From Alphaproteobacteria bacterium (GTDB lineage Bacteria > Pseudomonadota > Alphaproteobacteria > UBA828), in assembly GCA_963422645.2 (NCBI GenBank), contig CAXXVO010000005.1:320001-384000 (forward strand): DNA of 64,000 bases, in the 5' to 3' direction. The position numbers were made by a program, and so were the translations under genes. The notes below the pieces were generated by a model. The model was not told the DNA's origin, ran no database searches, and saw only the letters and a program-made list of their open reading frames with translations. Below, in pieces: positions 1-64,000 of this stretch. The first letter of the stretch is position 1. Every line of letters starts with the position of its first letter.

Positions 1-309
1 CTCGGCTGCGAGGTCCTCGTCGCCGACTATGTCGGCGCCTGCTTCACGCGCGGCCTCGGCCTTGTCGCCCTTGGCGAAGACCGCGACGCGCACGGTCTTG
101 CCGGTGCCGTGGGGGAGTGCCACGACGCCGCGCACCATCTGGTCCGCGTGGCGGGGGTCGACGCCGAGCCCGACGCTCATTTCGACGGTCTCGTCGAACT
201 TCGCCTTCGCGCCCTGCTTCACCAGCGTGATCGCCTCGCCCAGCACATAGGTCCTGTCGCGGTCGATCCGCTCCTTGGCCTGCCGCAGCCTTTTTCCGAT
301 CTTCGCCAT
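1..309 (-). CDS. rplA: 50S ribosomal protein L1 (N-terminal part; runs off the window edge)
   Basis: Minus-strand translation from ATG at 309: [81 protein letters not shown]; lies directly after rplK. Confidence 0.97.
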
Positions 310-314
310 CGCCC

Positions 315-746
315 TTAGCCCACCACCTGGATGCCGATGGACCGCGCCGACCCTTCGATGATGCGGCAGGCGGCGTCCATATCGTCGGCGTTGAGGTCTA
401 CCATCTTCTTCTCCGCGATCTCGCGAACTTGCGCCTGCGTCACCTGGCCCACCGGGTCGACCCGGCCCACCGTCTCGGAGCCCTTGTCGATTCCCGCCGC
501 CTTCTTGAGGAAGAAGCTGGCCGGCGGGCTCTTGGTCACGAACGAGAATGTCCGATCGTGATAGACCGAGATCACGGTCGGGATCGGCATCCCCTGCTCG
601 AGGTTCTGGGTCTGCGCGTTGAAGGTCTTGCAGAACTCCATGATGTTGAGCCCTGCCTGACCCAGCGCCGGGCCGATCGGCGGCGACGGGTTGGCTTGCC
701 CCGCCGGCACCTGCAGCTTGATCGTCCCTGTGACTCTCTTGGCCAT
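315..746 (-). CDS. rplK: 50S ribosomal protein L11
   Basis: [32 protein letters not shown] signature; nusG-rplK-rplA order. Confidence 0.98.
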
Positions 747-764
747 GTTGCTCCCGCCCTACCC

Positions 765-1343
765 TCAGGCCTTCTCGACCTGCGCGTATTCCAGCTCGAC
801 CGGCGTCGCCCGGCCGAAAATCGATACCGCGACCTTGAGCCGCGCCCGCTCCTCGTCGATCTCCTCCACCAGTCCGCTGAAGGAGGTAAAGGGGCCGTCG
901 CAGACCCGCACGGTCTCGCCGATCTCGAAGATGACCGAGGGCTTCGGCCGCTCGACCCCATCCTTGATCTGCTTCAGCACGCGGTCCGCCTCGTCGTCGC
1001 TGATCGGCACCGGCTTGCCGCCGCTCCCGAGAAAACCGGTCACCTTCGGCGTATTGTTGATCAGGTGCCAGGTTTCGTCGGTCATGCTGATGTGCGCCAG
1101 CACGTAGCCGGGGAAGAACTTGCGCTCCGACTTGACCTTGGCGCCGCGCCGCATCTCGACGACCTCTTCCGAGGGCACCATGACGTCGGCGATCAAGTGA
1201 TCGAGGCCCTGCTGACTGGCCTGCTCGCGGATCGAATGCGCCACCTTCTTCTCGAAGCCCGAGTAGACGTGGACGATGTACCAGTGCCGCGCCGGCCCCT
1301 GGCCGTCATCCATGTGCGCCTCTGCTGCCGGCATGTCCGTCAT
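765..1343 (-). CDS. nusG: Transcription termination/antitermination factor NusG
   Basis: [27 protein letters not shown] motif [25 protein letters not shown]. Confidence 0.98.
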
Positions 1344-1537
1344 CCGCCGAGCCCCAGAATCGCCCGCACCCCGATGGAGAGCACCTGATCAATCAGGAAG
1401 AAGAAGATTGCCATGATAACCACCATGATCAGCACCATGATGGTGCTGATGACGGTCTCCTTGCGGGTGGGCCATGTGACCTTGCCAATCTCCTGGCGTG
1501 CTTGGCGCAAAAACTCGAGCGGCGGCGTGCGGGCCAT
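1340..1537 (-). CDS. secE: Preprotein translocase subunit SecE
   Basis: [10 protein letters not shown] motif plus one TM helix; between tRNA-Trp and nusG. Confidence 0.96.
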
Positions 1538-1565
1538 GGTCAGCGCCCGCCCCTACCTGCACAGA

Positions 1566-1641
1566 TGGCAGGAGTGGAGGGTCTCGAACCCCCAACCTCC
1601 GGTTTTGGAGACCGGCGCTCTACCAATTGAGCTACACTCCT
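1566..1641 (-). tRNA. tRNA-Trp (CCA)
   Basis: Reverse complement AGGAGTGTAGCTCAATTGGTAGAGCGCCGGTCTCCAAAACCGGAGGTTGGGGGTTCGAGACCCTCCACTCCTGCCA; cloverleaf, 3' CCA. Confidence 0.97.
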
Positions 1642-1675
1642 AATCCGTTTGCGTGCTGCGGCGGGATGCCGCGCT

Positions 1676-2866
<1,191 letters not shown>

Positions 2867-2957
2867 CGGTGTCCCATTCCTCGACCGCCACGTAGTCGCG
2901 GCGGCTAAAAAGACGTCACAAGCCGCGCACCGCTGCTGCGGTGACGGCCCTATACTC

Positions 2958-3031
2958 TGGAGCGGGTGATGGGGATCGAACCCACGTAACCAGCTTGGAA
3001 GGCTGGGGCTCTACCATTGAGCTACACCCGC
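2958..3031 (-). tRNA. tRNA-Gly (TCC)
   Basis: Reverse complement GCGGGTGTAGCTCAATGGTAGAGCCCCAGCCTTCCAAGCTGGTTACGTGGGTTCGATCCCCATCACCCGCTCCA. Confidence 0.97.
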
Positions 3032-3082
3032 TCGATCTCAAGTCCCCCGCGCCCTGCGTCGCGCATGCGCGCGCCGCCCGTG

Positions 3083-3168
3083 TGGTGGAGGGGGTAGGAT
3101 TCGAACCTACGTAGACATACGTCGGCAGATTTACAGTCTGCTGCCTTTAACCACTCGGCCACCCCTCC
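3083..3168 (-). tRNA. tRNA-Tyr (GTA)
   Basis: Reverse complement GGAGGGGTGGCCGAGTGGTTAAAGGCAGCAGACTGTAAATCTGCC...GGTTCGAATCCTACCCCCTCCACCA; long variable arm. Confidence 0.97.
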
Positions 3169-3205
3169 GCGCCGAGGTGGACGCGCCCAGGACTCGGAAC
3201 GGCGC

Positions 3206-3233
3206 ACTATGAACATCCGCGTTCGATTGTCAA
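3206..3233 (-). promoter_or_regulatory. Sigma70 promoter of the tRNA-Tyr/tRNA-Gly/tuf transcript
   Basis: Minus strand TTGACA-16 bp-CATAGT followed by GC-rich discriminator GCGCC, about 40 bp upstream of tRNA-Tyr. Confidence 0.7.
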
Positions 3234-3355
3234 CGCCCAAAGGAGCTCTCCGTGACGGCCCACCGCGCCATCGGCCGCGGCGTCAGCGCGCGCCGGGCGG
3301 CCCGAATGCCGGGGCGTCTCGCAAAAGGGATTGAAGTCTTATAATAGGGTGCGTC

Positions 3356-4192
3356 ATGGCACGCAACAGTTCTCGCCGCCCGCGCGAGCGTGGAGCCGGG
3401 CGCCGGCGTACGCATCAGGAGCAACGCGCCCAGGCGCGACCCCGTCGCGAGCGGCTCTATGGCACCCATGCCGTGGCCGCCGCGCTCTCCAACCCGAGCC
3501 GCCGCTGCCATCGGCTGATCGTGACCGAGGAGGGAGCTGCGCTGCTCGCCGAGCGAACCGACTTCCGAATGCTTCCGCTCGCCGCCCGTGCCTTGCTCGA
3601 AGCGCCGCAGATCGTCTCGCGCCAGGATGTCGCCGCCCTGTTGCCGGAGGGCACCGTTCATCAGGGCATCGTGCTCGAGACGGCGCCGCTGCCGGCGGTC
3701 GACCTCGCTTCTGCCTGCCGCGGCGTGGTGCAGAGGGCGGAGGGCGCGCGCATCGTGGTCGTGCTCGACCAGGTAACGGATCCGCACAACGTCGGCGCGA
3801 TTCTGCGCTCGGCGGCGGCCTTCGCGGTGGGGGCCGTCGTGGTTCAGGACCGGCATTCGCCGCAGGGCGCCGGCGCGCTCGCCAAGGCGGCGTCCGGCGC
3901 GCTGGAGACGGTGCCGCTTGCCCGGGTCGTCAACATCGCGCGCGCCCTTATCGTGCTGAAAGAGCTGGGGTTCTGGTGCCTCGGCCTCGACCATGACGCG
4001 CTCGAGCCGCTCAGGGCCGTCAGCGTGAAGGCGCCGCTCGCGCTCGTGCTGGGCGCCGAAGGCCAGGGCATGCGCCGGCTCACTCGCGAGCGCTGCGATT
4101 CGACCGCGAGCATCCCCATGCCGGGCTCGATGGCGAGCCTCAACGTCTCCAACGGCGCCGCCATCGCGCTCTACGAAGTTTCGCGGCAATGA
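3356..4192 (+). CDS. rlmB: 23S rRNA Gm2251 2'-O-methyltransferase (SpoU/TrmH family)
   Basis: LYGTHAV, HQG, LDQVTDPHNVGAILRSAAAF, LGAEGQG, SLNVSN motifs; divergent from tRNA-Tyr as usual in Alphaproteobacteria; TATAAT at 3340-3345. Confidence 0.92.
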   Translation: MARNSSRRPRERGAGRRRTHQEQRAQARPRRERLYGTHAVAAALSNPSRRCHRLIVTEEGAALLAERTDFRMLPLAARALLEAPQIVSRQDVAALLPEGTVHQGIVLETAPLPAVDLASACRGVVQRAEGARIVVVLDQVTDPHNVGAILRSAAAFAVGAVVVQDRHSPQGAGALAKAASGALETVPLARVVNIARALIVLKELGFWCLGLDHDALEPLRAVSVKAPLALVLGAEGQGMRRLTRERCDSTASIPMPGSMASLNVSNGAAIALYEVSRQ

Positions 4193-4313
4193 GCGGGGCG
4201 ACTGGAAAGGAACGCCGGGCGCGGCAGCGCGGCGCCCTTCGCCTTGACTCGGCTGGCAGGCCGCGCTTGATAGCGGGTCTTCCATGATCGCGCGCGCCTG
4301 CAGCGGCCGATCG

Positions 4314-4389
4314 GCCGGCGTAGCTCAACTGGTAGAGCACTTGATTTGTAATCAAGGGGTTGCGGGTTCGAGTCCTGCCGCCGGCACCA
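4314..4389 (+). tRNA. tRNA-Thr (TGT)
   Basis: GCCGGCGTAGCTCAACTGGTAGAGCACTTGATTTGTAATCAAGGGGTTGCGGGTTCGAGTCCTGCCGCCGGCACCA. Confidence 0.97.
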
Positions 4390-4435
4390 ATCGAGTTGGG
4401 CTGCGGAACGCCGCCGCCCGCGCCACGGATCCAGC

Positions 4436-5659
4436 ATGGTCAGCGCCGCTGCCCTGATCGTCGCCGCCGGGCGCGGCCACCGGGTCGGCGGGCCCCTGCC
4501 CAAGCAGTACCGCCAGCTCGCGGGGCGCGCGGTGCTGGGCCACAGCATGCAACGCTTCGCGACCCACCCGGGCATCGACAGGGTCAGGGTGGTGATCAAC
4601 CCCGCCGACCAGTCCCTCTATGACGAGGCGGTGCGCGAAAGTGGCGGTGTGGCTGGCGGCGCGCTGCTCGCGCCGGTGGCCGGCGGCGAGACCCGGCAGG
4701 ACTCCGTGCGAAAGGGCCTGGAAAGCCTGGCGGACGCACCGCCCGACCTGGTGCTGATCCACGACGGCGCGCGGCCCCTGGTTTCCGCCGCCGTGATTGA
4801 CGGCGCGCTCGATGCGCTCGAAGGCCACGACGGGTCGCTGCCTGCGCTCGCGGTGAGCGACAGCCTCAAGCGGGCGGCGCCGAGCGGTGCCGTGATTGCG
4901 GGCGCGGTGCCGCGCGAGGGGCTCTGGCGCGCCCAGACCCCGCAGGGCTTCCGCTATCCCGCCATCCTTGACGCCCACCGCGCTGCGGCCGGCAGCGCGC
5001 TGACCGACGATGCCGCGGTGGCCGAGCAGGCCGGGCTCTCCGTGGCGCTCAGCCCCGGCGACGAGGACAACCTCAAAATTACCACCGAGCAGGATTTCGC
5101 CCGTGCCGAGCGCATCCTGGCGGCGCAGGGTGCGCGCGACGTCGCTACTGTGGCCGCATTCGAAACCCGCGTCGGCATGGGCTTCGACGTCCACCGCTTC
5201 GGCCCCGGCGACCACCTCATGCTGGGCGGCGTGGCGGTGCCGCACGCCCAGGGCGTGGTCAGCCACTCCGACGGCGACGTTGTGCTCCACGCCATCGTCG
5301 ACGCGCTGCTGGGCGCCTTGGCGGCGGGCGATATCGGCACCCACTTCCCGCCCTTCGACGAGGCCTGGCGGGACGCCGAGTCCGCGCGCTTCGTAACCCA
5401 TGCGCTGAAGCTCATGGCGGAGCGCGGCGGCCTCCTCAGCCATGTGGATGTCACGGTGATCTGTCAGCGGCCCAAGATCGGCCCGCACCGTGAGGCCATG
5501 ATGGCGCGGCTCGCCACTCTTCTGGGCTTGGACCCTGCCCGCATCAGCCTCAAGGCGACCACGACCGAGCACCTCGGCTTCACCGGACGTGGCGAGGGCA
5601 TCGCTGCCCAGGCAGTCGCCACGGTCCGACTGCCCATCGAGAGCGGAAATGACCGCTGA
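4436..5659 (+). CDS. ispDF: Bifunctional MEP cytidylyltransferase / MEcPP synthase
   Basis: AAGRGHR..PKQY, IHDGARP, AQTPQGF, NLKITT (IspD); [28 protein letters not shown] (IspF). Confidence 0.96.
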
Positions 5660-6134
5660 GGCGGAGCCGGCCCGCTTCAACCTGCGCGATCCGGCGGCCC
5701 TGATCGCGACATGCTTCGGCGCGGGCCTCGTCCGCTGGGCGCCGGGAACGGTGGCGTCGGCATTGGCGCTGCCTCTAGCCTGGCTGCTCAGGACCTACAC
5801 CGGCATGCTTGGCCTCGCCATCGCGACCCTCGTGCTCATCGTGATCGGCATCTGGGCTGCCGGCGCCTACGAGCGCCGCACCGGGACCCGAGACTCATCG
5901 GCAATCGTGATCGACGAGGTCGCGGGTCAGTTCGTGGCCCTGCTGCTGGTGCCGCCGACGATTGCCGTCTACGCGGTGGGCTTCGTGCTGTTCCGCCTGT
6001 TCGACGTGGTGAAGCCCTGGCCGATCAGCCTGCTCGACCGGCGCGTGAAGGGCGGGCTCGGCGTGATGCTGGATGACGTCGTCGCCGGCGCCCTGGCGGC
6101 GGTCCTGCTCTGGAACGTCTGGATATGGCTGTGA
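5649..6134 (+). CDS. pgpA: Phosphatidylglycerophosphatase A
   Basis: [33 protein letters not shown] motifs; ATG at 5649 overlaps the ispDF end. Confidence 0.93.
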
Positions 6135-6631
6135 CCTTCCCTGCGGACATCATCGAGCGGGCCGAGCGGGTGCTCTCGCTCTGCCGCACGAAGGGCCTGC
6201 GCGTCGCGACGGCGGAATCCTGCACCGGCGGGCTGATCGCCGCTTGCCTGACCGAGATCGCAGGCTCATCGGATGTCGTGGACCGCGGCTTCGTGACCTA
6301 TGCCAACGAGGCCAAGCGGGACCTGCTGGGCGTGCCCGACGAGCTGCTGATGCGCGTGGGCGCGGTCAGCGAGGAGGTGGCGCGGGCGATGGCGGAAGGC
6401 GCGCTCGCCCGCTCCGACGCCACCCTCGCGGTCGCGGTGACCGGCATCGCAGGGCCCGGCGGGGGAACCGCGGCCAAGCCGGTCGGCCTGGTGCACCACG
6501 CCTGCGCCGGGCCGGGCGGCGCGCTCCTTCACCGGCGCGTGGTCTACGCTGGAGATCGCGGCGCGGTCCGCCTGGCAACCGTCGCGACCTCGCTCGACAT
6601 GCTGATCGACGGTACCGAAGGGAGGACTTAG
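6125..6631 (+). CDS. cinA: CinA-family NMN amidohydrolase (PncC-like)
   Basis: TAESCTGG, GAVSEEVARAMA, TGIAGPGGG..KPVG. Confidence 0.92.
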   Translation: MAVTFPADIIERAERVLSLCRTKGLRVATAESCTGGLIAACLTEIAGSSDVVDRGFVTYANEAKRDLLGVPDELLMRVGAVSEEVARAMAEGALARSDATLAVAVTGIAGPGGGTAAKPVGLVHHACAGPGGALLHRRVVYAGDRGAVRLATVATSLDMLIDGTEGRT

Positions 6632-6635
6632 CGCC

Positions 6636-7808
6636 CTGGCGGCGAGCGAAACGACCACTCCTCCGGACGCGCGCGACGCGATCCTCGCTCGCGCCCGCTC
6701 GCTCGGGTTCCAGGCCGTGGGCGTGGCCAGTGCCGACGATGCGCCGGCGGACGGCGAGGGGCTCCAGAAGTTTCTGCGCCTGGGCTACGCCGGGGACATG
6801 GCGTGGCTGCCCCGCACCGCCGAGCGACGCGCCGCCCCCCGCGCGCTCTGGCCCGAGGCGCGCAGCATCGTGGTGGTGGGCCTGAACTACGGCCCGGCGC
6901 ACGACCCGCTGCGTCTGCTGGCCACGCGCACGCGGGGCATCGTCTCGGCCTATGCGCAAGGGCGCGACTACCACGACGTGCTCAAGCGCCGGCTCCGGCG
7001 GCTCGCGCGCTTCGTCGCAGACACCTTCGGCGCCGAGGTGAAGCTCTTCGTGGACACGGCGCCGGTGATGGAGAAGCCGCTTGCGGCCCGCGCTGGGCTC
7101 GGCTGGCAGGGAAAGCACACCAACCTCGTCTCCCGCCGCCACGGCTCGTGGCTCTTCCTCGGTGAGCTGTTCACGACCCTCGACCTCGCGCCCGACGAGC
7201 CCGAGGCCGATTACTGCGGCTCCTGCCGCCAGTGCCTCGACATCTGCCCGACCGACGCCTTCCCCGCGCCCTACCGGCTCGATGCCAGGCGCTGCATCTC
7301 GTACCTCACCATCGAGCACAAGGGCCACATCGCGCCCGAGTTCCGCGAGGCCATGGGCAACAGGATCTATGGCTGCGACGATTGTCTCGCGGTCTGTCCG
7401 TGGAACAAGTTCGCCCGCCGGACCGAGGAGTACGCCTTTCTGCCGCGCGCTGAGCTGACGGCGCCCCGGCTTGCCGACCTCGCCGCGCTGGACGACAGGA
7501 CCTTCAGGACCGTCTTCTCAGGCAGCCCGATCAAGCGCACTGGGCGCGACCGCTTTGTGCGCAACGTGCTGATCGCCATCGGCAATAGCGGGGATGCCGC
7601 ACTTTGGCCGGCGGCCCGGCGGCTGCTCGGCGACCCCTCGCCCCTGGTACGGGCCATGGCTGTGTGGGCGTCGCGGCGGCTCGCGCCAGCGGCCGCTTTC
7701 GCCGCACTCCGCGCCCGCCACGCACCCGTCGAGCGCGACCCTGCCGTCTTGGCGGAATGGCAGGGTGCGGGGCCCCCGTCGGGGTGTTCCGGTCACGCCC
7801 GACCATGA
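6636..7808 (+). CDS. queG: tRNA epoxyqueuosine(34) reductase (start uncertain: CTG at 6636 or GTG at 6717)
   Basis: YAQGRDYHDV, VDTAPVMEK, GSWLFLGE, CGSCRQCLDICPT, CISYLTIE, IYGCDDCLAVCPWN. Confidence 0.93.
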   Translation: MAASETTTPPDARDAILARARSLGFQAVGVASADDAPADGEGLQKFLRLGYAGDMAWLPRTAERRAAPRALWPEARSIVVVGLNYGPAHDPLRLLATRTRGIVSAYAQGRDYHDVLKRRLRRLARFVADTFGAEVKLFVDTAPVMEKPLAARAGLGWQGKHTNLVSRRHGSWLFLGELFTTLDLAPDEPEADYCGSCRQCLDICPTDAFPAPYRLDARRCISYLTIEHKGHIAPEFREAMGNRIYGCDDCLAVCPWNKFARRTEEYAFLPRAELTAPRLADLAALDDRTFRTVFSGSPIKRTGRDRFVRNVLIAIGNSGDAALWPAARRLLGDPSPLVRAMAVWASRRLAPAAAFAALRARHAPVERDPAVLAEWQGAGPPSGCSGHARP

Positions 7809-8698
7809 CGACGGCACATGACAAGGGGCTGTTCTGCTTCGGCTACGGGTTCAGCGCCTCGGCCTTGGGCGAACTGCTCGGCCCCGCCGGCTGGTCCCTC
7901 GCCGGCACCGGCCGAAGGGCCGAGGGTTGCGGCGCGCTGGCGGAAGCGGGCGTCGACACCGTCCCCTTCTCACGCGAGGCGCCGCTTGCGCACCCGGCGC
8001 GGAACCTCGCCGGCGCGACACATATCCTCCTCTCGATCCCGCCCGATGCGGAGGGCGATCCCGCGCTCGACTGCCACGGCGCCGATATTGCCGCCATCGA
8101 GGGCCTGGAATGGATCGGCTATCTCTCCACCACGGGGGTCTACGGCGATAGCGGCGGCGCCTGGGTGGATGAGAGCGCCGCACCTTCGCCCACCGGCACG
8201 CGCGGCAAGCGCAGGCTCGAAGCGGAACGGGGCTGGCTCGCCCTCGGCGAGGATCACGGGCTTGCCGTGCAGGTCTTTCGTCTGGCCGGAATCTATGGGC
8301 CGGGCCGCAACGCGCTGGCCACCGTGAGGCGCGGCGAGGCCAAGCGCATCGCGAAGCCGGGGCAGGTCTTCTCCCGCATTCATGTGGCCGACATCGCACA
8401 GGTGCTGGCCGCCTCCATCGCCAAGCCCCGCGCAGGGGCCATCTATAATGTGTGCGACGACGAGCCGGCGCCCGCGGCGGACGTCGTCGCGCACGCCTGC
8501 GCCTTGCTGGGCGTCGCGCCACCGCCGCTCATGCCCCTGGAGGACGCGGACCTCTCGCCAATGGCGCGGAGCTTCTACGCCGACAGCCGGCGGGTCTCCA
8601 ACGACCGCATCAAGAAAGAGCTGGGCGTCACGCTGCGTTATCCGAATTATCGCGCCGGTCTTGCCGCCTTGCTCGCCGAGGAGGCGGGTGCGCCCTAG
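7805..8698 (+). CDS. NAD-dependent epimerase/dehydratase (extended SDR)
   Basis: FGYGFSA, YLSTTGVYGD, RLAGIYGPGR, FSRIHVADI; usual neighbour of queG. Confidence 0.88.
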   Translation: MTTAHDKGLFCFGYGFSASALGELLGPAGWSLAGTGRRAEGCGALAEAGVDTVPFSREAPLAHPARNLAGATHILLSIPPDAEGDPALDCHGADIAAIEGLEWIGYLSTTGVYGDSGGAWVDESAAPSPTGTRGKRRLEAERGWLALGEDHGLAVQVFRLAGIYGPGRNALATVRRGEAKRIAKPGQVFSRIHVADIAQVLAASIAKPRAGAIYNVCDDEPAPAADVVAHACALLGVAPPPLMPLEDADLSPMARSFYADSRRVSNDRIKKELGVTLRYPNYRAGLAALLAEEAGAP

Positions 8699-8848
8699 TG
8701 CCCCGGCGGGTGGCGCAGACGACGGCAAGAGTCGATAATGGCGCGCGAACGCGCTCGTCGCTTGGGGTCAGGGCCGAGAGTCAGCGCCGGGACGGATGGT
8801 CTCTTGGCTGTCGCGCGTGCTGGCCGGCCGCCACGCGGGAGGCATCCG

Positions 8849-9889
8849 ATGCATCCTCTCATTCGCTCTCTTCTGGTTGTCATCGCTACCGCCGGCTTCG
8901 CGTCGGGCGACATCCTGAGCGATTCCGGCAATGCAACCCTGGCTCAGGATCTGGCGCCGGTGCAGGTGTCGCTCGCCGGCGAAGCGGGCGAGGCCGCAGT
9001 CGCCGCGCACCGCAGCGTCCTCGCCGCCGAGCGCCTGTCCGACTGGGAGCGACCGGTCGGGCAATGGCATAGCTTCGTCCTGACGCACACCAGCCGGCGC
9101 GCGGTCGATGCTCCGCCGCGCCTCGGCGAGGCGCACGCCGATGAGCACGCCGTGACTCTAGGCTTTGGCCAGGGGCCCGAGACCAACTGCTGGTGGGGCG
9201 TCGCGCTGAGCCTGGGCCGCCACGACAATACCGTCTCGAATGCCCGCCTGGAGGGCGACACGGCCGTCGGCTCGCTCTACGGGACCTGGGGGCAGGGCGG
9301 ATTCTACGCGGGCGGCGGACTGCAACTGGGCAGGACCGGGCTGGACATCGAGCGCTCGATGACCCTTGGGTCCGCGGTAAGCACCGAGCGCGGCTCGACG
9401 GTGGCGCGTCAGGTCGGCCTCGATCTCATTCTCGGCTGGACGATGGGTGAGATGGGAGGGGCCCGCCACGGCCCGGAGCTCGGCCTCTCCTGGCTCGATC
9501 AAGAGGTGAGGAGCTATCGCGAAAAGGGAGCCTCTCCCACCGCCATGAACTTCTCCGAGTTCGAGCGGAACTCCCTCGTCGCCCGCGCCAGCTACCGGAT
9601 CACGTTCGAGGCGGGCTCGGAGAGCCTCGGCATTCGCCCTTACGCCGCCGTCGCCTACGAGACGGCGCTCGACGGCGATCCCGTTGCGGTCACGGCAGGC
9701 TCCAACACCATGGCGGGGCAGTTCACGGCGGAAGGGTTTGTGCCGCCCGAGTCCTGGCTAAGCGTCGATCTCGGCGTTTCCATGAGCTTCGGCGGGCAGG
9801 CGAGCGCGGTCCTGGGCTACTCAGGCCGCACCGGCGACGGCTCCCGCAGCGACCACCTCGTGAACGTGGGCCTGCGCGTCGCGTTTTAG
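8849..9889 (+). CDS. Autotransporter beta-barrel protein lacking a passenger domain (GDSL-esterase autotransporter relic)
   Basis: GGAGG RBS; signal-peptide-like N-terminus; GDILSDSGN motif; alternating beta-strand pattern; C-terminal aromatic residue (GLRVAF). Confidence 0.75.
   Translation: MHPLIRSLLVVIATAGFASGDILSDSGNATLAQDLAPVQVSLAGEAGEAAVAAHRSVLAAERLSDWERPVGQWHSFVLTHTSRRAVDAPPRLGEAHADEHAVTLGFGQGPETNCWWGVALSLGRHDNTVSNARLEGDTAVGSLYGTWGQGGFYAGGGLQLGRTGLDIERSMTLGSAVSTERGSTVARQVGLDLILGWTMGEMGGARHGPELGLSWLDQEVRSYREKGASPTAMNFSEFERNSLVARASYRITFEAGSESLGIRPYAAVAYETALDGDPVAVTAGSNTMAGQFTAEGFVPPESWLSVDLGVSMSFGGQASAVLGYSGRTGDGSRSDHLVNVGLRVAF
9796..9833 (+). repeat. 38-bp direct repeat, copy 1 (inside the autotransporter 3' end)
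   Basis: GCAGGCGAGCGCGGTCCTGGGCTACTCAGGCCGCACCG, identical to 12179-12216. Confidence 0.9.
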
Positions 9890-9932
9890 TGCGAGGCGCC
9901 GGCCCCCGATTCACTGCTCAAACTCGACGCCC

Positions 9933-9957
9933 CCGGGGGAGCCGAAGTCTCCCCCGG
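9933..9957. terminator. Hairpin between convergent genes, possible terminator
   Basis: CCGGGGGAG-ccgaagt-CTCCCCCGG perfect 9-bp stem; no clear U tract. Confidence 0.5.
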
Positions 9958-9978
9958 AGCGCCTGATAACGCCTGCGC

Positions 9979-10992
9979 CTAGCGCAGGTCGGCCTCGAAG
10001 ACCCGCCGCTTCACCGCTTCGATGTTGACCGAACTGATGACGGCAGGGCCGGTCAGGATATTGCTCGAGGGAATCATGCCCCAATCGAGATAGGTGCGGG
10101 CGAGCACCGCCGGCAAATACCCCTGCAAGTACATCAGCTGATCGATACCGCCGATCGCCTCGCCCGAAGCGACCGCTTCCAGCTGCTCAGGCGATACGTC
10201 GAAGGTCGTCAACGTGATGTCGTCGGTGCGCTCCTCGCGTCTTACGACCGCCAGCGCGGCGCCGAACGATGCCGGCCCGGCATCCATCGCGAAGATGGCG
10301 TCCGTGTCGGGATTGGCGGTGAGGTAGTTGGATATCGTCGCCTCGGTGACGCTGATGTCGAGCGAGACCGGGATCACCTCTCCGGGCGCGCCCGAGCCTT
10401 CGTTCATCCCGTCAAGGAAGCCCCGGCACATGGCGTCGAGGCCGACATGCCCTGGCGCGTTATGCAAGCACAGCGCCCGCTTTGCGTCGGGACGCTCGGC
10501 AAGCACGAGCGCCGATGCTTCCTTGCCGCTGAGGTACATGTCTGCACCGATATAGAGCAGATAGGGAACGCGCTCGCCACGCGGCGCCGGATCCTCGACG
10601 TTGATGGCGATGACCGGAATCCCGTCGGCAGCGGCCTTCTCGAGCGTAGGCCGCATGGTGACGGGGTCGGTTGCAGTGATCACAAGCAGGTCCGGCCTCT
10701 CGGCGACCGCGGCTTCCATGCGGTTGACCGTGTCTTCGATGCTGAAGGTGTCGGACTGGGTCCACTTCATCCTGAGGCAATTGTCCGCCGCGCCGCGCAC
10801 CGCGCCCCGACGCACCGTCTCCCATACCGGATGCGGGATGGCATGAGTGGCATAATAAATGAAGTGCTCGGTGCGACCCTCGCAGGAGTCGGCAGCGTCG
10901 GCGACCTGCGGGACGCCGGCGATGAGGCCGAGCGACAAGACGGCCGCGCCGAGCGCGGCGGTTAAGAGTTTCCTGGCATTCGGGCGTTTCAT
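9979..10992 (-). CDS. Sugar ABC transporter substrate-binding protein (PBP1/RbsB-like)
   Basis: Signal peptide; HPVWETVRRGA, GIPVIAIN, YIGADMY, IDQLMYLQGY. Confidence 0.88.
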   Translation of the reverse strand: MKRPNARKLLTAALGAAVLSLGLIAGVPQVADAADSCEGRTEHFIYYATHAIPHPVWETVRRGAVRGAADNCLRMKWTQSDTFSIEDTVNRMEAAVAERPDLLVITATDPVTMRPTLEKAAADGIPVIAINVEDPAPRGERVPYLLYIGADMYLSGKEASALVLAERPDAKRALCLHNAPGHVGLDAMCRGFLDGMNEGSGAPGEVIPVSLDISVTEATISNYLTANPDTDAIFAMDAGPASFGAALAVVRREERTDDITLTTFDVSPEQLEAVASGEAIGGIDQLMYLQGYLPAVLARTYLDWGMIPSSNILTGPAVISSVNIEAVKRRVFEADLR

Positions 10993-11076
10993 TATTTCCT
11001 CCCTGGTTGGGACGGCCGAGAACGGCGAGGTCTCGCCATCGTCGGCGGGCCCGGATTGCGCCGCACTACGCTCCCC

Positions 11077-12099
11077 TTATGCATGCAGGCGCTTGCGCAC
11101 CATCAGGTTTATGACCGCGGCGGCGATCAGCAAAATGCCGATCCCGGCACGATACCAGTAGACCTGGACACCGAGAAGTATGAGGCCCTGCTGCACCATG
11201 GCGACAATCAGAACCCCCAACGCTGCGCCGACGATGCTGCCGTAGCCGCCGGTGAGCGACGCGCCGCCGATAACGACCGCCAGAACGACCTCCAGCTCCA
11301 TGCTCTGGCCGCGCAGACCGTCCGTGCTGGAAAAGCGTGCCACCGAGATGAAGCCGGCAAAGGCGGCCATCATGGAGCACAACATGAACGCCGTGACCTG
11401 AGTGCGCACCGTGTGGATTCCCACGGCAACGGCAGACTGCACATTGCCGCCCACGGCGTAGATGTGGTTGCCGAAGCGGTGCCGCACCAAGACGATATGA
11501 AAGACGAGGACGAGGACGATGAACCAGAAGAACGGCCCCTGGAGCCAACCGTTGGGCGGCGGCCCCCAGATGAAGTCGAAGGCTTCCAGGAAGGAGTGCT
11601 TGGCGTTGAGCCGAATTGGAAAGCCGCCGGTTAGCGCCAGCAGGCAACCGCGATAGAACATCAAGGCGCCCAGGGTGATGATCAAGGAGTGAATACCGAG
11701 CTTGGTCACCAGAAGACCGTTGACGGCGCCGATGGCGAGACCCGCGATCAAGGTGATGACGAGAACGGCGGGCGCATCGACGCCCGCGTTCAGAAGCGTG
11801 AGCGCGATGCCGGACGCGAGGCCGTAGACCGAGCCGACGGAGAGGTCGAACTGTCCCGCTATCATCAGCAGGCCGACGCCGACCGCGAGGATGCCGAGCG
11901 TCGCCGAGCTCAACATGACCGTGCCGATGACGCGATCGCTGAAGAAATGCGGCGAGGCGAGCGAGAAGAACACGAAGACGACGATGGCCGCGGCGAAGGC
12001 GCCGGTCTCCGGCCGCGCCAGGTTGCGTACGAGCCAGCTACGCTGACGGCGCCTGCTGAGCGCCGCTGAGGATTGCTCGAGTGGCGCTTCAGTCGGCAT
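11077..12099 (-). CDS. Sugar ABC transporter permease (RbsC/BPD_transp_2)
   Basis: LLMIAGQFDLSVGS, IITLGAL, FGNHIYAVGGN, VIGGASLTGGYG; ATG at 12099 after GGAGG. Confidence 0.9.
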   Translation of the reverse strand: MPTEAPLEQSSAALSRRRQRSWLVRNLARPETGAFAAAIVVFVFFSLASPHFFSDRVIGTVMLSSATLGILAVGVGLLMIAGQFDLSVGSVYGLASGIALTLLNAGVDAPAVLVITLIAGLAIGAVNGLLVTKLGIHSLIITLGALMFYRGCLLALTGGFPIRLNAKHSFLEAFDFIWGPPPNGWLQGPFFWFIVLVLVFHIVLVRHRFGNHIYAVGGNVQSAVAVGIHTVRTQVTAFMLCSMMAAFAGFISVARFSSTDGLRGQSMELEVVLAVVIGGASLTGGYGSIVGAALGVLIVAMVQQGLILLGVQVYWYRAGIGILLIAAAVINLMVRKRLHA

Positions 12100-12178
12100 G
12101 CCGCCGCCTCCCCCGCCTCGCCTCCTTCGCCTTGCGGGCATTCTGGAGCGTTCCGACCCGAGTGACCAGCCTCAGCGC

Positions 12179-12216
12179 GCAGGCGAGCGCGGTCCTGGGC
12201 TACTCAGGCCGCACCG
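12179..12216 (+). repeat. 38-bp direct repeat, copy 2 (intergenic)
   Basis: Identical to 9796-9833; after one mismatch, three more bases (CGA) match. Confidence 0.9.
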
Positions 12217-12334
12217 CCGAGAGCCAAACCTGCTTCACTGCTGCAGGATATGACCGCGTGTGAGCGGAAAGTGCTTCAACCGAAGCCTTGCCGTCCATGA
12301 ATACCTATCCATACCCCAAACCATTCCGGAATTA

Positions 12335-13196
12335 GGTTCTGTACCCATAAAATAATTGCCGGAGAGAGCGAATCATGATTCAAGCTCCCAAATTGCGGGA
12401 GCCTGCCGATGAACCGCTACGACCTGACCGACTTCGAATGGAGCGTGATCGAACCGTTGCTGCCGAACAAGCCTCGCGGCGTCCCGCGTGTGGATGATCG
12501 GCGCGTCCTCAACGGCATCATGTGGGTACTGCGCTCTGGCGCCCCCTGGCGAGACCTGCCCGAGCGCTACGGGCCTTACACGACCTGCTACAACCGCTTC
12601 AACCGCTGGCGCAAGAAGGGCATCTGGGATCAACTTATGGACGCTATCGTAGAAGCTTACGACGGTAACATACAGATGATCGACAGTTCCAGCGTCCGCG
12701 TTCACCAGCATGCGGCGGGCTCAAGAAGAAGGGGGGGCCGGATCGTTGCATGGGTCGTTCCCGAGGCGGACTGACGACGAAGGTGGTCATCGTGCGCTCC
12801 GCGCGCGTTCCGCGCGACGCCAGCGGCTTGCCGCTCCGCTTCACCTTGAGCCCTGGCCAAGCCCATGACAGCACGGCCGCTGAAGCTCTGCTCGAAGATC
12901 AACTTCCTGCAGACAGCTTCCTCCTCGGCGACAAGGCCTACGACGCCGAATGGATCAGAACGATGATCGAGGCGCAGGACGCCGTGGCGATCATTCCCGA
13001 CCGCAGCAACGCCAAGGCTGCCCATGCCTTCAGTCACATTCTCCACCGCCTGCGTAATCGGGTCGAGCGATTCTTCACCAAACTCAAGCAGTTCAGGTGC
13101 ACCGCAACACGCTACGAAAAACTCGCCGCAAACTACCTCGCGATGATCAAACTCGCCACAATCCGCATCTGGTTGCGCGCTAATGAGTCCACGCCC
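12335..13196 (+). mobile_element. IS5-family (IS427-type) insertion sequence, about 860 bp
   Basis: Imperfect terminal IRs GGTTCTGTACCCATAA / reverse complement of TAATGAGTCCACGCCC; TA on both sides; two overlapping transposase ORFs. Confidence 0.85.
12409..12774 (+). CDS. IS5 transposase, N-terminal ORF (DUF4096)
   Basis: LTDFEW..IEPLLP, RRVLNGIMWVLRSGAPWRDLPERYG, IDSSSVRVHQH; A/G-rich slippery-type tract near 12722-12737. Confidence 0.88.
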   Translation: MNRYDLTDFEWSVIEPLLPNKPRGVPRVDDRRVLNGIMWVLRSGAPWRDLPERYGPYTTCYNRFNRWRKKGIWDQLMDAIVEAYDGNIQMIDSSSVRVHQHAAGSRRRGGRIVAWVVPEAD

Positions 13197-13199
13197 TAG
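12750..13199 (+). CDS. IS5 transposase, C-terminal DDE ORF (joined by -1 frameshift)
   Basis: GRSRGGLTTK, GDKAYD, RNRVERFF.KLKQFR..ATRYEK. Confidence 0.85.
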   Translation: MGRSRGGLTTKVVIVRSARVPRDASGLPLRFTLSPGQAHDSTAAEALLEDQLPADSFLLGDKAYDAEWIRTMIEAQDAVAIIPDRSNAKAAHAFSHILHRLRNRVERFFTKLKQFRCTATRYEKLAANYLAMIKLATIRIWLRANESTP

Positions 13200-13553
13200 T
13201 CACCTGAATCTAAAGTTCGTGGCATAAATTCAGACTTCCTGACCTCGTGATGCTGGCTGTTCTGGGCAGCGTGCCGGGAACTCCTTGAATTCTGATACAT
13301 TTCGGTTGTTTCAGGCGGTTTTTCGCTGGGTGTCGCGCCCGAGGTCTGATATGTCAATCGGCTTTCAATACTGACCCCCGATCGGCGTGCAAAATTGACC
13401 CCCCTGAGTGGCACGGCGGAGGTTGTCCCGGTAGCCAATAGGGGGGACCCGCGCGGCTTCGTGTGGCGCCCTGCGCTACGCGGAGCGAAGCCGCGTGGGG
13501 GGTCCCTGTTGGCCCACCGGGGCAACCGGGCCGCAAGGGAGGCCGGCGGCGGG

Positions 13554-14282
13554 TCAGGAGCGGTTCTTGAAGCGCCAGCTCTCGTTGCCGGTCTCGATGA
13601 TCTCGCAATGATGGGTGAGGCGATCGAGCAGCGCTGTGGTCATCTTGGGGTCGCCGAAGACGGATGGCCATTCGCCGAAGGCGAGGTTTGTGGTGATGAC
13701 GATCGAGGTGCGCTCGTAGAGCCGGCTCATCAGATGGAAGAGCAGCTGCCCACCGGCCTGGGCGAAGGGCAGGTAGCCGAGCTCGTCGAGGATGACGAAG
13801 TCGCGGCGGACGAGCTGGTCTGCAGTGCGGCCCTGGCGTCCGGCGCGAAGCTCGGCCTCGAGGAGGTTGACCAGGTCGACGACGTTGTAGCACCGGCCGC
13901 GCGCGCCCTTGCGGATGCAGGACCGCGCGATGGCGACGGCGAGATGGGTCTTGCCGGTACCGGTGCCGCCGACCAGCACGATGTTGCGTTTGCCCTCGAG
14001 GAAGCCGCCGCCGGCGAGCTCCTGGATCAGGGGCTCGTTGACCGGCGAGGCGGCGAAGTCGAAGTCGGCCAGCTCCTTGACCGTCGGCAGCTTGGCGGAG
14101 GCCATCTGGTACTTGATCGAGCGGGCCCTCTTGTCGGCGATCTCGACCTGCAGCAGCGTACCGATGATCTGTTGCACCGGATGGCGGCGCTTGAGCCCGT
14201 CGGCAAGGATGTCGTCGTAAGCGGCGCGCATACCTGCGAGCTTCAGCTGGGTCATCATCTCCAGCACATCATGACGCTCCAT
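13554..14282 (-). CDS. istB: IS21 helper ATPase IstB
   Basis: Walker [36 protein letters not shown]. Confidence 0.95.
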
Positions 14283-15795
14283 GACCGGCCTCCCTCAGGC
14301 TGTCGTAGCGCTGACAGTCGGCTACCGGCTTGTGGCGAAGCTGCAGGCCCTCGGGCGTCGGGATGATTGCCGGCGGTGCCGGCTGGCGCTGCCGGGCGAG
14401 GATGTTGAGCACCACGTCGGCGCTGCAGGCACCGCAGTCGAGCGTCTCGGCACAGGCCGCCTCAACCGCCTCCAGTCCGTCCTCCAGCACCGCCGCGAGC
14501 ACCTTGACGAACTGCCGGTCGCCGTCGTCGTGGCCCGCGAGCCGGGTTCGCAGGCGGCCGAGCGCGTTGGGCAACTGCCAGTCCTTGAAGGGCGCGCCAT
14601 TGCGTAGCGCGCCGGGCTTCCGCGTCAGGATCGGCACGTAATGCCACGGATCGTAGACGAACCGGCCGCGCCCGAAGCTGCGGGGGTGCTCGGCAACGGT
14701 CTCGCCGTCCTGGCGGATGACGATCCGATCGGCATAGGCCCGCACGTCCACCGGCCGGCCGACGGCGCGGGCCGCGACGCTGTACTGGTTGTTGTCGAAG
14801 CGCACCAGACAGGTCTTCGAGACCGACACCTCGCTGGCATGGAAGCCGTCGAAGGGGCCGCGATACGCCATCAGGAAGGGCTGCTCCTCCTCGAACACCT
14901 GCCACACCGTCTTGCCCGGGATTGTCGGATGCGGATGCTTCTTGGCGTCCTCGATGCACCGATCCATCAGCCACTCGTTGATCTCGGCGTAGGAGCGGCC
15001 CCGCGGGATGGGCACGAACAGGCGGCCGCGAAGGTCACCCACCTGCTTCTCGACCTGCCCCTTCTCCCAGCCAGCCCCTGGCGTGCACGCCACAGGCTCC
15101 ACCAGATGGTGCGAGCACAGCTCCTGGAAGCGGCGGTTGTAGTCCCGCTTCTTGCCCACGAAGATCGTGCTCACCGCCGTCTTCATGTTGTCGTAGATGC
15201 CCCGCCGGCAGACCCCGCCGAAGAAGCGGAAGGCACGCTCGTGCGCCTCGAAGACCATCTCCTGGCTCTCGCGGGGAAAGATCTGGACCAGATACATCCG
15301 GCTGTGGCACAGCCGCATGTGCGCCGCCTTCACCCTGGTCGTCGCGCCCGACAGACGCGCGTACTCGTGGCTCCAGTCGAACTGGTAGGCCTCGCCGGGA
15401 TCGAAGATCAGCGGCACATAGGCCTGCGCCGGCGACAACAGCCGCCACCGGCGCCGCCAGGCCCTGGCATAGCGGCGAACCGCGTCATAGCCGCCCTTGT
15501 AGCCCAGCGACACAAGGTCTTCATGAATCCGCAGAAGAGACAGCCGATCCTTGCGTGCCTTCTTCTCGTTGGCCTTCAGCTGGCGCTCAAGCTCCTCCAC
15601 CCACAGCCCAAGCTTCGGCATCGGCTGGATCTTGCGCTCGTAGCTGTGCGAGGTCGCATCGCCCCGCACCACCTTGCGTATCGTGTTCTTGGAAACCCTC
15701 AAATCCCGGGCGAGCTTCTTGATCGGAACGCCCTTCACCAGATGATCCCGACGGATCTTCGCGATCGTTTCCACAACCAGCATCTCCCCCACCAC
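14269..15795 (-). CDS. istA: IS21 transposase IstA
   Basis: N-terminal HTH; [26 protein letters not shown] motifs. Confidence 0.95.
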
Positions 15796-16085
15796 CCCGT
15801 CCGTCCAAACGACGAGGTGTGTTCATGGACACAAATCCAAGGGGGTCAATTTTGGACGCCGATCACCCCCAATAGGGGGTCACTTTTCCACGCTTAACAA
15901 CAAACTGCTCGGCGCGGCCGAAGTGAATGGAGCCCGGCCCTGCCGAAGCGGTCGCAGAGTTAAAGAATATGCGTGACCTTGCGGCTTATCTCGTTTCGCG
16001 CGCGGGATATATTGTCTCGGACCGGGGTCTTATCCCGAAGAGGTGTATGAAAGAGCTTATGTGATGCGTCCCGGTAGGGGACACA

Positions 16086-16382
16086 TTACGCGGCGTCGGC
16101 GGGTCGCACGCGCTCAGCGATCTCAGCTCCGCGTTCCCGTTCGACCCGAGCGATGTCGTACTGGCTCTGGAGACCGATCCAGAATGGCGCGCCGTTGCCA
16201 AAATAGAGGCCGAGACGCACCGCCGTGTCGGCGGTGATCGACCGGCGGCCATTCAGAATGTCGGTCACACGGCCGGACGGAACGCTGATGTCCAGCGCCA
16301 GCCTGTTGGCGCTCAGGCCCCGCGCCTCGAGCTCGCGCTTGAGCAGCCTGCCGGGGTGTGAAATCGGTGTCATGGCCTTCAT
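16086..16382 (-). CDS. higA: HigA-family antitoxin (HTH-XRE)
   Basis: HPGRLLKREL, ITADTAVRLGLYFG, FWIGLQSQYD. Confidence 0.9.
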   Translation of the reverse strand: MKAMTPISHPGRLLKRELEARGLSANRLALDISVPSGRVTDILNGRRSITADTAVRLGLYFGNGAPFWIGLQSQYDIARVERERGAEIAERVRPADAA

Positions 16383-16666
16383 CCCCTGTGGTAGTCGACG
16401 ACCTCGACCTCGTAGGCGTCACCCGCCCGAAACTCGAAGCAAATCCGCCAAGGCCCGTTCACCGTCATCGCCCATTGACTTGCCCGCGTCCCCTTGAGCT
16501 TGTGCAACCCGACGCTCTTGAGCGGGCTCAGGTCGCGGAGCGTGTCGGCGGCATTGAGCGCAAGCAGCAAGTCGATGGCGGCGGCGTGGTCCAGGCCACG
16601 AAACCGGTTCGGCGTCTCACCTTCCCAGACCCTTCGGCTGGCCGCGTTGCACCATGAGCGGATCAC
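16379..16666 (-). CDS. higB: HigB/RelE-family toxin
   Basis: LHKLKG..QWAMTVNGPWRICFEF..AYEVEVVDYH; toxin-first order with 4-bp overlap. Confidence 0.9.
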   Translation of the reverse strand: MIRSWCNAASRRVWEGETPNRFRGLDHAAAIDLLLALNAADTLRDLSPLKSVGLHKLKGTRASQWAMTVNGPWRICFEFRAGDAYEVEVVDYHRG

Positions 16667-16848
16667 GGCAAAAACATACTACGTCGGTCGGACAAGTACA
16701 ATGTCATGCCGAGCGTGAAAGCCGATGGACGTGATGTCCGGCATCGGACATGTTCTCGAATCCCGAGGCTTGGTTGGTCTCCTCACGTGGCGATGCGCTG
16801 TCCCGCATGAAGCCTGGCCCCGCCGGGATGACCAGAACATAACAGGCA

Positions 16849-18063
16849 TCAAGGCGGCACGGGTCGATCGGTGCCGCTCCCGGCTTTGGAGATCAGGAGA
16901 TCGGCTCCGATGCTGGCGGCAATCAGGGCCGCAGCCTCGTGCATCGAGTCGCGCGCCAGATGGGCGTACCTGGCTGTTGTCTCCATCTGAGTGTGACCGA
17001 GAAGCCGGCCGATAACGGGCAGGCTCTCACCGAGAGCCAGTGCCCGGGAAGCCCAGCTGTGTCTGAGGTCGTGAAGCCGCACGTCCTCAAGCCCGGCTCG
17101 TTTCCTGACGCGATCCCATTGCTTGCTGATGTTGGACAGGCGCTCGCCTAGCCGTCGACTGGCGATCACCCAGGGGTTGCCCGCAACGCGCGGCAGGTCC
17201 GCCAGAACCTTTAGTGCCTCCGGAGACAGCGTCAGTGTGCGGGCGCCCGTCTTGGTGTCGGCGAGGTTCAGCTCGCCCACATCGAGATCGACATCCTCCC
17301 AGCGCAGCATCCCGATTTCGTTGCGCCGGCAGCCGGTCAGCATGAGAAGTCGAAGCGCCGCCGCCGCATGGGGGGACAGGCTGCCTTCAGTCTCCATCTC
17401 GTTGAGCACGCGGCCGAGACGGTCGAACTCTTCGTCGGTCAGGAACCTCTCGCGCCTTTGGCCCCTGTACTTGACCACGAAGCGGCAGGGATTGCCGCCC
17501 TCCGTCGCCACGCCCCAGGTCCCGGCTGCGTTGAACATCCGCGACAGGAAGGCGACCACCGTGTTGGCCATCGCCGGCGTGTCGCGCAGCTTGTAATGGA
17601 GATCGGCGACATGCTCCCGGCTTACAGCGGCGAGAGGCAACGTGCCGAGTGTGGGGAGAATGTGCTTATCGAGCACCATCCGCCACAGGGTACCGGTGTT
17701 CGGTTTGCAGTGGACGATGACATGCTTTTCCAGGTATCGCGCAGAAAACTCGGCCACGGTCGGTTCCGATCCTGGCTTAGGCGCTACTGGTGCGGGGATT
17801 GCGCCCTCGCCTGCCTTGACGCGGGCGATGATCAGCGCTGCCCGCTGGCGCGCCTGCTCTGCTGTAATGACGCCGTGACGGCCCACCGTGACGCGTTTGG
17901 ATTTTCCCTTCGCCCGCGTCTGCACGATGTAGACCTTCGACCCGGAGGGATAGACGCGCACGCCGAAGCCCGGCAACTCGCTGTCCCAATACACCATGTC
18001 CCTCTCGACAGAGAGTGACTCGACCGTTCGCTTCGAGATGCTTCTGCGGTGAAGTTTGGTCAT
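16849..18063 (-). CDS. Tyrosine recombinase/integrase with N-terminal arm-binding domain (DUF4102)
   Basis: YWDSELPGFGVRV; catalytic TGCR, HDLRH, LGH, TARY. Confidence 0.93.
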   Translation of the reverse strand: MTKLHRRSISKRTVESLSVERDMVYWDSELPGFGVRVYPSGSKVYIVQTRAKGKSKRVTVGRHGVITAEQARQRAALIIARVKAGEGAIPAPVAPKPGSEPTVAEFSARYLEKHVIVHCKPNTGTLWRMVLDKHILPTLGTLPLAAVSREHVADLHYKLRDTPAMANTVVAFLSRMFNAAGTWGVATEGGNPCRFVVKYRGQRRERFLTDEEFDRLGRVLNEMETEGSLSPHAAAALRLLMLTGCRRNEIGMLRWEDVDLDVGELNLADTKTGARTLTLSPEALKVLADLPRVAGNPWVIASRRLGERLSNISKQWDRVRKRAGLEDVRLHDLRHSWASRALALGESLPVIGRLLGHTQMETTARYAHLARDSMHEAAALIAASIGADLLISKAGSGTDRPVPP

Positions 18064-18075
18064 CGCAGCCTCCGC

Positions 18076-19290
18076 TTATCCGGTGCTGGCACGCGGGCTC
18101 ACGGGGGAGCTGGCTGCGGATTGCGCCAGGACGTGCGCGCCGATACTTCCACCTACTCTGGCTGCCGACGTCCTCTCCGTCTCGCGCGCCAGATGGGCAT
18201 AACGAGCGGTGGTCGACACCTTCGTGTGGCCAAGGAGCCGACCTATCATTGTGAGACTTACGCCGAGAGCCAGGGCGCGGCTCGCGTAGCTGTGTCTGAA
18301 ATCGTGGATTCGCACATCGTCGAGACCGGCCTGCGATCGAAGCCGATACCAGTGCTCGCGGATCGTCGATAGACGCTGGACGCCCGGCCTGCTGCTGACG
18401 ATGACCCAGGGATTGCCCGGAACGCGGGGAGTGGCCGCGAGCACCTCCCTGACCGTCGGCGTCAACGGCACCGACCGCGGTCCCGTCTTGCCATCGCGGA
18501 TGCGGAGCTCGCCCGCCGTCCGGTCCACGTCGTCCCACCGCAGGAACAGTATCTCGTTCAGCCGGCAGCCGGTGAGCATCAACAGGCGGATGGCCGCAAC
18601 CGCATACACCGACGCGCCGCCCTCGGCCTCGGCCTGGTCCAGCACCTTGCCGAGACGGCGGGTTTCGCCAGGAGAGAGGAAACGCTCGCGTTGCTTCTCC
18701 TTGTAACGGCGCACGGTGCGGCAGGGATTGGCGCCGGCCGGCCGCAGGTCCCAGGCTACGGCCAGAGAGAGCATCTTGCTCAGAATGTCGATCACTCGGT
18801 TGGCCGTGACGGGCTTGGTCCGAAGTGCGTAGTGAAGGGACGAGACATGGGCGGGTTCAACCGTGCGGACCGTCAGGGCGCCCAGGGCGGGAAGGATGTG
18901 TTTGTCGAGGGCGAGGCTGTAGAACCCGGCCGTGGCCGGCTTGCAGTTGACCTCCACGTGGGCGCGCATGAATCTCTCGGCGAGGTCGGCCACGGTGGGC
19001 TCGGGTTGGGCCGGCGCGGGCACCGGGTCCTCGCCGCGCTTGATGCGATCGATGATGGCGGCGGCCTGCTTGCGGGCCTCATCGGCCGTGATTGTCCCGT
19101 GCTGTCCGATGGTGACGCGCTGCGACCCATTGGGCCCCCGGCATTGGATGACATAGGACTTCCGTCCGGAGACGTAGACCCGGACACCGAAACCGGGAAG
19201 GTCACGGTCCCAGTAGAGAGCATCGCTGCCGTCGGCAGGAAGGGCATGGACGGCCCGCTTGGAGATAGTACGGTGTTGTGGTCGCGGCAT
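18076..19290 (-). CDS. Tyrosine recombinase/integrase with N-terminal arm-binding domain (tandem paralogue)
   Basis: YWDRDLPGFGVRV; TGCR, HDFRH, LGH, TARY. Confidence 0.93.
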   Translation of the reverse strand: MPRPQHRTISKRAVHALPADGSDALYWDRDLPGFGVRVYVSGRKSYVIQCRGPNGSQRVTIGQHGTITADEARKQAAAIIDRIKRGEDPVPAPAQPEPTVADLAERFMRAHVEVNCKPATAGFYSLALDKHILPALGALTVRTVEPAHVSSLHYALRTKPVTANRVIDILSKMLSLAVAWDLRPAGANPCRTVRRYKEKQRERFLSPGETRRLGKVLDQAEAEGGASVYAVAAIRLLMLTGCRLNEILFLRWDDVDRTAGELRIRDGKTGPRSVPLTPTVREVLAATPRVPGNPWVIVSSRPGVQRLSTIREHWYRLRSQAGLDDVRIHDFRHSYASRALALGVSLTMIGRLLGHTKVSTTARYAHLARETERTSAARVGGSIGAHVLAQSAASSPVSPRASTG

Positions 19291-19314
19291 GGTGTGCCCC
19301 GGCGTGTCGCATGC

Positions 19315-19449
19315 GTAATGCTTCCGTTCTCAGGTGATGGATGGTGATTTCACCGATTGAGTGTCCGCTTCCAGTCTCGTCGGAGAGGCCGCAGCCAGAT
19401 GTCCCTCCTGGGCTCGGCCCGCTTCATGTGCGTGTCGTAGCGCCCGCGC
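19315..19449. repeat. 135-bp terminal inverted repeat, left copy
   Basis: Reverse complement of 25546-25680 with one mismatch seen (gtccctcc vs gtccttcc). Confidence 0.92.
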
Positions 19450-19494
19450 AAAAGCCTCTGGTAACGCCGCCGGTGATTCGATATCGTCTCGCCC

Positions 19495-21933
19495 ATGGCG
19501 ATGCGAGACGAGGATTTCGGGACGGCGCTGACACCGACCGAGGGGGACGAGGCGATCTGGTCGCCCCCCATGTCGGCGCCGGCGAGCGAGCCGCGCGACT
19601 GGCAATCTCTGTGCGAACAGGCGCAGGCGCGGGCGGAAGCAGCGGAAGCGCGTGCGGAAGAGTTGCGCTGGGCGGAAGTCGCCGCCCGCAGCGATGCGGG
19701 TGCGTGGAAGTCGCGGTTCAAGGCCTGCCGGCAGAGGCTGAGCGAGGCCGAGGAAGAGACCGGGGACCTCCGCCGCGCGGCCAAGGACGTGCCGGCCTTG
19801 CAGGCCGAAGTGGCGCACTTGCAGGAGTTGCTCTCCGAAGCCCGCAGCGTATCGAGCGAGTTCGGCACGATCGAAGCGCTGCGCGACGAGGTTGCTCAGT
19901 TGCAAGAGGCCCTGGCGTCGAAAGCCCGGAAGGACGCGACGGGGCCACTGTCGAGGGAGAATGCCCGGCTCCGCAAGACCCTGGAGCGGTCGCAGGGACA
20001 GAAGGACGAGGTCGCGGCGTTGCGCGGAGAGGTCTCGGCGCGGCGCAAGTCGGAGCGGGCCGCGCAGACGGCGCTGTCGAAGGAGAGCATCCGGCTGGGC
20101 AAGGCGCTGGAACGGACGCAGAAGCAGAAGGACACGGTCAAGGCGCTGCGCGAGGAAGTCGATTCCCTGACCCGGGAGACCCGTCGGCAGAACCGGGAGA
20201 ACGGCCGGCTGCGCCGCGAGCTGGAGTGGTTGCAGGGCATCAGGGCGACGGCACGTGGGTTGTCCGACGAGGTCGAGCTGCTGCGCGCGGAACTGGCGGA
20301 ATACCACGACCAGACGAACTTCATCGATTGGCAGGACAGGCGCATCGTCGACTTGCAAATTGCCCTGGATACGTCGGCCTTCAAGACCGAGCGGCTGGAG
20401 GCCGAGCTTGCCGAACGTCCCCTGCTGCCTGCGGCCTTGAAGAGATTGCGCCAGCAGGAGAAGACCATCGAGTCCCTGCGGGCCCGGATCGAGACGCTGG
20501 AAGAGGAGCTGGCCAAGCTGCGCTCGAGCCGGGCCGTCCTGTCGAAGGCGCTCCACGGCAGGAAGAGCGAGCAGCAGCAGAAGCCCGGTACGGGGCGCAA
20601 GCGCGGCCAGCAACGCGGCGCGCCCGGCCACGGCCGCACCCCGCGGCCCAAGCTCCAGGAGAAGAAGGAACGGCGCAACCCGCCGAAGGATGCGCGCATC
20701 TGTTCCTGTTGCGGCAAGCCCTATGTCGCCAACGGCGAACGCTCCACGAGCCTGATCGAGATCGAGGTCAAGGCCCACATCCGCAGGATCGTGCGGCCGC
20801 GCTACCGCCGGGGCTGCGAGTGTGCGTCCTCGCCCCTGGAAGCGATTGCGCCGCCGGTGCCGCGGCTGTTCCCCGGAACGCTCTTCGGAACCAGCTTCTG
20901 GGCACGGTTCCTGTTCGAACACTGTGGGTGTCTGCGCCCGCTGTGCCGGGTCGCCGCGTGGTACGGGGACCAGGGGCTGCCGGTCTCGCCGGGTACGCTG
21001 GCCAACAGCCTGAAGCGCTTCGTGCCGCTGTTCGACCCGCTCTACGAGGCGATCCTCGCGCACCAGAACACCGCGGCGTTGCGCCATGCCGACGAGACCG
21101 GCTGGCGGGTACAGGAGTTCCGCGACACCGGCCGTTCGAGCCGCGCCTGGCTGTGGGTCTCGGTCAGCAAGGATTCGGTCTACTACATCATCGACCCCTC
21201 GCGCAGCGCCGAGGTCGCAAGGACCCTGTTCCGCGACACCGCCTGTATCGTCTTCCTGGTCTGCGACCGCTACAGCGCATACAAAACGCTGGCGCGCGAA
21301 CTCGCCGGCAAGGTGATCCTGTGCTGGTGCTGGGCACATCAGCGACGCGACTTCGTCGACTGCGCGACCGGGCAGGAGGCGCTGACCGAATGGTGCCAGG
21401 AATGGGTCGAGCGGATCGCGCTCGTCTACCACCTGAACGACGAACGGCTGAAGCATTACGACCCCGCTCTCGAACGCCAGACACGGGCCTTCGACGCGGC
21501 GCAGCGCAAGCTCGGAAGGGCGGTCAAGCGCCTGTTCGCGGACGCCGAGGCGGAACTGGCCGGCCTGCCGGACAAGGACCGTCGGGCAAAGCCCTTGCGC
21601 TCGCTGCTCAACCACCGCGAAGGGTTGTGCGTCTTCGTCGACAATCCCCAGGTTCCGATGGACAACAACGCCGGGGAGCGGGCGATCCGCGGGCCGGCCA
21701 TCGGGCGCCGATTGAGCTTCGGTTCCAACAGCGAGGACGGCGCGAAGTTCACCGCGACCATGTACTCCGTCATCGGCACGCTCTCGATGAACGGCATCGA
21801 CGTGCCGCGCTGGCTGGAGGCATGGTTGAAGGCCTGCGCGGAGAATGGCGGCAAACCGCCCGACGACCTGTCCCCATGGCTGCCGTGGACGATGAGCGAG
21901 GCGCGCAGGCGCAAGTTCACGGCGCAGGAATGA
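19495..21933 (+). CDS. IS66-family transposase TnpC with long repeated coiled-coil N-terminus (812 aa)
   Basis: KRGQQRGAPGHGR, CSCCG zinc finger, HADETGW, VCDRYSAY, CWAHQRRDF, DNNAGERAIR, PWLPW. Confidence 0.9.
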   Translation: MAMRDEDFGTALTPTEGDEAIWSPPMSAPASEPRDWQSLCEQAQARAEAAEARAEELRWAEVAARSDAGAWKSRFKACRQRLSEAEEETGDLRRAAKDVPALQAEVAHLQELLSEARSVSSEFGTIEALRDEVAQLQEALASKARKDATGPLSRENARLRKTLERSQGQKDEVAALRGEVSARRKSERAAQTALSKESIRLGKALERTQKQKDTVKALREEVDSLTRETRRQNRENGRLRRELEWLQGIRATARGLSDEVELLRAELAEYHDQTNFIDWQDRRIVDLQIALDTSAFKTERLEAELAERPLLPAALKRLRQQEKTIESLRARIETLEEELAKLRSSRAVLSKALHGRKSEQQQKPGTGRKRGQQRGAPGHGRTPRPKLQEKKERRNPPKDARICSCCGKPYVANGERSTSLIEIEVKAHIRRIVRPRYRRGCECASSPLEAIAPPVPRLFPGTLFGTSFWARFLFEHCGCLRPLCRVAAWYGDQGLPVSPGTLANSLKRFVPLFDPLYEAILAHQNTAALRHADETGWRVQEFRDTGRSSRAWLWVSVSKDSVYYIIDPSRSAEVARTLFRDTACIVFLVCDRYSAYKTLARELAGKVILCWCWAHQRRDFVDCATGQEALTEWCQEWVERIALVYHLNDERLKHYDPALERQTRAFDAAQRKLGRAVKRLFADAEAELAGLPDKDRRAKPLRSLLNHREGLCVFVDNPQVPMDNNAGERAIRGPAIGRRLSFGSNSEDGAKFTATMYSVIGTLSMNGIDVPRWLEAWLKACAENGGKPPDDLSPWLPWTMSEARRRKFTAQE

Positions 21934-22833
21934 CCGGCGCCATCGAGTGCCGGTACTACGGGCGCGACTTCACCGCCGAGGAGATGGCGCTCCTGCGCGT
22001 GCTCATCGCCGCCGGCCCACCGCCCAACCGCCATGCCCTGTCGAGGGAGTTCTGCCGGCGCATCGGCTGGTTCAAGCCTGACGGCGGGCTCAAGGACATG
22101 ATGGCCAGGGTGACGATGCTGGCCATGCACAAGGACGGCCTGATCGTCCTCCCGCCGCCGAAATGGCCGCGCCCGCCGCGCCCGCCGCGTCGGCCCATGG
22201 TCTTCGGACCCGACACCGAGCCGCCGGTGCATCCGGCGCCGACATCCCTCGACGCGGTTCGCCCGCTCGATCTGCGGCCTGCCGTCCGCTACAGCCGCGA
22301 GGGCAAGCTGTGGAACGAGTTCGTCGCCCGCTACCACTATCTCGGCTACAAGACCCTGGTCGGCGCCCAGATGCGCTACGCCGTCCACGACCGTGACGGC
22401 CGGCCCATCGCCATGCTCGGCTTCAGCACCGCGGCGCGAAAGCTCGCACCCCGCGACCGCTTCATCGGATGGACGCCGCAGTCGCGCGAGAAGAACCTCC
22501 CGCTTGTGATCGACAACCCGAGGTTCCTTATTCTGCCCTGGATCGTCATCCCGAACCTGGGCTCGCACATCCTCTCGCTCGTGCGCCGGCAACTGCCCGG
22601 CGACTGGGAGGCGCGCTTCGGAGCGCGCCCGGTTCTGGTGGAGATGAAGGCTTCATAATGCTTCTCCGTTGTGCAGGTGGGCGGGCGTTTCTACCGCATT
22701 GATAGAAAAGGCGGTTTGGATTCCGTTGTTGCCGCCGCGGCGACCTTTACATCGTGCCGGACGTGATTTTCCAGTATCGCACGTTGGAGGTGCGGATCTG
22801 CATCGGGCGTTTTGCCTGACGGTCCGGGCATGG

Positions 22834-25014
22834 TCACCCCCCATCACCGTTGAGCCCGCGCAGCAGCGGCAGTTCGTCCTCGACCGGCAAACGCACATAC
22901 AGTCCGCGCGTCTTGCCGCGGGTCACATGGCAGCTGTCCAGCCTGCCCGCCTTGATCCGTTCCCAGACCGTCTGCCGCGTGACACCCAGACGATCCATTG
23001 CCACAGCGAGGGGAACAAACCCCTCCGGAGGCGCCTCACGAAAGCGCTCGCGCAAGGTCGGGGTCATCCGGATCCGAAGAGGAGCACCTTCGATATCGGG
23101 CTGGGCAACCGGAACCAGCCCCTCGCGGATCCAGCGATAGATGGTGTCATCCGAGACTCCGATCTCCTTCGCCACATCGGCAACGCCCATGAGCACCGGC
23201 TCGTCCCCGTCGGGCTGGTAGGGCGCAATGCCATGGCGGCGACGCAGGCTGCCAACAAGCTCGGCCGTGAAATCCAGACCCCGTGCTGTGCGCCGTCCCT
23301 GGCGGGTGAGAACCTTCGCGGTCTCCCGGTCGTTGTAAAAGCATGACAGCTTGCGCACGAGCTCGACCGTGCTGCGCTCATCGCGCCGGGGTGTCGGAGA
23401 GCCCGCGAGCATCGGCAAAGTGATCTCGTCGATCTGCCCGCCACGCCAGCGCAATGTTGCCATGATCTCACGCTCCTGTCGCGCAAGCTCGATCGTCACC
23501 TCGTCGAGGAGGCAGGCGAGCAGGCGCTTGCGCTCGCGCATGGTCGTCGACGACGCCCCCCAGACCTGCGACAGGCGCGCGCCGAGACCCTCGAAAACCG
23601 CCGGGGCAGGGGCCGCGGGCTGACGCGCCCGTGCCGCCTCAAGCGCTTCCTGTGCAGCCTTCTCGGCGCGAAGCGCCTTCTCCCACTCGCGCTCCAGCGT
23701 TGCCGCAATCAGACGGTTGTCGGGATCGACCTGCTTGTAGCGCCGCTCGGCAAGCCGCGCCTCGTACCGGCAGTGCTCAAGATCCAGCTCCCAACGGCGC
23801 AACGCGCGCAGGCCGCGTTCAGCAACATCACAAGCCGCCTGCCGGGCCGCCTCCACCCCCGCCGGCGTGACCGCATCGAGAAACAGACGGGCAACTTCCG
23901 CATCAACGCGCTTGCCGCCTGTCGACCAACAACCGCCGCGCCGGCGCGCAGCATCGCGCTTGCGGCACTCATACCCCCAGCCCGTCTTGCTGTAGTAGAC
24001 GGTCATCGGCAATCCGCAGCCGCCGCAGACCGCGAGACCCTGGAGCAGAGCCGACCCTTCCCGCGCCGCGCCGCGGGCTCCGTCCGGAGCCATGTGGTTG
24101 CGGGCCAGCTGCTCCTGTACTTCAAGCCATTCTGCCCAACTGACATATCCCTCATGCTTCTCCGGCTGAAGAATATCCCAGCGCTCCTGGACCGGCCGCA
24201 GCGGCGCACCGTGACCAACGCCGCGTTTGAAGCCGTAGGCATAGGCGCCGCCCATCGCCGGGTTGGTGAGGATGCGGTACACCCGTTCATAGCGCGCCGG
24301 GCCCCATTCCAATGCTGCCCCCGGGTGCCGGCGAGAGGGAACATCCTCGCCCGCCTCACGCAGCAGCATCGTCGCCTGGCGGGCCGAACCGGCTTGCCGA
24401 AAACGCGCAAAGACCGTTGCAATCGCCGCCTGAACCCGGGCATCCGGATCCTTCCGCAAAGTCGAGCCATCCCGCACAAATCCGATCGGAACGCGCGAGT
24501 ACAACTCGCCACGAAGCGCCTTGTTCCGCTTTCCGCCCTCCATCCGGGCGCGAATAAGAGACAGCTCAGCGGCGCTCACGGTTCCCTTGATCCCCAGGAC
24601 AAGGGAGTCGTCGTCCCGGCTCGGGCAGTAGATGTGGCAGTCCTCAACCAGAACCGTGTCGTGCCTGCGACATAGATCGAGAAGCTGAAACCATTCCATC
24701 GTGTTCCTGGCGAGCCGCGAAACCTCAATCCCGAAGATGCCCCCGACATGGTCCCGGGCGATCAGGTCGCACATCTCCCGAAAGCCGCCACGCTCGCCGC
24801 GCGCCTTCTCGCTTGCGCTCTCGCCAAGATCGGCGTCGATCGTCCGTATCCGCTCGGCCGGCCAGCCAATCTCCCGGGCACGCTCGCCAAGCGCGTATTG
24901 GCGCAGCTGCGATTCCTGGTGCGCGTTCACTTGCAAGGGTGTCGACTGGCGAACGTAGACAACTGCAAGACGCTCAAGATGACGCTGGGTGATCTTCGAC
25001 GGATCGACCGTCAT
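22834..25014 (-). CDS. Large serine recombinase with zinc ribbon and two C-terminal HTH motifs
   Basis: AVVYVRQST catalytic serine, DADLGES, EVSRLARN, ILTNPAMGG, CGGCG..C..C, VDPDNRLIA; C-terminal VAKEIGVSDDTIYRW and LGVTRQTVWERI. Confidence 0.92.
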   Translation of the reverse strand: MTVDPSKITQRHLERLAVVYVRQSTPLQVNAHQESQLRQYALGERAREIGWPAERIRTIDADLGESASEKARGERGGFREMCDLIARDHVGGIFGIEVSRLARNTMEWFQLLDLCRRHDTVLVEDCHIYCPSRDDDSLVLGIKGTVSAAELSLIRARMEGGKRNKALRGELYSRVPIGFVRDGSTLRKDPDARVQAAIATVFARFRQAGSARQATMLLREAGEDVPSRRHPGAALEWGPARYERVYRILTNPAMGGAYAYGFKRGVGHGAPLRPVQERWDILQPEKHEGYVSWAEWLEVQEQLARNHMAPDGARGAAREGSALLQGLAVCGGCGLPMTVYYSKTGWGYECRKRDAARRRGGCWSTGGKRVDAEVARLFLDAVTPAGVEAARQAACDVAERGLRALRRWELDLEHCRYEARLAERRYKQVDPDNRLIAATLEREWEKALRAEKAAQEALEAARARQPAAPAPAVFEGLGARLSQVWGASSTTMRERKRLLACLLDEVTIELARQEREIMATLRWRGGQIDEITLPMLAGSPTPRRDERSTVELVRKLSCFYNDRETAKVLTRQGRRTARGLDFTAELVGSLRRRHGIAPYQPDGDEPVLMGVADVAKEIGVSDDTIYRWIREGLVPVAQPDIEGAPLRIRMTPTLRERFREAPPEGFVPLAVAMDRLGVTRQTVWERIKAGRLDSCHVTRGKTRGLYVRLPVEDELPLLRGLNGDGG

Positions 25015-25165
25015 CGGCCGCCTCCCGATCCGCAATCCGAACCATCAGATCGGCCAGACCCTGCACGACGCGATCCCGGTCCGGAGCCGGAAACGCCAGC
25101 CACCGGTCCCGGCGCTCCTCCCACTCCATCAGCGCGATCAGCGCCAACTCCTGCTCCGCATCCAT
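24974..25165 (-). CDS. Small accessory protein of the recombinase element
   Basis: 63 aa, W..FPAPDRDRVVQGLADLMVR pattern, typical of the small ORF preceding this recombinase class; overlaps the recombinase start. Confidence 0.6.
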   Translation of the reverse strand: MDAEQELALIALMEWEERRDRWLAFPAPDRDRVVQGLADLMVRIADREAADDGRSVEDHPASS

Positions 25166-25469
25166 CGCGCCTGAGTTCCCTCTCATCAAGGTCATTCAGA
25201 AGATTAAGGAGGGTGAGGAAATCAGACAACTCTCCGATCAGGCGTGGTGCATCCTCGGGACGGGCTCCAAGGCTCGTCCATGCCGCTGGTATCCAACAAC
25301 AGCTGCCGTCCGGCATCCGAACCTTCAGAGTCCGGCCCCCGTAACCTCCTTTGCGCCGATCGAGAATCTCGATCGCCTCACCGTCGAAAGGATGCTTGTA
25401 GCGTCGAATGCGAACGGGCTCAGGAGCCTCGGAAGCCTGCAAGATAGTAGTCTGTGACGTTCGTGGAGA
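25011..25469 (-). CDS. DUF5372/Y4bD-like accessory protein whose 5' end is separated by the att site
   Basis: VRIRRYKHPFDGEAIEIL...MPDGSCCWIPAAWTSL; frame is open through the junction; RBS and ATG lie at the other end of the element (22654-22667). Confidence 0.7.
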   Translation of the reverse strand, partial: SPRTSQTTILQASEAPEPVRIRRYKHPFDGEAIEILDRRKGGYGGRTLKVRMPDGSCCWIPAAWTSLGARPEDAPRLIGELSDFLTLLNLLNDLDERELRRDGCGAGVGADRADGVGGAPGPVAGVSGSGPGSRRAGSGRSDGSDCGSGGGR

Positions 25470-25545
25470 CCTTCGTCGAGACGCCCCGCTACACCGGCGC
25501 CGTCTACAAGGCATCCGGCTGGATCCGCGTCGGGACCACCCAGGG

Positions 25546-25680
25546 GCGCGGGCGCTACGACACGCACATGAAGCGGGCCGAGCCCAGGAAGGACATCTGG
25601 CTGCGGCCTCTCCGACGAGACTGGAAGCGGACACTCAATCGGTGAAATCACCATCCATCACCTGAGAACGGAAGCATTAC
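25546..25680. repeat. 135-bp terminal inverted repeat, right copy (includes the DUF4338 3' end)
   Basis: Reverse complement of 19315-19449. Confidence 0.92.
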
Positions 25681-26033
25681 TCGCATGCGCCCCTCGCGCC
25701 TATGGCGGCGAGTAAGCGGACCGCAAGCGAGTGATGTCGAGCGTGCGAGTATTGGAGCGTAGGATTGTGACGAGCGCAAGGGAGAATTGGGCCGGGGCGG
25801 AAACGAAAGATGCGACAGAACAGCTAGTTATCGTATACACGCGTACCGCGGCGTACTCGTGACATAGAGGGATTTCACGGAATCACAATTATATTCCTCA
25901 AGCGCCGGGCGCGCGCACCAGGCTGCTTCGCGACCCGGTCTTGCCCGTGTCAAATGTCCCGCGGTTGCCGCCGGCGCTCTTGTTGTCAGTGCACGCTTCC
26001 ATGGCATACTGAAGTCGAGACGGGAGACTGCCG

Positions 26034-26330
26034 ATGCAGACCGACAGCCACATTCTCGACGACGTGGCCCGGGTCGCCACCGGGGCGATGGGGGCCGCGA
26101 GCGGGCTCAAGGGCGAGCTCGATGCCATGGTCAAGCGGCGCCTCGAAGGAATTCTGGCGCAAATGGACCTCGTCCCGCGCGACGAGTTCGATGCGGTCAA
26201 GGAAATGGCGGCGCGCGCCCGAAGCGAAAGTGAAGCGCTGGCCGAGCGGGTCGCCCAGCTGGAAGCGAAGCTCATGGCGGTCGAGGGCGCGCCGCAAGCC
26301 GGCGCCAGGGAGGCAGACGATGGACGATAA
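26034..26330 (+). CDS. ubiK: UbiK/BMFP-family accessory factor
   Basis: LDDVARVATGA...MDLVPRDEFDAVKEMAARAR.E...L..RVA.LE. Confidence 0.85.
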   Translation: MQTDSHILDDVARVATGAMGAASGLKGELDAMVKRRLEGILAQMDLVPRDEFDAVKEMAARARSESEALAERVAQLEAKLMAVEGAPQAGAREADDGR

Positions 26331-26622
26331 GACCCAGATCGAGCTGGAGGCCGCCGCCTTCCGCACCCTCGTCGCGCACCTGCGCAAGCGCACGGACGTG
26401 CAGAACATCGAGCTGATGAACCTCGCCGGCTTCTGTCGCAACTGCCTCTCCAAATGGTACCGCGCCGCGGCCGAGGAAAAGGGGCTCGACATGAACCTGG
26501 AGGAGGCGCGCCAGCAGGTCTACGGCATGACCTACGCGGAGTGGAAGGAGCACTTCCAGACCGAGGCGACGTCCGAGCAGAAGGTCAAGTACGCCGAGGA
26601 GGCCGCGAAACACGGCTTCTGA
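26320..26622 (+). CDS. DUF1244 domain protein
   Basis: ELEAAAFRTLVAHLRKRTDVQNIELMNLAGFCRNCLSKWY. Confidence 0.88.
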   Translation: MDDKTQIELEAAAFRTLVAHLRKRTDVQNIELMNLAGFCRNCLSKWYRAAAEEKGLDMNLEEARQQVYGMTYAEWKEHFQTEATSEQKVKYAEEAAKHGF

Positions 26623-26848
26623 TTTGTTTGATCATTTCCCTCAGTCGCCGGGCGCTCGCTCCGCTCGCTTGGCTACGCGCCGTTAGGCGCGCGGCGCAGT
26701 CGCGCCGTCCGGGCCTGCGGCCCGGTAACTTCGATGCGCCACACCCGTGGGCTGCCAGTTGCGAATGTGCTCCGCTCGCCTGTAAGTAAGTCTTTGGAGC
26801 GTGAGCGGTTGGCGCTCTCAGCGACTCCCTGAAGCAGAGAGGCCGTCG

Positions 26849-27937
26849 ATGACGAAACCGGTCGGTGTCGGGTTCTTGGGTTCGCAGTTCGTGAGCGGGA
26901 TTCATGCCCGCGCGCTCGTGCGCAACCCCAATGCGAAACTCATCGGCGTGGCATCGCCCACACCCGGCAATGCCGAGACCTTTGCCCAGACCTATGGCCT
27001 GCCCCACCACTGGACCGATCACCGCCCGCTGCTGGAGCGCGACGATATCGACATGGTGGTCATCGGCACGCCCAACGACACCCACTGCCCGCTGGTGCTG
27101 GATTGCGCCGCCGCCGGCAAGCATGTCGTGCTGGAGAAGCCGATGTGCTTGAGCATGGCCGAGGCCGACAGCATGGTGGCTGCCTGCAAGGATGCCGGCG
27201 TGCTCTTCATGTACGCCGAGGAGGTGTGCTTCGCACCGAAGTACGTGCGCATGAAGTCCCTGCTCGATGCCGGGGCGCTCGGCCGGCCGACCCTCGTCAA
27301 GCAGTCGGAGAAGCACGACGGCCCCCACGCGCCCCACTTCTGGGATGTCGATCGCGCGGGCGGCGGCGTGGTCGCGGACATGGGCTGCCACGGCATCGCC
27401 TTCGCCCGCTGGATGCTCGACCGGTCGCCGATCGTCTCGGTCTATGCCCAGCTGTCGACCCAGGTGCACGGCGACAAGACCAGGGGCGAGGATAACGCGC
27501 TGCTCATCCTCGAGTTCGAGAACGGCTGCCTCTTCCTCAACGAGACCAGCTGGACCAAGCCCGGCGGCATGGACGACCGGGCCGAGGTGCACGGCTCCGA
27601 AGGCGTGGCCTATGCCGACCTGCTCCATGGCAACTCCATCGAGACCTACAGCCGCAGCGGCTACGACTACGCCGTGGAGAAGGGCGGCGAGACCTCGGGG
27701 TGGAGCTTCACCATCTACGAGGAGGAGTGGAACTACGGCTTCTGGGCCGAGTTCGACCACTTCGTGGATTGTGTGCAGAAGGGCACGGAGCCGCTGGTGA
27801 CGGGAGAGGACGCGCGTGCCGTCCAGGAAGTGCTGTTCGCAGCCTACGAGTCCGCCCGCACCGGTGCCAAGGTGGCGCTCCCCTTCAGGAGCGACGCGGC
27901 CAAGCCTTGGGACCTGTGGCAGGGCGGCGCGGGCTGA
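26849..27937 (+). CDS. Gfo/Idh/MocA-family oxidoreductase
   Basis: GFLGS, GTPNDTH, AGKHVVLEKP, GGGVVADMGCH. Confidence 0.9.
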   Translation: MTKPVGVGFLGSQFVSGIHARALVRNPNAKLIGVASPTPGNAETFAQTYGLPHHWTDHRPLLERDDIDMVVIGTPNDTHCPLVLDCAAAGKHVVLEKPMCLSMAEADSMVAACKDAGVLFMYAEEVCFAPKYVRMKSLLDAGALGRPTLVKQSEKHDGPHAPHFWDVDRAGGGVVADMGCHGIAFARWMLDRSPIVSVYAQLSTQVHGDKTRGEDNALLILEFENGCLFLNETSWTKPGGMDDRAEVHGSEGVAYADLLHGNSIETYSRSGYDYAVEKGGETSGWSFTIYEEEWNYGFWAEFDHFVDCVQKGTEPLVTGEDARAVQEVLFAAYESARTGAKVALPFRSDAAKPWDLWQGGAG

Positions 27938-27941
27938 CGCG

Positions 27942-28670
27942 GTGCGTTTCACCGTCCACCCGGATGGGGAGGCGCTGGATCGTGAGGCCGCGGCCTTCAT
28001 TTGGGAGGCGGCCGGCGCCAAGCCCGACCTCCTGATCTGCCTCGCGAGCGGGGACACGCCGACCGGCACTTACGCCCTGCTCGCTCAAAACCCGGAACGC
28101 CTCGCACACGCGCGCTTCATCCAGCTCGACGAGTGGGCGGGCGTTGCTCCGGAGGATCCGGCGAGCTGCGCCGACTATCTGCACCGCACGGTGCAGGGTC
28201 CCCTCGCGGTGCCGCCGGAGCGCTGGATCGGAATCCGCGGCGACGCGCCGGATGCCGCCGCCGAGTGCCGGCGGGTGGGCGCCGCGTTGGAGGCGGCCGG
28301 GCCCATCGACCTCTGCATCCTGGGGCTCGGGCTGAACGGGCATCTGGCGCTGAACGAGCCGGCGGAAAGCTTTGATCCCTTTTGCCACGTCGCCACGCTT
28401 GCCGCGCAGTCCCGCACCCACCCGATGGTGGCCGCGGCCGCCCACCCGGTCCGCCAAGGGCTGACGCTCGGCCTGGGCGACATCATGCGCGCGCGCCGCA
28501 TCCTGCTCATGGTCTCCGGCGCCGCCAAGCGAACGCCCCTCGCCCGGCTTGCGGCCCGGCGCATCACGCCTACGCTGCCCGCGTCGTTCCTGTGGCTGCA
28601 CGGCGACGCGGTCTGCCTCTGCGACCGGGAGGCCGCGGCCGACACCGGGCTCGACGACGCCGACCCATGA
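27942..28670 (+). CDS. Glucosamine/galactosamine-6-phosphate deaminase/isomerase-like protein
   Basis: LASGDTPTGTY, QLDEW, LGLGLNGHLALNEP, LTLGLGDI. Confidence 0.85.
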   Translation: MRFTVHPDGEALDREAAAFIWEAAGAKPDLLICLASGDTPTGTYALLAQNPERLAHARFIQLDEWAGVAPEDPASCADYLHRTVQGPLAVPPERWIGIRGDAPDAAAECRRVGAALEAAGPIDLCILGLGLNGHLALNEPAESFDPFCHVATLAAQSRTHPMVAAAAHPVRQGLTLGLGDIMRARRILLMVSGAAKRTPLARLAARRITPTLPASFLWLHGDAVCLCDREAAADTGLDDADP

Positions 28671-29570
28671 GCCCCTGCGCCCTCGGCGTCGATATCGGCG
28701 GCACCAAGATCGCGGTCGGCGCGGTCGATGCAAGCGGCGCAGTGCATGCGCGGCGGACCATCGCGACCGACGCCGAGGCCGGCTTCGATGCGGGGCTTGA
28801 GCGGCTCACCCAAGCCATCGACGAGACCCTGGCCGAGGCCCGTGTCGATGCGGCGGCGCTCTCCGGCATCGGCCTCGGCTGCCCCGGCCCCTTCGACGAG
28901 GCGAGCGGGCGGATCGAGAATTTCTACACCCTCCCAGGTTGGGAGGGGAACGACATCGTGAGCCCGCTCGTCGCCCGCTTCGACACGCCGGTGCGGCTCA
29001 TCAACGACGCGGATGCGGCGCTGCTGGGCGAGGCGCTGGCCGGCGCTGCCCGCGGAGCCCGCGTCGCACTGATGCTGACCATCGGCACCGGCCTCGGCGG
29101 CGCGGCGCTGATCGACGGCGCGATCCTTAGCGGTGCCGCGCGCGAGCATCCCGAGATCGGCCATGTGATCGTCGACCCGGCCGGGCCGGAGTGCTACTGC
29201 GGCAACCGAGGCTGCCTCGAAGCCCTCGCAGCGGGGCCCGCGCTCGCGCGCGCCGGCGCGGAACACGGCTATGCCGACGCAGAGGCCGTCTTCACCGCTT
29301 CCGAGGCCGGCGCAGAACCCGCCAGGGCGATCATCGTCCGTAGCACGGACGCGATGGAGACGGCGGTCTGGAGTCTCGTCCATACGCTCCTGCCCGAGGT
29401 GATTCTCATCGGCGGCGGCATCGGCGAGCGCCACTTCGCGCTCTATCGCGAGGCTGCCGAGCGCGCCATCGCCCGCGCCGTGCTCGCACCCGCCGGAGCG
29501 ATCCGCGTGGTCAAGGCGGCGCTCGGCAACGATGCCGGCATGGTGGGTGCCGCGGCGTTGATGCTCGACC

Positions 29571-29578
<8 letters not shown>
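28667..29578 (+). CDS. ROK-family sugar kinase
   Basis: GVDIGGTKI, NDADAA..GE, TIGTGLGG, EIGH, CYCGNRGCLE. Confidence 0.9.
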
Positions 29579-31199
<1,621 letters not shown>

Positions 31200-31232
31200 C
31201 CAGCGCTCGCCTTCGACCGTCCCCCATGATGA

Positions 31233-31685
<453 letters not shown>

Positions 31686-31921
31686 TGATTCGGGCTGGAA
31701 AAACGGCCTCTGCATCGGCTGTCAATCGGCTTTCAATACTGACCCCCGATCGGCGTGCAAAATTGACCCCCCTGAGTGGCACGGCGGAGGTTGTCCCGGT
31801 AGCCAATAGGGGGGACCCGCGCGGCTTCGTGTGGCGCCCTGCGCTACGCGGAGCGAAGCCGCGTGGGGGGTCCCTGTTGGCCCACCGGGGCAACCGGGCC
31901 GCAAGGGAGGCCGGCGGCGGG

Positions 31922-32650
31922 TCAGGAGCGGTTCTTGAAGCGCCAGCTCTCGTTGCCGGTCTCGATGATCTCGCAATGATGGGTGAGGCGATCGAGCAGC
32001 GCTGTGGTCATCTTGGGGTCGCCGAAGACGGATGGCCATTCGCCGAAGGCGAGGTTTGTGGTGATGACGATCGAGGTGCGCTCGTAGAGCCGGCTCATCA
32101 GATGGAAGAGCAGCTGCCCACCGGCCTGGGCGAAGGGCAGGTAGCCGAGCTCGTCGAGGATGACGAAGTCGCGGCGGACGAGCTGGTCTGCAGTGCGGCC
32201 CTGGCGTCCGGCGCGAAGCTCGGCCTCGAGGAGGTTGACCAGGTCGACGACGTTGTAGCACCGGCCGCGCGCGCCCTTGCGGATGCAGGACCGCGCGATG
32301 GCGACGGCGAGATGGGTCTTGCCGGTACCGGTGCCGCCGACCAGCACGATGTTGCGTTTGCCCTCGAGGAAGCCGCCGCCGGCGAGCTCCTGGATCAGGG
32401 GCTCGTTGACCGGCGAGGCGGCGAAGTCGAAGTCGGCCAGCTCCTTGACCGTCGGCAGCTTGGCGGAGGCCATCTGGTACTTGATCGAGCGGGCCCTCTT
32501 GTCGGCGATCTCGACCTGCAGCAGCGTACCGATGATCTGTTGCACCGGATGGCGGCGCTTGAGCCCGTCGGCAAGGATGTCGTCGTAAGCGGCGCGCATA
32601 CCTGCGAGCTTCAGCTGGGTCATCATCTCCAGCACATCATGACGCTCCAT
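31922..32650 (-). CDS. istB: IS21 helper ATPase IstB
   Basis: Translation identical to copy 1. Confidence 0.95.
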
Positions 32651-34163
32651 GACCGGCCTCCCTCAGGCTGTCGTAGCGCTGACAGTCGGCTACCGGCTTG
32701 TGGCGAAGCTGCAGGCCCTCGGGCGTCGGGATGATTGCCGGCGGTGCCGGCTGGCGCTGCCGGGCGAGGATGTTGAGCACCACGTCGGCGCTGCAGGCAC
32801 CGCAGTCGAGCGTCTCGGCACAGGCCGCCTCAACCGCCTCCAGTCCGTCCTCCAGCACCGCCGCGAGCACCTTGACGAACTGCCGGTCGCCGTCGTCGTG
32901 GCCCGCGAGCCGGGTTCGCAGGCGGCCGAGCGCGTTGGGCAACTGCCAGTCCTTGAAGGGCGCGCCATTGCGTAGCGCGCCGGGCTTCCGCGTCAGGATC
33001 GGCACGTAATGCCACGGATCGTAGACGAACCGGCCGCGCCCGAAGCTGCGGGGGTGCTCGGCAACGGTCTCGCCGTCCTGGCGGATGACGATCCGATCGG
33101 CATAGGCCCGCACGTCCACCGGCCGGCCGACGGCGCGGGCCGCGACGCTGTACTGGTTGTTGTCGAAGCGCACCAGACAGGTCTTCGAGACCGACACCTC
33201 GCTGGCATGGAAGCCGTCGAAGGGGCCGCGATACGCCATCAGGAAGGGCTGCTCCTCCTCGAACACCTGCCACACCGTCTTGCCCGGGATTGTCGGATGC
33301 GGATGCTTCTTGGCGTCCTCGATGCACCGATCCATCAGCCACTCGTTGATCTCGGCGTAGGAGCGGCCCCGCGGGATGGGCACGAACAGGCGGCCGCGAA
33401 GGTCACCCACCTGCTTCTCGACCTGCCCCTTCTCCCAGCCAGCCCCTGGCGTGCACGCCACAGGCTCCACCAGATGGTGCGAGCACAGCTCCTGGAAGCG
33501 GCGGTTGTAGTCCCGCTTCTTGCCCACGAAGATCGTGCTCACCGCCGTCTTCATGTTGTCGTAGATGCCCCGCCGGCAGACCCCGCCGAAGAAGCGGAAG
33601 GCACGCTCGTGCGCCTCGAAGACCATCTCCTGGCTCTCGCGGGGAAAGATCTGGACCAGATACATCCGGCTGTGGCACAGCCGCATGTGCGCCGCCTTCA
33701 CCCTGGTCGTCGCGCCCGACAGACGCGCGTACTCGTGGCTCCAGTCGAACTGGTAGGCCTCGCCGGGATCGAAGATCAGCGGCACATAGGCCTGCGCCGG
33801 CGACAACAGCCGCCACCGGCGCCGCCAGGCCCTGGCATAGCGGCGAACCGCGTCATAGCCGCCCTTGTAGCCCAGCGACACAAGGTCTTCATGAATCCGC
33901 AGAAGAGACAGCCGATCCTTGCGTGCCTTCTTCTCGTTGGCCTTCAGCTGGCGCTCAAGCTCCTCCACCCACAGCCCAAGCTTCGGCATCGGCTGGATCT
34001 TGCGCTCGTAGCTGTGCGAGGTCGCATCGCCCCGCACCACCTTGCGTATCGTGTTCTTGGAAACCCTCAAATCCCGGGCGAGCTTCTTGATCGGAACGCC
34101 CTTCACCAGATGATCCCGACGGATCTTCGCGATCGTTTCCACAACCAGCATCTCCCCCACCAC
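32637..34163 (-). CDS. istA: IS21 transposase IstA
   Basis: Translation identical to copy 1. Confidence 0.95.
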
Positions 34164-34339
34164 CCCGTCCGTCCAAACGACGAGGTGTGTTCATGGACAC
34201 AAATCCAAGGGGGTCAATTTTGGACGCCGATCACCCCCAATAGGGGGTCACTTTTCCACGCTTAACAACACATGGGCGCGGGCGAGGACGGGGACGATCC
34301 CGACGACCCTGTGGCGCGGCCGGTTGACGAGGTGATCCG

Positions 34340-34555
34340 ATGACGAGAGTGCGCACCCCGCATTATGACATCTACGCGAGCGCGGAGGGCGAGCCGGCGG
34401 AGCGCGTCCGGACCGGCGCCGTGCGACACCACGTGGACCGCTACATCACGCGGGAGGGTGCTCTGGCGAAGGCCCGCACGTTTCTCCGGCAGGGCCGCTC
34501 CGTCTCGATCGTCCCGGTGTCGCCGGACACACCGCATCCGGGAGAGGCGTCCTGA
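34340..34555 (+). CDS. Phage hypothetical protein
   Basis: GAGGTG RBS within a 23-bp repeat directly before the ATG; 71 aa. Confidence 0.55.
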   Translation: MTRVRTPHYDIYASAEGEPAERVRTGAVRHHVDRYITREGALAKARTFLRQGRSVSIVPVSPDTPHPGEAS

Positions 34556-34630
34556 CCGCGCCCCTTCACCTCCTGCGCGGCTTCGTCCAGTGGACAGACC
34601 GGCGCACCGGCCGGTTGACGAGGTGATCCG

Positions 34631-34882
34631 GTGAGCTTTCCGCAGCGCTGCAAGGTATGCGAGAAGCGCGACAAGTTCGACTTCCACGTGGCGGATGAGG
34701 TGTGGGCTCAGGTCGTGCCGGAGCCCTATCGCAACCGCGTCGTGTGCCTGGGCTGTTTCGATGCGTTCGCGAGCCAGAAAGGCGTGCGGTTCGCAGGCGC
34801 CATGCTCAACGGGATGACGTTCGCCGGCGATGCCGCACACCTCGCCTTGCAGATTCGCGGCTTCGTGGAGAGGCCGGGATGA
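34631..34882 (+). CDS. Phage hypothetical protein, CxxC..CxxC zinc-binding
   Basis: Same RBS repeat before the GTG; CKVC...VADEVW..V......VVCLGCFD. Confidence 0.65.
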   Translation: MSFPQRCKVCEKRDKFDFHVADEVWAQVVPEPYRNRVVCLGCFDAFASQKGVRFAGAMLNGMTFAGDAAHLALQIRGFVERPG

Positions 34883-34884
34883 CG

Positions 34885-35052
34885 TCAGGACGTCGTGTTG
34901 CAGGTGCCGTTGTCGGCCTTCCCCCGGCACTCGTTACAGAGTTCGCCCGAGGTCGGCTTGGTGTACCGCGAGTCGTAGCTCGAGGTCGGCCAGTTGGAGC
35001 AGTTCGTGCACCAGTGCTACGTATCGGAATAGGTCCGCTTTCGATATTCCAT
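34885..35052 (-). pseudogene. Small Cys-rich protein gene with an in-frame TAG at codon 12
   Basis: GGAG RBS; MEYRKRTYSDT*HWCTNCSNWPTSSYDSRYTKPTSGELCNECRGKADNGTCNTTS; TAG at 35017-35019. Confidence 0.65.
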
Positions 35053-35170
35053 CGGAATTTTCTCCGTCAAGCGATGGTTGATGGGGAAAGTGCGGCGGAG
35101 CGAGTGCCGCTTGCTCCGCCGCACGCCATCTACCACCCGGCGTGCTGCTCGACAACAGCGGAGCCGGGCC

Positions 35171-35845
35171 TTGCCTGAAGCGGCCCCCGCCAGCGACGAG
35201 CGCAAGCGCCTGATCCGGCGGATCCATGCCGAGGCGCGCTCCCGCGGCATGGACACCGACGCACGCCGCGACCTGCAACGCAGCGCGACCGGCAAGGTCA
35301 GCTGCGCCGACATGACCGTCGACGAGCTCCGCAGCGTCATTCGCGCCATGGGCACGCCTCGCGACCGCCTGCCGCAGGGCCCGGGCGCGGGCAAGCTCCG
35401 GGCGCTGTGGATCAGCGCCTGGCATCTCGGCGTGGTGCGCGACCGCACGGACGCGGGCCTGGCGGCCTGGCTGCGGCGTCAGACCGGGCTGGAGACGGCG
35501 GCCTGGACCGACCCTGCGGGCCTCGCCCGGGCGATCGAGGCGCTCAAGCTCTGGCTCGCCCGCGAGGCGGGCGTGGACTGGTCGCCGTCGGCCCGGATCG
35601 ACCGGCACGGACGGACGCACGAGCACGATAATCCCCGCGCCCGTGTGATGGAGGCGCAGTGGCGCATTCTTGCCCGTCTCGGTGCCGTCGAAAGCGACAG
35701 CGGGGCCGCTCTCTCGGCCTGCGCCGCACAGCACGCGGAGCCCGGCCGGGCCGGTTCCCACCTCGCGCTCGACGACCGGCAGGCCGACGCGCTGATCCGC
35801 CACCTCGGCGCGCGCATCAGGGCGGCGAAGGACGGCGATGCGTAG
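35171..35845 (+). CDS. gemA: Mu GemA/gp16-like (DUF1018) regulatory protein; start uncertain
   Basis: RRIHAEARSRGMD....R..L...TGKVSCADMT..EL; GKLRALWISAWHLGVVRD; IEALKLWLAR. Confidence 0.8.
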   Translation: MPEAAPASDERKRLIRRIHAEARSRGMDTDARRDLQRSATGKVSCADMTVDELRSVIRAMGTPRDRLPQGPGAGKLRALWISAWHLGVVRDRTDAGLAAWLRRQTGLETAAWTDPAGLARAIEALKLWLAREAGVDWSPSARIDRHGRTHEHDNPRARVMEAQWRILARLGAVESDSGAALSACAAQHAEPGRAGSHLALDDRQADALIRHLGARIRAAKDGDA

Positions 35846-36043
35846 AACGCGATCGTCTCTGGCCAGCGTCATTGCCGGCTGCCGCGTCTGTTACGGGTCG
35901 GACGCCGTCTGGCGGCAGCGAATGCGCTGGCGCTGGCGGCGCGCCATCACGATGCGACAGGGCACGAGACCTGGGCCGAGCAGGTGATCCTGGTCAGATA
36001 TGGCGGCGCGGAAGCGGACGATGCCGATCGGCCGGGAAGCTGA
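35838..36043 (+). pseudogene. Small phage CxxC/His protein gene with an apparent 1-bp deletion near 35913
   Basis: MRRTRSSLASVIAGCRVCYGSDAVW then, in the shifted frame, AANALALAARHHDATGHETWAEQVILVRYGGAEADDADRPGS*; overlaps both neighbours. Confidence 0.5.
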
Positions 36044-36476
36044 GCGCCTCTATCCGGGCGGCTCGCTGCGCTCTCCCGAGTGGCTGGCGATCCGGGCCGC
36101 GATCCTGGAGCGGGCGACGATTACCTTCTTCGGCGGGCGCAAGGAGACGCAGTGCGAATGCACGGGCGAGTGCGGCCGCGATCACGGGCGCGAGGCTGCG
36201 GCGTTCGTCCATGTCGGGCCCCGCTGCGGCGCCCTGCACGAGCGTCCCCACCCGATCACCGGATCGCGCGTCGTGCTGACCGTCGCCCACCTCGACCACG
36301 ATCCGGGCCACAACGCCCCTTCCAACCTCCGTGCCATGTGCCAGCGCTGCCACAACCGTTACGACATGCCCCGCAGGCGCGCACACGCCCGGCTGACGCG
36401 GCGCGCGCGCTACGCTACCGGGGACCTGTTCGACGCGCGCCCTGCGCCGCCCCGTGGCGACGGGGGGCGCCTGTGA
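36021..36476 (+). CDS. HNH-like phage protein
   Basis: MPIGREAERLYP; CECTGEC; VVLTVAHLDHDPGHN..SNLRAMCQRCHNRYD. Confidence 0.8.
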   Translation: MPIGREAERLYPGGSLRSPEWLAIRAAILERATITFFGGRKETQCECTGECGRDHGREAAAFVHVGPRCGALHERPHPITGSRVVLTVAHLDHDPGHNAPSNLRAMCQRCHNRYDMPRRRAHARLTRRARYATGDLFDARPAPPRGDGGRL

Positions 36477-36820
36477 GCGCCGCTGCGCCGCCGCTGCCCG
36501 GCGTGCTGGCGGAGATCGCCGGGGTGGCGGGGCGCGAGGCGGCGCTGGCGATCGCGCTCGCCCACGGGGGCGACGACGGCTGGGACGTGCCGCGCTCGCT
36601 CGACGGCGCCGCCGGGCGCGACCTGGCTGCGCTGATCGGCCCCGAGGCGGCGGAGGCCGTCGTGCGGCGGCTGGGCGGCGGCGCGGTATCGGTTCCGATG
36701 GCGCGGCGCGCCGTCGGCGGATGGCTCTCCGGACGCGGCTTCAGCACACCCGAGATCGCGGCCGCGCTCGGTGTCACCCGCCGCGCGGCGCGGCGATACC
36801 GCCGCGCGGCGAGGCGCTAG
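36473..36820 (+). CDS. Mor/C-like late transcription activator
   Basis: LPGVLAEIAGVAGREAALAIALAHGG...VP; C-terminal HTH STPEIAAALGVTRR; located before the lysis genes. Confidence 0.75.
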   Translation: MSAAAPPLPGVLAEIAGVAGREAALAIALAHGGDDGWDVPRSLDGAAGRDLAALIGPEAAEAVVRRLGGGAVSVPMARRAVGGWLSGRGFSTPEIAAALGVTRRAARRYRRAARR

Positions 36821-36867
36821 CAGCGGACCATTGTCCGCTGCCCCGATCTTCCCCGTTCGGGCATGGT
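36820..36867 (+). promoter_or_regulatory. Putative activator-dependent late promoter
   Basis: Dyad GCAGCGGAC-catt-GTCCGCTGC (36820-36841) and -10-like CATGGT (36862-36867); no -35. Confidence 0.55.
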
Positions 36868-36894
36868 GCGCCCGCCGAAGCCGGGAGGGCCGCG

Positions 36895-37200
36895 ATGTAC
36901 GAGGGAATGCTGGTCACCATCATCACCATCGCGGGCACGTTCGTGCTGGGCGTGGGCGTGGCCGTGATCGTGCTGACCTGGCTCTGGGGCTGGCGGCCGC
37001 TGCAGCGCCGCGCCTTCCCCTTCATCGACGAGATCGCCGCGACCACGTCCCTGTTCTCGGACTCCCTGAAGACGAAGAACCCCGGCATGCCGCTCGCCAT
37101 CCGCCAGGGGCTGTGGGCGATCGCGTACGCCATCGTCACCGGCATGACGATCCAGGCGCTGCTGGGCCTCGCCGGACAGCTGGCCACGCCGGCCGGGTGA
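36895..37200 (+). CDS. Two-TM membrane protein, putative holin
   Basis: GGGAGG RBS; two hydrophobic helices; directly upstream of the endolysin. Confidence 0.6.
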   Translation: MYEGMLVTIITIAGTFVLGVGVAVIVLTWLWGWRPLQRRAFPFIDEIAATTSLFSDSLKTKNPGMPLAIRQGLWAIAYAIVTGMTIQALLGLAGQLATPAG

Positions 37201-37210
37201 GGCGCACTCC

Positions 37211-37789
37211 ATGGACCCCGCCGCCCTCCTGCTGGCACTCCAGCTGGCGCTCGCGCCCTGCGAGCCGGCGGGCGTGGACGATATCTATACGCGCTCGGCG
37301 CACCGTGCGGTCACGCTCTACTGGGCGCCCGCTCGGCGCTGGCTGTGGTGCGCGCTGGTGGCGCAGGCGGGCGCGGAGAGCGACTGGCGCGCCGGCGCGG
37401 TCTCGCCTGCGGGTGCGCAGGGCCCGTGGCAGATCATGCCGGGCACCTGGATCGAGCACACCGCGCGCAGGGGCTGGGAGGCCAGCCCCTTCGATCCGTG
37501 GGTTTCCTCGCAGGTCGCCGCCATCCACATGGAGGGGCTGGCGCGCATCTGGTCGGCGCCGCGCTCGGACTGGCGCCGGATGGAGCTGCAGGTCGCCTCC
37601 TACAACGCCGGCCAGGGCCATGTCATCGCGGCCCAGCGCCTCGCCGGCGGCGCGTGCTGCTGGGAGGAGATCGCGCCGCACCTGCCGGCCGTGACCGGAC
37701 GTCACGCCGCCGAGACGCGGGGCTACGTGGCGCGCTGGAAGCGCATCCTGGCCGGGCTCTGGGGCCGCGCGGAGATCCCGCTCCCATGA
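37211..37789 (+). CDS. SLT-domain lytic transglycosylase (endolysin)
   Basis: AES.W...AVSPAGAQGPWQIMPGTW, SYNAGQGHV, ETRGYV. Confidence 0.88.
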   Translation: MDPAALLLALQLALAPCEPAGVDDIYTRSAHRAVTLYWAPARRWLWCALVAQAGAESDWRAGAVSPAGAQGPWQIMPGTWIEHTARRGWEASPFDPWVSSQVAAIHMEGLARIWSAPRSDWRRMELQVASYNAGQGHVIAAQRLAGGACCWEEIAPHLPAVTGRHAAETRGYVARWKRILAGLWGRAEIPLP

Positions 37790-38172
37790 TGGCGCTCTTC
37801 GGCATCGGCAGCGCCCTGAAGCTGGCCGCCGGCATCGGCGGCGCGGTGACGCTGATGTCCATGCTGTCGTGCGCGGTGGACCGCATCGGCTCCCGTGCGG
37901 CGGCCGAGGCGGAGCTCGCGATGACCCGTGCGGCCGCGGCCGAGGAGCGGCGCGTCGCCGGGATTGCCGACCGGGCGAGGATCGAGGCCGAAGACGCGCA
38001 CCGGGAGGTTCTCATTCAATGGGAACGCGACCGGCGGGCCGCCGGCGAGGCGCTGGCGCAGGCCCGGGCCGCGGCCGATATGCCGCGCGCGCCCGGCGAG
38101 TGCCCGGCGCGCTGCCGCCTGCCGGCGGCGCTGATCGAGGCCCTGGAGACGCAGGCGGAGACGGATCGATGA
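37786..38172 (+). CDS. Putative Rz-like inner-membrane spanin
   Basis: N-terminal TM then Ala/Glu/Arg helical region; follows the endolysin. Confidence 0.55.
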   Translation: MMALFGIGSALKLAAGIGGAVTLMSMLSCAVDRIGSRAAAEAELAMTRAAAAEERRVAGIADRARIEAEDAHREVLIQWERDRRAAGEALAQARAAADMPRAPGECPARCRLPAALIEALETQAETDR

Positions 38173-38471
38173 CGCGCACCGCCTGGGCCATGCCGATTGC
38201 CTGTATCGCACTCGCCGGCTGCGGCTGGACCGGCGATCCCGGCCCGCCGCCCGCGCCGGTGTCCGTGACGCGCATCGTTCCCTGCCCGGAGCCTGTGCCG
38301 CCGCCGCTCTGCACAGGCCCGCCGGACGCGGCGGCCGGGACGGTGGAGGCCCTGGTCGAGAGCGCCATCGCCACCCGGGCCTGGGGCGCGGGCTGCCGCA
38401 CGGAAGCGCAGGCCTGGCGCGAGAGCGCCGCCGCCTGCCGCCGGGCTCTCGCGGAGGACGCGGAGCGGTGA
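38169..38471 (+). CDS. Putative Rz1-like outer-membrane lipoprotein spanin
   Basis: Lipobox LAGC, Pro-rich mature part. Confidence 0.6.
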   Translation: MTRTAWAMPIACIALAGCGWTGDPGPPPAPVSVTRIVPCPEPVPPPLCTGPPDAAAGTVEALVESAIATRAWGAGCRTEAQAWRESAAACRRALAEDAER

Positions 38472-38481
38472 GGAGGGGCGC

Positions 38482-38874
38482 ATGACCTGGGAGGCCGTCA
38501 TCGAGGCGGTCGCGCTCGGCGCCGCAGTCCTGGGCTGGATCTATGCCGCCTTCATCGCCCATGGACGGGCGCGGCGCGCCGAGTTCGACGGCCTCGACGA
38601 GCGCGCCGACGGCATGGCCGAGCGCATCGCAGCCCTCGAAGCGGGCGCCGGAGACGGCGTCGCCGCGGCCGGGCGCCTGAGCGCCGCCGAACGCGAGCTC
38701 GCCGCGCTCCGGCTGCACGTGGCCGAGCACTGCGTCGCCCGGGACGACTGGGTGCCGACCATCAGCCGCATGTTCGAGATGCTGGAGGGACACACCGAGA
38801 TGCTCGGACGGCTCGACGAGAGGACCAGGATGCCCGACGGCACGCCGCCGGGAAGGGAGAAGCGGCATGCGTGA
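38482..38874 (+). CDS. Phage membrane-anchored coiled-coil protein (Mu gp25-like position)
   Basis: N-terminal TM plus coiled coil; GAGGAG RBS. Confidence 0.6.
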   Translation: MTWEAVIEAVALGAAVLGWIYAAFIAHGRARRAEFDGLDERADGMAERIAALEAGAGDGVAAAGRLSAAERELAALRLHVAEHCVARDDWVPTISRMFEMLEGHTEMLGRLDERTRMPDGTPPGREKRHA

Positions 38875-39199
38875 CCGACCGCCCACGATCGACGAGGCGA
38901 TGCTGCCCGGCGCGCGCTGGGACATCCTGCGCACGATCCATGTCGGCGGCCACCTCGGAGCCACCGAGCGCATGATCCGCGACGTGCTGGTGGCCGGCTA
39001 CATCGGCGTCACCGAGCGCTGGATCCGCGACCAGATGGCCTATCTCGAAAGCCGGAAGCTGATCGCGGTCGTCCGCTCCGAGATCGATCCCTGGCGCGCC
39101 ACGCTGACACGCCACGGCTACGACGTCGCCGACTACCAGGTGGACTGCGAGCCCGGAATCCGCCGGCCGCCGCACATCTCCAGCCTGAGGACGGGCTGA
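38867..39199 (+). CDS. Mu gp26-like winged-helix protein
   Basis: RWDILRTI...IRDQMAYLE..KLI.....W.ATLTRHGYDV......PGIRRP. Confidence 0.78.
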   Translation: MRDRPPTIDEAMLPGARWDILRTIHVGGHLGATERMIRDVLVAGYIGVTERWIRDQMAYLESRKLIAVVRSEIDPWRATLTRHGYDVADYQVDCEPGIRRPPHISSLRTG

Positions 39200-39200
39200 C

Positions 39201-39734
39201 GTGCCGCGCCGCAGGAAGACGGCGCTGCTGCCCGCCGACCTGCGGCGCGAACTCGACCGCCGCCTGATCGAGGGCGCGTTCTCCGGCTACGAGGCGCTGG
39301 CGGACTGGCTCGCCGAGCGCGGCCACGCCATCGGCAAGTCGGCGCTGCACGAGTACGGCCGCGACCTCGAGCGCCGCATCGAGCGCATCCGCCACGCCAC
39401 CGAGCAGGCCGAGGCCCTGGTCGCCGCCACGCCGGACGAGACCGCCGCTCTCGCCGACGCCAGCCTCAGGATGGCGCAGGAGCAGATCTACACCCTGCTC
39501 TACGCCGCAGAGGGAGGCAATCTGAAGGAGGCCGCAGCGGCGGCCCGCGCGCTCGCCGAGACCGTGCGCGCCTCGCTGGCGATCCGCCAGGACCGGCGCA
39601 AGATCCTCGCCGACGCCGCCTCGGCCGTGGACAAGCGCCTCGCCGAGGCCGAGGAGCAGGCCGCAGACAGCGCCGACCCCAGGGCCGCGATCCGCCGCGT
39701 CCGCCAGGACGTCTACGGGATCTTCGACCCATGA
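39201..39734 (+). CDS. Mu gp27-like (DUF3486) small terminase subunit
   Basis: LP..LRRELDRRL....FSGYEALADWL.ERG..IGKSALHEYG; C-terminal VYGI. Confidence 0.82.
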   Translation: MPRRRKTALLPADLRRELDRRLIEGAFSGYEALADWLAERGHAIGKSALHEYGRDLERRIERIRHATEQAEALVAATPDETAALADASLRMAQEQIYTLLYAAEGGNLKEAAAAARALAETVRASLAIRQDRRKILADAASAVDKRLAEAEEQAADSADPRAAIRRVRQDVYGIFDP

Positions 39735-41116
39735 GCGGCCCCGGCCGGCGGCCGGCGGCGCCCATGCCGCTCTACCCCTACCAGCACCGCTGGCTCGCCG
39801 ACCGCAGCCGCTTCAAGATCGGCATGTGGTCGCGCCAGATCGGCAAGACCTTCACCGCCACCCTGGAGATCGTCGACAGCGTCATGGAGGCCCGCGCGCG
39901 CGGCCGCGCCTCGCCCTGGCTGATCCTCTCGCGCGGCGACCGCCAGGCGCGAGAGGCCATGCGCGCCGGCATCCATGCCCACGCCCGCGCCTACGGGCTC
40001 GCGCTGGAGGCCCTGGAGTACGACCTGCGCGTCGGCGACCAGGTCTTCCGCGCCCACGAATGGGACGCAGGCTCGGGCAACGTGGTCACCGCGCTCCCCG
40101 CCAACCCGGACACCGCGCGCGGCTACTCCCGCAACGTCTATCTCGACGAGTTCGCCCTGCACCGCGACAGCCGCGCGATCTGGGGCGCGCTCTTCCCCTC
40201 GATCACCCGCGGCTGGAAGATCAGGATCACCTCCACGCCCAGGGGCAAGGCGGGCAAGTTCTACGAACTCATGACAAGCGACGACGGGCGCTGGTCGCGT
40301 CATGCCGTCGATATCCACCGCGCGGTCGCGGACGGCTACCCCGCCGATATCGACGAGCTGCGCGCGGGCCTCGCCGACGAGGACCTGTGGCGCCAGGAAT
40401 ACGAGTGCCAGTGGCTCGACGAGGCCTCGGCCTGGCTCCCCTACGACCTGATCGACGGCGCCGAAGACGAGGCGGCCGGCGAGCCTGCGGGCCACGCCGG
40501 CGGCCCCGTGTTCATCGGCAACGACATCGCGCGGCGCAACGATCTCTGGGTCGCCTGGGTGATCGAGACGGTCGGCGACGTCGCCTGGACCCGCGAGATC
40601 AGAACCCTCAGGGGCAAGACCTTCAGGGAGCAGGACGATACCCTCGATGCCCTGGTGGAGCGCTACAGACCGGTGCGCATCGCCATGGACCAGACCGGCA
40701 TGGGCGAGAAGCCGGTCGAGGACGCCAAACGCCGCTACGGCGCAACCCGTGTCGAGGGGGTGCTGTTCACCGGACCCCGCAAGCTCGACCTCGCCACCGC
40801 GCTGAAGGAGCGCTTCGAAGACCGCACCATCCGCGTGCCCTCCGGCGACCCGGTGCTCCGCGCCGACCTGCACGCCGTGCGCAAGACCGTCGGACCCACC
40901 GGCAGCCCCCGCCTCGCCGCCGACGGCGAGACCGACGGCCATGCCGACCGCTTCTGGGCCGCAGCGCTGGCCTGCGCGGCTGCCGCCGAAAGCCGCCCGC
41001 CCCCGGCCGGCGCCTGGGCGCAGGGCGATCCCCGCGACGCCTTCACACCCTCCCGCCTTGCCGGGCGCCAGCCCCTCACCATGTTCGGGCGGCCCGGTGA
41101 GGGGATGTGGCGGTGA
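39731..41116 (+). CDS. Mu gp28-like large terminase subunit
   Basis: LYPYQ, WSRQIGKT, LPANPDTARG, YLDEFA, QEYEC, DQTGMG, GHADRFWA. Confidence 0.92.
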   Translation: MSGPGRRPAAPMPLYPYQHRWLADRSRFKIGMWSRQIGKTFTATLEIVDSVMEARARGRASPWLILSRGDRQAREAMRAGIHAHARAYGLALEALEYDLRVGDQVFRAHEWDAGSGNVVTALPANPDTARGYSRNVYLDEFALHRDSRAIWGALFPSITRGWKIRITSTPRGKAGKFYELMTSDDGRWSRHAVDIHRAVADGYPADIDELRAGLADEDLWRQEYECQWLDEASAWLPYDLIDGAEDEAAGEPAGHAGGPVFIGNDIARRNDLWVAWVIETVGDVAWTREIRTLRGKTFREQDDTLDALVERYRPVRIAMDQTGMGEKPVEDAKRRYGATRVEGVLFTGPRKLDLATALKERFEDRTIRVPSGDPVLRADLHAVRKTVGPTGSPRLAADGETDGHADRFWAAALACAAAAESRPPPAGAWAQGDPRDAFTPSRLAGRQPLTMFGRPGEGMWR

Positions 41117-42537
41117 TCCGCTCCGCCCTCATCCGCATGCTCGGCGGAACCCCGCCGCCCGCCGCCGCCCTGCGCGAGGCGGCGGGCGGGACCGTCGACA
41201 GGGACGAGGACCAGTGGCGCCCGCTCACCGGAGACGGACGCCGCGACCTCTCGCCGCTGACCCAGAGCAGGATGAGGAAGCTCGCGACGCACCTCTGGGA
41301 AACCAACCTGCTCGCCCGCCAGCTCGTCGAGCTCCCCGTCGCCTTCCTCCTCGCCGACGGCGTGCGCGTGCGCGTCCCCGATCCGGACGCCCAGAAATGG
41401 CTCGACGCATGGTGGCGCGATCCCGTCACCGACATGCCGCTCCGCCTCCCCGAGCTCATGCGCGACCTCGCGCTCGCCGGCGAGACCGCATGGCCCGTCT
41501 TCGCAGACCCCGCCTCCGGCCACGTCCGCATGGCGTGGCTCGACCCCGACGCCGTCGAGACCGTGGTCATGGACCCCGACAACGCGTCCCGCCCCATCGG
41601 CATCGTGACGGTGAAGGACCGCAGGGGCGAAGCCCGGCGCTACCGCACCGCCGTCGGCGGACCCGAAACCGTCCTCGCGCCCGCCGCCCGCGCCATCCGC
41701 GAGACCATGACCTCGGGCGACATCCTCTACTTCCGCGCCAACGCCAGGCCCGGCGCATCCCGCGGACGCTCCGACCTGCTCGCCGCCATCGACTGGCTCG
41801 ACGGATACGAGCGACACCTCTTCGGAGAGATCGACCGCGCCCACTTCCTCCGCGCCTTCGTCTGGGACGTCACCATGACCGGCGCCAGTCAGGAAGAGGT
41901 CGAGAAGCGCGCCGCAAGGGCCACGGCGCCCACGCCCGGAACCGTCCGCGTCCACAACGAGAGCGAGACCTGGCAGCCCCTCGCCCCCGACCTCGGCGGC
42001 CGCGACCTCGACGCAACATCCCGCCTCTTCCGCAACCACCTGCTCGGCGGATCGGGACTGCCCGAGCACTGGTTCGGCGGCGGCGGCGACGTCAACCGCG
42101 CAACCGCCGCAGAGATGGGCGATCCCGCCTTCAAGACCCTCAAGATGCGCCAGAGGCTGTGGACCGAGATCCTGCGCCGTGCCGCAGACTACGCCATCGC
42201 CCGCAGGCTCGACCCCTCCGGCGCATCATGGCCCGATCCCGCAGACCCCGCCCTCGCCGTCTCCGTCGAATGGCCCGAGATGGTGGTCGCCGACGCCTCC
42301 CGACACGCCGCCGCGCTCGCCCAGACCGCAGGCGCCGCGGCGCTGGCCATCGAGCGCGGCCTGCTCTCGGACGCCACCGCGCTCCGCGTCATCGCCGCCG
42401 TCGCCGGGCGCCTCGGCGTCGAGATCGACGCCGACGCCGAACTCGAGGCGGCGCGCGAAGACGCCGCCGGACGGGCCGAAGAAGACGCCTTCCGCGAGCC
42501 CCCGCAGGACGAGGACGCCGACGACGGCGAGGCGTAG
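41107..42537 (+). CDS. Phage portal protein (putative)
   Basis: 476 aa between terminase and gpF; RGRSDL, GLPEHWFGGGGDVNRATA motifs. Confidence 0.75.
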   Translation: MAVIRSALIRMLGGTPPPAAALREAAGGTVDRDEDQWRPLTGDGRRDLSPLTQSRMRKLATHLWETNLLARQLVELPVAFLLADGVRVRVPDPDAQKWLDAWWRDPVTDMPLRLPELMRDLALAGETAWPVFADPASGHVRMAWLDPDAVETVVMDPDNASRPIGIVTVKDRRGEARRYRTAVGGPETVLAPAARAIRETMTSGDILYFRANARPGASRGRSDLLAAIDWLDGYERHLFGEIDRAHFLRAFVWDVTMTGASQEEVEKRAARATAPTPGTVRVHNESETWQPLAPDLGGRDLDATSRLFRNHLLGGSGLPEHWFGGGGDVNRATAAEMGDPAFKTLKMRQRLWTEILRRAADYAIARRLDPSGASWPDPADPALAVSVEWPEMVVADASRHAAALAQTAGAAALAIERGLLSDATALRVIAAVAGRLGVEIDADAELEAAREDAAGRAEEDAFREPPQDEDADDGEA

Positions 42538-42540
42538 CAC

Positions 42541-43479
42541 GTGGCTACCGACCGTCAGCGCCAGCGCAGGCTCAAGGGCGAGCGATCCCGCCGCGCCCGC
42601 GCCCTGCCCCGCATCCAGAAGGACACCGCCGCCGAGGTCGGCCGCATCCTCGGGCGCGCCGAGCGCGACATCCGGGCCACCCTCGCCGGCGCGCCCTCCG
42701 ATTACCAGGCATGGGCGCTGCCATCCCTCCAGGCCTCCGTCCGGGACGCCCTCGACAGCCTCGGCGCAGACGCCGGGCAGGCCATGGCCGAGGGCGCAAC
42801 CCGCGCCTGGGACGCCGGCATCGATACCGTGAACGCCCCCGTCGACGCCGCCATGCGCCTCGATGCCCCCGACTTCCGCATCGCCGCCGTCCTGCCCGAG
42901 GTCGACACCCGCCAGCTCCTCGCCATGCGATCCTTCCTCACCGCCAAAATGAAGGGCGTCTCCACCGCCCTCGCAAACCGCGTCAACACAGAACTCGGCC
43001 TGACCATGATCGGAACCCGCAGCGTCGGCGAGACCACCGGCCGCGTCGCCGCCATCCTCAAGAGCGGCGGCAGGTCCCGCGCCCTGACAATCGTGCGGAC
43101 CGAGCTCGGCCGCGCATACTCCATGGCCGGACAGCAGCGCATGGAGCAGGCCGGCGAGGTGCTGCCGGGCCTGAGGAAGCAATGGCGCCGATCCGGCAAG
43201 CTCCGCGCCCGTATCAATCACGACGCCATCGACGGGCAGGTCAGGGAGGTGGACAAGCCCTTCGCCGTCGGCGGCGCTTCGCTCATGTACCCCCGCGATC
43301 CCGCCGGACCCGCCGCCGAGACGATCAACTGCGGATGCCAGTCGCTGCCATGGATGGAAAGCTGGGAGGTCGAGAACCCCGGGCGAAAGCCGTTCTCCGA
43401 CGAGGAGATCGCACGCGACCCGCGGCGCGCCGATCTCGAAGGGAAGGAGGCCGGCGCGGGGACAACGCCGGCATCGTAG
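42541..43479 (+). CDS. Phage head morphogenesis protein (Mu gpF / SPP1 gp7 family)
   Basis: RALTIVRTELGRA, KQWRRSG..R..H..IDGQ....DKPF, LMYPRDP....ETINCGC. Confidence 0.85.
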   Translation: MATDRQRQRRLKGERSRRARALPRIQKDTAAEVGRILGRAERDIRATLAGAPSDYQAWALPSLQASVRDALDSLGADAGQAMAEGATRAWDAGIDTVNAPVDAAMRLDAPDFRIAAVLPEVDTRQLLAMRSFLTAKMKGVSTALANRVNTELGLTMIGTRSVGETTGRVAAILKSGGRSRALTIVRTELGRAYSMAGQQRMEQAGEVLPGLRKQWRRSGKLRARINHDAIDGQVREVDKPFAVGGASLMYPRDPAGPAAETINCGCQSLPWMESWEVENPGRKPFSDEEIARDPRRADLEGKEAGAGTTPAS

Positions 43480-43626
43480 ACCGGGCGAGGCGAAGCCCCG
43501 CGCCGCACCCCGATTTACCGGCGAATCCGCACCCCCGGAACCGCCCCGATTTACAGGCCTTTCAGCACCCCTGAAACGCCCCGAAAATCACCGTTTCCAG
43601 CCAATTCACGGCCCTTTCCGGGCCGG

Positions 43627-43736
43627 ATTCGCAAAGACTTTCGTCCGGCCCGCCAGACCCCGGAAACGCCGCCAACCCCTTGACCGTCCGCCATCTTCCG
43701 CCTTCTTCCCGGCATCTTCCGGATTCGCAATGACTT
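43627..43736 (-). repeat. Putative transposase-binding sites at the right prophage end
   Basis: ATTCGCAAAGACTT (43627-43640) and ATTCGCAATGACTT (43723-43736), the inverse of the left-end core; 96-bp spacing; outer site 13 bp from the terminus. Confidence 0.85.
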
Positions 43737-45089
43737 TCGTCCCCCTACACTGGAGCATGTCGCGGACCGCTTCGACCTCCGCCGCGACATCCGCTTCGAG
43801 ACGACCGTGACCGAAGCGGCCTTCGACGAGGCGGCAGGATGCTGGCGAATCGCCACCGAGGACGGGACGCAAATCAGCAGCACCTATTGCGTCATGGCCA
43901 CGGGGTGCCTCTCAGCCGTCAATCGCCCCGCCTTCGATGGCCTCGATCGCTTCACCGGAGAGTGGTACCACACCGGTGCCTGGCCCCATGAAAAGGTCTC
44001 CTTCGCCGGCAAGAATGTCGGCATCGTCGGCACCGGCTCCTCCGCCATCCAGTCGATTCCGCTGATCGCGGCGGAGGCAAGCCACCTTACCGTCTTCCAG
44101 CGCCAGCCGAATTACACCATTCCCGCCCGCAACGGGCCGCTGGACGAGGCGGAATACGCCGCCGTCAGGGCCAGCTACGGGGAACTGCGCCGGCGTGCGA
44201 AGCAAACAGTGACGGGCTCCTGGTGGCATCCGAACCCCTTGGCTTCAACCGAGATGTGCGCCGAGGAACGCCAGCGCGAGATGGAGACCCGCTGGCAAAA
44301 GGGTGGCCTCAGCTTCTACGGCGTCTTTGACGACGTGCTGGTCGACGGCGAGGCAAACGGTATCGCGACCGAGTTCATCCGCAGCAAGATTCGCGAGCAG
44401 GTGCGCGATCCGGACCTGGCGGCGCAGCTCTCGCCGCACTCCTACATGGGCTGCAAGAGGATCTGCCTCGATACCGACTACTACGAGACCTTCAACCGGC
44501 CCAATGTGACGCTGGTCGATATCAGCGACGCGCCGATCGAAGAGATCACGCCTGCCGGCCTTCGTACCGGCGGCAAGGAGTACGCGTTCGACGCCATCGT
44601 TTTCGCCATCGGCTTCGACGCGATGACCGGCCCCCTGCTCAGTATCGACATTCGCGGCACCGACGGGCGGACGCTGAGGGAGAAGTGGGCCGACGGGCCC
44701 CGGACATACTTGGGAGTCGCGGTCGCGGGCTTCCCCAACCTGTTTACGGTCACGGGCCCCACCAGCCCGTCGGTGCTCACCAGCATGGTCCCCACCATCG
44801 AGCAGCATGTCGAGTGGATCTCAGACTGCATTGCCCACGCGCGCGCCAGCGGGCGCCCTCACATCGAGGCAACCCGCGAGGCGGAGGACGCATGGATGGT
44901 TCACCACGAAGAGGTGGCAGCCGAAACGCTCTTCCCCTCATGCAACTCGTGGTATGTCGGCGCCAACGTTCCCGGCAAGCCGCGCAAGGTGACGCCCTAC
45001 ACGGGCGGTTTCTCGACCTATATCGAGAAGTGCGACGCCGTCGTCGCCAACGGCTACGAGGGGTTTACGCTGACCACCGCGTAGGTCGC

Positions 45090-45153
45090 CCGCGCCTGAA
45101 AGGTCGTGGGCGCGGAATCAAGAGACATCCGCGCCTGAAAGGTCGCGGGCGCG
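45090..45153. repeat. Two tandem 25-bp palindromic (REP-like) units between convergent genes
   Basis: CCGCGCCTGAAAGGTCGYGGGCGCG at 45090-45114 and 45129-45153. Confidence 0.7.
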
Positions 45154-45180
45154 AACGGCAGTCCCGCTGAGGCAGGCGCC

Positions 45181-45621
45181 CTAAGCGTCCCCACTCCATC
45201 CCGGCGGCGGATCGCAGGGCTCGGTGCCCATGTCGGCGGGCACGGAGATTTCGATCAGGTCGAAGGTCTCCGAGGTCGCGATCTCGTTGTGCGGGGTGCC
45301 GCCCGGGATGTAGAGCGAATCCCCTTCCTCGATGCGGATGGTCTCGTGCTCGAAGGTGAGGTCGATCCAGCCGTCCAGCATGTAGACGATCTGCCCCTCG
45401 CAGACATGCGTGTGCCAGCCGGTCGGCCGCGTGAGTCCGACCTTGGCCGTGGTGATCTGTGCGCGGATGCGCCCGCCGCTCGCCGCCGTGACGCCGAGGT
45501 CGCGGTAGGTCATGAAGTCGCGCCGCCCCGGCACGAAGGTGGGGTCGTTCTTTCTGACAAGGGTGAAGGGTGATTCTGGCGTGGCCGGGCTTGCAGCCGC
45601 AGCAATCTGGGCCTTGGTCAT
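45181..45621 (-). CDS. Cupin domain protein
   Basis: YRDLGV, TGWHTHVCEGQIVYMLDGW, GDSLYIPGGTPHNE. Confidence 0.85.
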   Translation of the reverse strand: MTKAQIAAAASPATPESPFTLVRKNDPTFVPGRRDFMTYRDLGVTAASGGRIRAQITTAKVGLTRPTGWHTHVCEGQIVYMLDGWIDLTFEHETIRIEEGDSLYIPGGTPHNEIATSETFDLIEISVPADMGTEPCDPPPGWSGDA

Positions 45622-45762
45622 GGCGCGGGCTCCTTTCCGCCGGGGATTGCAGGCATGGTAGGAAGCGCCGGCTGGCGTGACAAGGCGATCGCCGTCGTTC
45701 GGCGTGCCGCTATGACCCTGAGGAGCGCTCACCCGGCCGGTCTCGACCGCCGGGGTGCGCGT

Positions 45763-46002
45763 TCAGAGCGTGTTGTGGGTGCCGTCGCAGTGCGGCTTGC
45801 TCCCGGTCCGCTTGCAGCCGCAGAGCCAAGCAGTCTCGCTCTCCTCGGCGGTGAAGACGATCGGGCGGATGTCGGTGACCTTGTGCGAGCCGTCGCAGAA
45901 GGGCTGGGTGGCGCTCAGGCCGCAGGCGCACCAGAAGTATTTCTCCCCGGCGACGAGCTCTGTTTCGTAGGGTTCTGCCTGGGCGACGACGGCTTCGCTC
46001 AT
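45763..46002 (-). CDS. CDGSH (NEET) iron-sulfur protein with two motifs
   Basis: WCACGLSATQPFCDGSH and LCGCKRTGSKPHCDGTH. Confidence 0.92.
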   Translation of the reverse strand: MSEAVVAQAEPYETELVAGEKYFWCACGLSATQPFCDGSHKVTDIRPIVFTAEESETAWLCGCKRTGSKPHCDGTHNTL

Positions 46003-46219
46003 GGTGTAGTGCCTCGACAGTCTGCAGGGATCCGATCGACGAACTTCACTCTAGCCCGCATTTCTCACCAATGTCACGGCCTGCGTCTTGCCCAGGCGTT
46101 CCATCCTCCAGGAGCCGGCGAACACGCATATCGGGGACTACGGTTAAGACCCGCATCGTGCGCCCCGCGTGCGTGGACGCACGATCACCTGTCCTTGAGA
46201 GCCGAATTGCGGACCGCAC

Positions 46220-47473
46220 TCAAACCGTGCACCAGGACGAGCCTTCGATCCCGCCGACAGGCCGGCCGGCCTTGATGTGGATGCGGCGGCCGGGGAGGCG
46301 CCGCAGGACGTCGACCAGGTTCGTCGCCTCGAAGACCACCAGGTCGGCCGGCGACCCGGCTGCGACGGCAGGCACGGGCGCGCCGATGATCCTTGCCGCT
46401 CGCGTGGTCACCATCTCAAAGCCTTCCCGGACCTCTTCGTCGAGCCTCATGCCGGCGCTGTGCACGGTCATGTAGGCGAGCTCCACCGGGTCCATCCGAT
46501 TAAAGCGGTACCAGATGTCGTACATGTTGTCGGCGCCTGCGGCGACGTTGATTCCGGCGTCGAGCAACTCCTTCACCCGTGAAGAGCCCCTGTTCTGGGG
46601 CGTCCGGCCCTCACCGCCCAGCATCTGGAGATTGGCGATCGGCAGCACGGCGACCGACATGTCGGCGTCCAGCACCTTGTCGATCACCCGCGCCGCCTCC
46701 TCGTCGGGGTAGACCGCGAGCGCGTTGCAGTGGCTGGCGACGACCTTGCCCTGCATGCCGTGGGCGATCGTGGCTTCGGCCAGCATCTCCAGCGTCTTGA
46801 GCTCGGCCCGGTCCATGTAGTCGGCGTGCATCTCCACGCCCACGTCGAATTCGGCGGCGAGATCCAGCACCGTCTCGACGTGCGTGCGCTGGTCTTCGAC
46901 CGAGGCCTCGACCTCCGGCAGGCCGCCCACCGCCGCAGCGCCCATGTCGAGCGCCTCGCGCAGCAGCGCCGGCGCCTCCGGGTCCGCGACGATCCCTTCC
47001 TGAGGGAAGGCCACGAGGGTAACGTCGACGACGCCGGCGAAGCGGTCGCGCGCCCGCATCACGCCTTCGAACGAGACCAGCCTGGTCGCGAAGTCCACGT
47101 CGATCTGGGCGTGCAGGCGGCCGATACCGTGGGCCGCGGCGAGCCTGAGGGCGGTGCTCGCGCGCTCCTCCACGTCGGCAACGGCAAAATGGACCTTGGC
47201 TTCGCGGGCGCGGTCCAAGGCTTCCTGCGGCCCGCGCGCACCGAGCAGGTCGCGGCTCAGGACCTTGTCGATGTGGAAGTGGGGATCGACGAAGGAGGGC
47301 GTGACCAGCCCGCCGCGTGCATCGATGCGCGCCGCCGCGTGGCCGTCGAGGTCAGGCTCGACCGCCTCGATGCGTCCGTCGCGGATGCCGATGGAGACCG
47401 GCGCTTCATCGTCGAGGCGCACAGCGTCGTGGATAAGAAGGTCCCACTCGGGGCCCGGAGCCGCGTCGGTCAT
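46220..47473 (-). CDS. Cytosine/creatinine deaminase-like amidohydrolase
   Basis: FVDPHFHIDK, VAFPQEG, MHAD, SHCNAL, AGADN. Confidence 0.85.
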   Translation of the reverse strand: MTDAAPGPEWDLLIHDAVRLDDEAPVSIGIRDGRIEAVEPDLDGHAAARIDARGGLVTPSFVDPHFHIDKVLSRDLLGARGPQEALDRAREAKVHFAVADVEERASTALRLAAAHGIGRLHAQIDVDFATRLVSFEGVMRARDRFAGVVDVTLVAFPQEGIVADPEAPALLREALDMGAAAVGGLPEVEASVEDQRTHVETVLDLAAEFDVGVEMHADYMDRAELKTLEMLAEATIAHGMQGKVVASHCNALAVYPDEEAARVIDKVLDADMSVAVLPIANLQMLGGEGRTPQNRGSSRVKELLDAGINVAAGADNMYDIWYRFNRMDPVELAYMTVHSAGMRLDEEVREGFEMVTTRAARIIGAPVPAVAAGSPADLVVFEATNLVDVLRRLPGRRIHIKAGRPVGGIEGSSWCTV

Positions 47474-47512
47474 GTCTCCTCCGTCATCAATATGTTTGTC
47501 GGGTGCGTGTCG

Positions 47513-48718
47513 TCACTCCCAGTAGATCGGCGAAGTGGTAATGACCTCGACGCCGTCCCTGTGGACGATCAGGTTCTGCTCGAAGCCCACCGCGCCGACC
47601 CCCTCCCAGGCGAGGAAGGCCTCGGAACTGCAGACCATGTTCTCCTGAATCAGCTGGTCTTCATCGCAGGTCGAAAGCCCGTACATCGGGTTCTCGAACA
47701 TCATGTCGCAGAGGTGGCCGTAGAGCGGCCATTGCAGGCCGGCCTGATCGACCGTGTCGCCGCCGCCTGCCTCCCTGGTCAGCCGGTCGCCCTCGCGCGC
47801 GAGCTCGTGGGGCGAGACGCCCGGGCGGATCTTCGCCATCACGCCGTCGACGATGCCCATGCAGGCTTCCATCAGCTCGCGCTGGGTGCTGCTCGGCCTG
47901 CGCCCGCACACCGCCGTCCGCCCCGGATCCAGGAAGTACCCGTGGCGCATCGGCCCCATGATCCAGCCCCGCACGAAATCGCCGTCCTTCGGCGCCGAGT
48001 CCGGGTCGGCGCCGCTCAGCGGATAGCGGCTGAAGTTGTTCATCTCGTCGCCGGTGCCGTGGGAGAGGCGGATGATCGCGGGAATGCCGCCCCGGCGCAC
48101 CACCTCGGCCGCGCCGGCGGCGGCGGCCTCAGCTTCGGTCTGACCCGAGACCAGCCCCTCCATGATGAGCGTCAGCGCGCGGCTCGCGATATCGCCCGCC
48201 TCGCGGAAGACATCGAGCTCGCGCGCGCTCTTGACGTGCTGCACCGACTTGACGAGGTCGTCCTCCGGCCGCCAATCGATGCGCGGACACCATTCGCGCA
48301 GCCAGTCCATGTACTTGCAGGGCAGAAAGTCCGTACCGACGATGGCGACCGGGCCGGTGATCCCCTGCTCATTGAGCGCGTCGGCGGTACCCTTGATCGG
48401 GTTCTGGTGCCAGTGCCAGTTGTCGGTCGCGAGCCAATCCGCCGGCTCCAGGAGTTCGTCGTTGTGGAGCTCGGGCTCCCGGCCCGCGCGCATGATCACG
48501 GCGTTGTGGCCGCGCCCCTGCCAGAGGTTGTTGTCCGGCGTCTGACCGGGGTGCCCCGAATAGTGGTTCACCAGCCAGAGCAGGTTGGCGCAGCGGTCGT
48601 AGGAGCTCGCGCCTCGCGACCAGATGACGGCGGTCTCGTAACCGCGCCGCGCCATCTCGCCCTCGACCTTGGCCCAGCGCGCCTCGTATTCCTCTCTGGG
48701 AAAGACTTGGCTCGTCAT
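47513..48718 (-). CDS. M24-fold hydrolase (creatinase/Xaa-Pro peptidase-like)
   Basis: FPREEYEARW, VKSARELDVFREA, GYFLDPGRT, GFEQN. Confidence 0.8.
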   Translation of the reverse strand: MTSQVFPREEYEARWAKVEGEMARRGYETAVIWSRGASSYDRCANLLWLVNHYSGHPGQTPDNNLWQGRGHNAVIMRAGREPELHNDELLEPADWLATDNWHWHQNPIKGTADALNEQGITGPVAIVGTDFLPCKYMDWLREWCPRIDWRPEDDLVKSVQHVKSARELDVFREAGDIASRALTLIMEGLVSGQTEAEAAAAGAAEVVRRGGIPAIIRLSHGTGDEMNNFSRYPLSGADPDSAPKDGDFVRGWIMGPMRHGYFLDPGRTAVCGRRPSSTQRELMEACMGIVDGVMAKIRPGVSPHELAREGDRLTREAGGGDTVDQAGLQWPLYGHLCDMMFENPMYGLSTCDEDQLIQENMVCSSEAFLAWEGVGAVGFEQNLIVHRDGVEVITTSPIYWE

Positions 48719-48787
48719 GGCCGCCCCCTTCGACCTGCCGTCGCGGAAGGTTACTTCCATCGGCGGCATTCCACCAACGGGCGGTCG

Positions 48788-49153
48788 CTAGCGCGGCGTC
48801 CTCGACCACAATTGGGCGCGCGAAGTCGGCTTCTCCGACAAGTCGAGCCATTCGGCCTCGACCATGATCGCCAGGGACTCGCGGAGCGAGCGGCCGGATA
48901 CCAGGTACTTGCTGATCTTGCCGGGCGGTAGCGTCAGATCGCGCTCCTTCAGCACGCCCGAGACATACGCACGGATCTCGGCGAAGGAGCGGGGTTCGGC
49001 GAGGATCGGCGCGAGCAGCCCGTCGAACTCACCCGGCGCAAGCGGTGTCTCCCATTCGACCGTGATCTTCTGCTCGAAGCTGTAGCTGCCTTCGAGCAGG
49101 ATCGCATCGGTGCCCGGCCGGCCGGCCCGCCTAGCGCGACGCGCCTGAGCCAT
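48788..49153 (-). CDS. Hypothetical protein
   Basis: Protein-like composition; overlaps the LysR 3' end; probable ATG at 49153. Confidence 0.5.
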   Translation of the reverse strand: MAQARRARRAGRPGTDAILLEGSYSFEQKITVEWETPLAPGEFDGLLAPILAEPRSFAEIRAYVSGVLKERDLTLPPGKISKYLVSGRSLRESLAIMVEAEWLDLSEKPTSRAQLWSRTPR

Positions 49154-50076
49154 GGGGCAGCGCCTTGGGTCCGTGCACTTTGGTTCGGGTGAGCCTGCGG
49201 TCGAGCACCTCGACAATGGCGGCCGTCAGCGCGCGAATGGCACCGGTCGCCCCGACGGGGTTCCAGAAGAGGCCGATATCGAAGTCGTCCAGAGCGGGGA
49301 GCTCCGCGCACGGTGGCATCGAGCGCAGCGTGGGCGGCACGGTGCTCTGCGAAATCGCCGTGAGGCCGAGGCCGCTTTCGATCGCCGCCTGGTTGCCGGC
49401 CAGGTTGGAGCTGGAATAGACGATCCTGTAAGGGATGTCCCGCCGCCGCAGCGCGCTGAGCACGCGCAGCCGGTACTGGCAGCCATCCGGGAAGAGAACC
49501 AGCGGGAGCGGGCGCCGCGCGCGCAGATCGTGGGCCTGGCTGCCGACCCAGGTCATCGGCTCGCGCCATTGATCCGTCAGATGGACGGTCGATCTGTCGT
49601 CGTGCACAGCCAGCACGACGTCGAACTCGTTCCGGGCCAACCCCGCCGATCAGGTCGCGGCTCAGCTCGCAGGTCACGTCGAGCGCAACATCCGGGTGGG
49701 TTTCGGAGAACCGGCCGAGCAGCTGGGGCAGGAACGAGAGCGCGAAATCGCTCGGGATGCCGACGCGAATCGTCCCGGTCAGGATGCCGCCGTCCAGGCG
49801 GCCGACACACTCGTCGTTCAACGCGACGATCTGCTTGGCGTACTCGAGGACGATCTCGCCTTGTGGCGTGAGACCGAAGGACTTGCCCGAATTGGCGAGG
49901 ATCGGCGCGCCCACGATCTGCTGCAGGCGCCGCATCTGCAGGCTCACTGCCGACTGCGAGCGTCCGATCTCACCGCCGGTCCGCGAGAAGCTCTGCGTCC
50001 GCGCCAGGACGAGCAGTGTTCTCAACAGGTCGATCGGGAGGATGCGTTCCATTGGTGCATCATGAGCGTCACTCAT
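49131..50076 (-). pseudogene. LysR-family regulator with a +1 frameshift at 49641-49644 (real or sequencing error)
   Basis: HTH LLRTL....SFS..G..IGRSQSAVSLQMRRL in one frame; LARNEFDVVL...WV...LPLVLFPDGC in another; an extra G in GGGG explains the shift. Confidence 0.85.
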
Positions 50077-50195
50077 GGAGCTATATCGACTATTAATAAG
50101 GACAATCAATCGGTCGGTGCTATTGCTGGTCGCCGCCACCTCGTAAAGTGACGGGATCCACTGCCGAGAATAACAACAATAAGGAGGGAGGCGCC

Positions 50196-51434
50196 ATGAC
50201 CGGGACGGAGAGGATCACCACGCAGAAGGTCTGGAGCGTCGGCGAAATGCAGCGCCGCCTGTGCAATCTGCACGCGCTGATGGATGAGCGCTCGCTCGAT
50301 GCCGTGATCCTGACCAGCCTCCACAACGTCCTCTACTACACCGGCTTCTTCTGCCCTCCCTTCGGCCGGCTGCACTCCGCAGTGATCCCGCGGAACGGCG
50401 AGCCCGCGCTCATCGTCTCCCTGATCGAAGATGTCCGGCCACAGCACTGCTGCTACTACGAGGACATCCGCCTGTTCCACGACTGGGAGATGACCCCGCT
50501 GGAGAACAACGTGCGGCTCTTCGGCGAGGTTCTGCGCGACCACGGAATTTCCGGCGGCCGCCTCGGCTACGAGGAAGATTCGGTATCGGTCAGCTTCAAG
50601 GCGATGATCGACAGCGCGCTCGGCGGCTTCGAGTTCGCCGACGTGGCCTACGACACCATGCGCCAGCGGCTGATCAAGTCGGAGGAGGAGGTTTCTCTCA
50701 TCCGGCAAGGCGTCAAGATCTGTGAGGTCGGCGGTTACGCTGCGCTTGAGGCAATGAAGCCAGGCGTGACCGAGGTCGAGATGGCGCGGGCGGCCAATTC
50801 CGCGATCGAGAACGAGCTCCGCCGGCGCTTCCCCGACATCGAGGTCGACAACGTCAACACGTGCTGGATTCAGACCGGCCCCTATCGCAGCCGCGTCGGC
50901 CACATCATGAACGCGCATCGGGTCGTGCAGAAGGGCGAGATGATCAGCGTGAACCCCTACACGATCATCGGCGGCTACTACCACGTCCTGGAGCGAAGCC
51001 TCTATTGGGGGCATATCCCCGACGACGCGCTCGCGGCCTTCAAGACCAACGTCGAGGCGCATCACGCGGGGCTGCGGACGCTCCGCGCCGGCATCAAGTG
51101 CTCGGACGTCGACAAGGTGATCAACCCGATCTACCGCGAGGCGGGCCTGCTGGAGGGGCGTTCCTTCGGCACCGGCCATTCGGTCGGCATCATGTGCATC
51201 TGGTACGGGCGCGAGGAGGGGGGCGAGCTTCGCCAATACAACGACACGGTGCTCGAGGAGAACATGGTCGTGACCATGGAGCCGATGGTGAACGTCGACG
51301 GTCTCGGCGGCTTCCGACATCACGACATTTGCCGGATTACCGCCGACGGCATCGAGAACCTCAACACCTTCCCGCGCGGCGTCCTGCTGGCGCAGGACGA
51401 CGGAAGCCTGGAGGAGCTGTGGCTGCCTTCCTAG
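50196..51434 (+). CDS. Creatinase-like amidinohydrolase (M24 fold)
   Basis: EMQRR, TSLHNVLYYTGF..PFGR, YYHVLERS, SFGTGHSVG...YGREEGGELR, MVVTMEPM resemble creatinase blocks. Confidence 0.78.
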   Translation: MTGTERITTQKVWSVGEMQRRLCNLHALMDERSLDAVILTSLHNVLYYTGFFCPPFGRLHSAVIPRNGEPALIVSLIEDVRPQHCCYYEDIRLFHDWEMTPLENNVRLFGEVLRDHGISGGRLGYEEDSVSVSFKAMIDSALGGFEFADVAYDTMRQRLIKSEEEVSLIRQGVKICEVGGYAALEAMKPGVTEVEMARAANSAIENELRRRFPDIEVDNVNTCWIQTGPYRSRVGHIMNAHRVVQKGEMISVNPYTIIGGYYHVLERSLYWGHIPDDALAAFKTNVEAHHAGLRTLRAGIKCSDVDKVINPIYREAGLLEGRSFGTGHSVGIMCIWYGREEGGELRQYNDTVLEENMVVTMEPMVNVDGLGGFRHHDICRITADGIENLNTFPRGVLLAQDDGSLEELWLPS

Positions 51435-51468
51435 ATCGGCTCACCGGCCTGGCGCGCCGAGCGGTGCG

Positions 51469-53529
51469 ATGACCGCCAGACTTGCCGCGGACATCGGCGG
51501 CACCTTCACCGACCTGGTGCTCCTGGACTCCGGCGGGAGCGTACATGTCGCGAAGACACTTTCGACCCCGGGCGATTTCAAGGAAGGCGTGCTGAGCGGC
51601 GTCGAGAGAATCCTGTCGGATGCCGGGGCGGCGGCGGGGCAGGGCATCGCGCTCGCCGATGTCGACTACTTCGTGCATGGCGCGACTGTCGTGCTCAACG
51701 CCCTGCTCGAGCGGAAGTTGCCGAAGTCCGCGCTGATTACCACCCAGGGGTTTCGCGACGTGCTCGAGATCATGCGCACCAACAACCCCCGCATGTACGA
51801 CCTCAAGTGGGTAAAGCCGAAGCCGATCATCCCGCGCCATCTGCGCTTCGAGGTGGCCGAGCGCGTCCGTCACACCGGCGAAGTGCTGTGCGCTCTGGAC
51901 GAGGATGGGACCCGCGCGGTGGCGCGCCGGATCGAGGCTCTCGGCATTCGCTCCGTCGCGCTCTGCTTCCTCCATGCCTACGCCAACCCGGACCACGAGC
52001 GCCGTGCCCGAGAGATCATCCTGGAGGAGCACCCGGAGGCGCATGTCACCATCTCCTCCGATGTCGCGAGCGAGCTCAGGGAGTTCGAGCGCACGTCTAC
52101 GGTCGCCATCAACGCGAGCACGATACCCATCATCTCGGCCTATCTGGACGGTCTGTCGCAGGCGCTGAGTGACCGGGGCCTGCAGCGGGAGCTCTTCGTG
52201 ATGCAGTCGAACGGCGGCGTCATCACGAGCCGGACCGCCCGGCACCTGCCGGTCCGCACCGTGATGTCGGGTCCGGCCGGAGGTGTCGTCGGCGCTCAGT
52301 TCATCGCGAATCGCATGGGCCTGCGCGACGTGGCGACCATCGACATCGGCGGCTCCAGCAGCGACATGGGCGTCATATCCGACGGCCTGGCGCGAACGGT
52401 CGACCAGAGCGCGGTCGAGGGCTGGCCGATCATGGCACCGACCATCGAGATTCTGGCCATCGGGGCCGGCGGCGGAAGCATCGCCTGGGTCGATGCCGGA
52501 GGAGCGCTTCGCGTCGGCCCGAAGAGCGCGGGCGCCCGCCCGGGTCCCGCCTGCTACGGTCTGGGCGGAGACGAGCCCACCGTTTTCGACGCCTGCGTCA
52601 CGCTCAATCGGCTGAACCCCGATTACTTCCTCGCAGGCGAGATGGTGCTCGACCGCGCTGCTGCCGAGCGTGCCATCCGGGAGCGGATCGCCGAGCCCCT
52701 CGGGATGGACGTCGCCGACGCCGCCGACGGCATCCTCAGGGTCGTCACTGCAAATATGAACAAGGCAATCCGTTCGATCCTGATCGCACGGGGCTTCGAT
52801 ATCCGCCAGTTCACGCTCATGGCGTTCGGCGGCGCTGGCGGCATGGTGGCAGGCGAGCTGCTCCGCATCGGTGACGTGCACCGGCTCGTCGTGCCGAGCA
52901 ATCCAGGCGCAGTTTCGGCCATCGGGATGCTCGCCACCGACCTCCGCCACGACTTTGCGCAGTCTTCGGTCCAGTGGTTCGGCGATGTCGTGTGGGGTGA
53001 AATCCGGCGCACCCTGCAACATCTTCGAACGCTCGGCGCAGAGCGGCTCGAGGCGGACGGCGTGGCTGAAGCGGCAATGCACTTCGACGACGCGCTCGAC
53101 CTGCGCTACGTCGGGCAGGACTATTACCTGCGCGTCTACGTCGATGGCGACGACCTCGACGGCGAGCGCATCCGGGCCGATTTCGACCGGCTGCACGAGC
53201 ACACCTACGGTTTCGCCAATCCGGAGTTCGAGGTCGAGATGGTCAATGCGCGGGTCTTCGCGATCGGTGCGTTCGAGCGGCCGCAGCTTCCCGAATTCGG
53301 CGCACGCGGCTCGTCGGATGGCCCGCTCGCGCCGAAGGCGCGTCGCCCGGTGTTCTTCGACGGTGCGTTCGTCGAGACGGATATCTACGATGTAAGGGCG
53401 CTGCGTGCCGAAGATGCGGTTGCCGGTCCTTGCATCATCGAGGATCCGCGCTCGACGATCATCGTCATGCCGGGCCAGAGCGCGACGGTCGATCGCTTTC
53501 GCAATCTCTCGATCGAGGTCGCGGCTTGA
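51469..53529 (+). CDS. Hydantoinase/oxoprolinase subunit A (N-methylhydantoinase A-like)
   Basis: DIGGTFTD, REFERTST, MQSNGG, SGPAGG, IGAGGGSI, GPKSAGARPGPACY. Confidence 0.92.
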   Translation: MTARLAADIGGTFTDLVLLDSGGSVHVAKTLSTPGDFKEGVLSGVERILSDAGAAAGQGIALADVDYFVHGATVVLNALLERKLPKSALITTQGFRDVLEIMRTNNPRMYDLKWVKPKPIIPRHLRFEVAERVRHTGEVLCALDEDGTRAVARRIEALGIRSVALCFLHAYANPDHERRAREIILEEHPEAHVTISSDVASELREFERTSTVAINASTIPIISAYLDGLSQALSDRGLQRELFVMQSNGGVITSRTARHLPVRTVMSGPAGGVVGAQFIANRMGLRDVATIDIGGSSSDMGVISDGLARTVDQSAVEGWPIMAPTIEILAIGAGGGSIAWVDAGGALRVGPKSAGARPGPACYGLGGDEPTVFDACVTLNRLNPDYFLAGEMVLDRAAAERAIRERIAEPLGMDVADAADGILRVVTANMNKAIRSILIARGFDIRQFTLMAFGGAGGMVAGELLRIGDVHRLVVPSNPGAVSAIGMLATDLRHDFAQSSVQWFGDVVWGEIRRTLQHLRTLGAERLEADGVAEAAMHFDDALDLRYVGQDYYLRVYVDGDDLDGERIRADFDRLHEHTYGFANPEFEVEMVNARVFAIGAFERPQLPEFGARGSSDGPLAPKARRPVFFDGAFVETDIYDVRALRAEDAVAGPCIIEDPRSTIIVMPGQSATVDRFRNLSIEVAA

Positions 53530-53561
53530 GGTCGCGCGGCGGGTCGGGTTGAGGGGGTACC

Positions 53562-55385
53562 ATGGCCAAGGCAATGCATCTCGCTGAAAGGGCGCAGGAA
53601 GCGGCGGTCGATCCGGTCACGCTCGAGGTCGTCCGCGCCGGCCTGCATTCGATCATCAGCGAGATGTCGATCACGCTGAACAGGACCTCCTATTCGACGA
53701 TCCTTCGCGAGATCAACGACTACAGCTGTGTCCTCTTCGATAGCCGAGGCCGGCTTCTGGCTCAGGCCGAGGGCATCCCGGTCTTCAACGGCAGCATGAA
53801 CTTCGTGGTCGATGCGGTGATCGAGAAGTTCCCCCTGGCAGACATGCATCCAGGGGACATTTTTCTCTCCAACGATCCCTATACGGCCGGAGGCACGCAC
53901 AAGAACGACATCAACGTCGTCATGCCGATCTTCTGGCAGGGCGAGCTGGTGATGCTGGCGGCGAACAAGGCGCATCACCTGGACATCGGCGGCAAGGACC
54001 CGGGCAGCTGGTCGGCGGATGCGCGCAACACCTATCAGGAGGGCCTCTGCCTTCCCGTCCTGGGGCTCGCGCGCGGTGGCGTGATGAATGAGGAGATCAT
54101 CGAGGTCCTGATGGCCAACCTGCGCACGCCGACGCTGTCGCGCGGCGACTTCTCGGCCCAGATCGCAGCGCTGAAGACCGCGGAAGTCAGGACTCACGAG
54201 TGGCTGGAGAAGAATGGTGCCGATGTGCTGACCCGGACAGCGGACGCGCTGCTGGACCACGGCGAGCGTGTCGTCCGTGCAGCCATCGAGCGAATTCCCG
54301 ACGGGGTCTACAAGGCATCCGGCTTCGCCGATGGGGACGGCGTCTCTGACGAGCCCATTCCCATCGCGGTCACCGTCACGGTCGACGGCAGCGACATCTA
54401 CATCGACTACAGCGGGAGCGGCGCCCAGAGGGAAGGCTCGGCGGGGAACGCCCATTGGGTCGTGACGGTCTCGATGACACGCCAAGCGATGATGTTCTTC
54501 ACCGACACGGCGCTCGGCGGCAACGAGGGCTCGTACCGGCCGATCCACGTGTCGGCACCGACCGGCTGCGTCTTCAACCCGGAGTACCCGGCGCCGGTGA
54601 CGACCGGCATGGGCAACATGGGCACGCGGCTGATCGAGCTGATCTTTCAGGCGCTGGCCGACGTCATTCCGGATGAGGTCATCGGCGGCACCTTCGGCTG
54701 CTTCAGCTGTATGACCCTCGGCGGCAAGGACCCGCAAACCGACGGCGAGTTCGTGCACTTCGAGTGCTATTCCGGTGGCTGGGGCGGGCGCCATCATGCG
54801 GACGGAAACAGTGCGACCGTCTCGCTCGGCAGCGGAGACGCCTACAACATTCCGGTGGAGGTGATGGAGACCACCACGCCGATCCTGCTTTGCGAGAAGT
54901 TCGCCCTGCAGGAGGGCTCCGCCGGTGCCGGCAGGCATCGCGGCGGCTTCGGTACCGAGATCGACTACCGGATGATGGGCGAGGCCGAGCTTGCCATCGC
55001 TCTGGACCGCGAGACCTTCAGGCCCTATGGGCTGTTCGGCGGCCTGGAAGGGCAGGGCAGCGAGCTCCTGGTCGAGCCCGGCACGCCGTCGGAGGAGCGT
55101 TACGTCCGCGCGAGCGGCGTGAAGGTGGCTGAAGGCGCGCTGGTCCGTCACCGGACGGCAGGCGGGGGCGGCTACGGCCCACCGGCCGAGCGCGATCCGG
55201 CCCTGGTTGCGAATGATTGCTTGAACGGACTGATTTCCATCGAGGACGCGCGCGAGCTCTATGGCGTGGTGATCGATCCCGGCACCTTCGCGCCGGACCT
55301 CGACGCCACGGCCGCTCTCCGGCGGTCGTGTCGAGGCGAAGACGGTGCTTCGCCGCCGCCAGCCGGGACCGAACAGAGTCGGTGA
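53562..55385 (+). CDS. Hydantoinase/oxoprolinase subunit B
   Basis: DPVTLEV, NDPY..GTH.ND, HHLDIGG, EG..LP, GAGRHRGG, GGGGYG. Confidence 0.92.
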   Translation: MAKAMHLAERAQEAAVDPVTLEVVRAGLHSIISEMSITLNRTSYSTILREINDYSCVLFDSRGRLLAQAEGIPVFNGSMNFVVDAVIEKFPLADMHPGDIFLSNDPYTAGGTHKNDINVVMPIFWQGELVMLAANKAHHLDIGGKDPGSWSADARNTYQEGLCLPVLGLARGGVMNEEIIEVLMANLRTPTLSRGDFSAQIAALKTAEVRTHEWLEKNGADVLTRTADALLDHGERVVRAAIERIPDGVYKASGFADGDGVSDEPIPIAVTVTVDGSDIYIDYSGSGAQREGSAGNAHWVVTVSMTRQAMMFFTDTALGGNEGSYRPIHVSAPTGCVFNPEYPAPVTTGMGNMGTRLIELIFQALADVIPDEVIGGTFGCFSCMTLGGKDPQTDGEFVHFECYSGGWGGRHHADGNSATVSLGSGDAYNIPVEVMETTTPILLCEKFALQEGSAGAGRHRGGFGTEIDYRMMGEAELAIALDRETFRPYGLFGGLEGQGSELLVEPGTPSEERYVRASGVKVAEGALVRHRTAGGGGYGPPAERDPALVANDCLNGLISIEDARELYGVVIDPGTFAPDLDATAALRRSCRGEDGASPPPAGTEQSR

Positions 55386-55423
55386 TGTTCAAACACGGGA
55401 AAACCGAAGGGGAGGGCTTGATC

Positions 55424-56521
55424 ATGTGGAAGTGGATTACCGGGGCCGTTGCAGCGGTCGCGATAAGCGCGTTTGCCGTCTCGGCGTCGGAGGCGGCATT
55501 TAAGCTGGAGGGCGAGCCCAGGGTCGCGATGCTCCAGCTCGCCACCGTAAACGACGGCGGCTGGTCTGAGGCGCTCGAGTACGCGCGGGTCAAGACCGAA
55601 GAGGCGCTGGGCATCGAGATCGCCTATACGGAGAACGTGGCCGAGGACAACTCCGAGATCCTGCGCACCATCGATCTCTACGTGAACCGGGGCCACAACA
55701 TCATCATCGGCACCTCGTGGGGCTATGGCGACGCCTTCCTCGAAGCCGCCGCCAAGTACCCCAACGTGGCCTTCGTGAACTGCGCCGGCGAGACCAACAA
55801 CTCGGTGAACCTGGAGAGCTTCTACGCCCGCAGCTATCAGGGCTGGTATCTCGCCGGGATCGTCGCCAGCCATCTGACGCAATCCAAGAAGGTGGGCGCC
55901 ATCGGCGGCTATCCGCTGGGCGTGGTGAACTGGGACCTCAACGGCTTCCTGCGCGGGGCGCAGTCGGTGGATCCTGAAATCGAAATGGTCGGCGTCTTCG
56001 TCAACACCTGGTACGACCCGGTGAAGGAGACGCAGGCGGCAGAGGCCTTGCTGGAGCAGGGCGTCGACGTGCTGGGCTCCAACATGAGCACGCCAGGCCC
56101 GCATCTCACGTTCCAGGAGCAGGGCAAGTGGTCGGTCGGCTTCCAGGTCGACGTGTCCGACCAGGCACCGGATGCGGTGGCGACCTCGATGGTCTACAAG
56201 TGGGAGGCCTATTTCATCCCAACGATCTCTGCGATCATCGAAGGGACCTGGGAGCCTGGCGAGTGGGGCTGGTGGGAAGGAATCGATACCGGTCTCTTCG
56301 ACGTCGATCCCATCGCGGACTGGGTGCCGGCAGCGGCGGTGGCGGATATCGATGCGGCGCGCGCGGCGATGGCCGCGGGCACGCTCGATCCGTTTCAGGG
56401 GCCGCTCCACCGCCAGGACGGCTCGCTGGCAGTGCCCGAGGGCGAGGTTCTCTCCGACGACAACCTGTGGGGAATGAACTACTTCGTCCAGGGCGCCATC
56501 GGCACCATGCCGGCGGAGTAA
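55424..56521 (+). CDS. BMP-family (nucleoside-type) ABC substrate-binding protein
   Basis: Signal peptide; DGGWS, GTSWGY, YLAGIVA, WYDPVKE, DPFQGP. Confidence 0.9.
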   Translation: MWKWITGAVAAVAISAFAVSASEAAFKLEGEPRVAMLQLATVNDGGWSEALEYARVKTEEALGIEIAYTENVAEDNSEILRTIDLYVNRGHNIIIGTSWGYGDAFLEAAAKYPNVAFVNCAGETNNSVNLESFYARSYQGWYLAGIVASHLTQSKKVGAIGGYPLGVVNWDLNGFLRGAQSVDPEIEMVGVFVNTWYDPVKETQAAEALLEQGVDVLGSNMSTPGPHLTFQEQGKWSVGFQVDVSDQAPDAVATSMVYKWEAYFIPTISAIIEGTWEPGEWGWWEGIDTGLFDVDPIADWVPAAAVADIDAARAAMAAGTLDPFQGPLHRQDGSLAVPEGEVLSDDNLWGMNYFVQGAIGTMPAE

Positions 56522-56567
56522 ACCTGCCGGGCCGTTTGCGGCCCGCAAGTCGTGCCGGCGCGACAGG

Positions 56568-58067
56568 GTGAGTCATGCCCTGGAAATCGCCGGTGCGAGT
56601 AAGGCGTTCGACGGCCGCCCGGCGCTCAGGCGGGCGTCGTTCGCCTGCGACTGGGGCGAGGTCCACGCCCTGCTCGGAGAGAACGGGGCCGGCAAGTCGA
56701 CGCTGATGAACGTCGCCTGCGGGCTCTATGCTCCGGACGAAGGCACCATCGCGGTCGACGCCCGGCCCGCCACGATCACCGCGCCGGCCGACGCCGCCAA
56801 GCTCGGCATCGGCATGGTCCACCAGCACTACAAGCTGGTGAAACGCTTTACGGTTGCCGAGAACATCGTGCTTGCCTGCCACAGCGCACTCGGCGTTCGG
56901 CGCCCGCGGGACGCGGCCGTGGCGGTGGCGGCGAAGGCGGCGGAAGTGGGCTTCGACATCGACCCCGATGCTGTCGTCGGCGACCTCTCCATCGCCGAGC
57001 AGCAGCGCGTCGAAATCCTCAAGGTGCTGCTCCTCGGCGCCCGGATTCTCATCCTCGACGAGCCCACTTCGGTGCTGACCGATCAGGAATCGGTCTCGGC
57101 GCTCAGCTTCATGCGCCGCCTGGCCGAGGATGGCCACGCGGTCGTCCTGATTACGCACAAGCTGCGGGAGGTGATCGGCTATTCGTCGCGGGTGACCGTG
57201 ATGCGCGGCGGCGAAACGGTGCTCGCCGGCGCCGAGACGGCGGGGATGGACGCCGAGACGCTGGCCCGGACCATGGTGGGCGAGGAAGGCGAGACGACCG
57301 AGCGCCACGCCCGGACGCTCGGCGAGGTGCGGCTCCGGGTCGAGGAGCTGAGCGTTCGCGGCGCCGGGGCCGTCGGCGTCGAAAGTGTCGGCTTTGCCGT
57401 GCGCGGCGGAGAGATATACGGGATCGCGGGCGTCGGCGGCAACGGGCAGCAGGAACTCGCCGACGCGCTTACCGGGCTGCGCCCGCCCGCCCGTGGCCGA
57501 ATCGCGATCGATGACGACGAGATCGCGGGCCGGGATGTCCCCGCCTTTCGCCGTCGCGGGATGCGCGCCGTGCCCGCCGACCGGTTCCGCACCGGCCTCC
57601 TGGCGGAGCTCGCGGTCTACGAGAACCACGGGGTGACCGGCGTGCCGGCCGGCGAATACGGCAACCCGGCACTGGTTCGCCTTGGCGCCATGAAAGCGGC
57701 GGCGGCGGGTGCCATCGACGCCTACAACATCCAGGGTGCGGCGCCCGCCACGCTTTCCAGGCTACTTTCCGGCGGCAACGCCCAAAAGCTCCTGCTCGCG
57801 CGCGAGCTTCGGGGGAAGGCCAGCGTGCTGGTCGCCCACTCTCCCACCCGCGGACTCGACGTGAGCGCCTGCCGCACCGTCCACGACCTGCTGCAGGGCG
57901 CGGCGGACGCGGGCACCGCCTGTGTGCTGATCAGCGAGGACCTGGAGGAGGTGCTCGCGCTCTCCACCACCATCGCCGTGATCAGCCGGGGCAGGCTGGT
58001 GGGTGAATTCGCCGCAGGCGAGGTGAGTCGCGCCGAAATCGGCCGTCTGATGCTGGGCCATGCTTAG
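56568..58067 (+). CDS. ABC transporter ATP-binding protein (two NBDs)
   Basis: GENGAGKSTLMN, ILDEPT, LSGGNAQK, PTRGLD. Confidence 0.93.
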   Translation: MSHALEIAGASKAFDGRPALRRASFACDWGEVHALLGENGAGKSTLMNVACGLYAPDEGTIAVDARPATITAPADAAKLGIGMVHQHYKLVKRFTVAENIVLACHSALGVRRPRDAAVAVAAKAAEVGFDIDPDAVVGDLSIAEQQRVEILKVLLLGARILILDEPTSVLTDQESVSALSFMRRLAEDGHAVVLITHKLREVIGYSSRVTVMRGGETVLAGAETAGMDAETLARTMVGEEGETTERHARTLGEVRLRVEELSVRGAGAVGVESVGFAVRGGEIYGIAGVGGNGQQELADALTGLRPPARGRIAIDDDEIAGRDVPAFRRRGMRAVPADRFRTGLLAELAVYENHGVTGVPAGEYGNPALVRLGAMKAAAAGAIDAYNIQGAAPATLSRLLSGGNAQKLLLARELRGKASVLVAHSPTRGLDVSACRTVHDLLQGAADAGTACVLISEDLEEVLALSTTIAVISRGRLVGEFAAGEVSRAEIGRLMLGHA

Positions 58068-59130
58068 CCCGATCTACCTCGTGCCGCGCCAGCAGGCGCC
58101 GCTCTGGATGCGGGCAGCGACGTTCGTGGGCGGCATCGCGCTCGGCCTGCTCATCGCCTTCGGCATCCTCATCGCCTATGGCGTCTCCGCCGGGCAGATC
58201 GTCAACGAGTTCATCGTCTACGTGTTTCTCGATTTGAACGGCCTTGCCCAGGTCGTGACCGCCTCGACGCCTCTGGTGTTCGTCGGCCTCGCGGCGGCGG
58301 CGGCGCTCAAGCTCAAGTTCTGGAACATCGGTGTCGAGGGCCAGATGTGGCTGGGCTGCATCGCCGCGACCGGCGTCGCCCTCTTCGACATCGGCCCCGA
58401 CTTCTTCCGCCTGCCGCTGATGTTCATCGCTGCCGCCGTGGCCGGTGCCTGCTGGATCGGCATTCCCGCCTTTCTCAAGCTCCGCTTCCGGGTCAACGAG
58501 ATCATCACCTCGCTGCTGCTGACCTATGTCGCCTATCAGCTGGTCCAGCATCTGTTGTTCGGCCCGTGGCATGATCCCGGCAGCGCCTTTCCCAACTCGC
58601 GGCACTATGACGAGGGGATCGAGCGTCTGGCGCGGCTCGGCTGGGGTTCCTCGCACACCGGCATCTGGATCGCCCTTGGGGCCGGGGCCCTGCTCTGGTT
58701 CACCATGGCCCGCTCGCGGCTCGGCTTTTACATGGATGCGATCGGCGCCAATGTGGAAGCGGCGCGGGCGGCGGGCATCCCGGTCGTGCTGACCACCGCA
58801 TTCGCCGCAGCCATGTCGGGCGGGCTCGCGGGCGTCGCCGGCGCGGGGCTCGCCGCCGGTCAGGAATACCGCATGACGCTCTTCATCGCGGGCGGCTACA
58901 CCTTCAGCGGCATCGTCATCGCCTTCATCGGGCGCTTTCGGCCGGTCCCCGTCATCGTCACGGCGTTCGTGGTGGGCGGCGTCTACACGGCCGGCGACAC
59001 GCTCAAGGTGTTCTATCAACTGCCTGCGGCAATCACGACGCTGATCGAGGCGGTCATCCTTCTCACCTTCGTCGTCGTCGAGTTCTTCAGCCGCTACCGC
59101 CTCAGCTGGGGCGTGCGGGAGCACGCCTGA
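58060..59130 (+). CDS. ABC transporter permease (nucleoside type)
   Basis: WNIGVEGQ, VNEIITSLLL; multiple TM segments. Confidence 0.9.
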   Translation: MLSPIYLVPRQQAPLWMRAATFVGGIALGLLIAFGILIAYGVSAGQIVNEFIVYVFLDLNGLAQVVTASTPLVFVGLAAAAALKLKFWNIGVEGQMWLGCIAATGVALFDIGPDFFRLPLMFIAAAVAGACWIGIPAFLKLRFRVNEIITSLLLTYVAYQLVQHLLFGPWHDPGSAFPNSRHYDEGIERLARLGWGSSHTGIWIALGAGALLWFTMARSRLGFYMDAIGANVEAARAAGIPVVLTTAFAAAMSGGLAGVAGAGLAAGQEYRMTLFIAGGYTFSGIVIAFIGRFRPVPVIVTAFVVGGVYTAGDTLKVFYQLPAAITTLIEAVILLTFVVVEFFSRYRLSWGVREHA

Positions 59131-60059
59131 TGGCGGCCGATTTCGTCCAGAACTGGCTCGCCACCACGCCGGGCTTCGCCACGCCCTACCTGCTCGCGGC
59201 ACTCGGCCTGATAATCAATGAGCGCGCCGGCGTCCTCAATCTCGGCTGCGAAGGCATGATGCTGGTGGGCGCGATGACCGGTGCGGTCGTGAGCTTCCAC
59301 ACCGGACTCGCCGGCGCCGGCGTTCCCGTTGCCATGCTGGCGGGTGCCCTGGTCGGCCTCGTGTTCGGGATCGCCGTCGTCGTCTTCCGCACCGATCAGG
59401 TGCTGACCGGGCTCATCATCGTCGCTCTCGGCGACGGGCTGACCGGGGTCGTCGGCCGGCCCTACATGTTCGAGAAAGTCGCCGGCTTTCGCGACCTCGA
59501 TCTCGGCGTGCTGAGCGATATCCCGTGGATCGGCCCGATCGTCTTCCGGCAGGATATCCTGGTCTACGCCGCTGCAGCGCTTGCCATCGGGGTGTGGTGG
59601 GGTCTCGAACGCTCCAACGCGGGCCTCAGGCTCCGCGCCGTTGGCGAGGATCCGGCGACGGCGGATATTGCCGGTGTCAACGTCCAGCTCTTTCGCATCG
59701 CCGCCGTGATGCTGGGGGGCGCGCTATGCGGAATCGCCGGGGCCTACCTCTCGCTCGCCTCCAGCTTCGTCTGGACCGAACACATGGTCGCCGGCCGAGG
59801 CTGGATCGTCATCGCGCTCGTCATCTTCTCCGGTTGGCGGCCGGGGCGCGCGGTGATCGGCGCGCTCATCTTCGGCGGTGCGGAGGCTCTGATTCCGCGC
59901 GTTCAGGCCATCGGCCTCGACGTGCCGATCTATATCGTCGGCATGCTCCCCTACGTGCTGACGCTCGCGGTGCTGATCGTCCCCACAATTTTGCGCGGCG
60001 AGCGCTCGCCCGCGCCGAGCGGGCTACTGCTCAACTATCTCCGGCAGGATCGGCGTTAG
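59130..60059 (+). CDS. ABC transporter permease (nucleoside type)
   Basis: ERAGVLNLGCEGMM, LRAVGEDP, AGRGWIVIALV, LPYVLT. Confidence 0.9.
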   Translation: MAADFVQNWLATTPGFATPYLLAALGLIINERAGVLNLGCEGMMLVGAMTGAVVSFHTGLAGAGVPVAMLAGALVGLVFGIAVVVFRTDQVLTGLIIVALGDGLTGVVGRPYMFEKVAGFRDLDLGVLSDIPWIGPIVFRQDILVYAAAALAIGVWWGLERSNAGLRLRAVGEDPATADIAGVNVQLFRIAAVMLGGALCGIAGAYLSLASSFVWTEHMVAGRGWIVIALVIFSGWRPGRAVIGALIFGGAEALIPRVQAIGLDVPIYIVGMLPYVLTLAVLIVPTILRGERSPAPSGLLLNYLRQDRR

Positions 60060-60116
60060 ACTGTCGTCAGGAAGATAGGGCGATCATCGTCATCGACACG
60101 GAATGGGAGGCTAGAC

Positions 60117-60728
60117 ATGTCCGGCTTGGCAACGGTGCGCGAAACCCACGAAGTAGCCGCGCGCAGCGGCAAAGCGTTCGAGGTGGCAACCGGAGACCTG
60201 ATTCGGATCACGGATCTGGAGGGATCGCAGCCGGTGGATTTCTGGGCCTTCAGCAAGGCGGACCACCTGGAGTATCTCTCCTGCGAGCACACCAAGCCCT
60301 CGATCGAGAAGCTGTTTCCCCACGTCGGCGATTCGGCATACACCAACCGGCGGCAGAAGATCGTCACGGTGGTGGACGACACCTCTCCCGGCCAGCACGA
60401 CATGCAGTACGCCGCCTGCGATCCCACGCGCTACGCTGAGTTGGGAGTCGAGGGCTATCACGAGAGCTGCCAAGAGAACCTGCACCTGGCGCTCGACGAC
60501 TTCGGCATCGTGCTCGAATTCACGCCGCAGCCCTGGAACCTGTTCACCAACTTCTTCATCAACCCGGACGGCACCATCACCATCAAGGCGCCTGAGTCGA
60601 AGCCGGGCGATCACATCGTGCTGCGGGCCGAGATGGACGCCATCGTTGTCGTCTCCGCCTGCCCCCAGGATCAAAACCCGACCTGCGGCGGGCAGCCCAG
60701 CGATGTCCGCGTCGAGGTCGGGGGCTGA
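60117..60728 (+). CDS. DUF1989 (urea-carboxylase-associated) protein
   Basis: EGSQPVDFWAF, DTSPGQHDMQYAAC, HESCQENL, PWNLFTN, SACPQD. Confidence 0.88.
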   Translation: MSGLATVRETHEVAARSGKAFEVATGDLIRITDLEGSQPVDFWAFSKADHLEYLSCEHTKPSIEKLFPHVGDSAYTNRRQKIVTVVDDTSPGQHDMQYAACDPTRYAELGVEGYHESCQENLHLALDDFGIVLEFTPQPWNLFTNFFINPDGTITIKAPESKPGDHIVLRAEMDAIVVVSACPQDQNPTCGGQPSDVRVEVGG

Positions 60729-60836
60729 ACGCAGGCGCGCCGCCGACTTCCCACAGGCTGGATATTCGCCGGGGCAGCGACTATGTAGTGTGCTGCAGTG
60801 CAGCATTCGCTTGCCGGACACGGGAGAACACAGAAC

Positions 60837-62024
60837 ATGATGGATGATCCGATCGTCATCGTCGGGATGGCGCGCACCCCCATGGGCGGGTTTCAGGGCG
60901 CATTGAAGGACGCAAGGGCGCCTGAACTGGGCTCCGCCGCAATCGAGGCCGCGCTGAGCCGCGCCGGCGTCGCCGCCGACGAGGTCGACGAGGTCATCAT
61001 GGGCAACATCCTCTCGGCCGGCCAGGGGCAGGCGCCGGCGCGCCAAGCTTCCATCGGCGCCGGAATCCCCGAGAAAGTCGGCTGCACCACGATCAACAAG
61101 ATGTGCGGCTCGGGCATGAAGGCGACCATGTTCGCCCACGACCTGATCGCGGCGGGTTCCGGCGATATCGTTGTCGCCGGCGGCATGGAGAGCATGACCA
61201 ACGCGCCCTACCTGCTGGATCGCGCGCGGGGCGGCTACCGCATGGGCCACGGCAAGGTGCAGGATCACATGTTCCTCGACGGGCTGGAGGATGCCTACGA
61301 CAAGGGCAAGCTCATGGGCCACTTCGCCGAGGAGACGGCGCGCACCTATCAGTTCACCCGCGAGCAGCAGGACGAATTCGCCATCACCTCGCTCAACCGT
61401 GCGAAGACGGCGATCGAGGACGGCTCCTTCGACGGCGAGGTTGCGCCGGTTACGGTCAAGCACCGCAAGGGCGAGACCGTCGTCACCCGGGACGAGCAGC
61501 CGCTGACCGCCGATCTTGACAAGATCCCGACGCTGCGCCCGGCCTTCGCCAAGGACGGCTCGGTGACCGCCGCGAATTCCAGCTCGATCTCCGACGGCGG
61601 CGCCGCGCTGGTGCTGATGCGGCGCTCCGAGGCCGAGCGGCGCGGGCTCACGCCGGTCGCGGTCATCCACGGCCACGCGACGCACGCGCAGGCGCCCGCC
61701 TGGTTCACCACCGCGCCGGGGCCGGCGCTCCGCAAGCTCTACGAGAAGACGGGCTGGGACGCGGACGACGTCGACCTCTACGAGATCAACGAAGCCTTCG
61801 CGGTCGTCGCCATGGCGGCGATGCGCGACCTGGACCTCGACCACGAGAAGGTGAACGTGCACGGCGGCGCCTGTGCGCTCGGCCATCCGGTCGGCGCCTC
61901 GGGCGCACGCATCGTCATCACCCTGTTGGCGGCGCTGGAGAAATACGGGCTCGACAAGGGCGCAGCGGCGCTCTGCATCGGCGGCGGCGAGGCCACGGCC
62001 TTGGCCGTCGAGCGGCTGCACTAG
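60837..62024 (+). CDS. Acetyl-CoA C-acyltransferase (thiolase)
   Basis: [29 protein letters not shown]. Confidence 0.94.
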
Positions 62025-62034
62025 GGCCGCCGCC

Positions 62035-62634
62035 ATGACCGGCGAGCGCGAGACCATTCCGGCCCGGCGCGGCCGGGCGGCCAAGCTCGGCGCGGGCCAG
62101 AAGCTCCGCCTCATCAACACCCACGGCACCCAGGTGGTGGATACCTGGGCCTTCAACGCCGACGACATGGCCGAGTGCATGTCGATGGAGCACTCGCGCG
62201 TCGCCATCGGCGGCGTCTTCCCCCGGCCCGGCGATACCATGGTCACCAACAAGCGCCGCCCCATCCTCACCCTGGTGGAGGACACCTCGCCCGGCATTCA
62301 CGACACGCTGATCGCCGCCTGCGACCGCTGGCGCTACATGCTGCTTGGCGCAGGCGACGATCACGACAACTGCGAGGACAACCTGCACGACGGCTTGGCG
62401 GCGCTGGGTCTCAAGGCGCCGAAGACGCCGTCTCCCTGGAACATGTGGATGAACATCCCGGTGGGCGAGGGCGGCTCGGTCTCCTTCGAGCCGGGCGTGG
62501 CGAGCCCCGGCGACTACGTGGTGCTGCGGGCGGAGATGGACCTCGTGCTCGCGTTCTCCTGCTGCCCGCAGGACATTCTCCCGATCAACGGCGTCGCGTG
62601 CACGCCGGTGGACGCCTCCTTCGAGCGGCTCTGA
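62035..62634 (+). CDS. DUF1989 protein (second paralogue)
   Basis: HGTQVVDTWAF, DTSPGIHDTLIAAC, HDNCEDNL, PWNMWMN, SCCPQD. Confidence 0.88.
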   Translation: MTGERETIPARRGRAAKLGAGQKLRLINTHGTQVVDTWAFNADDMAECMSMEHSRVAIGGVFPRPGDTMVTNKRRPILTLVEDTSPGIHDTLIAACDRWRYMLLGAGDDHDNCEDNLHDGLAALGLKAPKTPSPWNMWMNIPVGEGGSVSFEPGVASPGDYVVLRAEMDLVLAFSCCPQDILPINGVACTPVDASFERL

Positions 62635-62645
62635 GGGCCAAGGCC

Positions 62646-63797
62646 ATGGCAGCGAAGGGCATCTTCCTCACCGACGAGCAGCGGATGATCCGCGACATGG
62701 CGCGCGATTTCGCCGAGGGCGAGCTCGCCCCCCATGCCGGCGAGTGGGATCTGAAGGGCGGCTACCCCGACGACATCCTCCCCCGCATGGGCCAGCTCGG
62801 GCTCATGGGCATGCTGGTGCCGCCGGAATGGGACGGTGCCGGTGCCGACCACGTGGCCTACGCGCTCGCCATGGAGGAGATATCGGCCGGCGATGTCGGC
62901 ACGTCGACGGCGATGAGCGTCAACAACTCGCTGGTCTGTGCCGGCATTCTCAAGGGCGGCTCCGAGGAGCAGAAGGAGTGCTTCCTGCGCCCGCTTGCGC
63001 GCGGCGACATGCTCGGCTGCTTCTGCCTGACCGAGCCGCAGGCGGGCTCGGATGCCTCCAACCTGCGCACCCGCGCGGTGCCGGACGGCAACGGCTACCG
63101 GCTGAGCGGCACCAAGCAGTTCGTCTCCAGCGGCTCCAGGGCGGACGTCGCGATGGTCTTCGCCGTGACCGACCCCGACGCCGGCAAGAAGGGGATCAGC
63201 TGCTTCCTCGTGCCGACCGGGTCGGAGGGCTACACGGTCGCGAGCCACGAGACCAAGATGGGCCAGCGTGCCCACGACACCTGCCAGATCGTCTTCGAGG
63301 ACGTGCGGCTGACCCCCGACCTCATGCTGGGCGAGCCGGGGCAGGGCTATGCTATCGCGCTCGGCAACCTCGAAGGCGGCCGCATCGGCGTCGCCGCCCA
63401 GGCGACCGGCGCCATGCGCGCGGCTTACGAGGCCGCACTGGCTTACGCCAAGGAACGCACGAGCTTCGGCAAGCCACTGATCGAGCATCAGGCGGTGGGC
63501 TTCCGCCTGGCCGACATGGCGACCGAGATCGAGGCGTCGCGGCTGCTCACGCTGCAGGCTGCGCGGCTGCGCGATGCCGGCGAGCCCTGCCTGAAGGAAG
63601 CCTCGATGGCCAAGCTCTTCGCCTCGGAGACCGCCGAGCGGGTTTGCTCCAAGGCGATCCAGACGCTGGGCGGCTACGGCTACCTGAGCGACTTCCCGGT
63701 GGAGCGCATCTATCGGGACCAGCGCGTCTGCACCATCTACGAGGGCACGAGCGACGTCCAGCGGCTGGTGATCAGCCGGGCGCTCGCGCGGGAGTAA
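62646..63797 (+). CDS. Acyl-CoA dehydrogenase (short/branched chain type)
   Basis: FCLTEPQAGSDA, GGRIGVAAQ, QTLGGYGY, IYEGTSDVQR. Confidence 0.94.
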   Translation: MAAKGIFLTDEQRMIRDMARDFAEGELAPHAGEWDLKGGYPDDILPRMGQLGLMGMLVPPEWDGAGADHVAYALAMEEISAGDVGTSTAMSVNNSLVCAGILKGGSEEQKECFLRPLARGDMLGCFCLTEPQAGSDASNLRTRAVPDGNGYRLSGTKQFVSSGSRADVAMVFAVTDPDAGKKGISCFLVPTGSEGYTVASHETKMGQRAHDTCQIVFEDVRLTPDLMLGEPGQGYAIALGNLEGGRIGVAAQATGAMRAAYEAALAYAKERTSFGKPLIEHQAVGFRLADMATEIEASRLLTLQAARLRDAGEPCLKEASMAKLFASETAERVCSKAIQTLGGYGYLSDFPVERIYRDQRVCTIYEGTSDVQRLVISRALARE

Positions 63798-63801
63798 GGC
63801 G

Positions 63802-64000
63802 ATGAGCGACAGTCTCGACTTCTACTTCGACTTCTCCTCGCCTTACGGCTACCTCGCGGCCGAGCGCATCGACGGGATCGCGGCAAAGCACGGGCGCAGC
63901 GTGACGTGGCGGCCGATGCTGCTCGGCGCCGTGTTCCAGAAGATCGGCGGGAGCCCCCTGGTCGACCAGCCGATGAAGGGGCCCTACTCGCGCCTCGACA
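63802..64000 (+). CDS. 2-hydroxychromene-2-carboxylate isomerase/DsbA-family protein (partial)
   Basis: Manual translation: MSDSLDFYFDFSSPYGYLAAERIDGIAAKHGRSVTWRPMLLGAVF...KGPY; runs off the window edge. Confidence 0.85.
   Translation, partial: MSDSLDFYFDFSSPYGYLAAERIDGIAAKHGRSVTWRPMLLGAVFQKIGGSPLVDQPMKGPYSRLD

What the first reader, a model, noticed from the sequence alone, without database searches (positions are those of the whole stretch)
22638..25469. Serine-recombinase element with a gene assembled only on excision (RBS and ATG at one end, coding body at the other)
Seen: on the minus strand the DUF5372/Y4bD-like frame is open up to the att core (TCTCCAC) with no RBS-backed start inside the element (only a bare TTG). 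At the opposite end, reading outward, is GGAG-aagcatt-ATG AAG CCT TCA (22667-22645) abutting the other core copy. Joining the ends through one core gives in-frame MKPSSPRTSQTTILQASEAPEPVRIRRYKHPF.... In the integrated state the same ATG reads a short antisense peptide into DUF4338. Inference: the att site lies inside this accessory gene, so recombination switches it on in the circle and off in the chromosome, and probably also reconnects the operon (DUF5372, small ORF, recombinase) to its upstream signals. This would be a state-sensing circuit, and the split protein is a candidate directionality or integration factor. I do not know of a description for this family, but cannot check the literature.
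Basis: partly seen in the sequence, partly recalled or inferred. Interest (0 to 1): 0.85.

Follow-up and report, generated by a model that had tools for sequence, protein, structure and literature searches.

The report
Mobile element with a split first gene
A small jumping-gene element keeps the start signal of its first gene at one end and the gene body at the other end, so the complete gene exists only once the element has cut itself out as a circle; related elements share this layout, but expression from a circle has not been shown.

Summary
Window 22645-25462 is a 2.8-kb element with no cargo, driven by a large serine recombinase (LSR). The genome holds 11 copies, each at one conserved site of a DruA/DUF4338-like gene; 17 further sites are empty. 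On the minus strand GGAG-N7-ATG plus three codons abut the left end. Joined through the crossover to the right end, they read in frame into a DUF5372-like ORF. That ORF has only a bare TTG inside the element.

The layout is not chance. All five recombinase families whose ends I could fix without using the ATG have an SD-backed, in-frame, open ATG 11-14 nt before the crossover. Shuffles give about 0.01 per family. In the bona fide DUF5372 group, 18 of 18 script-scored copies, plus a 19th read by hand, carry the predicted crossover dinucleotide at both ends.

The functional reading is unproven. I found no circle junction, no RNA data and no promoter. The SD/ATG also overlaps a motif repeated in both attP arms, and some homologues have internal Met or GTG starts.

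The idea has precedents: the Tn4451 joint promoter, mycobacteriophage BPs, Mx8 and SSV1, where attP lies inside a gene. I rate it a new variant of a known kind, interest about 0.65.

The parts
22641..22644 (.). Left copy of the crossover core (GAGA). In this copy the identity with the right copy extends to 7 bp (22638-22644).
   Evidence: 3 of 11 copies have ATCGAGA here, so only GAGA is common to all.
22645..22667 (-). 3'-terminal arm of the element (the P' arm of attP). It carries the SD GGAG (22667-22664), the ATG (22656-22654) and codons 2-4 (22653-22645), reading outward.
   Evidence: It is identical in 11 of 11 genomic copies and invariant in two relatives that are about 92% identical in DNA, L104 and L105.
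22657..22833 (-). Non-coding spacer between the recombinase stop codon and the terminal ATG.
   Evidence: The last ~60 nt are almost invariant in L104 and L105. No consensus promoter and no Rfam match.
22834..25014 (-). Large serine recombinase gene (726 aa from the ATG at 25014) with a C-terminal HTH_17/excisionase-like domain. GGAGG lies 6 nt upstream of its ATG.
   Evidence: Pfam: Resolvase 62 bits, Recombinase 41 bits, HTH_17 39.9 bits. NCBIfam: XisF-like and 'excise' domain. The nucleophile-motif residues Y20, R22, Q23 and S24 are invariant in 14 sequences.
24974..25195 (-). 73-aa ORF that overlaps both the tail of the first-gene frame and the recombinase start. It carries the motif FPAP..LA.LM.R, which is fused in frame to the DUF5372 domain in some homologues.
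   Evidence: P0029, P0047, P0004, P0005. No Pfam or NCBIfam hit.
25011..25469 (-). DUF5372-like first-gene frame, without a start codon in the integrated state. The SH3-like domain lies at about 25191-25394. The stop TGA (25013-25011) overlaps the recombinase ATG, giving ATGA.
   Evidence: Pfam PF17342 scores 18.3-20.1 bits, below the cut-off of 25. phmmer finds 64 relatives. AlphaFold2 mean pLDDT 81.5.
25466..25469 (.). Right copy of the crossover core (GAGA). The identity extends to 25463-25469 in this copy.
21936..22644 (+). 5' part of the interrupted DruA/DUF4338-like target gene.
   Evidence: Pfam DruA 95.6 bits. Intact paralogues read straight through the site.
25466..25645 (+). 3' part of the interrupted DruA-like target gene.
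   Evidence: Pfam DruA E = 2.8e-4, profile positions 186-225. Continuity shown by the empty sites.
19315..25680 (+). Host unit carrying the target gene: an IS66-family transposase (19495-21933) plus the DruA-like gene, bounded by 135-bp inverted repeats (19315-19449 and 25546-25680).
   Evidence: Inverted repeat 99% complementary. DDE_Tnp_IS66 197.6 bits. NCBIfam transpos_IS66 288 bits.

Best explanation
What it is. This is an insertion-sequence-like element of about 2.83 kb with no cargo, moved by a large serine recombinase. It integrates by attP x attB recombination at one conserved codon stretch (..V/I-E|T-F-V..) of DruA-like genes. Those genes themselves ride in IS66-type units.

The split gene. 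The crossover point lies between codons 4 and 6 of the element's first gene, which encodes a DUF5372-like SH3-type barrel followed by a helix. After integration the ribosome-binding site, the ATG and the first four codons therefore end up at the far (3') end, behind the recombinase gene, and point outward. The body of the gene sits at the 5' end with no proper start.

Inferred consequence. Only attP-configured DNA (the excised circle, or a tandem junction) carries the complete gene. In that form the genes make a closed ring: first gene, small ORF, recombinase, and back to the first gene. I infer that efficient translation of the first gene is restricted to the excised state. This may also apply to downstream genes, because the first-gene stop overlaps the recombinase ATG. 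That would be a translational counterpart of the circle-specific promoter of Tn4451. It would give a burst of element functions while the circle must reintegrate, and silence once the element is integrated.

Shown versus inferred. Shown: the anatomy, the boundaries, the copy number, and conservation of the split layout. Inferred: circle formation, translation from the joined ORF, and any role of the protein as a recombinase cofactor or regulator.
For: Anatomy and boundaries are given.

Conservation across families. Five recombinase families (36-39% identical to the window's enzyme) had ends fixed by multiple copies or by empty sites. In each, an ATG 11-14 nt before the crossover is in frame and open into the first gene, with an SD-like motif 4-14 nt upstream. 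The families are: the window family; the G042 type; the G038 type (4 copies, inserted in an IS3-type transposase gene); G039 L013 (empty sites L073 and L074); and G238/G202 (inserted in an IS110-like transposase gene). In shuffles the chance per family is 0.09-0.13 for an in-frame open ATG and 0.008-0.014 with an SD-like motif. The product is 1.5e-5 and 1.7e-10 respectively, if the families are treated as independent.

Conservation within the true DUF5372 group (74.6 bits). In 15 of 15 copies from 8 lineages, and in 3 of 3 copies of a ninth lineage, the dinucleotide 14 nt after the ATG equals the dinucleotide 61 nt upstream of the His codon of T-H-P-F, and the joined ORF is open. The crossover dinucleotides differ between lineages (CG, TG, AC, TT). 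A tenth lineage, L115, fits on reading the DNA printed: TT at both ends.

Internal starts are weak. None of the in-element ATG/GTG/TTG codons in the five families has an SD-like motif, and L013 has none at all. L014 has GTA where its relatives have the GTG that gene callers use. The 78%-identical relative P0001 has no Met between junction and domain.

Coupling to the recombinase gene. The recombinase stop lies from 49 nt before to 11 nt after the ATG in these lineages, and overlaps it as ATGA in the G045 and G043 lineages.

Signs of recent activity. Six identical uninterrupted recombinase ORFs and element ends that are 100% identical.
Against: No direct evidence for circles or for the joined ORF. 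The junction occurs 0 times in the assembly. No 'goes back' joint appeared in Logan contigs of 4 runs. The 21-nt junction probe hit 4 metagenome contigs, all unrelated genes. None of the 20 homologues I fetched starts with a 3'-end leader at the expected spacing. A near-length protein search with the window's own ORF found nothing.

The SD/ATG may be under a different constraint. The two attP arms are imperfect inverted repeats, and the motif GA(G/C)GTG(Y)AGT..TGAA..GC occurs in both arms (read). Conservation of the SD-like GAGG and of the TGA within ATGA is therefore confounded with recombinase binding.

The five families are homologous, so the product of probabilities overstates independence.

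Some homologues could start inside the element. Some have Met at or near the domain start (MRRFRHPFDG.., MEKQRFRVTHPF.., and actinobacterial-type MT...). The Pfam profile begins at V-T-H-P-F. Most database proteins are called from the internal GTG.

The leader is poorly conserved in sequence and has low model confidence (pLDDT 53-71 for residues 1-20).

No promoter was identified.

One related family that inserts in ssb (G046 L091-093) has an unresolved 3' end. The point where its three copies diverge has no start codon nearby.
Confidence: 0.6

Rival explanations
1. The terminal SD-like motif and ATG are by-products of the recombinase-binding half-site of attP. On this view the first gene is translated from integrated copies using the internal GTG/TTG (or ATT), and the open cross-junction frame is tolerated rather than used.
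For: Both attP arms carry the same motif, which includes GA(G/C)GTG and TGAA. Gene callers and the Pfam profile start at the internal V/M. Several homologues have Met at or near the domain start. The leader is variable and predicted disordered. Stops are rare in GC-rich DNA, so an open frame of 25 codons is only weak evidence.
Against: Families whose arm sequences cannot be aligned (window, G038, L013) all keep an in-frame ATG with an SD-like motif. The other arm carries the motif without a GAGG and without an ATG. L014 lost the internal GTG, L013 has no internal start, and no internal start has an SD-like motif. The recombinase stop is tightly coupled to the ATG, including ATGA overlaps.
Confidence: 0.25
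2. In the integrated state the first gene is translated as a fusion that starts in the flanking DNA, antisense to the target gene. The target site would then supply the start, not the other end of the element.
For: The frame stays open into the flank in all own-genome copies (open frames of 159-257 aa). In the window an in-frame ATG and a GTG lie in the flank. Database proteins such as P0065, P0068 and P0075 are such read-through calls.
Against: Flanks differ between target families, and in several copies they contain in-frame stops just upstream (for example L103, L097, L057 and L058). No conserved start or SD is seen in the flanks.
Confidence: 0.05
3. The first gene is a decaying remnant with no present function in this lineage. 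The element would need only the recombinase, which has its own GGAGG and ATG.
For: The window ORF scores below the Pfam cut-off. Its tail overlaps another ORF. 4 of 11 recombinase copies carry a premature stop or a frameshift.
Against: The domain is kept open and conserved across families with a confident fold. It is identical in all intact copies.
Confidence: 0.08

Closest known systems
Tn4451/Tn4453 (large resolvase TnpX). The circular intermediate forms a promoter for tnpX (Lyras & Rood 2000). I saw this only as an entry in the reference list of PMC13023037; the paper itself was not read.
   Same: An element moved by a large serine recombinase, in which joining the two ends in the excised circle creates an expression signal that the integrated form lacks.
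   Different: There the joint assembles a promoter (title seen only). Here the joint assembles a coding sequence, with RBS, ATG and 4-5 codons at one end and the gene body at the other. The affected gene is an accessory gene, not the recombinase. No split -35/-10 was found across this joint.
Integration-dependent immunity of mycobacteriophage BPs: attP lies inside repressor gene 33 (abstract of PMC4557955).
   Same: attP lies inside a non-recombinase gene of the element, so the integrated and excised states encode different products. This is a built-in sensor of state.
   Different: In BPs the 3' end is exchanged, removing a degradation tag, and the integrated form is the active one. It is a tyrosine-integrase phage. 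Here the 5' end with the start signals is removed, so the excised form would be the expressed one.
SSV1-type 'suicidal' integrases of archaea, and Mx8 intP (passages of PMC8371274, and of PMC6070905).
   Same: The recombination site lies within a gene of the element, and integration splits or alters that gene.
   Different: Those cases concern the tyrosine recombinase gene itself. [quoted passage not shown] Here it is a bacterial serine-recombinase element, and the split gene is the upstream accessory ORF.
Junction promoters of circular IS intermediates (IS911, IS30 and IS110-type).
   Same: Multi-copy elements with no cargo whose excised circle has expression signals that the integrated copy lacks.
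   Different: Those are DDE or DEDD transposases with promoter halves in the two ends. Here it is site-specific recombination, and a split start codon with its ORF.
Recombination directionality factors of serine integrases (phiC31 gp3, SprB). I saw only the abstracts listed.
   Same: A small protein encoded next to a large serine recombinase gene.
   Different: No sequence or fold relation was found (best Foldseek E = 0.12). An RDF made only after excision would not fit the usual logic. Binding could not be tested.

Membership tests
Large serine recombinase (LSR) mobile element | N-terminal resolvase catalytic domain with the serine nucleophile | tested here: met
   Pfam Resolvase 62 bits against a cut-off of 23.3. 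Y20, R22, Q23 and S24 are invariant in 14 aligned recombinases.
Large serine recombinase (LSR) mobile element | Recombinase domain and zinc ribbon C-terminal to the catalytic domain | tested here: met
   Recombinase 41 bits (cut-off 21.1). Zn_ribbon_recom 24.2 bits, just under its cut-off of 25.3. C330, C333, C350 and C362 are invariant.
Large serine recombinase (LSR) mobile element | Precise insertion with a very short identical core (crossover dinucleotide) at both ends and no inverted-repeat transposon ends | tested here: met
   A GAGA core is common to 11 copies. An exact empty site exists. In relatives, matching dinucleotides were found in 15 of 15 and 3 of 3 copies.
Large serine recombinase (LSR) mobile element | Excision as a circle carrying attP | tested here: inconclusive
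   The junction is absent from the assembly and from contigs of 4 runs. Contigs drop rare forms, and no raw reads of the organism were laid.
Pfam DUF5372 (PF17342) | Score at or above the gathering cut-off of 25 bits | tested here: not met
   The window ORF scores 18.3 and 20.1 bits. 17 of 22 aligned relatives match at E <= 0.01. The G042-type first gene scores 74.6 bits. The window protein is therefore a divergent relative, not a certified member.
Circle-specific joint promoter (Tn4451 type) | -35 and -10 hexamers brought together across the joint | tested here: not met
   No sigma-70-like pair (8 or more of 12 positions) within 260 nt before or 120 nt after the joined ends; shuffles give a mean of 0.38.
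attP-within-gene state switch (BPs gp33, Mx8 IntP, SSV1 Int) | The crossover lies inside the coding sequence of an element gene, so the two states encode different products | tested here: met
   At sequence level only: a joined 156-codon ORF versus a body without a start plus a 36-residue outward peptide.
attP-within-gene state switch (BPs gp33, Mx8 IntP, SSV1 Int) | Both protein forms are demonstrated and differ in activity | not testable with these tools
   No RNA holder was listed, and there are no proteomic data.
Recombination directionality factor | Binds the recombinase and switches its direction | not testable with these tools
Insertion sequence in the loose sense | Multi-copy, carries mobility genes only | tested here: met
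   11 copies of 2.8 kb holding only the three ORFs. It lacks the terminal inverted repeats and DDE enzyme of classical IS.

The most novel reading that the evidence does not exclude
These elements use the position of attP inside their first gene as a translational sensor of excision. Only the circle makes the full DUF5372-type protein, from a start that is translationally coupled to the end of the recombinase gene, so the genes form a closed ring-shaped operon. On this reading the protein acts on the recombinase or on its DNA sites to drive or lock reintegration. The family would be a guild of hyperparasitic serine-recombinase elements, each specialised on a conserved motif in genes carried by other mobile DNA: DruA in IS66-type units, IS3-type and IS110-type transposase genes, a tyrosine recombinase gene, and ssb.
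Probability: 0.35. Interest if true: 0.8.

Novelty: new variant of a known kind. Interest (0 to 1): 0.65.

Why it matters
If the joined gene is used, this is a very compact way for a mobile element to tell whether it is integrated or free. It needs no regulator, only the placement of the crossover between the start codon and the gene body. That would extend two known ideas to the level of translation initiation in bacterial serine-recombinase elements. One is the circle-specific promoter. The other is attP inside a gene, which alters the product.

It would also give DUF5372, a family with no paper in the searched library, a testable role.

It has a practical consequence for annotation. First genes of this family are systematically mis-started in databases: they are called from internal GTG or ATG codons or from flank read-through.

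Finally, it defines several LSR/att pairs with 2-bp cores and precisely mapped natural targets. Such pairs are the raw material for integrase tools.

Tried and rejected
Searches that found nothing useful
- A protein word search with the window ORF at near length returned nothing.
- The genome-contig scan with the recombinase gave two close relatives, L104 and L105. Both lack the 5' end.

Search for circles
- The junction is absent from the own assembly.
- Logan contigs of runs X1, X2, X3 and X6 showed no 'goes back' joint. Contigs drop rare forms, so this is no evidence against circles.
- No RNA holder was listed.
- The 21-nt junction probe hit 4 metagenome contigs. All are unrelated genes, one of them GlmU-like.

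Promoter and RNA scans
- No consensus promoter in the linear form or the joined form.
- No Rfam match.

Loci that could not be scored
- L026/L079-081: the shared region is bounded by other events.
- L012: 5' end truncated by another IS.
- L062: broken recombinase.
- L060: DUF5372-like gene without a recombinase.
- A second DUF5372 remnant on own contig 8.
- L088, L090, L094 and L096: no usable 3' end.
- The ssb-targeting family L091-093, L089, L020, L116 and L117. Its 3' end is unresolved. The candidates printed differ between copies and are probably chance matches. If the point where its copies diverge is the true end, this family is a counter-example.

Idea rejected
- I considered that the N-terminus 'MVRRSL' of P0068 and P0075 might come from an element's 3' end. 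One search shows it is encoded by the conserved flank.

Fold search
- Only weak SH3, Tudor and PetP-like matches; none at E <= 0.001.

Papers
- No supplementary files were consulted.

Full report
**What is at the coordinates**

The + strand carries a DruA/DUF4338-like gene (Pfam DruA 95.6 bits). It is interrupted between 22644 and 25463. On the minus strand the insert holds three reading frames:
- a DUF5372-like frame, open from the right end (25469) down to a TGA at 25013-25011;
- a 73-aa ORF (25195-24974);
- a large serine recombinase gene (25014-22834), with Resolvase, Recombinase and zinc-ribbon domains and a C-terminal HTH_17/excisionase-like domain.

The first-gene stop overlaps the recombinase ATG as ATGA. 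The recombinase also has its own GGAGG 6 nt upstream.

In the chromosome this ATG opens a 36-residue peptide antisense to the target gene.

**Boundaries and mobility**

- The genome holds 11 left ends and 8 full plus 3 partial right ends, all 100% identical over the 200 nt tested.
- A locus on contig 18 is an exact empty site for the contig-14 copy: 400 of 400 and 300 of 300 flank bases match, overlapping by 7 nt.
- Of 36 tblastn hits to the DruA part, 28 reach the insertion site. 11 of these are occupied and 17 are empty.
- Three of the 11 copies sit in a DruA variant whose left junction reads ATCGAGA instead of GGTGGAGA. The core common to all copies is therefore GAGA, and the crossover dinucleotide lies within it.
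- Six recombinase ORFs are identical and uninterrupted. One is 98% identical and open, two carry a premature TAA, and two are frameshifted.
- Relatives about 92% identical in DNA occur in MAGs labelled Thalassobaculaceae and Paracoccaceae. They have the same 3' end and different flanks.

This is an element with no cargo that moves by site-specific recombination and has been active recently.

**The joined reading frame**

Joining the ends through one core gives an open ORF of 156 codons. It starts at the terminal ATG and runs into the DUF5372-like domain. Inside the element the only in-frame ATG/GTG/TTG before the domain is a TTG at codon 14 of the joined ORF, and it has no SD-like motif.

**Is the layout more than chance?**

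I took recombinases 36-39% identical to the window's, all from other genomes of the same genus (10 of 49 order-level genomes matched, all in that genus). I added class-level hits. I fixed element ends from multiple copies or empty sites, without using the ATG. Five families could be scored:
- the window family;
- the G042 type;
- the G038 type (4 copies, inserted in the Y-N motif of IS3-type transposase genes);
- G039 L013 (inserted in a tyrosine-recombinase-like gene; empty sites L073 and L074; carries a 169-bp repeat 19 nt inside its 5' end, which I discounted for the frame check);
- the G238/G202 type (inserted in an IS110-like transposase gene).

All five have an ATG 11-14 nt before the crossover. 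In each it is in frame and open into the first gene, with an SD-like motif 4-14 nt upstream.

In shuffles of the terminal 60 nt this arises in 9-13% of trials without the SD requirement and in 0.8-1.4% with it. The products are 1.5e-5 and 1.7e-10. The families are homologous, so these products overstate independence. The fairer reading is that the layout has been kept while the arm sequences, the cores and the targets diverged.

**The true DUF5372 group**

The G042-type first gene is a bona fide PF17342 member (74.6 bits). In this group the geometry is fixed: GAGGTG-N4-ATG, then 14 nt, then the crossover dinucleotide, then 59 nt to the His codon of T-H-P-F.
- In 15 of 15 copies from 8 lineages, and in 3 of 3 copies of a ninth lineage, the dinucleotide predicted at the 3' end equals the one predicted at the 5' end, and the joined ORF is open. 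The dinucleotides are CG, TG, AC or TT, depending on the lineage.
- A tenth lineage, L115, fits when the DNA printed is read by hand (TT at both ends). The script did not list it because its SD filter was not met.
- The recombinase stop lies from 49 nt before to 11 nt after this ATG, and overlaps it as ATGA in two lineages. In the circle the genes would therefore form a closed, translationally coupled ring.
- L014 has GTA where the other lineages have the internal GTG that gene callers use.

**Evidence against the functional reading**

1. I found no circle. There is no junction in the assembly and no back-joining contig in four runs (contigs only). No RNA run was listed. The junction probe hit only four unrelated metagenome genes.
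2. The two attP arms are imperfect inverted repeats. The motif that contains the SD-like GAGG and the TGA of ATGA recurs in the other arm as GACG...TTGAAA. Conservation of these bases is therefore partly explained by recombinase binding.
3. Some homologues could start inside the element. The closest subfamily has Met at the position of the window's Ile (MRRFRHPFDG). Some G042-type homologues have Met six residues before T-H-P-F. Most database entries are called from the internal GTG (101-aa class) or from a later ATG (81-aa class). Of the 20 sequences I fetched from the 242 hits, none is a joined form. Actinobacterial-type members seem to have their own short N-termini.
4. The leader is variable in sequence and has low confidence in the model.
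5. No promoter was found in the linear or the joined form.
6. The ssb-targeting family remains unresolved and could be an exception.

**What the protein is**

The window ORF is a divergent relative of DUF5372. It scores 18-20 bits on its own; 17 of 22 aligned relatives match the family, and phmmer finds 64 relatives. AlphaFold2 gives a small beta-barrel followed by a C-terminal helix (mean pLDDT 81.5). Foldseek finds only weak SH3, Tudor and PetP-like neighbours, best E = 0.12. Its function is unknown, and binding to the recombinase could not be tested.

The motif of the 73-aa ORF (FPAP..LA.LM.R) is fused in frame to the DUF5372 domain in several homologues. In the window the two may therefore be one functional unit split over two frames.

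**Comparison with what is known**

- Circle-specific expression in an LSR transposon is known for Tn4451/Tn4453, where the joint forms a promoter for TnpX. I saw this only as a title in the reference list of PMC13023037.
- attP inside a non-recombinase gene, giving different products in the two states, is known from mycobacteriophage BPs repressor gene 33 (abstract).
- attP inside the integrase gene is known from Mx8 (passage) and from SSV-type archaeal integrases. The review states that recombinases disrupting their own gene are known only in archaea (passages).
- I found nothing on a start codon separated from its gene by attP, or on this family. The term DUF5372 occurs in 0 papers of the library. 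Three further searches turned up only the precedents above.

I therefore rate it a new variant of a known kind.

**Verdict**

The structural inference is well supported by comparison with related elements. The regulatory and functional inferences are plausible but untested. My odds are:
- about 0.8 that the split layout is maintained by selection;
- about 0.6 that the joined ORF is the main translated form;
- about 0.3 that the protein is a recombination cofactor or directionality factor.

Noticed in passing
window 19315-25680: The target gene sits in a composite unit: an IS66-family transposase (812 aa, with a long coiled-coil N-terminal part) plus a DruA/DUF4338-like gene, bounded by 135-bp inverted repeats that are 99% complementary. 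The right repeat contains the 3' end of the DruA-like gene. The genome has at least 28 such DruA-like genes in at least three sequence types.
   Followed up: partly
L018 (G038), L013 (G039), L057-L059 (G238), L091-L093 (G046): Related serine-recombinase mini-elements each insert in a conserved coding motif of a gene typical of mobile DNA: the F-Y-N motif of IS3-type transposases, a tyrosine-recombinase-like gene, the V-K-P-F|V-K motif of IS110-like transposases, and ssb. They look like parasites of other mobile elements.
   Followed up: partly
window 25011-25195: The low-complexity tail of the first-gene frame overlaps the 73-aa ORF, which lies in another frame (+1). In homologues P0029 and P0047 the two domains are in one frame, and in P0004 and P0005 the call runs on into the recombinase N-terminus. 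This may be a frameshift site or a recent split.
   Followed up: no
window 22834-23200 (recombinase residues ~609-700): The recombinase carries a C-terminal HTH_17/'excise'-type DNA-binding domain (Pfam 39.9 bits; NCBIfam TIGR01764 28.2 bits against a cut-off of 28.8). The C-terminal consensus of the 14-sequence alignment shows it conserved across the related families. It amounts to a built-in Xis-like module.
   Followed up: no
L060 (G321) 3114-4688: A DUF5372-like gene 49% identical to the window's lies directly upstream of an intact DruA-like gene, in the same orientation, with no recombinase nearby.
   Followed up: no
L013 3931-4100 (G039): A 169-bp repeat with more than 25 copies at 95-100% identity in that genome (MITE-like, 5-bp duplication TGCCC) has inserted 19 nt inside the 5' end of the serine-recombinase element.
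   Followed up: partly
own genome: contig 8 at 600123-601175; contig 5 at 442013-444962 and at 27791-31507: Several copies of the element are themselves interrupted by other insertions, and two orphan right-end fragments exist (contig 3 at 209157-209321; contig 5 at 27627-27791).
   Followed up: no
L104 and L105 (MAG records, titles as printed by the tool): Copies about 92% identical in DNA, truncated or decayed, occur in MAGs labelled Thalassobaculaceae and Paracoccaceae. They are again inserted in DruA-like genes, which points to spread between families of Alphaproteobacteria.
   Followed up: partly
proteins (PF17342 members in public databases): Database entries of this family fall into length classes set by the start the gene caller chose: 101 aa from the internal GTG, 80-82 aa from a later ATG, and longer ones that read in from the flank. 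The annotated N-termini are therefore unreliable.
   Followed up: partly
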